A DNA stretch of 44,089 bases. Origin: Promethearchaeota archaeon. GTDB taxonomy: Archaea > Asgardarchaeota > Lokiarchaeia > Sigyniarchaeales > SOKP01. The notes beneath the pieces are model-generated. The model did no database searches, was not told the DNA's origin, and worked only from the letters and a program-made list of their open reading frames with translations. Where the stretch lies: NCBI GenBank assembly GCA_030599585.1, contig JAUVNS010000025.1:1-44089 (forward strand). Reading direction: 5' to 3'. Positions 1-44,089 of this stretch are shown here, piece after piece (position 1 is the first letter of the stretch; each line of letters opens with the position of its first letter). The translations under genes were made by a program, and so were the position numbers.

Positions 1-2070
1 AAATAGTTAATGCATTAATTCCTTGAGCTAGATCGTTAGTATCTAAAGTGAAATTAAATTGCGATGCACTTTCAGAAAAATTCCCATAACCAAGTAAATC
101 AACGCTAGCTCCTGTAAGATGGGTATCCGTTGCGATGTCACGGTATAAGATCGTAATATTCAATAATTCATCAAATTGAGTGTCAATGGAACCAAGATCG
201 AATATCTCGATTTCTTCAACGAATAATCGTATGTAAGTGGTTCTTTCTTCAACATTAATAAAGAACTGAATCGTTTTGGATTGGTAATTATCTTTTAGCG
301 ATAAAATAGTTAATGCATTAATTCCTTGAGCTAGATCGTTAGTATCTAAAGTGAAATTAAATTGCGATGCACTTTCAGAAAAATTCCCATAACCAAGTAA
401 ATCAACGCTAGCTCCTGTAAGATGGGCATCCGTTGCTATGTCACGGTATAAAATAGTGATATTTAATAATTCTCCAAATTGGGAATCGAATGTATCACTA
501 TCAAAAATTTCTAAATCATCAATAAATAATCTTATATAAGTATCTCTCTCATGAATACTAATGACAAATTGAATAGTTTGAGATTGATAATTATCCTTAG
601 TACACAAAATCGTCAAAACATTTATTCCTTGACTTAAGTCGTTTGTACTTAAGGTAAAATTGTATTGATTAAACAATTCATCTAACATTCCCATTCCTAA
701 TAAATTGACTGTGGCAGTAGTTATATGTTGCTTAGTAACATTGTCTCTGTAAAGAATTGTAATGTTAAGTGATTCACCATACTGAGAATTAAAAGTTTCT
801 GCGTCATATTTTTGAGAACTATTTATAAATAGTAATAGTTCTGTTTCACGATCATATATATCTAAGAGTATTTGGAAAGTCTGATCCTGATATCCATTTA
901 ATTGAGCAAATATAGTTAAAATATTCAGCCCGTTTTCGAAATTATCTGCATTAGTAGTAAAATTAAATTGCGTTCCTATTTCGTTAAAACTTCCAATACC
1001 AATTAAATCGACACTAGCTCCAGTTAAATGAGCATCGGTCACATTATCTTGATATAAAACAGTTATATTCAAAAGCTCGCCAAATTGGGTGTTTATTGTG
1101 TCACTATCGTTTTTTTCGCTACCTTCTACGAATACTTTTATATATGTAGTTCTTACTTGAATATTCACGAAAAGTTTTATAGCCTGGTATTGATAATTAT
1201 CTTTTTGAGCAAAAATTGTTAAAATATTTACTCCTTGAGTCAAATTATTAGTATCTAAAATGAAATAATAATGATTAGATGTTTCATTTAAATCTCCAAA
1301 TCCTAATAAGCTTACTGAAGCGTTGCTGATTAATTGATTTGTGAGATTATCTCTATAATAAATGGTTAAATTAAGGAATTCATTAAATTGAGAATTAATA
1401 GAATCACTATCATACTTTCGTTCGGATTCTACAAATAACGATATATTGGATGCTCTTTCTACGACGTTTATATAAAATTTAATACTATTAGATTGAAAAT
1501 CATCTTTTTGAGCGAAAATGGTTAAAACATTAACTCCTTCAATTAAACTATTAGTATCTAAAGTAAAATTATACTGAGAAAGAGTTTCATTTAAATCTCC
1601 AAATCCTAACAAGCTAACTGACGCATCAGATATGTAAGCACTAGTTAAATTGTCTTCATAAAAAATTGTTATATTTAAAAGTTCGTTAAATTTGGTATTA
1701 ATAGTATCTTTATTGCTTTTTTGAATTTCATCTATAAAAAGGTGTAGTTCAGTTTCTCTTTCAATAACCTCAACGAAAATTTGAATAGATTCAGTCTCGT
1801 AATTATTTTTCTGCAAAGTGACAGTTAATATGCTAACTCCAAGACCTAAATCTGTTGAGTTTACGGTGATATTATAATGTTCTAAAGTAAGAGATTCATT
1901 TAGATATCCAGAAACTTTTCCTTCTAGTGTTGCGCTATCAGCGCTAATGTGATTTCCACTTACATTTTCTTTGTAGGTAACAGTAATGTTTAACATATCA
2001 TTAATAGGAATTTGAATTACCGGATCAAGAGTTTTATCTTCTCCATCTAAAAATAATTCTAAATCCATGC
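1..2070 (-). repeat. About 7 tandem ~303-bp coding repeats (ER.T.I.LF...QF.ELLNITI.Y.D...HLTGASV.LLG.G...QFNFTL.TN.L..G.N.LTI..K.NYQ)
   Basis: The motif recurs every ~303 bp. Positions 1-123 are identical to 304-426. Confidence 0.85.
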
Positions 2071-3430
2071 CAAAATCTGGAAATGTCTCAATATATGTAA
2101 TATTAAGGTATACATCATCTATAGAAATTGAATATACTTGGTCTAACTCAAAGGTATCCTTGAGAAATACTTCAATAGACACTGTGATATTCACACCTGT
2201 AGATATTAAACTTGTTACATCGAATCCATCTACTTTTGCATCTTGCCACGAAGTGGTGAAGTTTGTTAATTTTATAATCCCTTCATCGTACGACTTATCA
2301 TTTAAATATAATTTCATCTCTGATAGAGGTGCATATATAGGCCAAGTATTATTTACTTTATATTTAAAGAAGAATCTTGCATCTGTAACTTGAACGCTTG
2401 CGCTATCAAGAGTATTTCCTACTTGATTCCAGGATAGTTTGGTAGATTGGTCAATTTTTTTTTCATAAGTAAATGTAAGATTACATGCCTTAATCATTAA
2501 TGAATCCCAATCGTCATGATCTCCGGAATTATCATTATCCTCACTGTAAATATCTATACCCAAAGTAATTGTAAAATTGGAATGATCTAGATCTTTATCT
2601 AAAGCTGAGTTTAAAGCAGTAATAATATCCTCTTCACTAAAAACATACATGGAGCTGTCTGTGATATTTAATATTGAAGAAAGGCCATTTCCATATTGTC
2701 CTAAATATTTTGTTCTATTATACGCAACTGTATATGAATAATCATTATTAAGATCTGAAATTAAAACATAAAACGTCGCAAAATCACCAATAGCGTAAAG
2801 ATCTTCATCATTTTCACCAGTGTAATTATCATTTGGAGTGTCGATATTGGAGTCAACACTAGCATTAAAAATAACTTCCAAAGATGCTGATTTAATAACA
2901 TAATCTGAAATATCCACCCCTAGACTTACATTTTTTTTAAACTGAATACTTGGGTAATTATAAATTTGGCTATCACCTCCAGCAGTTTCATCCCAGTGAT
3001 GAGCAACAAAACAACCACTATCATTAATTAACGCTATATGGGGAGGTAAAAACCCACTATTATTAAACATGCCCCATCCCTGAGATGTAGATGAATTTAC
3101 TACCCCGGAAATTCCAGAATATGTTCTAGTTTCACCTAATACTTCAAAGTTTGCTTGACCAGTACTTGTGGTAGCGTCCATATCTGAATTATCTCCCTCA
3201 GTTCCGTTTTCCCAATACCAAGTCGGTTCGATTGGAGACTCAAATGTAGGGTTTTTTATCCATTGTTGCGTTACCGATCTTTGAGCGGAAGTCTTGACAA
3301 AATCAGTATCTCTATTTTGTTCGTAAGAGATATCAAAATTATTTTGAATAAAAGGAAAAGTTAAAGAAATACTAAGCAAAATTAAAAATCCGATTGTTTT
3401 ACATTGTCGTTTTCTTTCTGTCAAACTCAC
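1..3430 (-). CDS. Large secreted/cell-surface protein with tandem ~101-aa Ig-like beta-sandwich repeats (3' end outside window)
   Basis: GTG at 3430 begins VSLTERKRQCKTIGFLILLSISLTFPFIQ (basic + hydrophobic signal-like). The same frame reads ...FNFTLDTNDLAQGINALTI at position 2. Absent from the ORF track because no stop lies in the window. Many N-x-S/T sequons. Confidence 0.85.
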   Translation of the reverse strand, partial: MSLTERKRQCKTIGFLILLSISLTFPFIQNNFDISYEQNRDTDFVKTSAQRSVTQQWIKNPTFESPIEPTWYWENGTEGDNSDMDATTSTGQANFEVLGETRTYSGISGVVNSSTSQGWGMFNNSGFLPPHIALINDSGCFVAHHWDETAGGDSQIYNYPSIQFKKNVSLGVDISDYVIKSASLEVIFNASVDSNIDTPNDNYTGENDEDLYAIGDFATFYVLISDLNNDYSYTVAYNRTKYLGQYGNGLSSILNITDSSMYVFSEEDIITALNSALDKDLDHSNFTITLGIDIYSEDNDNSGDHDDWDSLMIKACNLTFTYEKKIDQSTKLSWNQVGNTLDSASVQVTDARFFFKYKVNNTWPIYAPLSEMKLYLNDKSYDEGIIKLTNFTTSWQDAKVDGFDVTSLISTGVNITVSIEVFLKDTFELDQVYSISIDDVYLNITYIETFPDFGMDLELFLDGEDKTLDPVIQIPINDMLNITVTYKENVSGNHISADSATLEGKVSGYLNESLTLEHYNITVNSTDLGLGVSILTVTLQKNNYETESIQIFVEVIERETELHLFIDEIQKSNKDTINTKFNELLNITIFYEDNLTSAYISDASVSLLGFGDLNETLSQYNFTLDTNSLIEGVNVLTIFAQKDDFQSNSIKFYINVVERASNISLFVESERKYDSDSINSQFNEFLNLTIYYRDNLTNQLISNASVSLLGFGDLNETSNHYYFILDTNNLTQGVNILTIFAQKDNYQYQAIKLFVNIQVRTTYIKVFVEGSEKNDSDTINTQFGELLNITVLYQDNVTDAHLTGASVDLIGIGSFNEIGTQFNFTTNADNFENGLNILTIFAQLNGYQDQTFQILLDIYDRETELLLFINSSQKYDAETFNSQYGESLNITILYRDNVTKQHITTATVNLLGMGMLDELFNQYNFTLSTNDLSQGINVLTILCTKDNYQSQTIQFVISIHERDTYIRLFIDDLEIFDSDTFDSQFGELLNITILYRDIATDAHLTGASVDLLGYGNFSESASQFNFTLDTNDLAQGINALTILSLKDNYQSKTIQFFINVEERTTYIRLFVEEIEIFDLGSIDTQFDELLNITILYRDIATDTHLTGASVDLLGYGNFSESASQFNFTLDTNDLAQGINALTI

Positions 3431-3720
3431 TCACTTATCTATACGATTTTTATTATCAATTCCTATACAAAAATGTAAAAATAATGAAACATTAACACAT
3501 AATCTAAGAATTCAATACATGAAATTACTTTATATTTTTTAATTACTCTAATTACCAATCCTAATACCTAAATGCCTAAATGCGTATAATTCATACGCAA
3601 ATATACAATATGTGTAACACTCCACTTTTTTAAATATTCATTTCATTTTTTATAATAAACCTAATAACAAGAAATTTAAAATAATGAAATATTGAAGTGA
3701 TATTTCTCGATTAATTTTAT

Positions 3721-4239
3721 TTAAAGTGAATTTTTCACAAATCCACCATCCACTTGAATTACAGTTCCAGTAATGTAACTAGCTTTATCAGAAGCTAAAA
3801 AAACTACGAGATTTGCTAACTCTTGAGGACGACCTAGTCTCCCTAAAGGAATAATGTCTATCCAATTTTTCATTATTTCCTCTCTTGATTTACCTAAATC
3901 ATTCATTTGAGTTTTTATTAGTTCTTCCATTCGATTGGTTAATGTTGGCCCAGGACAGACAACATTAATTAAGATATTATCTTTTGCGTATTCGTTCGAT
4001 AATGTTTTTGCGAAACCAACAACTCCAAGGCGAGTTGTATTAGACAAGATCAGATTATTTAGAGGCTGTTTAACCGATACTGAAGTTATAGCGATAATCC
4101 TACCAAACTCTTGTTTTTTCATTATTCGTAATACTAGTTTAGAAATAAGAATGAATGAAACCAAGTTTAATTTTATAGATTTTTCCCAATCATCTCTGCT
4201 AATTTCACTAAATGGCGCTGATGGTGGACCACCTGCGTT
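3721..4239 (-). pseudogene. 5'-truncated short-chain dehydrogenase/reductase (FabG-like SDR, atypical S-x3-R active-site subgroup)
   Basis: The frame extends upstream of the track start to NAGGPP...F....DW...LN. C-terminal motifs INVVCPG, IPLGRLGRPQE and ASYITG...VDGG are present. An in-frame TGA (4240-4242) precedes NAGG and no TGxxxGxG Rossmann N-terminus is found upstream. Confidence 0.7.
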
Positions 4240-4278
4240 TCAACCATACTTATATATTAGCGTTGATGATTAAAAATT

Positions 4279-4446
4279 TTAATTATGAGGATTTAGTTTT
4301 AAGTACATATTACACTTCAGAAAGAATTCAGTACACCTTGGACAGCTTTCAGCGTGTATGCAAATGCTAGAAAAGTCGCATAAAATCTCGACTTTTTCGA
4401 ATTTTATCGCAACCCTGTGTAATCTCTTTTCAATTTCGTCTCTCAT
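4279..4446 (-). CDS. Small Cys-rich hypothetical protein (55 aa), possibly metal-binding
   Basis: ATG at 4446 gives MRDEIEKRL...CDFSSICIHAESCPRCTEFFLKC with five Cys. The track uses a longer TTG start. Confidence 0.5.
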   Translation of the reverse strand: MRDEIEKRLHRVAIKFEKVEILCDFSSICIHAESCPRCTEFFLKCNMYLKLNPHN

Positions 4447-4596
4447 TAAAAATCTCGATCCTGTAAATCGTCCTTTCAATTTAAACCAAATATGAATTAA
4501 ATCGTACAAAAATCAAAATTGAACAAAAAATTTTTTAATTTCTGGACGCATAATATGAACTTCCTATATGTTTCTTTTTTTAAATAAATATCAAAA

Positions 4597-4887
4597 TTAA
4601 TCAAGAATGAAATGTGGCTTTGGAATATTTTTGAAATAATTCCTTTTAAAAAGCAAGTCTATTTCTGATATCAACCAGCATATTACATCATAAGGGGGGG
4701 AAGTTTGATATATGTTAGTTGCTCGTTGCTTAATGTAATTCTGATCTACTTTTTGGAAGTTATTTTGTAGATAGAGCTGCCTTTCCGCTAGCATCCAGCA
4801 TAATCTATCAAAATCTATTTCTTTTTCGGTAAGAAAATAGGCTGCGACACTAATATCATGCTTAACATCATTATTATAATCGAACAT
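4597..4887 (-). CDS. Small helical hypothetical protein with two internal repeats resembling DUF2934
   Basis: DISVAAYFLTE...FDRLCWMLAERQL and YIKQRATNIYQ...YDVICWLISEIDL. Confidence 0.65.
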   Translation of the reverse strand: MFDYNNDVKHDISVAAYFLTEKEIDFDRLCWMLAERQLYLQNNFQKVDQNYIKQRATNIYQTSPPYDVICWLISEIDLLFKRNYFKNIPKPHFILD

Positions 4888-5004
4888 TAATCTTCAAAGC
4901 TATTATAGATACTTTTAGTAAAAAATATGATTATTAAAAATTAAGAGTAGAATTTATCCTAAAAGATAATAAGAAGAACTTTATAAAAATAGATAAGGGT
5001 GTGC

Positions 5005-5460
5005 TTAATCGGGTGTCAATTCGTCCAGATCGCTTAAATCAAGCCCAGAATCTAAAGTTTCAGGGATATCTGATAAGAATTCGTCGAGTATTTCTTTCAA
5101 TTCGTCTCCAGATCTTTTTAATATTAATCTTATTAACCCAATATTAATGTCAGGATCAGAAATTAATGTAAGTACGCCTTTTGGTCCGCAGCTCGACGCA
5201 AATATCTTACCGCCTGTAAATTCGCTCGTTACTATTTCTAAATCGCCCAGTTCTAGATTTTTACCTTGTTCTTCACTGGCACAAAAAACTGCTGATGCTA
5301 TTGCTCCAATACCGTCAACATCGGCTGGGAAATAGGAAAATTTAGAGACGCTCGCTATAGTGAGTCCTGTTCTGTCAACTAATATTACTTTTTTAATACC
5401 GCTCTCGGATTTTATTATTTTTGAAAGAATATTATCGAAACTTTTTGTGTCAATTGACAA
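5005..5460 (-). CDS. Roadblock/LC7 (MglB-like) domain protein
   Basis: VILVDRTGLTIAS, GAIASAVFCASEEQGKNLELGDL, INIGLIRL match the roadblock pattern; acidic C-terminal tail. Confidence 0.9.
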   Translation of the reverse strand: MSIDTKSFDNILSKIIKSESGIKKVILVDRTGLTIASVSKFSYFPADVDGIGAIASAVFCASEEQGKNLELGDLEIVTSEFTGGKIFASSCGPKGVLTLISDPDINIGLIRLILKRSGDELKEILDEFLSDIPETLDSGLDLSDLDELTPD

Positions 5461-5647
5461 TTCTTACACCACTCTTAAATTACTAACCTTTAGTATATTA
5501 TTAGATTACAGATTTAAAATTGTTATTATTAATAAAAAAGTATATGTATATAAAAATATGTTTTTACTAGTCATTTTCAATTAAGACGAGGGAAAACTAG
5601 GAAAACTTCAAAACAAAATTCTGCTTAAAAAATGAATCTACAGATTT

Positions 5648-6874
5648 TTAGAGCAGACTTTTCTCTTTTACAATTTTTCTGTAATGATCTCTTTCTCTTC
5701 GAAGAATTTTAATTTCTTTTTTAAAATCTAAAATTTGATCTTTGATGGTTTCTTTTTCATTGTCTTTTGTTTTACTCTCACTTTTTAGATTTTTCATATC
5801 CAGTTTAAGAGTTGTTATAGAATCGATGTAAACTGAATTTTGGTCCTTCAATTTATCAATTTCACTTAACAATCTTTTTTGCGTATTTTCAGATTTTTCA
5901 AGTTCAGAGTTCAAATTTATATTTATATTTCTCATATCCTCTTTTTCTTGAAGGACTTTCTCGGCTTCCACTTCAAGTTCTTCTGCTCCTGTCAGCTTAT
6001 TTGAAATCACTTCAATGCGTTTCTCCTTTTCTTTTATAAATTCATCTCTTTCAAATATTTTTTGGTTTAAAATCTTCAAGTCATCTATCAATTTAGCATT
6101 GTTTTGATTCAGATCTGCCATCTGTTGGCTCCATTTCTCCAATTTTATGTATTGTTCACTTATTTCGTCCTTGAGTGACTGAATCTCCTCTTCGTATGTA
6201 GTATTTTCAGATACTACTTCTGTGTATTTTCTAGTTAATTCTCGGATTTTACTTTTCTTTTCTTCTAAAAGGTCTTCAAGTTCGCTGTTTTTGTTCTTAA
6301 TTTCATCAAAATCATTGCCCATTAGTAGATTTTCTTTCTCCTCTCCTTGAATTCTCGTTTCACTCTTATCTATCGGCTCATTCACACTTTTAACTTGTTT
6401 TTTTCCTACTGTTTTATTTGTTTCCACCAAACTTGTTTCTCCTTCAATAATCTCTTCCCAGTAAGTAGACAATTCGTCTTTTTTAAGCATATCATAATAT
6501 TGTCCTAAGATATCATCAAAATTGAGAGCTTCTCTCTTAGGTAACAGTTCATAAGATATTCTTCTCAACCTTCCTTCTAATTCTGTGTTACTAACATCTT
6601 CTTGAGATAGGAAAATGCAAATAGCAAAATTCGGTTTTCCTACATAGTGCCTAAATGAAAATCCAGAATAAAAGCTCGCAACAATTACATCATTATCGAG
6701 TAAAACTTCAGCAAAATGGGGCTCCATCTTCTTATCCATGTGAGCACTGACTAATCGCTTTAAAACCTCAGATGTAATTCCTAAGAACTCGCAAATATTA
6801 CTTGGAAATTGTGTTTCAATGTGGACTTCAGATTTCTCGTTAAATCCTAACACAATTATACCCTTCAATCTCAC
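5648..6874 (-). CDS. N-terminal longin/uDENN-like domain plus long coiled coil
   Basis: N-terminus GIIVLGFNE...IETQFP...VASFYSGF...FAICIFL resembles a longin fold. The C-terminal ~220 aa are E/K/L-rich heptads. Confidence 0.6.
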   Translation of the reverse strand: MRLKGIIVLGFNEKSEVHIETQFPSNICEFLGITSEVLKRLVSAHMDKKMEPHFAEVLLDNDVIVASFYSGFSFRHYVGKPNFAICIFLSQEDVSNTELEGRLRRISYELLPKREALNFDDILGQYYDMLKKDELSTYWEEIIEGETSLVETNKTVGKKQVKSVNEPIDKSETRIQGEEKENLLMGNDFDEIKNKNSELEDLLEEKKSKIRELTRKYTEVVSENTTYEEEIQSLKDEISEQYIKLEKWSQQMADLNQNNAKLIDDLKILNQKIFERDEFIKEKEKRIEVISNKLTGAEELEVEAEKVLQEKEDMRNININLNSELEKSENTQKRLLSEIDKLKDQNSVYIDSITTLKLDMKNLKSESKTKDNEKETIKDQILDFKKEIKILRRERDHYRKIVKEKSLL

Positions 6875-7250
6875 TCAACGCAATTGATTAAATTTTACAA
6901 TCTTATCACTAATAAAGTAGCAACATTTATGTATATTTCAATCGATATTAACCAATACTGTCTTTCGAGATCTATCCCAAAATATAAGGATATGATCTTG
7001 CACTGGTAGGATGCCATTAAGAAGGTTAAAAATTAGATTTCCAAAAAAGTTTTAATTTAGTCATCTATGCTAAAAGAGTTTAAATCTCTAATATTCAAAT
7101 AAACACTCCAAAAATTAAATTTTATTTTCAAACAACACATTTATTTAATATTTTAGATAAGTACACATTAGGTATAGTAAAAAAATATGGTAAAAAGAAA
7201 TTATTTACACTTTAATATCTAGAATTACTTATTTTGCTGTTGTTTAATAG

Positions 7251-8000
7251 GTGAATATTATTTCAAAAAATGAGAAAGAAAAAAAGGATTATTATTCGGG
7301 AAAGAAAAGAATTTCTGTGTATATTTCAGATGAAGTGGAAAAAGAATGGCACGATTTTATAAAAAAAAATAAGATATCATCAATTTCTAAATTAATTAGA
7401 GAAGGTATTAATTATTATATCGAAGAAAAATCGAGCCTGATGAGCCAAGATTTATCTGTTTTTACTCATTCGTTAAAAGAAAGATTTACAATAATTAAGG
7501 GAAATCTACAATTAATCCTTGAAACACATCAAAAGGATCTCAATAAAGATGTTTTATCAATTATAAATCATCTATTAGGAGAAATTAAACAATTCGAAGA
7601 GAGATTTATCTTCAGATTAGAAAGACATGATGAAACCCCTTCTGATTATGATATTTTATTAATTGAAGATGATTTGTCTACAATTGAATTAGTAACTAAT
7701 TTTTTTGAAGCAAAAGGGCATACTAGCAAAGGCGTCATAACGGGTGCGAAAGGATTGGAAGAGTTGAACTTCAATACTCCAAAATTAATTTTGCTGGATA
7801 TAATTTTACCTGATGTTAGCGGGTTTAAGATCTGTAAGAAAATAAAATCTAATGAAAAATTCAATAATATACCTATCATATATTTAACAGCAGTCCCAGG
7901 GAATCAAGTAAATAAAAAAATGGAAGAAACTAAAGCTGATGGCTACATCTTAAAACCCTTTGACCTTGCTGACTTTGATTTTGTGTTTCAATATTTATAG
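7251..8000 (+). CDS. Response regulator: ribbon-helix-helix-like N-terminus, HisKA/DHp-like segment, receiver domain
   Basis: KKRISVYIS...SISKLIREGI; FTHSLKERFTIIKG; REC motifs LLIEDD, LLDIILPDVSG, LTA, YILKPF. Confidence 0.85.
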   Translation: MNIISKNEKEKKDYYSGKKRISVYISDEVEKEWHDFIKKNKISSISKLIREGINYYIEEKSSLMSQDLSVFTHSLKERFTIIKGNLQLILETHQKDLNKDVLSIINHLLGEIKQFEERFIFRLERHDETPSDYDILLIEDDLSTIELVTNFFEAKGHTSKGVITGAKGLEELNFNTPKLILLDIILPDVSGFKICKKIKSNEKFNNIPIIYLTAVPGNQVNKKMEETKADGYILKPFDLADFDFVFQYL

Positions 8001-8090
8001 AATTTCCTTGGTAATTTTATTTCATTTTGTTATCGGGATGCTAAAATGAAAGTCGAATTTCTCCCCTCTGATTTTAATACTTTCACCATT

Positions 8091-9644
8091 TTAGAATATT
8101 TGATTTAGGCTGCTAATGGCCTGCTTTTCTTCCAGAGCTAAGTAATTTTTTTTTAATAAAGAAGTATAAAATTTACGACCCTTAGGGCTAAAATACTTGT
8201 ATCCAAATTTATCCCATGTTGCTTCTCTATTTAATGGGGCGATTAGTGTCAATTGGTTTTTTAGAATTGTCGTAAATAAGATTGGAAATTCTTCGGAACT
8301 CGAGCGTTTTAAGATGTTTAACAAAACATCTTCACTAATTTCATTCCAAGAATCTTTGAATTGTAAGCAGAAACGCCTAATATCAATTTTATTATTAACT
8401 AGTAATTCAGCTAATGCTTTAATCGCTACCTCATAAGGATTTACTTCTTGATTTGAAGCGTTAGATAGAAGTACGCTTGGTAAAAGAGGACCAGAATTTT
8501 TTTTTTGGGGTAGGGAATATTCAGGTAAAAGTTTGAGCTGATTTAAGCCCATTATATTTCTGACGTCACTAATAGTTCCCCCAGTATCGAAAAATCGTTT
8601 ATTTAAAATATATCTTATAAGCTTTTGAGCATGTATATCTCCAAAATAGGGGTAGTCTGAGGCATAAAGGAGATACTCTGACCAATCTCGATTATCCACT
8701 CTTATCTTATTGTTAGACTTGAACCATTTTCGGAAATCCTCAAAAAAGTTCCCAGCTCCCTCACCATGAAGCATAGATAAGTCGCCATAGGTATTGGGTT
8801 GAACTAAAGCGTTATAAACTTCATAATCACCTATATTCCCTTGAGCGAAATGAGCAATAATTACTTTAAAGTGAGGTAATAAGGCAGGATTTTGTTGACT
8901 AATAACTGAACGCGTTGATTTAATTAATTCCGCGATATCTAGTATAGATCCTCTCCCCCGAGTGTCAAAAATCACGGGTAGGGAATGCTTAGCAGCCTCA
9001 ACTAAAACTTTTAAAGGTTTTCCTGATTTTATATCGTCAATCCATCTTTCAGAGCGAGGGTGTAGTTTTAATCCTCGGAGCCCTAGTTCTTGCCGAGCGT
9101 AGCATACTTCGTTTACTGCTTTTTCCCCTTCCATTGGATCGCAACGTGCATACCCAATCAATTTCATGGAAAAAGGAAAGCGAGTAGTAAATCGCGAAAC
9201 ATTAATATTACTGGCTCGGTATCGCGCTTCTGGATGCTTATCCCTAAAAACATCCTGAAACGGGAAAACTACACCTTGGTCGATAAAAGAATAAAATTTC
9301 GATTTTGCTTTTAAATCAGAATGTTTTTTCCCCAACGATTCTAAAGCAATATAAAGGTTGTCTGTAAAGGGATAAAGATTGAACTTCCAACTAATCTTTG
9401 TATGCTTACCATCTAGATTTGTTGAAAACGATTGTTCTCCTGTAGTAGCCCAATCAGTTTTTATTCTCCCTTGGACATTGCCCCAAAAGTCGAATGTTCC
9501 TGTTCCCGGCGCTAAGGGGTTCATCATGGTTGCTCCATCGACATCTTCTCCTAAATGTGAATGAGAATCGATTACAAATATATTTTCCGTTCGAATTTTT
9601 CCTTGTTGTTCAATAATCGCAGTAAGCATAATTTTCCATTTCAA
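8091..9644 (-). CDS. Metal-dependent amidohydrolase (TIM-barrel, amidohydro_2-like); likely start ATG 9629
   Basis: IDSHSHLG, GLRGLKLHP, IIAHF, LLYASDYP. Confidence 0.85.
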   Translation of the reverse strand: MKWKIMLTAIIEQQGKIRTENIFVIDSHSHLGEDVDGATMMNPLAPGTGTFDFWGNVQGRIKTDWATTGEQSFSTNLDGKHTKISWKFNLYPFTDNLYIALESLGKKHSDLKAKSKFYSFIDQGVVFPFQDVFRDKHPEARYRASNINVSRFTTRFPFSMKLIGYARCDPMEGEKAVNEVCYARQELGLRGLKLHPRSERWIDDIKSGKPLKVLVEAAKHSLPVIFDTRGRGSILDIAELIKSTRSVISQQNPALLPHFKVIIAHFAQGNIGDYEVYNALVQPNTYGDLSMLHGEGAGNFFEDFRKWFKSNNKIRVDNRDWSEYLLYASDYPYFGDIHAQKLIRYILNKRFFDTGGTISDVRNIMGLNQLKLLPEYSLPQKKNSGPLLPSVLLSNASNQEVNPYEVAIKALAELLVNNKIDIRRFCLQFKDSWNEISEDVLLNILKRSSSEEFPILFTTILKNQLTLIAPLNREATWDKFGYKYFSPKGRKFYTSLLKKNYLALEEKQAISSLNQIF

Positions 9645-9670
9645 CTTTTTTTTATTTTTATGATCTATCC

Positions 9671-11353
9671 TTATTCTCTCATTTCTTTTGGAAGAGATAA
9701 AACTCCGGTTAATGGATTATTTAAGGGATCTTGGCAATATTCAATCGTAAAGTAAATCAAATCGTTTAAGATGTTAGGATTTTCGTTATTATCTAACTTA
9801 TACTGATAAAGGCTTAACTGATATTCTGCTTCTGTTATTGGAGGTTCTGCGTAACTTACATTTCCAAAAACTGACTGAAGGATAGGTTTCAGAAACGGAG
9901 AGTAGAGAAATCCAAGTTCTTTTAGGACGTCCTTCAAATAGAAAAACATTCTTTGGCAAGCTTGCATCATGTATCTAACTGGTTGGTCTTCAGGGCCCAG
10001 ATATTGCTCAGCAAATTCCGGATCATACTGGGCAAGATGCTCTCGCGTAAGGTTCTGGGGACGAAATAGAGAAATTAATCCTCGTTCAATTGCCGTTTTT
10101 CTGTTATAAGCTATTGTCTCGCTTCCCGCATCCGGTATCCAAACTTCTTGCTCTAATAACTTTCGAGCTTTATAACACATAGCCTGCAATAAAAGTCCGA
10201 TTCCGATCCTCCGGCAAATAGATATCTGTGCGTCTGATATACGAATCTCTATCGTATTCCAATCTGTAAAACAACACAAATCTTGGAACCTTCCGTCATC
10301 TAGGCTTGCTTTCTGCACCGTTTGGAGGAAATAGTTAACAGAATTCTCACTTAAATCAGTTAAATAAGGAATATAATGTTTAGGGTCGTTGTTACTTAAC
10401 ATTGTAGTATTATTTTTTAACCTTAAAGAACGGACACAGTTAGGAGCAGTTATTCTATTATTAACTATTTTAACAACATCTGTTGGCTGATTATTTAAAA
10501 TAGGAGAATTACAAGTAAGGGCAATAATGTGTGGAATAAAATTTCTTATCATACAATAAGCTTGAACTTTTTCTAAATCTGTTTTGAACGATCCAATGTG
10601 GCTGTGATCTGCTTGAGTCAATCCGCGCATATATTCCTTAGCAGCGGGATTTATGGCAGATGCAATTATATGTAAATCGTTTGGTAAGGTGGTTTTTGCG
10701 AGCAGAAATAAGGTGCTTGCCCAATAAGCTAATTCTTCTGCGTATTCACATGGAGGAGTTACTAATTCCAATATGTAAGTCACAGCGGTTACATTACCGT
10801 CGCGGGCAAATGTGTCTATGTCAACTTCAACTCCATCGGGTAATCGATATCGGATATCCATAGCATATCCTTTTTCAAGATCATCTCGACCATAAGGCCT
10901 CGCTGTTACCTTTTGTCTTATATAATCGGGAACAGGTAAGAAACCTTCTCTCCCTTCATATAAAATCTGATCCATAATTTTGATTGCGTCTTTCACGATT
11001 TCTTTCATTCTAAAGACCATCTCGTCACCAGGAGGATAATTTCCATTGTCATCAGCAATAATTAATTCCATTTCTATTCCATGAGTGAAGGGTAATGGTG
11101 TCCAATGTTCGATATCTGCAAGAATCTCAGCCCATGGCCTGTCAGGTATTAAAACTTCTCGGTAATCCGTTCCAAGAAATAATTGATCAGTCGATCTATC
11201 TATAGGGTTGCCAAGACTCACACCAAAAGGAAGTTCTCGACCTGATGTCGCTTTACCTTTATGTTTTTTACCTTGTCCCATCATTTGAGAGAAATTATTA
11301 TACTCTCCTTTGCTAGATCCTTTCTTCTTCTTCTTTTTCTTATCCTTTGCCAT
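9671..11353 (-). CDS. Glutamate-cysteine ligase family 2 (GCS2) / carboxylate-amine ligase
   Basis: HGIEMELII, LELVTPPC, HSHIG, TIEIRISDAQ; Lys-rich N-terminal extension. Confidence 0.8.
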   Translation of the reverse strand: MAKDKKKKKKKGSSKGEYNNFSQMMGQGKKHKGKATSGRELPFGVSLGNPIDRSTDQLFLGTDYREVLIPDRPWAEILADIEHWTPLPFTHGIEMELIIADDNGNYPPGDEMVFRMKEIVKDAIKIMDQILYEGREGFLPVPDYIRQKVTARPYGRDDLEKGYAMDIRYRLPDGVEVDIDTFARDGNVTAVTYILELVTPPCEYAEELAYWASTLFLLAKTTLPNDLHIIASAINPAAKEYMRGLTQADHSHIGSFKTDLEKVQAYCMIRNFIPHIIALTCNSPILNNQPTDVVKIVNNRITAPNCVRSLRLKNNTTMLSNNDPKHYIPYLTDLSENSVNYFLQTVQKASLDDGRFQDLCCFTDWNTIEIRISDAQISICRRIGIGLLLQAMCYKARKLLEQEVWIPDAGSETIAYNRKTAIERGLISLFRPQNLTREHLAQYDPEFAEQYLGPEDQPVRYMMQACQRMFFYLKDVLKELGFLYSPFLKPILQSVFGNVSYAEPPITEAEYQLSLYQYKLDNNENPNILNDLIYFTIEYCQDPLNNPLTGVLSLPKEMRE

Positions 11354-11381
11354 AAATTAGTTCACATTTATTATAATTAGC

Positions 11382-13268
11382 TTAAGTTAATGATTGAATT
11401 AAATTTTTAAATATATTATAATCGTTGATAAATTCATAGGACAGCACCAAATTAACTATTTTAAATTGGTTCCCGGAAAAAACACTCGCTAAGTTATCAA
11501 CCGTCTTTCCTCCCTTGAAGATATCATCATCTATTATCACATTAACACTATCTTTAAGATTACTCACAATTTTCGATTTAATATGACTCAAATCTTCTGA
11601 AATAGACGATAAAATAACAGTGGGTTTTCCTAAATACGGTATGAAGTCTAAATTAAAAATTCTTACTTGATTTGTTATTCTTTCAGGTTGAACAAATCTT
11701 TTTAGAGTACGTTGTATGATCCTTACTTCCTCTTCGTTGTGATCGCTTATAGAAGGATAGATATAATAAGCAATGGATTTATCGGAATTTAACGCTAACT
11801 CCGAGTAAGCTCTATCGATTAAAGGGAAAATACTAAAATCATAGCTAAATAAAGATATTAGGGCGATTTTAAAATTAAAATTGCCAACCAGGACGTTATT
11901 ACTTACATTTCCTCCAATTAGAGCAAATGTTTCAATTTCATTCGATATTTTGGATGTGTATGTATTCAACATATAGAATTGAGAAAATTGACCAATAGGT
12001 TCTACTTTAGTTTTTTTTTCCTCAACCATTTCATAAATTTCGTTGAATAAATCTTTTGCGATATTTTCTCTAAGCTCTTCTGAACTTATTTCTCCTATTA
12101 TTTTATCCGCAGTTTCAGGGCAATCTAATTCGGCCAAGATACAAATAGTTTCTTTGAAAAATTCGTAAGCAGGATTGTTATATTTGTGTTCTGATACTGT
12201 CATTTTCTCTGAATGCAGAATAATCTGATCGATTTGTTTTAATATAGGGAGAATCAAGTCGTCCTTATTTTCATCATGGAACTTCTTTATAATGTTGAAT
12301 AAAACCTTAATTCTAATGATTTCATCTTTAATTTGATCTACAAGCTTAAGAGCAATAGATGCTTCTTTTTTTAGAGATTTAAAAAGTATTTCGAGAAGAA
12401 ATGTTTCCTTTACCGTTTTCTCTTCAATTAGGGAGAGAATTTTAGGAATTTCATCGGGATTTACATTAATATAATCAAAAGCTATGTTTTTTATTAGCTT
12501 ATTTTTTTTGTTAAGATCTTCAATATCTTTAGCTATCTTCAAGCTCTCATCTAAATTTTTAGAAGCGTTAGCCCTAATTAGGGTATTGTGTAGATCTATT
12601 CTTTCCTTCTCTTTTGAGACTTGTAGTGCGGTTTTAAGTGCTTTTTCAAATTCACCATCAGAAAAGTAAGATTTTGCGAGTATTTTAAGCTTATCATCAA
12701 TTTTCCCACGAACTATATGAGCATTGGGTTTTAATGGTTTATTATTTGAGGACTCAGCTTCAGGTTGTTGTTCAACAGCTATTTTAATTAACTCTTTAAA
12801 TTCTTTCTCAATTTTCTTAGTATCATTTTTACTAGACGGAAGAATAAAATCGTTGATGTTAAATACATCAGTTTCACCGTTTTGAAGAAATTGTTTATTC
12901 TTCAAGATAGAATTTATTTTACTCGCAGAGATAGTTTTTCTTATATGTTGAACTTTATCGGTGTATTCTACCAGTTTCAACCAATAAGCATTGATGGTTA
13001 GTTTACCAAAACCGTCTCTGACAGGCGTTACCATTAAATTTATCGTTTTAGTTTCGCTCGAAGCAAATTTAACCTCGTTTTTAAATTCGCTTGGATTGAC
13101 CTCAATATCGAGATTTTCTCCTTCAAAAACGAATTTAAAGTGTTCTTCTTTATTAGATTGATTAGTAATTTCAAGAGAAATAGGATTTTCAGCATTTGGT
13201 AATAATAGGTTTTGAGGGAACTTTTTCACAATTATCGAAATAACTTGATTGGGTTCCGGGGGAGGCAT
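11382..13268 (-). CDS. Hypothetical protein: Ig-like N-terminal domain, alpha-solenoid middle, alpha/beta C-terminal domain
   Basis: 628-aa ORF with a beta-rich N-terminus (LEITN...FKFVFEG...TINLMVTP...GKLTINAY) and repeated A(L).(A).I helical units. Confidence 0.7.
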   Translation of the reverse strand: MPPPEPNQVISIIVKKFPQNLLLPNAENPISLEITNQSNKEEHFKFVFEGENLDIEVNPSEFKNEVKFASSETKTINLMVTPVRDGFGKLTINAYWLKLVEYTDKVQHIRKTISASKINSILKNKQFLQNGETDVFNINDFILPSSKNDTKKIEKEFKELIKIAVEQQPEAESSNNKPLKPNAHIVRGKIDDKLKILAKSYFSDGEFEKALKTALQVSKEKERIDLHNTLIRANASKNLDESLKIAKDIEDLNKKNKLIKNIAFDYINVNPDEIPKILSLIEEKTVKETFLLEILFKSLKKEASIALKLVDQIKDEIIRIKVLFNIIKKFHDENKDDLILPILKQIDQIILHSEKMTVSEHKYNNPAYEFFKETICILAELDCPETADKIIGEISSEELRENIAKDLFNEIYEMVEEKKTKVEPIGQFSQFYMLNTYTSKISNEIETFALIGGNVSNNVLVGNFNFKIALISLFSYDFSIFPLIDRAYSELALNSDKSIAYYIYPSISDHNEEEVRIIQRTLKRFVQPERITNQVRIFNLDFIPYLGKPTVILSSISEDLSHIKSKIVSNLKDSVNVIIDDDIFKGGKTVDNLASVFSGNQFKIVNLVLSYEFINDYNIFKNLIQSLT

Positions 13269-13297
13269 AATTGAGAGGGTATTTTGTATTAGTGATA

Positions 13298-13310
13298 TAA
13301 TAAATTTCGC
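13298..13310 (-). promoter_or_regulatory. Putative BRE-TATA promoter (GCGAAA-TTTATTA) for a likely leaderless three-gene operon
   Basis: Lies ~30 nt upstream of the ATG at 13268 and matches the archaeal BRE/TATA arrangement. Confidence 0.4.
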
Positions 13311-13427
13311 AAAATTGATATTTGTTACGATTTAATTAGGATGTTAAGGAAGTGATGAAGTGCTTCATTATCTTAATATCATTCATATAAAACTTATTGA
13401 TTTTAAATATTTACTAAAGAATAATGA

Positions 13428-14183
13428 CTACTTCCCCTTTCTTCTAACTCTCTTACTAAAATCTTTGAGATCTTCGATAATCATCTCCTTACTATAATCA
13501 GGCCACAAATCCGCTCTAAACTTGAATTCTGCATAAGATGCGTCCCATAATAAAAATCCTGAAATCCTTGCGCCGTCCTCCATTCCCGTTCGTATGATGT
13601 AATCTACTTCAGGAAAATCTCTCGTATAAAGGTGCTTCTTAATTACCTCTCTATTAATTTCTTCTTCTTTTATGCCCTTTTTAATAATTTCTTTTACTGC
13701 ATCTACGATCTCTTCTTGTCCATCGTACATTATGCATAAATTTATGAAATTTTTATTGTTATCTTTAGTAAAATCAATTAACTCTTTAATCTTATCTCTA
13801 ACTTCCTCAGGTAATAGGTAGATACGCCCAATTACGTTAAAATTCACTTTCTCTTCTTTGACAGTCGCTTCCTTTACGACGGCGTCAACAGCATCTAAAA
13901 TTATTCCAAAAATATATTTTATCTCTGCTTCGCTTCTTTTTCTTAAATTCTCAAGGGACAAAGCGTAGATGCTTAAATAATGTATACCTGCGTCAAAAAA
14001 ATCGAAAAGCCTCTCTCTTAAATTTTGGTATCCAATAAGATGACCAACATTAGTTCCAAGCAGATTTTTTACTGCCCAACGGCGGTTACCGTTTAGAAGT
14101 AGAAAATACTTCTAATTTCCGTCCAATATTAAACCAACATGTTTGGGTAGTTTTTTTTCTGCTATGCCTTTTAATTCTTCCAA
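13428..14183 (-). CDS. uppS: cis-prenyltransferase (undecaprenyl/polyprenyl diphosphate synthase), interrupted by a 30-nt in-frame stop-containing element
   Basis: TTG at 14183 reads LEELKGIAEKKLPKHVGLILDGN-TAG-KYFLLLNGN-RRWA...GH..GY...YALSLEN, in frame with the track ORF (YDGQEEI, DYIIRTG, RISGFLLW, YAEF, LWPD, RVRRKGK). Removing 30 nt gives a 241-aa protein. Confidence 0.9.
14087..14116 (-). other. 30-nt intervening hairpin element in uppS (candidate BHB-type intron or translational-bypass element)
   Basis: Perfect 9-bp stem TTAGAAGTA/TACTTCTAA (14093-14115, 5-nt loop), in-frame TAG at 14112-14114, flanking ACGG direct repeats (14119-14122, 14089-14092). Excision restores DGNRRW. Confidence 0.75.
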
Positions 14184-14490
14184 GATATCATAACTCTTAA
14201 AGAGATTTTTACGATGAAGACTGCTTATATAATTATATAATTATCGTGAATCCCATATTATAATTTTGATTTCTGTGGAGAATAGTCAATATATTAAGTC
14301 TACATCTTACAATCCGTTTTTTATGAATAATAATTAGAAATTTTAAGAGGAGAGAAGTCAAAATCTTCTTTTCGAAAAGATAAACAATATCAATCCGAGT
14401 ATGAACAGTTGAAAGTAGTAAATAAAGAGGAATTCTTAAATAAACACCTTGCTTAGTATCAATATCATTTAACTAGATAAGTTTTTGAGT

Positions 14491-14506
14491 AAAAAAGATT
14501 TATAAA
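14491..14506 (+). promoter_or_regulatory. Putative BRE-TATA promoter of the mevalonate genes
   Basis: AAAAAAGA-TTTATAAA ~75 nt upstream of the HMG-CoA synthase ATG; AGGAG Shine-Dalgarno before 14579. Confidence 0.45.
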
Positions 14507-14578
14507 TAGCAACGGTTAAACTTTAATTGGTTAACAGTTTAATGCAATAAGAACTTTTTCGGTTAGGAGAACATTTGT

Positions 14579-16207
14579 ATGATTGGCAACGAGTATTTAT
14601 TTAGCGATATAGGTATTGATAGCGTAGGTTTTCACGCTCCAAGATACTATATTAAATTGGATGACTTAGCACAAGAGCGGAAAGTCGATCCAAATAAATT
14701 TAAGAAGGGTTTAATGGCCCATGAAATGAGAGTTCCAGAAGTTAACGAAGATATCATTTCTTTGGGCTTGAAAGCGGGATATCAAGCTATAACTAAAGGT
14801 GGTATAGATCCTAAAAGTATAGACGCATTGTTCGTAGGGACCGAAACGATTACCTATGCTGTGAAATCGGTTTCGAACATCTTCGCTGAACTGTTAGAGA
14901 TATCACCGAATTCTATAACTCAAGATACGTACAACGCCTGTGCAGGAGGTACACTAGCTCTCCTCAATGCTATTGCGTTAATCGAAAAAGATATAATAAA
15001 AAAAGCGCTTGTCATAAGCGCAGACATATCCTCCTATCACCTGGGTTCTCCAAGCGAGGCAACTCAGGGCTCAGGAGCAGTTGCTTTAGTAATTTCAAGG
15101 AACCCTAGGGTTGCTTCTTTCAGTGAGAAGTTCGGCAAAGTATCGGGAAATGTTGACGATTTTTTCCGTGCAGCTAACGAAAAACATGCTAAAGCTTTTG
15201 GTCATTATTCAGTAAAAACATATCTTGATTTCCAATTAAAAGCTTATGACGATTTAATAGCTAATATTGGCGACTTCCACGCAGATTATTATACATTTCA
15301 CGCCCCCTTCTCAAAGTTACCTATTAAGATCATGCAAGAGATAATACAGAAGCGATGGATAAAACACATTAACGATCTTCCAAAATTAAATATGAATCAT
15401 ATAAAATCTTCTATTCTCAAGAAACTCGATGCTTTTATGCACGACATTACAGTTTTACCTGAATGGTTGTATTTGAAGTTAAAAGAGAGAGGTTATACCT
15501 CGGAGACATTGGAAAGCATCTCGTATAAACTCATAGGTAATTTCACAGAGAAAGTGCTTCCCCAACTAAGAGTCCCTTCTCACTTTGGTAACATGTATAA
15601 TGCTTCAGTTTGGGCTCAAATTATTTTTATACTCGAAAATTATGGTCGAGTAAACGACACAATTTACTTTGGTTCTTATGGTTCTGGTGCTACATGCATT
15701 TCTGGTTTGCTAAAAGTCAAAAAGGATTTTAAAACTGTTGTAGATAAGAGCCCTCAAATTAACGATTTCATTAAGAACAAAGAATTAAAAACCATCCAAG
15801 AGTATGAAAAAATAAAAACTGGTGAATTTGTTCCGAAAACAGTTTTAGGCAAAATAGTCGAACACGAAAAGAATAATAAAAGAGGGTTCACTCTTCGATT
15901 TTGCGACGAGGGATGCATACTTCCTAATATTGAAGGTTTAAACCATTGTCCTAAAGGTCACTCTGGGTTTCATGAAAAGTTCTTTCCACTCTATGCCGTG
16001 CTAGAGTCAGAACCTATAGCAAATCCTAACGAAAACAATCTTAACTACCTTTACAACGGTTTAGTAAGGATTGCGGGAGATGTAAAACCTGGTTCTTGCT
16101 TAGAATACGAGATCAGGCGTCTTGTAAATGAAGATGAAACAAACTTTAACGCAATCGGAATGTTAAATTGGAGTCCTATGTATTATCCCGTTCAGAAAAT
16201 TTATTAA
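14579..16207 (+). CDS. mvaS: Hydroxymethylglutaryl-CoA synthase with C-terminal Zn-ribbon/OB-fold (DUF35-like) extension
   Basis: GTET (Glu), YNACAGG (catalytic Cys), EATQGSGAVA, FHAPF (His), GNMYNAS, SYGSG; C-terminal CDEGC...HCPKGH. Confidence 0.9.
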   Translation: MIGNEYLFSDIGIDSVGFHAPRYYIKLDDLAQERKVDPNKFKKGLMAHEMRVPEVNEDIISLGLKAGYQAITKGGIDPKSIDALFVGTETITYAVKSVSNIFAELLEISPNSITQDTYNACAGGTLALLNAIALIEKDIIKKALVISADISSYHLGSPSEATQGSGAVALVISRNPRVASFSEKFGKVSGNVDDFFRAANEKHAKAFGHYSVKTYLDFQLKAYDDLIANIGDFHADYYTFHAPFSKLPIKIMQEIIQKRWIKHINDLPKLNMNHIKSSILKKLDAFMHDITVLPEWLYLKLKERGYTSETLESISYKLIGNFTEKVLPQLRVPSHFGNMYNASVWAQIIFILENYGRVNDTIYFGSYGSGATCISGLLKVKKDFKTVVDKSPQINDFIKNKELKTIQEYEKIKTGEFVPKTVLGKIVEHEKNNKRGFTLRFCDEGCILPNIEGLNHCPKGHSGFHEKFFPLYAVLESEPIANPNENNLNYLYNGLVRIAGDVKPGSCLEYEIRRLVNEDETNFNAIGMLNWSPMYYPVQKIY

Positions 16208-16356
16208 TTTATCTCTAATAATCTTTGTTGCTAATTGTGTTTTTTCTTTCAATAGTTTTCCTATAAAAGCTAGTGCAATTATTAATAAGCAATCACATTT
16301 AACTTAAAATAGTACGATTAAAAGAAGCAATAGATACCATTATAATTACGAATGGA

Positions 16357-17649
16357 GTGAATAATGATTTGACTGATTTTAGTTCTGATATTTCAGGCTT
16401 TTATAAACTGTCCTTAGAGGAGAGGCAGCAGCAATTAGTTAAGCTGCTAAATTTAACTCAAGAAGAATTTGAATTGATGAGGACCATAGGATATTTTTCA
16501 CCGTCTCAAATTGATCGCTTAATAGAAAATGTGGTGGGAAGTTATCAGTTACCGTTGGGTATCGCTTTTAACTTTAAGATAAATAATAAAGACTATATTA
16601 TTCCTATGGTTATTGAGGAACCCTCAGTTGTAGCCGCTGCATCGAAAATTGCGAAGATAGCAAGAAAACACGGTGGTTTTGTGTCAGATGAGGTAAAATC
16701 TATTATGATTTCTCAAATCCAGCTAACTAATGTAAAAAATCTCGATAAAGCGAAAGAAAATATTGGGAAAAATAAAGACAAGATTTTGAGTATCGCAAAC
16801 GAGCAAGATCCCCTACTTAATCAGCTAGGAGGGGGTGCGAAAGACCTTGAAATTAGAGAAATAGAAACAAGGAAAGGGAAAATGCTAATTCTTCATCTCC
16901 TTGTTGACGTACGGGATGCAATGGGTGCTAATGTAGTAAACACCATGGCTGAAGCCGTCACCCCTTATATTGAGGAAATATGTGACGCGAAAATCTATTT
17001 GCGAATTGTATCCAATTTAGCTACCCATCGAATTGCAAAAAGTAGAGCCGTGTTTGATAAGAACCTCTTGGGTGGAGAAGAAGTCGTAGAAGGAATTTTA
17101 AATGCCTATGAATTCGCAGTAGCAGATCCTTATCGAGCAACTACGCATAATAAAGGGATAATGAATGGCATCGTTGCTTTAACTTTGGCGACGGGAAACG
17201 ATACCAGAGCTATTGAGGCAGGAGCTCATGCGTATGCGTCTTTAGGCGGTCATTATAAACCCTTGACGAAATTTGATTTAGATACTGAGGGAAATTTAGT
17301 AGGAGAAATAGAAATTCCTCTTGCTTTTGGGATAATTGGTGGGATTACGAGAACCCATCCTATGGCGCGTCTAGCATTGAAAATCTTAAATGTTGAAAGT
17401 TCGGGAGAACTTGCTCAAGTGGCTGCTGCTCTTGGGCTCGCTCAGAATGTAGGTGCTTTAAGAGCTTTGGCTTCGGAAGGCATCCAAAAAGGTCATATGG
17501 CGTTACATTCTAGAAATATCGCGAAATTAGCGGGTGCGTCAGACGACATTATTGAAGAAGTAGCAAAAAGGATGGTAAAAGACAAAAAAATTAGAGTAGA
17601 TTATGCGAAAGAAATTATTGAGTTAATTTCTAAAAGTAAAAACCTTTAG
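16357..17649 (+). CDS. mvaA: HMG-CoA reductase, class II
   Basis: IENVVG, EEPSVVAAAS, DAMGAN, THNKGIMNG, GNDTRAIEAG, GIQKGHMALH. Confidence 0.95.
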   Translation: MNNDLTDFSSDISGFYKLSLEERQQQLVKLLNLTQEEFELMRTIGYFSPSQIDRLIENVVGSYQLPLGIAFNFKINNKDYIIPMVIEEPSVVAAASKIAKIARKHGGFVSDEVKSIMISQIQLTNVKNLDKAKENIGKNKDKILSIANEQDPLLNQLGGGAKDLEIREIETRKGKMLILHLLVDVRDAMGANVVNTMAEAVTPYIEEICDAKIYLRIVSNLATHRIAKSRAVFDKNLLGGEEVVEGILNAYEFAVADPYRATTHNKGIMNGIVALTLATGNDTRAIEAGAHAYASLGGHYKPLTKFDLDTEGNLVGEIEIPLAFGIIGGITRTHPMARLALKILNVESSGELAQVAAALGLAQNVGALRALASEGIQKGHMALHSRNIAKLAGASDDIIEEVAKRMVKDKKIRVDYAKEIIELISKSKNL

Positions 17650-17728
17650 TTTAATATTAAGTGTATCACAAATAGGTCTAATAAAAATTAATTAAAAAGT
17701 AAACTATCACGTTAAACAATAATAAGAG

Positions 17729-19042
17729 ATGTGTATTATGGGTTTAAGAAATTATTTGGAAGGTCTAGATGAGAAAGGGCTATTAAAGAAGGTAGATATT
17801 GAAGTTTCGAAAAAGCTAGAGATTTCTGGTGTCCTAAAAGAAATGGAACCTACCCCCGTGATGTTTAATAACGTTAAAGAATCAGACTTTCGGGTAGTTG
17901 GAAATGTTTTCTGTACAAAAAATGTTATTGCGTCCTACTTCAATGTAACTCCAACAGATTTAATCCCAATGCTTTCTAGAGCAATTTTAGAGAGTTCAGA
18001 GCCAGAGGTTATAAAAAACGCTCCTTGTCAGGAAGTAGTAGAGCCCACTGTCGATTTAGATAAAATCCCAATATTGCATCACTGCGATCGTGACGGAGGA
18101 AATTACATTAGTTCGGCAGTAGTTGTTACAAAAGATCCTGATTACGGTCAGAATTTGGATTTTCATCGAGCCATGCAGTTCTCGAAAGATAAATTTGCCA
18201 CTCGAATAGTCCGAGGGCGGAATTTTCATACATTTTTAGAAAAGAATGGAGAGTTGGAAGTGGCTTTTTGTATAGGTAACACTCCAAATGTTTTGATTGC
18301 TGGCGCTACTTCCGTAGAAATAGGATTTGACGAATTAAAAATAGCAAATGCTCTTGAACCATTAAATCTTGTTAAAGCACATTCTGTAGATCTTTTAATT
18401 CCTGCTGAAGCCGAATTTGTAATTGAAGGAAAGGTCGTGCTTGAAGAAAAGCACGCTGAAGGTCCATTTGTAGACTTAACAGAAACATATGACACAATAA
18501 GAGAAGAGCCAGTCTTCGAAGTAAAAAAAATAACACATAGAAACGATGCTATCTGGCAAGCGTTATTACCTGGTGCCCTCGAGCATAAAATTTTAATGGG
18601 TATGCCTCGTGAACCAACCATTTTTAATAAAGTAAACGAGAGTGGTGTCAAGTGCTTAGATGTTAATGTGAATCCCGGAGGATGCTCATGGCTGCATGCC
18701 ATCGTACAAATTGATAAAGTTTCAGAAGAAGATGGAAAAAAAGCGATTTATGGAGCATTTGCTGGCCATGGAAGCTGCAAACACATTTTTATTGTTGATA
18801 AAGATATAAATATATACGATCCTCTTTCTGTTGAGTGGGCAATGGCTACAAGGTTCCAAGGTGATACTAGAATGATCATTAAAGATAAAGAACCCGGGAG
18901 TAGTCTTGATCCAAGCGCAGAACCTGGAACAAAATTAACGACTAAGATAGGATTCGATTTAACTAAACCTTTGGTCATTAAAGGAAAAAGTTTCGAGATC
19001 GCTGACTTTCCAAAGGTTAATCTTGACAAATATTTTACCTAA
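17729..19042 (+). CDS. ubiD: UbiD-family prFMN decarboxylase, probably trans-anhydromevalonate 5-phosphate decarboxylase (start may be ATG 17738)
   Basis: AEFVIEG, EGPFVDLTETYD, VDKDINIYD...VEWAMATRFQ, GSSLDPS; located within the mevalonate cluster. Confidence 0.9.
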   Translation: MCIMGLRNYLEGLDEKGLLKKVDIEVSKKLEISGVLKEMEPTPVMFNNVKESDFRVVGNVFCTKNVIASYFNVTPTDLIPMLSRAILESSEPEVIKNAPCQEVVEPTVDLDKIPILHHCDRDGGNYISSAVVVTKDPDYGQNLDFHRAMQFSKDKFATRIVRGRNFHTFLEKNGELEVAFCIGNTPNVLIAGATSVEIGFDELKIANALEPLNLVKAHSVDLLIPAEAEFVIEGKVVLEEKHAEGPFVDLTETYDTIREEPVFEVKKITHRNDAIWQALLPGALEHKILMGMPREPTIFNKVNESGVKCLDVNVNPGGCSWLHAIVQIDKVSEEDGKKAIYGAFAGHGSCKHIFIVDKDINIYDPLSVEWAMATRFQGDTRMIIKDKEPGSSLDPSAEPGTKLTTKIGFDLTKPLVIKGKSFEIADFPKVNLDKYFT

Positions 19043-19057
19043 TAGGAGCTTAAGAAT

Positions 19058-20251
19058 ATGAAGTTAAACCAAGAAGAAAATGACATGCTTGAAGGGAAAT
19101 ACGGTAAATCTACGCAAAAAGCAATGGAGATTCTAACCACTCTCGGGGAGATTTTTGAAGCGGAAGACATGATTGAAATTCACAGCGTTCAAATAGCAGG
19201 TGTTTCCTATGCTAATTTAGGAGAAGCAGGTTTAGAATTTCTTACAGAAATGGCTGAAGATGGGAAAGTAAAAGTTTTAACGACATTAAATCCAGCAGGG
19301 ATGGATCGTGAAAACTGGCAAGTATTGGGAATAGACGAAGAGTTTGCCATCAATCAAAATCGAGCCATCGATGTTTTTGCTAAAATGGGAATTATAACTA
19401 CATGTTCTTGTACTCCATACCTTATAGGGAACGCCCCTCATTATGGTCAACATATAGCTTGGGCAGAAAGTAGTGCTGTTTGTTATTCTAATTCAGTTAT
19501 AGGTGCTCGAACGAATCGTGAAGGCGGGCCAAGTGCATTGGCGGCTGCTTTAACAGGAAGAACGCCTAATTACGGTTATCATTTAGAGAAAAATCGTCAT
19601 GGTGAAGTTTCAGTTTCGGTAAAAGCTCCAGTCAAAGGAACGGATGAATTTGGAGTGCTGGGAAAAATAATTGGCGACAAATTAGTTGAATTAGGGAAAA
19701 AAATTCCTTATATCACTGGAATCCCTTCAGCTACTGTTGAAGAACTCAAATCCTTTTGCGCTTCAGTTGCAACTTATGGAGGTACAGCATTATTCCATAT
19801 GGAAGGAATTACTCCTGAGTATAATAAATACCCAAAACCAAGCGATGTTAGGTTTGAAATTAATCAAAATAAGTTAGATTCTGCTCGTGCTGAACTAATA
19901 GACGAAGGAATAGAAATAGATTTTGTAAGTATAGGTTGTCCACACGCTTCAATTCACGAAATTGCTAACCTTGCAAAGCTTTTAGAAGGAAAAAATGTTA
20001 AAAAAGAATTCTGGATTACTACAGCTCGACCAACTAAAAAGATAGCAGACGAAGTAGGGTACACCAAAATTATTGAAGATGCTGGAGCTAAATTTGCTGC
20101 TGATACATGTTGCGTAGTCGCACCCATAAAGGGACGCTTCAAAGGAATTATGGTGGATTCAGCAAAAGCGTGTTATTACGGGCGCGCAAAAAACAAATTC
20201 AAAGTAAAAATTGGCACAATTGAGCAATGCGTCGAGGAGGCGACAAAATGA
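19058..20251 (+). CDS. Phosphomevalonate dehydratase large subunit (aconitase X catalytic, DUF521)
   Basis: AGVSY, TTLNP, TCSCTPY, WAESSA...NSV.GARTNREG, IGCPH, DTCCVVAP, DSAKACYY. Confidence 0.9.
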   Translation: MKLNQEENDMLEGKYGKSTQKAMEILTTLGEIFEAEDMIEIHSVQIAGVSYANLGEAGLEFLTEMAEDGKVKVLTTLNPAGMDRENWQVLGIDEEFAINQNRAIDVFAKMGIITTCSCTPYLIGNAPHYGQHIAWAESSAVCYSNSVIGARTNREGGPSALAAALTGRTPNYGYHLEKNRHGEVSVSVKAPVKGTDEFGVLGKIIGDKLVELGKKIPYITGIPSATVEELKSFCASVATYGGTALFHMEGITPEYNKYPKPSDVRFEINQNKLDSARAELIDEGIEIDFVSIGCPHASIHEIANLAKLLEGKNVKKEFWITTARPTKKIADEVGYTKIIEDAGAKFAADTCCVVAPIKGRFKGIMVDSAKACYYGRAKNKFKVKIGTIEQCVEEATK

Positions 20252-20637
20252 AGCTAAAAGGAAGAAAAGTTTATAAAGGAATAGCCGAAGCAGAAGCAAT
20301 AGTAACAAAAGATGGAATTTCGTTTTATGGTGGAGTAGATCCCGACACTGGAAAGGTTGTGGAAGTTGGTCACGAACTTGAGGGTCAAAGTATCACTGGA
20401 AAAGTTTTAGTTTTCCCTACTGGTAAAGGATCGACAGTAGGTTCTTATACGATGTATAGAATGAAGAAAAATAATACGGCTCCAGTAGCAATTGTAAATA
20501 AAGAAATCGATACAATCATAGCGGTCGGTTGTATAATCAGTGAAATTCCATGCGTGGATAAAATTAATATTGACGATATTAAAACCGGGCAACAATTAAT
20601 TGTAAATGGGAACGAAGGTACCGTGGAGCTGAAATAA
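20248..20637 (+). CDS. Phosphomevalonate dehydratase small subunit (aconitase X swivel, DUF126)
   Basis: ISFYGGVDP.TG, GKGSTVGSY; the ATG overlaps the upstream TGA (ATGA coupling). Confidence 0.9.
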   Translation: MKLKGRKVYKGIAEAEAIVTKDGISFYGGVDPDTGKVVEVGHELEGQSITGKVLVFPTGKGSTVGSYTMYRMKKNNTAPVAIVNKEIDTIIAVGCIISEIPCVDKINIDDIKTGQQLIVNGNEGTVELK

Positions 20638-21573
20638 ATGGGATTTGGAAAGGGATATGGCAAAACAATATTATTCGGCGAACATTTTGTCGTTTATGGA
20701 TTCCCTGCAATTGCATCTGCGTTAAGCTCCTATACCACCGCCGAAGTTAAAATCGTCGTTGGAAAAGGTTGGGAAGTTATCGATCAGCGTCCTGCCACTC
20801 CGGGCTATAAGAAAAAAAAATACAACGAGGCAATGCAATCCATCAAAAATGTTATTGCACATATGAATGTTGATGTTGGATGCCAGAAACTTGAATTAAC
20901 TTTTTCTGGAGACTTATTTGCCGCCAGTGGTGTTGGGGCTTCTGCTGCACAAGCTACTTCCTTAGCCCGTGCAATAAATGATAGCTTTACTCTAATGTTG
21001 GATGACGAAAAGATTAACGATGCTGCCTACGAAGGTGAAAAAGCATATCATGGAACCCCTTCAGGAATAGATAACACCGCTTCTACTTATGGTGGATTGA
21101 TATGGTTTGTGAAAAATTTAGACGGTGGTAAAAATACAATGGAAAAACTCCGATCACCTGAAAAAATTCCGCTAGTAATCGCAAATACGGGAATCACCGC
21201 CTCAACTACAGAAGTGGTTGCTGATGTTAAACGCTTGAAAGAATCAAATCCTGAAAAATTCGAGAATATCTTTAAAGAGTATAAAATTCTTTCTGAAAAA
21301 GCCAAAAAAGCATTGCTCGAAAGCGACAGGAGCCTTATTGGTAAATTAATGAACCAAAATCATAAATTACTTCAAGATATTACGGTTTCAAGTGAAATTA
21401 ATGATAAATTAGTAGGAATTGCGTTAGATAATGGAGCATTAGGCGCAAAGATGACAGGAACTGGGCGGGGTGGATTAGTTATTGCGTTAGCCGAAAACGA
21501 CGAAGTCCAGAAAAATATTACTAATGCCATAGAAATGAAAGGCTACGATGCCTGGAAAACAATGATAGGATAA
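20638..21573 (+). CDS. mvk: Mevalonate kinase
   Basis: GKTILFGEHFVVYG, SGVGASAA, HGTPSGID, GAKMTGTGRGG. Confidence 0.93.
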   Translation: MGFGKGYGKTILFGEHFVVYGFPAIASALSSYTTAEVKIVVGKGWEVIDQRPATPGYKKKKYNEAMQSIKNVIAHMNVDVGCQKLELTFSGDLFAASGVGASAAQATSLARAINDSFTLMLDDEKINDAAYEGEKAYHGTPSGIDNTASTYGGLIWFVKNLDGGKNTMEKLRSPEKIPLVIANTGITASTTEVVADVKRLKESNPEKFENIFKEYKILSEKAKKALLESDRSLIGKLMNQNHKLLQDITVSSEINDKLVGIALDNGALGAKMTGTGRGGLVIALAENDEVQKNITNAIEMKGYDAWKTMIG

Positions 21574-21586
21574 GTGTTAGCCAAAA

Positions 21587-22402
21587 TTGAATGCTAAAAA
21601 TAGTGTTATTCTTTTAAAGTTAGGGGGTGGGTTACTCACTGATAAAAATAAACCATTATCCATCAGAGAGGATATTGTCAAAAGTGCTGTTAAACAAATA
21701 ATTGATGCGAATGAAAAAATCATACTAATTCACGGTGGAGGGTCGTTTGGTCATCCTTTAGCAAAAAAATATAGTATTTCTAATGGAATTGATAAAACTA
21801 TACCTAATCAAATACTTGGAGTAGCTGAAACTCATCACGCAATGGTTAAATTCAATTCGTATTTAATCAACCAATTTTTAAAGAATAATTACCCTATTCT
21901 ATCGTTTCAAACTTCCAGTATATTTACTAAGGATTCTGAAGTTATCTCAACTAAATCTCTTGATGCTATTGAAATTGCTTTAGATCTCGATATAATGCCG
22001 ATACTTTACGGTGATATTATACTTGATAAGCAAGGTTCCTTCTCGATTATTTCCGGAGATCAAATAATTTTAGCGTTATGTGAAAATCTAAATAACTACA
22101 ACATCTCAAAAGTAGTTTTTGCTATGGAATCAGATGGATTATATATCGTTGATAACGATAATAGTGAGAATTGTAAATTAGTTACAGATTGCTATTCCAA
22201 CGAATTAGACCGTTTAAATTTAGCAGATCTCGGTCAAAAGATAGATGTTACAGGTGGTATTAAGAGCAAACTCAATTTTATCAAGACAATTTGTAAATCC
22301 AAAATTCCCGTTCAATTATTAAACGGATTAATCGAAGGTTATATCCATAAATCATTAAAGAATCAAAATTTAAATTGTACAAATATATTAATTAAGGAAT
22401 AA
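21587..22402 (+). CDS. ipk: Isopentenyl phosphate kinase
   Basis: LKLGGGLLTDK, HGGGSFGH, ISGD, DVTGG. Confidence 0.92.
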   Translation: MNAKNSVILLKLGGGLLTDKNKPLSIREDIVKSAVKQIIDANEKIILIHGGGSFGHPLAKKYSISNGIDKTIPNQILGVAETHHAMVKFNSYLINQFLKNNYPILSFQTSSIFTKDSEVISTKSLDAIEIALDLDIMPILYGDIILDKQGSFSIISGDQIILALCENLNNYNISKVVFAMESDGLYIVDNDNSENCKLVTDCYSNELDRLNLADLGQKIDVTGGIKSKLNFIKTICKSKIPVQLLNGLIEGYIHKSLKNQNLNCTNILIKE

Positions 22403-22411
22403 TTTTGCAAT

Positions 22412-23536
22412 ATGACACGTAGTAAATTTGAAAAAGAGAATATGCCTGAACCAGAACAAACTAAAGAAATATTCAATAGAAAAGAAGAACATCTTAAAAT
22501 TCCTATAGAATATGATGTACAACATTCTATTAACTATTTTGAGGATATCAAACTAATTCATCACGCTATTCCTGAAATCGATCTAGAGGATATTGATCTC
22601 ACAGTAAATTTCTTTAATAAGCAAATTTCTGCGCCTATTTGCATTTCAGCTATAACTGGAGGGCATCCCGCCTCAAAGGATGTCAATAAGATCCTAGCCA
22701 AAGCTGCAGAAGAAGAAAATATCATCATGAGCGTTGGAAGTCAGCGAATTGGACTCGAAGATCCATCAACTATAGACTCTTTTAAAATCGTACGTGAATT
22801 TGCTCCTACTATTCCTGTTATAGGAAATCTGGGTTTAGGCCAAATAAGCTCAACTTATTTTAAACAAGAAGATTTGACTGCTTGTATCGATATGGTAAAT
22901 GCTGATGTTATGGCTATTCACCTAAATGCTTTACACGAACTCGTTCAATATAAGGGAAATATCTCGTATAGGAATTTTAGACAAAATTTCAAGAAAATTA
23001 GAGAAAGTACTAAAATTCCTCTCCTCGCCAAAGAAGTGGGTACTGGAATTAACCAAACTCTTGCACTAGTGCTTGATGAGTTAGGCTTTGATGGGTTTGA
23101 CGTTGGAGGAACTGGTGGTACGAGCTTTGCTGCGATTGAATCAAAGCGTAATAATTTCGACAGCGATAAATATTCCAGAAACCCAGCAGATGTATTTAGG
23201 GAATGGGGAATTCCTACACCAGTCAGTATTGTCAATGTGCGAAAAGTATCCCAAAAATTAACTATTGCTACTGGTGGATTAAAGACCGGAATTGATATAG
23301 CTAAATCGATTGTACTCGGTGCAGATGTAGGTGGATTCGCTTATAAATTCTTAAAATCCTCATGGCAAGATAGAAAAAACGACACGATATCAAATACCGT
23401 AAGAGAAATAAGAACTTTAAAAAACGAATTACGCTCGAGTTTGTGGTTAATGAATTTAGGTAATTTAAGCGAATTGAAAAACAAACGGGAAAAATATGTT
23501 ATTCTCGGTAATTTATACTTTTGGTTAAATCAATAG
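22412..23536 (+). CDS. fni: Type 2 isopentenyl-diphosphate delta-isomerase
   Basis: RKEEHL, ITGG, VGSQR, IHLN..HE, KEVGTG, GGTSF, WGIPT, ATGG. Confidence 0.95.
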   Translation: MTRSKFEKENMPEPEQTKEIFNRKEEHLKIPIEYDVQHSINYFEDIKLIHHAIPEIDLEDIDLTVNFFNKQISAPICISAITGGHPASKDVNKILAKAAEEENIIMSVGSQRIGLEDPSTIDSFKIVREFAPTIPVIGNLGLGQISSTYFKQEDLTACIDMVNADVMAIHLNALHELVQYKGNISYRNFRQNFKKIRESTKIPLLAKEVGTGINQTLALVLDELGFDGFDVGGTGGTSFAAIESKRNNFDSDKYSRNPADVFREWGIPTPVSIVNVRKVSQKLTIATGGLKTGIDIAKSIVLGADVGGFAYKFLKSSWQDRKNDTISNTVREIRTLKNELRSSLWLMNLGNLSELKNKREKYVILGNLYFWLNQ

Positions 23537-23555
23537 CAATCTATTTTTATGTTAT

Positions 23556-24107
23556 CTACTTATCTCCCCATCTCTTGATATCGCTCTCAACACCAATGTG
23601 ATCAAGAATTCTCCCTACGAAATATTCGTTAAGTTCTTTGATACTTTTAGGTTTTATGTAATAAGATGGAATTGGTGGGGCAATAATAACTCCCAATCTT
23701 GATAGCTTTAGCATGTTTTCTAAGTGAATTGCGCTGAACGGACTTTCTCTTACAACTAAGATAAGTTTTCTTCGTTCTTTTATTATCACATCTGCTGCCC
23801 GAGTAATCAAATTATCTGCATAACCGTTAGCAATTGCTGCTAAAGTTTTCATAGAGCATGGAATTATTACCATAACGTTATTTTTATAAGAACCACTTGC
23901 AGGACCTGCTGTTAAATCGTCAACATCATAATATCTATCCGACAATTCAATTATTTCACTTAACATATAATCAGTTTCAATGGTAATGATTTTTTCGGCT
24001 ACTTTTGTTATAATCAGTTCTGTCTTTAATCCTTTTTTCTTCAATTGTTGGAGCAAAATTACAGCTAAATCAACACCACTAGCACCTGTAATTGCAACGA
24101 GTACCAA
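23556..24107 (-). CDS. ubiX: Flavin prenyltransferase UbiX
   Basis: ITGASG, ASGS, PCSMKTLAAIA.G..DNLITRAADV..KERR.L...RESP; AGGTGA Shine-Dalgarno. Confidence 0.95.
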   Translation of the reverse strand: MVLVAITGASGVDLAVILLQQLKKKGLKTELIITKVAEKIITIETDYMLSEIIELSDRYYDVDDLTAGPASGSYKNNVMVIIPCSMKTLAAIANGYADNLITRAADVIIKERRKLILVVRESPFSAIHLENMLKLSRLGVIIAPPIPSYYIKPKSIKELNEYFVGRILDHIGVESDIKRWGDK

Positions 24108-24124
24108 ATATTATCACCTTATAA

Positions 24125-25168
24125 TTAGAATTTTCTTTCTAAGACAAATTTTAGTAAATTTTCAAAAAATTCGATTTCAGATTCGTTCACAACTGGTTTC
24201 AATTTCCCAAGTGCATCTGATGCTTCATCGTAATACTTAGAAGCGAGTTTTTTACATGAATTGATTGCATCTGCTTCCTTAAATAAATCTCTTACTTCTT
24301 CGACTTCTTCGTTGCTCATATCTGATTTCGACAATAAGTTTACTAAATGCTCCTTATCTTTTAAATCTAAATTATCCATCGCTTTAATTAATAAACATGT
24401 GTGTTTACCTTCGCGAATATCTCCGTCTGTAGGTTTTCCAGTTACCTTTTCGTCCCCAAATGTTCCTAAGATATCATCAATTATTTGAAAAATAATCCCT
24501 AAGTTTACACCATAAGTTGAAAGATGAGTAGTGTATTCTTTCTCGAGCTTTGCGTAGCTTGCTCCAATTAAAAGTGATTTTTCAATGAGGGCTCCAGTTT
24601 TAAGCGAAATCATACTGATGTAATCATCCATTGATAGTTTTTTCTGATTTACCATTTCGATTTCAATCAAAACGCCATGAATTACCTCAGTAAAAGCCTG
24701 TCTGTAATATCGAATTGAATTAAGATTCAACTCCATCGGAAAAGTTTTATTGAAGTAAGCCGTTGAGCCCACAATAAACGCTGTATCTCCCCCAATAATG
24801 CCTATACTGCTTCCAAAATCTGCAGCAGTCATTTTCTTAAACTGAAATTTCGAGTGATACAGCGCAAACTTATAGTGGAACGCAGGTTTCCCGCGTCGAA
24901 AATTGTCCTTGTCTATGATATCGTCATGAATTAAAGTCGCATTATGTAGAAATTCTATCCCTACGCTAGGAACAACAATTTCATCTTCCGTTGTATTTGT
25001 AATCCCATTATATGCGGCGATAGTAAGCAACGGTCTGATTCTTTTGCCTCCTGCTAAAAAATAATCTTTCATCTCAGAATAGTAATCTATTAAAAATTTG
25101 TTTTTCATTTCGTCTATTATTTTATCAAATATGGAAGCAATTGCTACATTAATTTTGGGCTTATACAA
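24125..25168 (-). CDS. trans-polyprenyl diphosphate synthase (IdsA/GGPPS family; product chain length uncertain)
   Basis: GGKRIRP, LIHDDIID..FRRG, KTGAL, FQIIDDILG, TGKP..GDIREGK. Confidence 0.92.
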   Translation of the reverse strand: MYKPKINVAIASIFDKIIDEMKNKFLIDYYSEMKDYFLAGGKRIRPLLTIAAYNGITNTTEDEIVVPSVGIEFLHNATLIHDDIIDKDNFRRGKPAFHYKFALYHSKFQFKKMTAADFGSSIGIIGGDTAFIVGSTAYFNKTFPMELNLNSIRYYRQAFTEVIHGVLIEIEMVNQKKLSMDDYISMISLKTGALIEKSLLIGASYAKLEKEYTTHLSTYGVNLGIIFQIIDDILGTFGDEKVTGKPTDGDIREGKHTCLLIKAMDNLDLKDKEHLVNLLSKSDMSNEEVEEVRDLFKEADAINSCKKLASKYYDEASDALGKLKPVVNESEIEFFENLLKFVLERKF

Positions 25169-25202
25169 TTTTGTGTAAGGTAAAAATTTGATATTTTATC
25201 AC

Positions 25203-26312
25203 CTAATCTAATAATTTTTTCATAACTATTTCGGAAGCACGGTGCTTTTCCCATAATTTTAAAAATTTCTTTAAACTCTCATCATCTTTGAAAATTTTGT
25301 CTCTAGCTATTCTTTTTGCTTTTAGTATCTTGAGAAATCTCCGATCTAACGACTTTTCGTAAGTGGTTCCTAACTTATCGAGTCTGTCTTTTTTCTCGCA
25401 AGACTTTATCGTTTCGATAGCGATTTGACCAGACATCATAGCATAGGGTATTCCCTTTCCGCTTATAGGATCGACCATTCCCCCTGCATCGCCCACAGCA
25501 AACACATTATCTTCATAAAGTTTTGGCCTAACTCCTACGGGAATTAAATGAGGCTTAAAGATTTCCATTGTGGAATTTTTCAAAGCTTCCTTTACATATG
25601 GAAGCATCCAAAATTTTTCAAACTCTTTTCTTGAATTCTTTACTAAATCAATCTGGTTTCCCCATCCAACGGTTATTTTGTCCGTTTTTGGAAACAACCA
25701 AGCATAGCCCACAGGTATTAAGTCTTTAATCCCAAAAAATAAGTGAACCGTATCATGTCCAAGAATTTTATCAATATAAGATTTAGTTGTCTTCATTTCT
25801 TTAGTAATCGTTAATATAACATCTTGACTCTTGAAAAAAGGCCACCCTAAGAGTTTTAAAGTTGGAGAGGAAACCCCATCAGCGGCAATTACGTATTTTG
25901 CAGTATATTTATCTTTATTAGTACTAATTTCGTAAAAATCTTCAACTTTTTCAACATTAATCATAAGCTCGTTGTCTTTTATTAATGCTCCGCTATCGAC
26001 TGCCATGTCGGTTAAAAACTTATCAAAAGTGCTTCGCCAAACGACTGCGCCTTTACCTTTTTTAGAATAAGATTCTCCGTCAACATGGTGCAACTCTAAA
26101 GATTCAATTACCCTACCTATTTTTTCTTCAGGGTAGTTAATTTCTTCTATTAGTTCCCACGCAGCAGCTCCTCCACACGCTTTATATCTTCCTTTCTCAC
26201 CAAGTAGTTCTTTTTCAAGGGTGCAGGTCGAATATCCGTTTTCAGAAGCTACTTTAGCTGCAACAGAACCTCCTGGTCCTGCGCCTATAATAATAATATC
26301 AAAATTTTTCAC
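25203..26312 (-). CDS. Geranylgeranyl reductase family FAD oxidoreductase
   Basis: IIGAGPGG, KACGG, AADG, PVGYAWLFP, VGDAGG.VDPISGKGI. Confidence 0.88.
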   Translation of the reverse strand: MKNFDIIIIGAGPGGSVAAKVASENGYSTCTLEKELLGEKGRYKACGGAAAWELIEEINYPEEKIGRVIESLELHHVDGESYSKKGKGAVVWRSTFDKFLTDMAVDSGALIKDNELMINVEKVEDFYEISTNKDKYTAKYVIAADGVSSPTLKLLGWPFFKSQDVILTITKEMKTTKSYIDKILGHDTVHLFFGIKDLIPVGYAWLFPKTDKITVGWGNQIDLVKNSRKEFEKFWMLPYVKEALKNSTMEIFKPHLIPVGVRPKLYEDNVFAVGDAGGMVDPISGKGIPYAMMSGQIAIETIKSCEKKDRLDKLGTTYEKSLDRRFLKILKAKRIARDKIFKDDESLKKFLKLWEKHRASEIVMKKLLD

Positions 26313-26475
26313 AAGTTTTTCGACCTTTTATTTTATTTCGAAGTTAGCTAAAAAGTTGCTGATACTATAAAAAGAGTATCACATAACCAATAATATTAGA
26401 AATAGATATATTTTGAAGTGGGTTTGGAGATTTCTAAAAAATAAATTTCGAAATATAAATAATTCTGGCTGTATT

Positions 26476-27066
26476 TTATATTAATTCGAAATCATTTGTT
26501 TGCTGAGATAATCTAGTTAAAAATTTCTTCATTTCATACATCCTCACATTACCCATTTCTTTGGCTGCTGTCGTATATAGTTGTAGTGGCAACTCATCAT
26601 GGAACTTTTGAATAAGAAAAATTGCGCTTTTTAAGTCAGGAGTCCAATCTTCCTTTCCTACAATTGCAAGTATTCTTGAAATACCTATAGTACCCATGAA
26701 GTCGAGAGTGTCCGCATCGTGAAAAGTTCTAGACTCGTTTATATCAGAAGGTTTAGCATAAAACATATGACCACTAATAATGTCTTTGACGAGACCGATT
26801 TTTTCTTTTGGAAAATCTACAGATAGGAGTATTTCTGAGCAGTTCTCGATTGCGACATCTGAGTGATCTTTTCCTTTTTTACTATATGGTTCGAATGCTC
26901 CAATATCATGTAAATAAGCAGCAGCGAATAATGAATCATTATCTACGTCTAAATCTTGCTTCTCAGCTAATTTAATCGCTAATTCGTAAACTCTTTGAAA
27001 ATGAGTTATTCCCCATGCTGGGTGTGTAAATGGTTTAACAAACTCGAGAAGTTTTGCTTTCCACAT
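26476..27066 (-). CDS. HD-domain metal-dependent phosphohydrolase
   Basis: H..RV, AAYLHDIG, DHS, HDADTLD.MG..GI.R. Confidence 0.88.
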   Translation of the reverse strand: MWKAKLLEFVKPFTHPAWGITHFQRVYELAIKLAEKQDLDVDNDSLFAAAYLHDIGAFEPYSKKGKDHSDVAIENCSEILLSVDFPKEKIGLVKDIISGHMFYAKPSDINESRTFHDADTLDFMGTIGISRILAIVGKEDWTPDLKSAIFLIQKFHDELPLQLYTTAAKEMGNVRMYEMKKFLTRLSQQTNDFELI

Positions 27067-27099
27067 TTGTTGGTTATCACCTAATTCTTGTCACAAAGA

Positions 27100-29892
27100 T
27101 TATTTAATCAAACGAGTTTTTGCTTTAATAGTTGTAATAACATGAGGCTCCATTTTAAGAGTGAATGTGTTACCTGATTTAAAATCAAGAGTAGCTCTTA
27201 TCTCAGATTGAGGTTTCTCCTCTAAGAAGTTCACTATTTCTACGTGTTCAATCTGTATTAAATTACAGATAGATATCGCAGTTTCTTCAGTTTTTGGTGA
27301 TATATTATAAAATCTAAGTATTAAATCATTACCTTCTTCTGTCTTTTTCATTGCGCTTAGGACAATATTTTTGTTTTCGACTTCTAAAAAACTTAATTCC
27401 GAGGGCAAATATGAGAGAACTGGATCCCGCTTTGCTGTATTAAAGGCTGAAATAATCCCAAAAGGGGTTATGACAATTTTATCAGATGCTCTTATTGAAG
27501 TCATCACAATAACTGGTGCAATAACATAAAAGGGATTATTAAATTCTTTTCCTTTTACATGTGTTTGACTTATTAACCAGTCAGATTTATTATCCTCTAT
27601 AACAAGAGAGAGTTCGAAAGAATGTTTACCAATACATTGGGCTTTTGGAGTATTTAAGTCAGGACCAGCGTTGTTTCTTCTCGAAGCAAAATCGTGTCGT
27701 GACAACCATCCAATACAGCGAAGTAACGTAATTGCTAATGAAATAGTGCCATCTTCATTAATAATTGCTTCATATTCTGGTAAACCTTTGTTTAAAACTG
27801 AAAAAGTTCTTGAATTATCACTAACTGAGACGAAATCTTTCTGATGATTTGTGGGTAACGGTTTTTGAGCCCATTTTTCGGCTTTAGGTAAATCTATATC
27901 TCGAGGATTGACATAAAAATGTCCATCACTATATACTTTCCTAGTTTTAATTTTTGAAGGAAAGAGCACGCGAATTCTGTGATCTTTACTTAAATTTTCT
28001 AAATCAATTTTAAAATCTATTCGCTTAATGTCTTTGTAGAGTGTAATGTAAATATCAATTAAATTGGAAACCAGATATTCGCCTCTTATATACCTATCCT
28101 CAGATAAGGATACAGGTAAATTAAGATTTGCTCTAATCTTAAGCGTTTTTTGAGTTAAACCATCAATCAAGGGCAATATTTCAAAAATATTCAAATCTTC
28201 AGATGTGAATTTAAGATCAGTTTGATTTTCATGTGGTCCCGAAAAATCGTATTCATCTCCCCAATCTCCTACATCTTCGAAGAAACAGATATCCTCATAG
28301 AAAACATCCGAAATTTTATCTAAAACATTAATTTGCCCTTTTAAATTTACGTTAATTTGGTAAAATTGATTTTCAATACTATTTACATCTAACTTGAAAT
28401 CGTTTTCTTTAAGAACTAGTTCTTCGGGTTTTTCCCCTGGAACAATATAATAAACTTTATAACCACAAGCAGGCACTTCGGCTAAGAATGAACAATAAAA
28501 ACTGATAGAATATACAACTCTATATCTAGGTTCTTCTTCGCATTCAACAAACTGATACGGAATATTGGTACCATTAGAATCAGTAATTTTAAAATTTTCT
28601 GGCGATTTGAAACCAGCTTTTTTAGTATTAGATATAATGTTAAAACTGGCTAAATCTCTCCTTTTCCACGGAAGTGGGTTGAAGACAATTATTGCGATTT
28701 TATTATCTTCTTCCTTAATAGAGATTAAATCGTACAAATATATCATCGTGTTTTTGAAAACTTCATGTCCGATTTGTTCGGCCCAATCAAATCTTGTTCG
28801 CATCTCATCGTGGACTTGGTCAATGCTACATCCACATATGCTATCATGTGGTGCGTTCTTTTGAAGCCATTTTAAACCAGTTAGAATATAATCTTTTGGA
28901 TAATGAAATTTTTCATATTTATCGAGTGCCCAAGTAATAGCTGCCAGGGGCTCTGTGTACTTTTCATACAAATACTCGATAGCTGTATTTCTCTGCTTAA
29001 TCCACATGCGAGCTGAAAAAACTCCCGAAAGCAGATGAGCATACCTTCCACCCCTCAATTCTCCTTGAAATGCTCTCAATTCAGGATTATAGTTTAAAAC
29101 CTTGTCTACATAGTATTCGAAATCATTTTGTTCTAGAACCTTATCAGGATATAATTCGTTCCATTGCTTTACTAATGCAGGAATTTCAGGTCTTGCTTCG
29201 TGATGATCTGAACCACTATTCAATAATACATAGGGTGTTGCTGTGTGTTCTTCAAATCTTTTTATTACCCTTTTAATTTTAAGAAGAGCTGATTTATATT
29301 TACCTGATTTAGATTTTAAATTCAAATCTGCGACAGAACCATAACTTAACTTCAGAAAGATAGCTAATATGGTACTAGCATTACCCGGAGAATTCCACCA
29401 AAATTCGATGTTCAAATTTAGGTTTTCAAATTCATCTCCAAACCCTCGCCAAAACAAAACGGAAGGGATTTCAAACCCTTTAAGGATTTGCGGAAGTTGA
29501 GCAATATGCCCAAATGGATCGGGAATATATCCTGCTTTCATAACAAAACCAAATTTTCTCGCAATTTGGTGTCCTATAAGCAAATTTCTTATCATAGATT
29601 CTCCAGAAACTAAAAATTCGTCAGGTAAAACATACATTGGGCCGATAGATAGCCTTTTCTCTTTAACATATTTTTTTATTTCTTCTTCACGATCTGGACG
29701 AACTTCAAGATAATCTTCCAATGGGATAGTTTGACCATCGAGAGTAAAATTTTTATAATCTGGGTCGCTCTTTAAGATGTCAAGAAGTTTATCCATTAAA
29801 AGAACTAGCTTTGCTCTATATTCTTGGAAAGGAAGGTACCACTCGCGGTCCCAGTGTGTTTCCGGAACAATAATTATATGATTAGCTTTCAC
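27100..29892 (-). CDS. Glycoside hydrolase family 38 alpha-mannosidase (MngB-like)
   Basis: THWDREWY, LDGQ, PDEFL.SGES, GYIPDPFGH, SDH, HDSICGCS.D.VH, TLLR. Confidence 0.92.
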   Translation of the reverse strand: MKANHIIIVPETHWDREWYLPFQEYRAKLVLLMDKLLDILKSDPDYKNFTLDGQTIPLEDYLEVRPDREEEIKKYVKEKRLSIGPMYVLPDEFLVSGESMIRNLLIGHQIARKFGFVMKAGYIPDPFGHIAQLPQILKGFEIPSVLFWRGFGDEFENLNLNIEFWWNSPGNASTILAIFLKLSYGSVADLNLKSKSGKYKSALLKIKRVIKRFEEHTATPYVLLNSGSDHHEARPEIPALVKQWNELYPDKVLEQNDFEYYVDKVLNYNPELRAFQGELRGGRYAHLLSGVFSARMWIKQRNTAIEYLYEKYTEPLAAITWALDKYEKFHYPKDYILTGLKWLQKNAPHDSICGCSIDQVHDEMRTRFDWAEQIGHEVFKNTMIYLYDLISIKEEDNKIAIIVFNPLPWKRRDLASFNIISNTKKAGFKSPENFKITDSNGTNIPYQFVECEEEPRYRVVYSISFYCSFLAEVPACGYKVYYIVPGEKPEELVLKENDFKLDVNSIENQFYQINVNLKGQINVLDKISDVFYEDICFFEDVGDWGDEYDFSGPHENQTDLKFTSEDLNIFEILPLIDGLTQKTLKIRANLNLPVSLSEDRYIRGEYLVSNLIDIYITLYKDIKRIDFKIDLENLSKDHRIRVLFPSKIKTRKVYSDGHFYVNPRDIDLPKAEKWAQKPLPTNHQKDFVSVSDNSRTFSVLNKGLPEYEAIINEDGTISLAITLLRCIGWLSRHDFASRRNNAGPDLNTPKAQCIGKHSFELSLVIEDNKSDWLISQTHVKGKEFNNPFYVIAPVIVMTSIRASDKIVITPFGIISAFNTAKRDPVLSYLPSELSFLEVENKNIVLSAMKKTEEGNDLILRFYNISPKTEETAISICNLIQIEHVEIVNFLEEKPQSEIRATLDFKSGNTFTLKMEPHVITTIKAKTRLIK

Positions 29893-29987
29893 TTTAATAT
29901 CAACAATCCAATTTAATTTACCTATCTAATTATAAACAAAAAGGAATGAAAATTATAAACATTTCTTAATTTAATTTTAAACTTAGC

Positions 29988-31508
29988 TTAATCAATAACA
30001 GACTTCCCTACGACGCTAAAATGTGGTTTTTCTCCCAATAGATAAAGGAGCGTTGGAACCATATCTGTTGTCTTACAATATGGTAATTCTAAGGAGGGTA
30101 TGTTAGGAGAGCCCCCAATTATAAAGGGAACCGTCATAGATTTTTTAATTCCTATATCATGAGCATAGTGATGTACAGAAGCCGCAGTTTTTCCATGTTC
30201 ATATCCAAACCCGTACTCTCCAAGGTTGGAAGTTAAAATGTCACAAGAACGGGGATTTTTAAAATAGCGCGGTACTTGGTCAATTAATATAGGAAAATCA
30301 ATTTGATTAGTAACTTTTAACCATTCATCAATACTGTGGGATTTTCCATCTAGGAGCCGCGCAGATTCTTCATATTTACTATATTTATAAAAATCTTTAT
30401 CATCGGGAGTATATTTGGTTTTTTGATTTATTCCATGCCCTTCGTACTCAATAATATCGGTGAACTTTTTTCCAGTTTCCTCTTCTTTATGTTCTAGGTA
30501 AATTATACCTTTGTCAGGTGTATTATCGTTATCCCTGTAATACATTGCCTTTACGCCTGGAATATTCCATAAAGTATCAAACACATTTAACTCTTTGCTG
30601 CCAACACCGTTGGGAACAAAATTTTTCAACTGTTCGATAGTTGGATGATTAAACCAATTTTCTCCAGGGAAATTAAAAAATCCGAGACCTCCCATAGCAC
30701 AATCAAAATCTCCAGTTCCCTTCCTAGGTAAGTATTGGGTAAAACCTCTTTCTTTAAAAAAAGGGGCGATATCATACAACTTCTCTGACTTATAATTTCC
30801 GTGATCAGATATAATTGCTATAGCGGTGGAATCGTAATAACCTGTGTTTTTAAGAGTCTTAATTAATGAACCGATGTATCTATCACAATCGGTTACCTCT
30901 TTGATGTACTCTGGATGGTCGAAACCTTTATTGTGCATCAAATCATCTGTTTTAGGGATATATGCAACGGTTACCTTTGGAACATCTTTATCTGGAAATA
31001 AAGATTGAGGATTTTTGAAGACATTTTCAACTCCTTTAAGTATTGAGGAGGATGTATATTCTACTGGAGGTATTAAAATTGAACCTCTATTTATTAGATT
31101 TAAAGAACTCAAAAAATTACCTTCTCCCGCTTGTTCGAAAATGGTTTGACAGTTTGGTCCTAAATCTTTATTTAATTTCAAAAGATGACTTCCTTTTCCG
31201 CAATGTCTAATAATTGGAAATTTCTTTTCTTCTATTAAAGGATACGATCTTCCTATCCAATGATACATAGGAATACCACTTCCTTCTTTGGGAAAGTATC
31301 CCGAATAGGAGCCAATGATGATATTGCTGTAACAAGGAAAAGTTATACTTGGATAGGATGTGATACAATTTTGACTTGAAATACCATTTTTTGCAAGTTG
31401 AGCTATATTAGGTGCCTTTTCTTTGTTAATCAAGTCAAATAAATGAGATGCTCTAAGATCATCAATCAATATTAATATAACTTGATTCACTAAATTATTC
31501 CTGGGCAT
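29988..31508 (-). CDS. Alkaline phosphatase superfamily protein (nucleotide pyrophosphatase/phosphodiesterase type)
   Basis: ILIDDLR, PSITFP (Thr nucleophile), DDLMH, ISDHG, M.VPFII, D..PTL. Confidence 0.85.
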   Translation of the reverse strand: MPRNNLVNQVILILIDDLRASHLFDLINKEKAPNIAQLAKNGISSQNCITSYPSITFPCYSNIIIGSYSGYFPKEGSGIPMYHWIGRSYPLIEEKKFPIIRHCGKGSHLLKLNKDLGPNCQTIFEQAGEGNFLSSLNLINRGSILIPPVEYTSSSILKGVENVFKNPQSLFPDKDVPKVTVAYIPKTDDLMHNKGFDHPEYIKEVTDCDRYIGSLIKTLKNTGYYDSTAIAIISDHGNYKSEKLYDIAPFFKERGFTQYLPRKGTGDFDCAMGGLGFFNFPGENWFNHPTIEQLKNFVPNGVGSKELNVFDTLWNIPGVKAMYYRDNDNTPDKGIIYLEHKEEETGKKFTDIIEYEGHGINQKTKYTPDDKDFYKYSKYEESARLLDGKSHSIDEWLKVTNQIDFPILIDQVPRYFKNPRSCDILTSNLGEYGFGYEHGKTAASVHHYAHDIGIKKSMTVPFIIGGSPNIPSLELPYCKTTDMVPTLLYLLGEKPHFSVVGKSVID

Positions 31509-31640
31509 AATTAATATAATTTCTTTTTTTTAGTTAATTAATTTGTTCTTAGTTAATAATTTTATTTTTACTCGAAGGTGGATTTCATTAGAAATAGAAT
31601 TTCAAAAAGTTTTTGACGATCTCTACATTTAATTAAACAT

Positions 31641-32741
31641 ATGAATGAAGTAGCTGAAAAAAATTTCGTAGTGGGAATTCTTGGGGATAACTTTGATATA
31701 AACAATTTAATAGGTCAATCTTTGGGTTCCCCAGGGACTAAATCAGATATTCTCTTTTACAATCGTTTGGATCAAACTTTAAATCAAGTATTTTGTGGTT
31801 TAACTCCTATAGATTACCCCGAAAAGATTAAACCGCTTTTGCAAACTTTAGCTATATCAAATATTCATATTCTTGCTATAGATTTAAATATTGGATTAAA
31901 TGCCTCAGTTGGAGAAATACTAGTTGGAATAGACATATTTTCAAAATTATATAGGACTAAAGTTTTGGTAGTAATCGCTGGAATAACTTCAAATACGGAA
32001 TGGAAATTACTTGAAACGAAAAAGAAAGTTCGGGCGATTTTGGATAGTACTAGTCTGAAAAACGCACAGATTTTCGAACTTAGAGCCAAACAAGACTATG
32101 AAAATTTAAAAAGAAAAATTGTGGAGCTTGGGAACGAGTTTCTACACCAAAATAACGTTAACGAAGGAAACACGGAAGTGTTAGTTGACCATGTATTTCC
32201 TGTTAAAGGAATAGGAACCGTTATTCTTGGAATTGTAAAACAAGGCGAAGTCCATAGTGGCCAGATGTTAGAAATAACGGGTTATGAATCCGCCGTAAAG
32301 AAAGTTATAATCCGGAGTATTCAAAAACACGATAGGAACTTTAAAGTCGCTTATGAAGGCGATAGAGTAGGTCTCGCCTTAAAAGGTAATATTTCTCCTA
32401 GAGATATAAGCCGCGACAACATTATTGTTACTCCTGGCATCTTTGAGCAGGAAAATGAAATAGATGCCGAAATTTTTGTAAGTCAATTCTATAAACCTAA
32501 AAATGGGATGATTACATCTAATGATGGAATCCAATATTATGGGTTAATAAAGTTAAAACTATCGCCTTTTAAATTTATTGAAGGTCAGAATATTGCCCCT
32601 GGAAAAAGTGGTACTATGAAAATTCGTTTTGATAAATCAGTAGTCCATAACGGAGAAGGATTAAAGGGGATAATCACGGAATTAAATCGTTTCGAGAATA
32701 AACTCCGAATAGTTGGATATTTTCAACAAACCAAAAAATGA
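31641..32741 (+). CDS. Archaeal SelB-like / EF-Tu-like protein with degenerate G domain (aSelBL)
   Basis: LGSPGTKSDI..YN; domain II motifs VDHVFPVKGIGTVILG, IRSIQ.HD, GDRVGLAL. No canonical P-loop. Confidence 0.8.
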   Translation: MNEVAEKNFVVGILGDNFDINNLIGQSLGSPGTKSDILFYNRLDQTLNQVFCGLTPIDYPEKIKPLLQTLAISNIHILAIDLNIGLNASVGEILVGIDIFSKLYRTKVLVVIAGITSNTEWKLLETKKKVRAILDSTSLKNAQIFELRAKQDYENLKRKIVELGNEFLHQNNVNEGNTEVLVDHVFPVKGIGTVILGIVKQGEVHSGQMLEITGYESAVKKVIIRSIQKHDRNFKVAYEGDRVGLALKGNISPRDISRDNIIVTPGIFEQENEIDAEIFVSQFYKPKNGMITSNDGIQYYGLIKLKLSPFKFIEGQNIAPGKSGTMKIRFDKSVVHNGEGLKGIITELNRFENKLRIVGYFQQTKK

Positions 32742-32835
32742 CTTTCATCAAGTATCTAAGATAAATTCCATTAATTAAGCAGTGAAAACTTCTATATATT
32801 AAGTTAGAGAAAAATAAAAAAAGTGTGCTTTTTAG

Positions 32836-34074
32836 TTGAACGCAGGAAACTTGTTTAAAACTCAAGAGCCTAAAATCTATTTCAAATCTTCAGAAATAAT
32901 GGAGGAAGTTATAGATAACTCAATTCAATTAATAGTTACATCACCTCCATACGGTAAAATTAAAGATTATGGTAATCAGAATCAAATCGGTTTTTTTGGG
33001 ACTTTTGATGACTATTTTAAAAGGTTAAAACAGGTTTGGTCTGAATGTTACCGAGTCCTCGAGCCTCAATGTAGAATGGTTATAAATATAGGAGATCAAT
33101 ATTTAAGAACTTCTGAATTTGGAAGATATCGGGTTTTATCAACTGCTAGCAAAATTATAACCGATTGTTTAGATTTAGGTTTCGATTTTCTTGGAGATAT
33201 AATATGGCAAAAAATTAGTACTACTAACACTACGGGAGGTTGCACCTTAATGGGATCCATCTATTACCCCAGAAATGGATTGCTTACCTACGATTACGAA
33301 CACATTCTTATTTTTAAAAAATATCAAGGTAAAAACAAGAGGAAAGTTGATCCGATTATAAAAGAGATGTCAAAAATTCCTTTGAGTGAGTGGAAAAAAT
33401 GGTTCACAGGGCATTGGAAATTCCCGGGAGTTGTACAAAAAGAACACATCGCAATGTTTCCTGAAGAACTTCCATATAGAATAATAAGAATGTTCTCCTA
33501 TATTGGTGATACTGTCTTAGATCCATTCTTAGGTTCTGGTACAACATTAAAAGTAGCAAAGAGTCTCTTTAGAAATGGCATCGGTTACGAGTTAAATAAA
33601 GACTATAAGAAAGTTGTCGATAACAAAGTTGAAAATAGTAAGCCTGGTCTTTTTCGAGATTATCAGTTTATGATGTATAAATTATACGAAAAAGCTCGAA
33701 ACGAAAAATTCGAGATACAAATTGAAAAACAAAAACAAAAAGGGGTTGTGTTCCTTAAAAACGTAAAAGAAATAGAAGTCGTATTAGATTATCTCTTAAT
33801 CGAAGAGCAAATCTATAATCAAGCTATGATTAAAACAGAGCTAGATGCAAAACTAAAAGAAAATACTTTAACTAGATATCTAAAAGGCATTTTAATCGAT
33901 AATAAGACCCAAAATTATGTAATTTTAATTAACTCAAAATTTGATAAAGATCCCAAATTGAAACCATTTTTAAAAGCGTACCTGAGTAGCGTAAATCTAA
34001 TTGACAAAATTAGGATTATTACGATGAGTGATTTTCTCTCGGATGATTTCAATTCATCTAACTTTTTCCTCTAA
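32836..34074 (+). CDS. Site-specific DNA methyltransferase (N4-C/N6-A, beta class) with C-terminal extension
   Basis: VTSPPY near the N-terminus, IIWQK, H.A.FP..L, VLDPFLGSGTT. Confidence 0.92.
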   Translation: MNAGNLFKTQEPKIYFKSSEIMEEVIDNSIQLIVTSPPYGKIKDYGNQNQIGFFGTFDDYFKRLKQVWSECYRVLEPQCRMVINIGDQYLRTSEFGRYRVLSTASKIITDCLDLGFDFLGDIIWQKISTTNTTGGCTLMGSIYYPRNGLLTYDYEHILIFKKYQGKNKRKVDPIIKEMSKIPLSEWKKWFTGHWKFPGVVQKEHIAMFPEELPYRIIRMFSYIGDTVLDPFLGSGTTLKVAKSLFRNGIGYELNKDYKKVVDNKVENSKPGLFRDYQFMMYKLYEKARNEKFEIQIEKQKQKGVVFLKNVKEIEVVLDYLLIEEQIYNQAMIKTELDAKLKENTLTRYLKGILIDNKTQNYVILINSKFDKDPKLKPFLKAYLSSVNLIDKIRIITMSDFLSDDFNSSNFFL

Positions 34075-34169
34075 AATATATCAAGAGTTTTGTTAAACCT
34101 GCCTCTCGCAGAGTATTCATCAAATAACTTTCCATTTCGGATTTTTTTATTTGAATCATTAAATTTGGT

Positions 34170-35036
34170 TTAATCATTACAATCAACGGATTCCTTGAGA
34201 TTAAGTTTAATGAAAGCTTCTTCTTGTTCATTTCTCTGGCTCGATTTGACTGATCTGTTTACTTGGGACAAAAATTTCATTGCGTTGATTTTTCCTTCGT
34301 TAATGCTAGTTATTAGTTCCTCCTTACTTAATGCTCCAGAAATAGTTAGTGCTGTCTGAAACGACTGATCTGGTTTTAATGTTTTAAACTCAATTTGTAA
34401 AGCTGATAGAATCTCTCCTGGTTGACCGTATAGCGTATTAGATAGATTTAGTTTTTCAGTGCTAATATTGAAATCTTTAGTTAAACAAGTTTCATAATAT
34501 GTTGATCTTGATATTGGAGAAAACCCTCCAAATAAACTCGTGTCATCATATTGATAAATTATATCGTTTTTTTCGTCATATCCTGATAAATCGTTATCAA
34601 AACCGTCTAGCCCATTGATATCAAAATCAAAGACGAAATATAACGAAAAATCTAATAAATCGTAATCTGAAATGTTCTTTATAGTAAAGAATGCGTTAAT
34701 ATAGGGAACATTTGAGCGATTGAATACATCAATGTATAACCGAATCAGAGAATTTTGTTCACTAAGAACAATCGGTTTAATCTTTTTCTGTGCGATTAAT
34801 TTTTTTAAGTATTCCTTTATATCAAAATCAAGTGTAATACGATTAATTGTGGTTCCAGTACGACTATTAACCATTTTATAGATCGGAGTTGATTCGACAT
34901 TTTTTAGGAGTACACCAATAGGCTCTAAACTCTTATTTTTAAGTTTAAAACTGAACCACGGGCCAGCATACACTTGTTCTGTCAGTGCTATAAGGTATTT
35001 ACCTTTAAACATTAATTCTTTAATGGAAAAACCCAT
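34170..35036 (-). CDS. Hypothetical protein (probable beta-sandwich)
   Basis: 288-aa ORF with FTIKN...LYFVFDFDING; no confident family. Confidence 0.65.
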   Translation of the reverse strand: MGFSIKELMFKGKYLIALTEQVYAGPWFSFKLKNKSLEPIGVLLKNVESTPIYKMVNSRTGTTINRITLDFDIKEYLKKLIAQKKIKPIVLSEQNSLIRLYIDVFNRSNVPYINAFFTIKNISDYDLLDFSLYFVFDFDINGLDGFDNDLSGYDEKNDIIYQYDDTSLFGGFSPISRSTYYETCLTKDFNISTEKLNLSNTLYGQPGEILSALQIEFKTLKPDQSFQTALTISGALSKEELITSINEGKINAMKFLSQVNRSVKSSQRNEQEEAFIKLNLKESVDCND

Positions 35037-35132
35037 TAAATAGCCAGATTGGTTTCAAGCAGCTAAAATTTCGTTGAATATAACTTTTAGTACTATTTTT
35101 TAATAACCTCCTTGAATTAAATTTAAGAATTT

Positions 35133-36119
35133 TTATATTTTTTCAATAAATCGATAAGCAATATAAAGGAACGCTTCGTTGACATTTTCCCCCGTGCGTG
35201 CTGATGTTAAAATGTAGTGGAACCCAAGTTTTTTCGCAACAATTTTTATTTCTTCTTCGGTAATTACTAATTCATCCTGTAAATCTGATTTATTACCAAC
35301 TATCACAACTGGTATATTCTGCGAAACAGCGTCTAAAATTTCTTTATACCACCTATTTACACTTTCTAGATTATTTGATCGAGTTCTATCAATTACTATA
35401 AACGCTGCACTTGCTCCTTCGTAAAATCTATGCCTATATGGTGCCATTGAGGAGATTTGCCCCCCGATATCCCACAAGACAAAATTTATCTTTGTGTCTT
35501 CGTCCATTACTACGGTTTTTTTAGAAATTTCAACCCCTATTGTTGAGATATAACTTTCTGAAAACAAATTTTCAACAAATCTTTTTATTAGAGATGTTTT
35601 TCCTACCTGAAAATCGCCCGTTAAAATTAATTTTGATGTGAATTGACCTTTTGGTAATTTTCCTTCCCTTCTATTTGATAAAACGCGAATTATCTCCGGT
35701 ATCTCTGTAGAAACATTATCAAATCCCTCAAGAACAAGTTCTACTTTTCCCGCGATATATTCAGAATAGATTCGTAGCTTTAAATCAGAGGTTGTTGGAT
35801 CAGCGATAGTAGTCAATATTGAATGTGAACCCATCGAGCAATACGCAAATTTCTTCTCTTGCATAGAAGTTATGTTAAAGAAGTTACTTTGCGTCTGGAA
35901 CTCGTTTTTTATTCGATCGATATAAATGTCAAGGAACGCTGAAATCGCGCCCATCACAGAATCAGATTCTTGTCCGGTTTTTTCTTTGCTATTCGAAGCG
36001 ATTATAAAACCATCTCGATCGCAAATTGCCACTGCGATAGCACCATCAATATCGAACATGTAATTTTCTAATAACGATTCAAGTATAACAATATTAGGTA
36101 ATCCTTCCATAGATCTCAA
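35133..36119 (-). CDS. Roadblock-like domain fused to a Rab-like small GTPase
   Basis: N-terminus AICDRDGFIIAS...GAISA; G1 GDFQVGKTS, G2 STIGV, G3 WDIGGQ, G4 NKSD, G5 TSAR. Confidence 0.92.
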   Translation of the reverse strand: MRSMEGLPNIVILESLLENYMFDIDGAIAVAICDRDGFIIASNSKEKTGQESDSVMGAISAFLDIYIDRIKNEFQTQSNFFNITSMQEKKFAYCSMGSHSILTTIADPTTSDLKLRIYSEYIAGKVELVLEGFDNVSTEIPEIIRVLSNRREGKLPKGQFTSKLILTGDFQVGKTSLIKRFVENLFSESYISTIGVEISKKTVVMDEDTKINFVLWDIGGQISSMAPYRHRFYEGASAAFIVIDRTRSNNLESVNRWYKEILDAVSQNIPVVIVGNKSDLQDELVITEEEIKIVAKKLGFHYILTSARTGENVNEAFLYIAYRFIEKI

Positions 36120-36339
36120 CTTCTAAGTAAGTCTTATTAAAAATATTATAGATTTAAATAATATAAATATAGCTATAAAAGAGAGAGGAATAACCGCCTC
36201 TTCTGGTTTCTCATACTATAATTTATTTTAAGGTAGTGGTGAGAGTAATAGGGTCTTCTCAGAGAAATTGAAATCCCATTTTTTAGGTTATATCTCCATA
36301 TTATTCCTCTTTTTATTCAAATACTATTTTCATTATTTT

Positions 36340-36531
36340 ATGTTAGAAAATTTACCTTTAAGCGAAAATAGGTCTGAAGAGAAACAAATAGAAGAAATCT
36401 TGTTTAGAGCTGTAAACCTTTTTGAAAAAACGGGTTTAAAAGAGTTGGCAGAAAAATGGGATACCATCTTGAAAATGTATGTAGGTAAAAAGGTACTAAC
36501 TAAAAAAGAAATATATTATCATTCTAAATAA
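36340..36531 (+). CDS. Small hypothetical protein (~63 aa)
   Basis: ATG at 36340 gives a charged helical peptide. The upstream part of the track ORF looks intergenic. Confidence 0.4.
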   Translation: MLENLPLSENRSEEKQIEEILFRAVNLFEKTGLKELAEKWDTILKMYVGKKVLTKKEIYYHSK

Positions 36532-36885
36532 CGAATTTCAAGCGTTCCATTTCAATTGTAGAATTCATGACGAACCCCATCCTTTTTTTCTCTGTTAATT
36601 ATTAGCCTATAGTTTTCATTGGAAACTAAAACTAAATATACCTTAGTTAAGCCATAAATTCCTAATTTTATACCCAAAATATAATTTGATTAATTAACCT
36701 TTTTAAAATTATCAATTTTTCCCCAAAATTGAGCCTTAAAACATAGTTTTTTCTTAAATATCCAATTGTAGTCCTCAAAATTGGGGAATTAGTTTTATAT
36801 TCTAGTGCGATCTTAATTATAAAATAATCAAGAAAATTCCGTAATAAAAGTAATTTTTATTTAATAACAATTAAGGGTAAAAAAG

Positions 36886-39800
36886 ATGAAAAAAAATATC
36901 AAAATAATCAGTTTTGTAACTTTACTACTGTTTTTACTTAGCGTGGGTTTAAGCGAATTACCGAATCAAGCACAAAATATTGATGCGTTTGAAGATGACA
37001 CCAACCTAAATACAAATGATGGAGTAACTGCTTTAATATTTGGAATAAGAGGGGGACCCTCAAATATTGATCCCCAAGTAACTTGGGATAGTGAATCTTT
37101 TGCGGTAATTGATCAAGTTGTAGAAGGTTTGTTTGCCTATAATCTAAGTGATCCGAAAATGGGAATTATTCCTAATTTAGCTTTGGATTACGGCACATGG
37201 TCTGGTAGTAATTATACTGTTGATCTAAAACCAAACATCTACTTTCACGATGGAACTCTTTTTGATGCTTACGCTGTCAAATTTACTTTTGATAGATTGA
37301 ATTATTTTATGGAAAATGATTTAGTCCCAGCAGGAGACCTGTATAAATACTACGATGTTCATACCTCTGAAGTTAGAAACATCATTAATGATATTGATGT
37401 TATTGATGAAAATACAATTACATTTGTTCTTGGTCAGACATTTGCTACATTCGAAGCCTTGTTGTGTTTCGAAGGATCCTATATTGTTTCGCCTTTTTCA
37501 ACACCTGCTACAGAAATGATAGATATTTCTACCGATACTTTAATTGGAACTGGTCCTTTTGTTTTTGACAATTATGAAACTGATATCGAAGTGAATTTTC
37601 ACGCTTTTGAAAATTATTGGAAGGGCGCGCCAAATATAACAAATTTAAAGTTCGCAATCATATATGATAATCAAGCAAGAAACAGTGCTTTATTAAGTGG
37701 TGATGTTGATATAATAATTGATCCACTAGATTCAATGCTCGATATTTATAGAATAGATCCTAATATTACCCTTGAATCTACTCAGGGATTCTCAATTAAC
37801 TACATAGCAATGAATGACAAGTGGATTAATACTACATTTAGAAAAGCAATATCCTATACTATTAACTATTCTTATATTATCGATGTTTTAATGGATAGCG
37901 AAGTGGTTAGAATGAAGTCTCCCTTTCCAGAGAATATGATCTTCGCTAATTGGTCATACGATGTTGCTGATTTCAATATTACAAAAGCAAGAGAAATTAT
38001 GCAAAGCATGGGTTTTGGGGTAGGATTCACAACTAATGCTCAATGGCAGTCAGCAACTTTTGCGAGTTTCAAATTCTCATATAACATAGGAAATAGTTTT
38101 AAAGAGGATTTAATGGTTTTGTTATGGTCTTGCCTTGATCTAATCGGAATTGATGTAATAGACGACGGAATGACATGGGGGGATTTTCTTTTTAGCTTAT
38201 TCGAGGATCAAGACTCGCTTCAATTATATTGGCTTGGTTGGGGGTCTGATTATAACGATCCACATCCTATATTAAATATGTTCTTTACTAATAGATCTTC
38301 TAATGAATTTACCATACCATTTAAGGATTTTATAGTTCAAACTTGGGTTGAGGAAGCTTTATATGAAACAAATGATACTCTCAGAAATAATCTTTATAAC
38401 AAAATTCAACAACGATTGGTAGAAGAATTATATCCATGGGCATTTGGTTATGTTCCATTAGAATATGTTGCGTATAATCAGGAAATCTCAGGTTTTCAAT
38501 GGAATTCAATGCAAAAAGTGTCGTTTTATGAAGTAAATGGAATATTTAGGGATATCCCTACTCCACCCCCTACAGATACCCAAATATATATTGATGGAGA
38601 TTCCACAGGAATAGGTGCTCAAAACTGGACTTGGGCAGTAAATCAAAATTGGTGTAGTGGGGCAGGTACAATAGAAGATCCTTATATTATTGAGGATTTA
38701 ATTATAGACGGTCCGATTTTTGGTATCGTTATTAAAAATTCAGAAGTATCCTTTGAAGTTGTAAATTGTACCATTATGAATACCGGTTCTGATTTTGAGG
38801 GTGCTGCAATTCAATTAACCAATGTCACTAACGGAAATTTAATTGGAAATAACTGTTCAAATAATAAATATTATGGAATCTCATTAGTGGATTGTTATAA
38901 TTGCACAATATTCAATAACTTTCTAACCAATAACATTTATGGTATAACAGCACGGCTTTGTCAGAATCTCAACATAACTAATAATTACATGGAAAATGTT
39001 TCTGCTGGAATTGGTTATGATGATAAATGCTTTAACAGTATTATTGATAACAATACTATTATTGGAGCTACTATTGGGATAAGTCCTGGAGGTCAAAATC
39101 ATGTGCTACGTAATAATAATTTGGAAAGTTGTGGAATAATATTTTTCTATTTTTTCGGTAATATCAATGATTTAACTACATATGATGTCGATACATCCAA
39201 CACGATTAATGAAAAACCAATTTACTATTATGTAAATCGTAATAATTTAGTTCCTAACGACTTTTTAAACGCTGGACAAGTCATTTTAATTAATTGCAAT
39301 AATTCTTTGATTTCCAATTTAGACATCTCAGATTCTTCAGCAGGAATATTGTTATATGGATGTAATTATAATAACTTTTCAAATGTCAACACCCTTAATG
39401 AAGCATATGGACTCTTAATGTATCAGAGTAGTAACAATCATATCGAGAATAGTGTGTTCAGTGAATCGATTTATTATGGAATTTATATGTATGGTGGAAG
39501 TGTACTTAATACAATTGAAAAGAGTATAATTTCTGAAAATGTGCATGGAATGTACGTCGGAGATGGTAACAATACAGTAAACACTAATTTTATCTTAAAC
39601 AATACTCAAATAGGTATATCGACTGGATATGAAACTCGTGGTAGCTTGATTTATAACAATACTTTTATCGGAAATGAAATAAATGCTGCAGAAGGGGGTA
39701 CAAATCATTGGGATAATGGGATAATCGGCAATTACTGGGACGATTATTCTGGAGTAGACGCTAATGATGATGGTATTGGAGATTCACCTTACATTATTAA

Positions 39801-42800
39801 TGGGGGTGCAGGAAGTATGGATAATTATCCAATCTGGGATGATGGACCTGACTTACCAATACCTCAATATTGGGTACTTTCACCATTCATTATTGATGAA
39901 CTAGGATATGGCGATTATACTTGGGAAGAAGTTGCAATGGAAGATTGGTGTAGTGGCTCTGGTACATGGAGTGCCCCATATATAATTGAAAATATTGTTA
40001 TTAATGGACAAAATTCTAGTAGTTGTATAGAGATTAAGAACTCTAATGTGTATTTTATTATAAAGAATTGCAGAGTGTATAATGCAAAGAAAGATAGTTC
40101 TATCTACTTGTTCGATGCAGGAATCACTTTAGGAAATGTTGATAATGGCGCGATATTCGAGAATAACTGCTCGAACAATAATGGGATTGGTATAAGTTTA
40201 TACAACTGCAATAATGTTACCCTTTCAATGAACATAATCTTAAACAATGGTGATGACGGTATTAATATGGATCATTGCAGTGGAAATATTCTCTATAATA
40301 ATACGATTTCAAATAATAACGATGACGGTATTATGTTATACCAAAGTCAAAACAATGTTCTCTCATCTAACACAATCCTTAATAATAATTGGGGGCCAAT
40401 AATAATGCCAAGAAGAGATGGGGGTATTATTTTAATGTATAGTAATCACAATACTGTTTCTATGAATTATGTTTCTAATAATAATTATGCAGGCGTATAT
40501 ATATATCATAGCAACAATATTAACATCTCAAAAAATACAATCTCATATAATGGTGCTATGGGTATTCTCCTAGCTACTAATGAATTAAATACTGTCTCAG
40601 CTAATACTATTTCACATAATTTTCAAGGTATTCAATTATGGGAGAGTAATCAAAGCACCATTTCAGATAACATAATTTCAGATCAGACAAATAAAGGTAT
40701 TTTAATCGATCATAGTAGTTATAATGACCTCTCGAAGAATTCACTCTTAAATAACGGTGATTATGGTATTACAATATATGATTGCTACAACCTTAATATC
40801 TCAAGAAACATACTATCAAATCAAGATCGTTTTGGTATTACCGTAGCATCGAGCCACGCAAATATTATTTCAAAAAATTCATTTCTAAATAATGGTGAAT
40901 ATGCTATTCATTTTAGTTGGAGTAATAATAATACTTACTCAATGAACACAGTTTCAGAGAATTCTAATGGGATCTATATAGGGTCCGGTGAAAATAATGC
41001 TATTTTATCAAACACTATTTCATATAATATTGGGATGGGTATTTTAATGCAAAGTTCTAATTGCAGATTTAATTCAATATATAACAATTCAATGATAACT
41101 AATGGAGAAAATGCACTTGATAACGGAGTGAGTAATTATTGGGATAAAAAAAGTTTGGGGAATTTTTGGGATGATTATATGGGAGAGGATGCAAATGATG
41201 ATGGTATAGGTGATACACCTTACACAATTCTTGGTACAGCAGGGGCTGTTGATAACTACCCTATTTGGGACGACGGTCCTTCTGTAGACGATGTTGCGCC
41301 ATCAATTGTAATTAATTATTACGACGAGTATGCTCTTTTTGGAACTGGAGCAATTTTCATTGAAGCTTATATAACAGATAATGTTCAGTTAGAATTACCT
41401 GTTATCATTGAATTCTACTACCCTAATGGAACCCTCATTAATGTATATGACATGATTTTGAATATAAGCGATTCAAGTGATACTTACTTTTTTTACTGGA
41501 CTGTAGATTCTCTTCCCGTACTAGACGGTTATTATTTTATAATTAATGCCTATGATTCTTCAAACAACTTAGCCCAAGCAAATGAATTTTTTGATATTGT
41601 ATTAGAAACACCTATTCCTCAGTATTGGATACTTTCTCCATTTAGTATTGATGAACTAGGTTATGGTCATGGAAATTACACATGGGCACAAGTTGTGAAT
41701 GAGGAATGGTGTAGCGGTTCTGGAACTTTGAACGATCCTTATGTAATAAAAAACCTTGTTATAAATGGGCAAGGATCAGATTTTTGTTTATCCATTCAAT
41801 TTTCAGAGGAATATTTCATTGTTGAGAATTGTACCTTTTATAATACATACAATCTGAATTATTATGGTGGACTTGTCCTTATAAACTCATCAAACGGCAA
41901 ACTTCTCAATAACAATTGTTCCGATAACTACTTTGCTGGCATCTATTTATGGAATTCACATAATTTCTTAATCTCGGGAAATTTTATCTCAACCAGTTCA
42001 TCCTACGGAATTATTATTGATTATTTATCTTCCAACAATATTGTATATAATAATACCCTCATCGAAAATAATATTAATGCGTTTGATAATGGCGGTATAA
42101 ATTTCTGGGACAATGGAGTGATCGGTAACTACTGGGACGATTATTCCGGTGTTGATGCTAACGATGATGGCATTGGTGACACTCCATACAATATAGGGGG
42201 TATGGCAGGAAGTATGGACAATTTCCCAATCTGGGATGACGGTCCTGAAGTTCCTTCGTCAGACTATTGGATTCTCTCGCCATTTGTTATTGATGATGAC
42301 GGGTATGGTAATTATACTTGGGAAGAAGCTTCAAATCAAGAGTGGTGCCGTGGATTTGGAACCTTTGGAGATCCATATGTAATAAAAAACTTAATAATTG
42401 ATTGTAACGGGTTAGCGAGTGGTATAACAATTGAAAACTCAAGTGTATATTTTCGAATAGAAAATTGTACGGTTTACAACGGTAAAGAAGGCAGTGTTTT
42501 CAATTACGAAGCAGCAATCAAATTATTAAATACTACTAATGGATTAATAATCAACAATACTTGTTCTTTCAATCAGGGAGACGGAATACTTTTATCTTAT
42601 TGCTCCAATATTACGATATACCAGAATAGAGTAATCAACAATGGAGATACTGGGATTTATATTGCGCGTTGTGAAGAAATATCTATATTAAATAATACTA
42701 TATTTTCCAATATAATTGGAATATGGGTGTTTGAATTACAAGGCCCTCCTCTCGTAGAGTATGGAATATCTGTCAATATTAGTATTATGGAAAATGATGT

Positions 42801-44089
42801 GCATAACAACACGAACTATGGAATTGTTCTCCTTAATACAATTAATAGTCATGTTTCGAAAAACGAAGTAAGTGAATCCAATTATGGAATAATGTTGATC
42901 AATTCGAACAATAGTATCGTCACAAATAATCGAATAGAAGATTGTATTTCAGGAGGTATTGATGTACGCTCCAATAACTATTCGAATCTGACTGAGAATG
43001 TAATGTTTTCTTGTGGACTAACAATTTATGGAAGTTATTCCGAACTTTTAACTTATTCAATGGATACTAGCAATTTTGTAAATGGAAAACCATTTTATTA
43101 TTACACAGATAGAAATGATTTAGATAATTCAGATTTCATAAATCCAGGTCAGATAATTTTAGTCAACTGTAGCAATTCAATTTTATCAAATATAAATATC
43201 TCTTATAGCAGTGCTGGTCTGACGTTAATCTATTGCACAAATATGAATATCACTGACTGTAATTTTTCTGATAACAACGACGGTATTATATTACAATTTA
43301 GCGATGATAATTCTATTTATAGAAATTTGCTTGATAATAACTATCATTCCGGTATTACATTAACTGAAAGCAATAACAACTTAATTTATTGGAATACCCT
43401 ATCTAATAATAACGCTGATTTAACCCCAAATGTATATTATAGTGGCGGGCCACCTACCACTAACGCCCGCTATGGAGTAGGTATACTACTATGGGATGAA
43501 AACAGTAACAACATTATATTTAATAATATATTAACCACAAACAATGTAGGGATATATCTATACAATAGCAGTTATTCAACTATTAGTAATAATTCTATAG
43601 AAGATAATTATGAATATGGTATATATCTAGAGCGCGACTTATTTGACATTTCTGAATCAAATCTAATTTATAGTAATCATTTTGAGAGTAACCTGATCGA
43701 AAACGCTTACGACAATGGTGTTAATACATATTGGGATAACGACTCAATAGGGAATTACTGGAATAATTATCTTGGTGTGGACGCTAATGACGATGGTATA
43801 GGAGACACACCATATTCTATTAATGGAAGCGCAGGAAGTCTAGATAATTTTCCAATCTGGGATGACGGGCCAGAATCTCCTATTCCTCAATACTGGGTTC
43901 TTTCACCATTCATTATTGATGAAGATGGCTTAGGAGATTATACTTGGAGTGAAGTATCCAATCAACCATGGTGTAGTGGATTTGGAACTGAATCCAATCC
44001 TTATTTAATTGAAAATATTGCTATTAATGGTCAAGATTTCGAATATTGTCTATGGATAAGAAATTCTGATGCGTATTTCATTCTGAAAA
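36886..44089 (+). CDS. Giant secreted protein: OppA/DppA-type ABC substrate-binding domain fused to tandem NosD-like parallel beta-helix modules and an Ig-like domain (3' end outside window)
   Basis: ATG at 36886, signal MKKNIKIISFVTLLLFLLSVGL. SBP family 5 motifs IDP, IIPNLA, FHDGT.FDA.AVKFTFDR, IGTGPF, NYWKG. Then repeated WCSG.GT..DPYII...GNYWDDY.G.DANDDGIGD.PY...DN.PIWDDGP. More than 2400 codons open to the window end. Confidence 0.9.
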   Translation, partial: MKKNIKIISFVTLLLFLLSVGLSELPNQAQNIDAFEDDTNLNTNDGVTALIFGIRGGPSNIDPQVTWDSESFAVIDQVVEGLFAYNLSDPKMGIIPNLALDYGTWSGSNYTVDLKPNIYFHDGTLFDAYAVKFTFDRLNYFMENDLVPAGDLYKYYDVHTSEVRNIINDIDVIDENTITFVLGQTFATFEALLCFEGSYIVSPFSTPATEMIDISTDTLIGTGPFVFDNYETDIEVNFHAFENYWKGAPNITNLKFAIIYDNQARNSALLSGDVDIIIDPLDSMLDIYRIDPNITLESTQGFSINYIAMNDKWINTTFRKAISYTINYSYIIDVLMDSEVVRMKSPFPENMIFANWSYDVADFNITKAREIMQSMGFGVGFTTNAQWQSATFASFKFSYNIGNSFKEDLMVLLWSCLDLIGIDVIDDGMTWGDFLFSLFEDQDSLQLYWLGWGSDYNDPHPILNMFFTNRSSNEFTIPFKDFIVQTWVEEALYETNDTLRNNLYNKIQQRLVEELYPWAFGYVPLEYVAYNQEISGFQWNSMQKVSFYEVNGIFRDIPTPPPTDTQIYIDGDSTGIGAQNWTWAVNQNWCSGAGTIEDPYIIEDLIIDGPIFGIVIKNSEVSFEVVNCTIMNTGSDFEGAAIQLTNVTNGNLIGNNCSNNKYYGISLVDCYNCTIFNNFLTNNIYGITARLCQNLNITNNYMENVSAGIGYDDKCFNSIIDNNTIIGATIGISPGGQNHVLRNNNLESCGIIFFYFFGNINDLTTYDVDTSNTINEKPIYYYVNRNNLVPNDFLNAGQVILINCNNSLISNLDISDSSAGILLYGCNYNNFSNVNTLNEAYGLLMYQSSNNHIENSVFSESIYYGIYMYGGSVLNTIEKSIISENVHGMYVGDGNNTVNTNFILNNTQIGISTGYETRGSLIYNNTFIGNEINAAEGGTNHWDNGIIGNYWDDYSGVDANDDGIGDSPYIINGGAGSMDNYPIWDDGPDLPIPQYWVLSPFIIDELGYGDYTWEEVAMEDWCSGSGTWSAPYIIENIVINGQNSSSCIEIKNSNVYFIIKNCRVYNAKKDSSIYLFDAGITLGNVDNGAIFENNCSNNNGIGISLYNCNNVTLSMNIILNNGDDGINMDHCSGNILYNNTISNNNDDGIMLYQSQNNVLSSNTILNNNWGPIIMPRRDGGIILMYSNHNTVSMNYVSNNNYAGVYIYHSNNINISKNTISYNGAMGILLATNELNTVSANTISHNFQGIQLWESNQSTISDNIISDQTNKGILIDHSSYNDLSKNSLLNNGDYGITIYDCYNLNISRNILSNQDRFGITVASSHANIISKNSFLNNGEYAIHFSWSNNNTYSMNTVSENSNGIYIGSGENNAILSNTISYNIGMGILMQSSNCRFNSIYNNSMITNGENALDNGVSNYWDKKSLGNFWDDYMGEDANDDGIGDTPYTILGTAGAVDNYPIWDDGPSVDDVAPSIVINYYDEYALFGTGAIFIEAYITDNVQLELPVIIEFYYPNGTLINVYDMILNISDSSDTYFFYWTVDSLPVLDGYYFIINAYDSSNNLAQANEFFDIVLETPIPQYWILSPFSIDELGYGHGNYTWAQVVNEEWCSGSGTLNDPYVIKNLVINGQGSDFCLSIQFSEEYFIVENCTFYNTYNLNYYGGLVLINSSNGKLLNNNCSDNYFAGIYLWNSHNFLISGNFISTSSSYGIIIDYLSSNNIVYNNTLIENNINAFDNGGINFWDNGVIGNYWDDYSGVDANDDGIGDTPYNIGGMAGSMDNFPIWDDGPEVPSSDYWILSPFVIDDDGYGNYTWEEASNQEWCRGFGTFGDPYVIKNLIIDCNGLASGITIENSSVYFRIENCTVYNGKEGSVFNYEAAIKLLNTTNGLIINNTCSFNQGDGILLSYCSNITIYQNRVINNGDTGIYIARCEEISILNNTIFSNIIGIWVFELQGPPLVEYGISVNISIMENDVHNNTNYGIVLLNTINSHVSKNEVSESNYGIMLINSNNSIVTNNRIEDCISGGIDVRSNNYSNLTENVMFSCGLTIYGSYSELLTYSMDTSNFVNGKPFYYYTDRNDLDNSDFINPGQIILVNCSNSILSNINISYSSAGLTLIYCTNMNITDCNFSDNNDGIILQFSDDNSIYRNLLDNNYHSGITLTESNNNLIYWNTLSNNNADLTPNVYYSGGPPTTNARYGVGILLWDENSNNIIFNNILTTNNVGIYLYNSSYSTISNNSIEDNYEYGIYLERDLFDISESNLIYSNHFESNLIENAYDNGVNTYWDNDSIGNYWNNYLGVDANDDGIGDTPYSINGSAGSLDNFPIWDDGPESPIPQYWVLSPFIIDEDGLGDYTWSEVSNQPWCSGFGTESNPYLIENIAINGQDFEYCLWIRNSDAYFILK
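38581..44089 (+). repeat. Four complete and one partial beta-helix modules with conserved junction motifs
   Basis: Approximate modules 38581-39849, 39850-41280, Ig-like 41281-41604, 41605-42246, 42247-43872, 43873-end. DANDDGIGD occurs near 39757, 41188, 42154 and 43780. Confidence 0.8.

What the first reader, a model, noticed from the sequence alone, without database searches (positions are those of the whole stretch)
14085..14122. 30-nt stop-containing hairpin inside the catalytic DGNRRW motif of uppS: candidate mRNA intron or ribosomal-bypass element
Seen: the minus strand reads TTG GAC GGA AAT [TAG AAG TAT TTT CTA CTT CTA AAC GGT AAC] CGC CGT TGG. The gene is otherwise intact, with a start, an upstream TATA-like box and all downstream cis-prenyltransferase motifs. 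The insert is exactly 10 codons, holds a perfect 9-bp stem (UUAGAAGUA/UACUUCUAA) and is flanked by ACGG direct repeats. Model A (inference): it folds as a relaxed bulge-helix-bulge, with outer helix UGG/CCG, central ACGG/ACGG (2 C-G pairs + 2 G.A), 3-nt bulges AAA and UAA, and the inner 9-bp stem. Cutting after the second base of each bulge, as the archaeal tRNA-splicing endonuclease does, removes 14087-14116 and yields GAC GGA AAC CGC CGT TGG = DGNRRW. Such protein-gene introns are rare; crenarchaeal cbf5 is the established case. Model B (inference): T4 gene 60-like bypassing, with take-off AAU, immediate UAG in a hairpin, synonymous landing AAC 30 nt on, resuming at CGC. Model C: a transposon/MITE footprint with a 4-bp duplication that inactivates the gene. 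A or B would be an unusual RNA-level switch on glycosyl-carrier lipid synthesis. Caveat: the central BHB helix is weak.
Basis: partly seen in the sequence, partly recalled or inferred. Interest (0 to 1): 0.93.

Follow-up and report, generated by a model that had tools for sequence, protein, structure and literature searches.

The report
tRNA-type mini-intron splitting Asgard uppS
The only gene for the lipid-carrier enzyme UppS in this Loki-type Asgard archaeon is broken inside its active-site motif by a 30-base hairpin shaped like an archaeal tRNA intron, and comparison with relatives indicates that the mRNA must be cut and re-joined by the tRNA-splicing enzymes, which papers document inside a coding sequence for only one archaeal gene (cbf5).

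Summary
On the minus strand, a 30-nt insert (14087-14116) with an in-frame TAG and a perfect 9-bp hairpin splits DGN|RRW of uppS, the only cis-prenyltransferase gene in this 4.85-Mb Promethearchaeota (Lokiarchaeia) genome.

Model A, a bulge-helix-bulge (BHB) intron, is strongly supported:
- The same 30-nt insert sits at the same site in 13 of 42 same-genus genomes and in 26 metagenome contigs.
- Its bearers form one clade (bootstrap 100).
- The stem keeps pairing through compensatory changes.
- In relatives the weak central helix ACGG/ACGG becomes ACGG/ACGU or a perfect ACGG/CCGU.
- Flanking exon codons are frozen at synonymous sites that build the outer helices.
- In-silico splicing gives a 241-aa protein collinear with intron-less orthologues, under purifying selection (dN/dS 0.065).
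- Two EndA paralogues and RtcB are present.

Bypassing (Model B) is rejected because the take-off and landing codons vary. A pseudogene or footprint (Model C) is rejected by selection and by the single copy.

This scan has already reported the same uppS intron in other genomes, and other mRNA mini-introns in this genome. I re-checked those in uL11 and uS3.

It is a new member of a known kind (the cbf5 intron). Interest is high.

The parts
14225..14240 (-). TATA-like A/T run upstream of uppS (candidate archaeal promoter box)
   Evidence: Read directly (TTATATAATTATATAA), 42-57 nt upstream of the TTG start. This is inference only; no promoter test was run.
14117..14183 (-). uppS exon 1: TTG start, 22 codons (LEELKGIAEKKLPKHVGLILDG) plus the first base of the Asn codon
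   Evidence: Translation. The start position is TTG or GTG in all genus members. Exon 1 dN/dS is 0.195 among intron bearers.
14123..14125 (-). outer helix h, 5' strand (UGG, exon 1)
   Evidence: It pairs with 14083-14085 (CCG). It is U-G, G-C, G-C in 28 of 28 sequences. RNAalifold predicts the two G-C pairs on its own. The Leu codon is fixed as TTG in 13 of 13 bearers against 2 of 24 intron-less relatives.
14119..14122 (-). central helix H, 5' strand (ACGG, exon 1)
   Evidence: It pairs with 14089-14092. C-G and G-C are invariant. The outer pairs are A.G and G.A in this window; they become A-U in 13 of 28 sequences and G-C in 1 of 28.
14116..14118 (-). 5' three-base bulge AAA; the predicted cut lies between 14117 and 14116
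   Evidence: The third bulge base (14116) is A, C, T or G among relatives, while the first two are invariant A.
14087..14116 (-). 30-nt BHB mini-intron (the boundary is ambiguous by 1 nt: 14088-14117 gives the same mRNA)
   Evidence: Removal gives GAC GGA AAC CGC = DGNR and a 241-aa product collinear with intron-less orthologues. The length is 30 nt in all 39 copies seen. Each of the 28 distinct copies carries 1-2 in-frame stops.
14093..14115 (-). intron helix h': 9-bp stem (14107-14115 with 14093-14101) and 5-nt loop (14102-14106)
   Evidence: 97.6% of cells are paired in 28 sequences. Three pairs show changes on both sides: U-A to C-G twice, with U-G intermediates, and G-C to A-U. Slid controls give 22-55% pairing.
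14089..14092 (-). central helix H, 3' strand (ACGG, intron)
   Evidence: It is ACGG in 14, ACGT in 12, CCGT in 1 and GCGG in 1 of 28 sequences.
14086..14088 (-). 3' three-base bulge UAA; the predicted cut lies between 14087 and 14086
   Evidence: It is TAA in 17 and AAA in 11 of 28 sequences.
14083..14085 (-). outer helix h, 3' strand (CCG, exon 2)
   Evidence: The Asn codon is fixed as AAC (13 of 13 bearers against 2 of 24 intron-less). Arg24 is always CGN in bearers, whereas it is AGR in 10 of 24 intron-less relatives.
13428..14086 (-). uppS exon 2 (last two bases of the Asn codon, RRWA... to the stop)
   Evidence: PF01255 at 182 bits. The only PF01255 match in the genome.

Best explanation
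The 30 nt at 14087-14116 (minus strand) are a bulge-helix-bulge (BHB) mini-intron in the uppS pre-mRNA. The transcript folds into four elements. First, an outer exon-exon helix UGG/CCG. Second, a 4-position central helix ACGG/ACGG (two C-G pairs plus two purine-purine mismatches here, better paired in relatives). Third, two 3-nt bulges, AAA and UAA, on opposite strands. Fourth, a 9-bp intron hairpin. The archaeal splicing endonuclease cuts after the second base of each bulge; here it is probably an (alpha-beta)2 EndA made from the two paralogues in the genome. RtcB then joins the exons. The result is ...GAC GGA AAC CGC..., which restores the catalytic DGNRRW motif and a 241-aa UppS. Shown: the structure, its conservation and covariation, the exon-side constraints, selection on the spliced reading frame, and the presence of the enzymes. 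Inferred: cleavage and ligation themselves, since no RNA data were available.
For: (1) Distribution. The same 30-nt insert sits at the same site in 13 of the 42 genomes held for the genus (14 loci) and in 26 metagenome contigs. It is absent from the other genus members whose gene covers the site and from the 15 uppS genes found among the 16 genomes sampled from other families of the order. Bearers come from assemblies of at least 8 different studies, so this is not an assembly artefact. (2) Single gain, long retention. Bearers form one clade with UFBoot 100, although mean dS among them is 1.07. (3) RNA structure. In 28 distinct sequences 89% of cells are paired, against 22-55% for slid registers. 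The intron stem is 97.6% paired, with three pairs changed on both sides through G-U intermediates. (4) The central helix improves in relatives: A-U replaces A.G in 13 of 28 sequences, and one genome (G011) has a perfect ACGG/CCGU helix. (5) Exon synonymous sites that build h and H are frozen. Codons 20-23 are TTG GAC GGA AAC in 13 of 13 bearers, and Arg24 is always CGN. The 24 intron-less genus members mostly use CTT, GAT and AAT, and use AGR for Arg24 in 10 cases. (6) Unpaired, non-exonic bases vary freely: the third base of the 5' bulge, the first base of the 3' bulge and the loop. (7) The canonical cut rule gives a 241-aa product, exactly collinear with the 241-aa intron-less orthologues. 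dN/dS is 0.065 overall and 0.195 for exon 1. (8) This is the only PF01255 gene in the genome. Bearer genomes have one such gene, or in G013 two, both intron-bearing. (9) The genome holds two EndA paralogues of about 200 aa and one RtcB. Asgard EndA is reported as (alpha-beta)2 with the L1 loop that gives broad substrate range (PMC5829648). (10) The single-copy uL11 gene of the same genome is split by a 28-nt insert of the same layout (1 nt + hairpin with 5-nt loop + 4 + 2), with a perfect H helix and AAA bulges. The uS3 gene carries a 30-nt insert whose hairpin also starts UUAG.
Against: No spliced-form protein of this clade is among the 120 best-scoring proteins listed by the protein database search. 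In this window the central helix has only 2 Watson-Crick pairs of 4. RNAfold's MFE does not form the BHB helices; instead it pairs intron positions 45-50 with exon positions 55-60 in a local hairpin. That rival hairpin is 86% paired across the alignment. The outer helix is only 3 bp. The exon columns of the 16 metagenome rows were fixed by my search pattern. The sequences are kin, so the shuffle statistics overstate significance. My structure-only scan of the whole genome found no excess of BHB-like sites over frame-shifted controls.
Confidence: 0.85

Rival explanations
1. Programmed translational bypassing (T4 gene 60 or mitochondrial 'byp' type). The ribosome takes off at AAU (or at GGA), skips 30 nt that hold a stop in a hairpin, and lands on AAC (or on GGU).
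For: A stop follows within one to two codons of the junction in all 28 copies, inside a stable hairpin. In this window GGA...GGT and AAT...AAC could serve as synonymous take-off and landing pairs.
Against: The junction codon is AAT in 16, ACT in 5, ATT in 4, AGT in 2 and ACC in 1 sequence, so it is not kept as an Asn codon. The GGN landing codon is GTT or GTA in 13 of 28 sequences. The same G-to-U change that destroys the landing codon creates an A-U pair in the BHB central helix. Exon synonymous sites are fixed to pair with each other across the insert, which bypassing does not require.
Confidence: 0.04
2. Dead or dying gene: the insert is a hairpin or MITE footprint with target duplication that inactivates uppS (pseudogene).
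For: The last six intron bases are ACGGAA in 6 of 28 copies, identical to the last six bases of exon 1. They are ACGGTA here. This looks like a 6-7-bp target-site duplication around a 23-24-nt palindrome.
Against: dN/dS of the spliced frame is 0.065 at mean dS 1.07, which is lower than among intron-less relatives (0.110). Exon 1 is also constrained. There are no frameshifts or further stops in any of the 13 genome copies. uppS is the single copy in the genome. The insert length is invariant and its stem covaries. There are no other copies of the element in the genome: the best other BLAST hit is a 19-nt match inside an uninterrupted ORF.
Confidence: 0.03
3. The insert is removed or tolerated by some other RNA-level route. 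Examples are a different nuclease and ligase that recognise the hairpin plus the downstream local hairpin, or a regulatory structure whose removal is conditional.
For: The rival local hairpin (alignment columns 45-50 with 55-60) is thermodynamically preferred in this window and 86% paired overall. The central BHB helix is weak in about half of the copies.
Against: The inner pairs of the rival hairpin are broken in 11-12 of 28 sequences, and only one is compensated. Pair 23/45 of the BHB hairpin covaries (U-A to C-G), which competes with rival pair 45/60. No known enzyme acts on such a layout, whereas the BHB cut rule predicts the exact 30 nt.
Confidence: 0.05
4. An N-terminally truncated UppS is made from a start inside or after the insert, as public annotation assumes, and exon 1 is not part of the protein.
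For: Public gene calls for this clade are 206-222 aa and start inside or after the insert.
Against: This window has no ATG, GTG or TTG between the insert and codon 65 of exon 2; the first listed ORF start is 13961. Such a protein would lack the Asp of DGNRRW, which is needed for catalysis in characterised cis-prenyltransferases (established knowledge; not tested here). Exon 1 is under purifying selection and is collinear with orthologues.
Confidence: 0.02

Closest known systems
cbf5 pre-mRNA BHB intron of Desulfurococcales and Sulfolobales (Watanabe 2002; Yoshinari 2006; Yokobori 2009, PMC2738675)
   Same: [quoted passage not shown] It occurs in lineages with a hetero-oligomeric EndA. It was gained within a clade and inherited vertically.
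   Different: A different gene (uppS, lipid-carrier synthesis) and a different phylum (Asgard, Promethearchaeota). A fixed 30-nt size that is in frame and carries stops. It lies inside the catalytic motif. Splicing is shown experimentally for cbf5, not here.
Archaeal tRNA BHB introns, especially the abundant non-canonical ones of Asgard archaea (Marck and Grosjean 2003; PMC11291895; bioRxiv 10.64898/2026.10.13.758758)
   Same: The same motif (h-B-H-B-h'), the same size class, the same predicted enzymes (EndA, RtcB), and half of the motif built from exon sequence.
   Different: The host RNA is an mRNA, so the exon half of the motif must also encode protein. Here this shows up as frozen synonymous sites.
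BHB intron in the 5' UTR of Haloferax volcanii HVO_1309 mRNA (PMC7714728)
   Same: An mRNA substrate of EndA outside tRNA and rRNA, confirmed in vivo and in vitro.
   Different: It lies in the untranslated leader, so splicing does not rebuild a reading frame.
T4 gene 60 and yeast-mitochondrial 'byp' translational bypassing (from general knowledge)
   Same: A short stop-containing hairpin insert inside an otherwise intact ORF.
   Different: Bypassing needs matched take-off and landing codons. These are not conserved here.
IRE1-dependent HAC1/XBP1 mRNA splicing sealed by RtcB in metazoa (general knowledge; reviewed in PMC13149111)
   Same: Protein-enzyme, spliceosome-independent removal of a very small mRNA intron (26 nt in XBP1), with ligation by an RtcB-type ligase.
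   Different: The endonuclease is IRE1 acting on twin stem-loops, not EndA on a BHB. That system is a regulated stress switch; regulation is unknown here.

Membership tests
Archaeal BHB intron (EndA substrate) | [quoted passage not shown] | tested here: met
   Bulges at 14116-14118 and 14086-14088 are separated by 14119-14122 and 14089-14092. Only this register removes 30 nt and restores DGNRRW.
Archaeal BHB intron (EndA substrate) | The central helix H has 4 base pairs | tested here: inconclusive
   The window has 2 Watson-Crick pairs plus A.G and G.A. Twelve of 28 copies have 3 pairs and 1 of 28 has 4. This is a 'relaxed' motif of the kind cut by (alpha-beta)2 EndA, as reported for cbf5 (PMC2738675) and for the enzyme (PMC5829648).
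Archaeal BHB intron (EndA substrate) | Flanking helices h (exon-exon) and h' (intron) | tested here: met
   h has 3 pairs, 100% paired, with frozen synonymous sites. h' has 9 bp, 97.6% paired, with three covarying pairs.
Archaeal BHB intron (EndA substrate) | Cutting after the second bulge base and joining the exons gives a functional RNA | tested here: met
   In silico only. The product is 241 aa, collinear with intron-less orthologues, with DGNRRW restored and dN/dS 0.065.
Archaeal BHB intron (EndA substrate) | Splicing endonuclease and RtcB ligase are encoded by the host | tested here: met
   Two PF01974 matches (97.7 and 73 bits) and one PF01139 match (567 bits) in the genome.
Archaeal BHB intron (EndA substrate) | Spliced RNA (and excised or circular intron) exists; EndA cuts the substrate | not testable with these tools
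No spliced-form protein of this clade is among the 120 best-scoring proteins listed by the database search.
Translational bypass element (gene 60 type) | Matched take-off and landing codons conserved across homologues | tested here: not met
   The junction codon is AAT, ACT, ATT, AGT or ACC. The GGN landing codon is lost in 13 of 28 copies.
Pseudogene | Relaxed selection, further lesions, or a functional paralogue | tested here: not met
   dN/dS is 0.065. There are no other lesions in the 13 genome copies. Single copy.
MITE or palindromic repeat element | Multiple related copies in the genome | tested here: not met
   blastn-short of 13 intron variants against the whole genome finds only uppS plus short chance-level matches. 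A 6-7-nt direct repeat at the borders exists in some copies.

The most novel reading that the evidence does not exclude
The uppS intron is one of a set of EndA/RtcB-spliced mini-introns (28-33 nt, same layout, A-rich bulges) in protein genes of this Lokiarchaeial genus. I re-checked those in uL11 and uS3; earlier notes add a radA paralogue, a hydrolase and an RHH regulator. On this reading, mRNA splicing by the tRNA machinery would be a routine and possibly regulated step of gene expression in close archaeal relatives of eukaryotes. The uppS copy may have arisen by insertion of a 23-24-nt hairpin with a 6-7-bp target duplication (ACGGAA[A]), whose self-complementary CG core supplied a starter central helix that was later improved.
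Probability: 0.45. Interest if true: 0.9.

Novelty: new member of a known kind. Interest (0 to 1): 0.78.

Why it matters
In the papers I could search, BHB introns inside archaeal coding sequences are documented for a single gene, cbf5 of Crenarchaeota, plus one 5'-UTR case in Haloferax (PMC7714728, PMC2738675). I found no paper that reports one in Asgard archaea.

A second, well-supported case would show that protein-enzyme mRNA splicing reaches core metabolism in this lineage. This case lies in the active-site motif of the sole lipid-carrier synthase, in the archaeal lineage nearest to eukaryotes.

There is also a practical side. All public annotations of this clade call an N-terminally truncated, catalytically implausible UppS. 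Gene callers therefore systematically mis-annotate such genes. Metabolic reconstructions of N-glycosylation and cell-envelope synthesis in these Lokiarchaeia could wrongly score the enzyme as defective.

The frozen synonymous sites give a clean example of an mRNA that must satisfy a protein code and an RNA-shape code at the same bases.

Tried and rejected

2. Spliced forms in public data. Its five gap-0 hits are unrelated bacterial-type UppS genes (RRWAKERGLP...), not spliced or intron-less alleles of this clade. The protein database holds only truncated calls (206-235 aa) for close relatives; the 241-aa hits belong to intron-less clades.

3. Structure-only BHB scan of the whole genome with a coding filter.
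- It recovered the uppS intron.
- It gave 179 hits against 147-188 in controls whose 3' cut was shifted by 1-2 nt, so there is no usable excess.
- The other top hits I inspected are ordinary gene boundaries.
- It missed the uL11 and uS3 introns because it required three outer-helix pairs and an unbroken stem.

4. Intron as a repeated element. blastn-short found no other copies. A 19-nt match at C40:72285-72303 lies in an uninterrupted open frame and lacks the 5' arm.

5. Stop-codon reassignment or pyrrolysine read-through. Rejected because inserts carry TAG, TAA and TGA, 1-2 per copy, at varying codons. The insert 'codons' evolve as stem pairs, not as codons.

6. Rfam and ARAGORN on the window found nothing.

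7. The apparent 59-aa insertion in the uppS of G019 is an N-filled scaffold gap with duplicated flanks.

Full report
**What is there.** The window is contig C41 of a 4.85-Mb, 52-contig genome with about 32% G+C. Public records of near relatives are titled Promethearchaeota, Promethearchaeia or Lokiarchaeota MAGs.

The minus strand carries uppS (cis-prenyltransferase, PF01255). The 30 extra bases interrupt the universal DGNRRW motif, put a TAG in frame (14114-14112) and contain a perfect 9-bp hairpin with a 5-nt loop. Exon 2 scores 182 bits against PF01255.

The gene starts at TTG 14183. That position is TTG or GTG in every genus member. It is the only PF01255 match in the genome.

**Comparative distribution.**
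- A Pfam search of 41 genomes (G000 plus 40 relatives), then of all 42 genomes held for the genus, showed two classes of uppS. One class is uninterrupted, with 242-250-aa open frames. The other class has a match that begins only after the motif.
- Reading the DNA showed that 13 genomes (14 loci; 13 sequences analysed) carry a 30-nt insert at exactly the same site.
- The other genus members whose gene covers the site, and the 15 uppS genes found among the 16 genomes sampled from three other families of the order, read DGNRRW without interruption. Three genus copies are cut by contig ends, and three genus genomes and one genome of another family gave no match.
- A pattern scan of metagenome contigs that allowed any gap of 0-30 nt found 26 more copies, all with a 30-nt gap. 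It also found five gap-0 hits that are unrelated bacterial-type genes.
- The bearers come from assemblies of at least eight different projects. A sequencing or assembly artefact is therefore excluded.

**One old gain in a living gene.**
- In a maximum-likelihood tree of the in-silico-spliced coding sequences, the 13 bearers form one clade with ultrafast bootstrap 100.
- Removing the 30 nt gives a 241-aa protein in every bearer, collinear with the 241-aa intron-less orthologues.
- Among bearers, mean dS is 1.07 and dN/dS is 0.065. Exon 1 alone has dN/dS 0.195. Intron-less relatives have dN/dS 0.110.
- The gene has therefore stayed under strong purifying selection, upstream exon included, through a long history with the insert in place. 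No bearer has a second, uninterrupted copy.

**The RNA shape.**
- With the proposed structure, 89% of cells are standard pairs. Registers slid by 1-3 columns give 22-55%.
- The intron stem is 97.6% paired. Three of its nine pairs change on both sides. Columns 23/45 and 30/38 go from U-A to C-G with U-G intermediates present in other sequences. Columns 31/37 switch between G-C and A-U.
- The central helix is ACGG/ACGG in this window, with two C-G pairs flanked by A.G and G.A. It is ACGG/ACGU in 12 sequences and a perfect ACGG/CCGU in genome G011.
- The bases that the model leaves unpaired and non-coding vary freely. The third base of the 5' bulge is A, C, T or G. The first base of the 3' bulge is U or A. 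The loop has six variants.
- Only one register has 3-nt bulges four positions apart, and it removes exactly 14087-14116. Cutting one base earlier on both sides gives the same mRNA, so the boundary is ambiguous by 1 nt.

**Exon-side constraint.** Half of a BHB is exon sequence, so an mRNA intron should freeze synonymous sites. It does.

| Codon | 13 intron bearers | 24 intron-less genus members |
|---|---|---|
| Leu20 | TTG 13/13 | TTG 2/24 (mostly CTT) |
| Asp21 | GAC 13/13 | GAC 3/24 (mostly GAT) |
| Gly22 | GGA 13/13 | GGA 19/24 |
| Asn23 | AAC 13/13 | AAC 2/24 (mostly AAT) |
| Arg24 | CGN 13/13 | AGR in 10/24 |

The frozen bases are the ones that form the outer helix (G14-C54, G15-C53, U13-G55) and the central helix (C17-G48). 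These 13 sequences were found by protein homology, not by a DNA pattern, so this result is not circular. The exon columns of the 16 metagenome rows, in contrast, were fixed by my search pattern and carry no weight here.

**Enzymes.** The genome has two EndA-type genes of about 200 aa and one RtcB. Published work assigns Asgard archaea an (alpha-beta)2 EndA with the L1 loop associated with broad, relaxed-BHB specificity (PMC5829648). It also reports that their tRNA genes are heavily interrupted (PMC11291895; bioRxiv 10.64898/2026.10.13.758758). ARAGORN finds only 21 tRNA genes in this 'complete' genome, which fits many hidden introns.

**Rivals.**
- *Bypassing.* This needs conserved take-off and landing codons. 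The junction codon is AAT, ACT, ATT, AGT or ACC. The other possible pair, GGA to GGN, is lost in 13 of 28 copies through a G-to-U change that at the same time creates the A-U pair of the central helix.
- *Read-through or recoding.* Excluded because the inserts hold TAG, TAA or TGA, one or two per copy.
- *Pseudogene.* Excluded by the selection data.
- *A truncated protein, as in public annotation (206-222 aa).* This window offers no start codon for it. It would also lack the catalytic Asp.
- *A competing local hairpin between the intron's 3' end and exon 2.* RNAfold prefers it, and it is 86% paired. Its inner pairs break in 11-12 of 28 sequences, and no mechanism is attached to it. It may lower splicing efficiency or be accidental.

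**Context in the genome.** Earlier notes of this scan report the same uppS intron in several other genomes, and other mRNA mini-introns in this genome. I treated these notes as leads, not as evidence.
- *uL11.* I confirmed that the single-copy uL11 gene (C28) has its N-terminal domain split across two frames by a 28-nt insert. The insert has a perfect central helix GCAU/AUGC, AAA bulges, a 7-bp stem and a 5-nt loop.
- *uS3.* I confirmed that the uS3 gene (C11) carries a 30-nt in-frame insert with two stops. Its hairpin also begins UUAG, and it fits the same 1+23+4+2 layout.
- *My own scan.* My structure-only genome scan could not separate such introns from gene boundaries.

**Origin (speculative).** In 6 of 28 copies the last six intron bases are ACGGAA, identical to the end of exon 1. 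Here they are ACGGTA. A 23-24-nt hairpin inserted with a 6-7-bp target duplication would produce both bulges at once, plus a central helix with only its self-complementary CG core paired. That is the state seen in this window. Later G-to-U and A-to-C changes would then improve the helix. The ancestral state is not resolved on the gene tree.

**Verdict.** The kind is known (the cbf5 intron). This is a new member, in a new gene and a new phylum, and probably part of a larger set.

Noticed in passing
G000 contig C28:32629-32833 (minus), outside the window: The single-copy uL11 gene has its N-terminal domain (PF03946) split into profile positions 1-27 and 26-58 in different frames. A 28-nt insert separates them. 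It has a perfect BHB central helix (GCAU/AUGC), AAA bulges, a 7-bp stem and a 5-nt loop.
   Followed up: partly
G000 contig C11, about 37800-38500 (minus), outside the window: The uS3 gene carries a 30-nt in-frame insert with two stops (ELEN*GKIFPLS*LPQIEV). Its hairpin starts UUAG like the uppS intron. The BHB register I could fit gives ...ELEMPQIEV.
   Followed up: partly
whole genome G000: ARAGORN calls only 21 tRNA genes in a genome scored 100% complete. Several of its 'intron' calls are implausible (1245 and 2889 nt). This suggests that many tRNA genes are interrupted at non-canonical sites and go undetected.
   Followed up: no
window 14579-16207 (+): A 542-aa HMG-CoA synthase-like protein (PF01154 + PF08540) with a roughly 140-aa C-terminal extension that no Pfam family matches. 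It is transcribed divergently from uppS and fits an isoprenoid or mevalonate gene cluster.
   Followed up: partly
window 11382-13268 (-): A 628-aa ORF directly downstream of uppS with no Pfam match at E <= 0.001.
   Followed up: no
public proteins P0001-P0034 (relatives of window 13428-14086): All public gene calls for the intron-bearing clade are N-terminally truncated (206-235 aa). They start inside or after the insert (for example MNGNRRW..., MLGTNVGH...) and so lack the catalytic Asp.
   Followed up: yes
L039 (G019:C60:2153-3995): An apparent 59-aa in-frame insertion in uppS of a relative is a run of N with duplicated flanks. It is a scaffolding gap, not biology.
   Followed up: yes
L117 (DATKTW010000113.1) compared with G010:C113: A 36846-nt contig that carries the Lokiarchaeial intron-bearing uppS is titled 'Candidatus Nanopelagicaceae bacterium' in its public record. 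Its length equals that of G010:C113. This is probably a mislabelled MAG.
   Followed up: no
window 14181-14183 and orthologues: uppS of the whole genus appears to start with TTG or GTG, never ATG. An in-frame stop lies 1-4 codons upstream in many members.
   Followed up: partly
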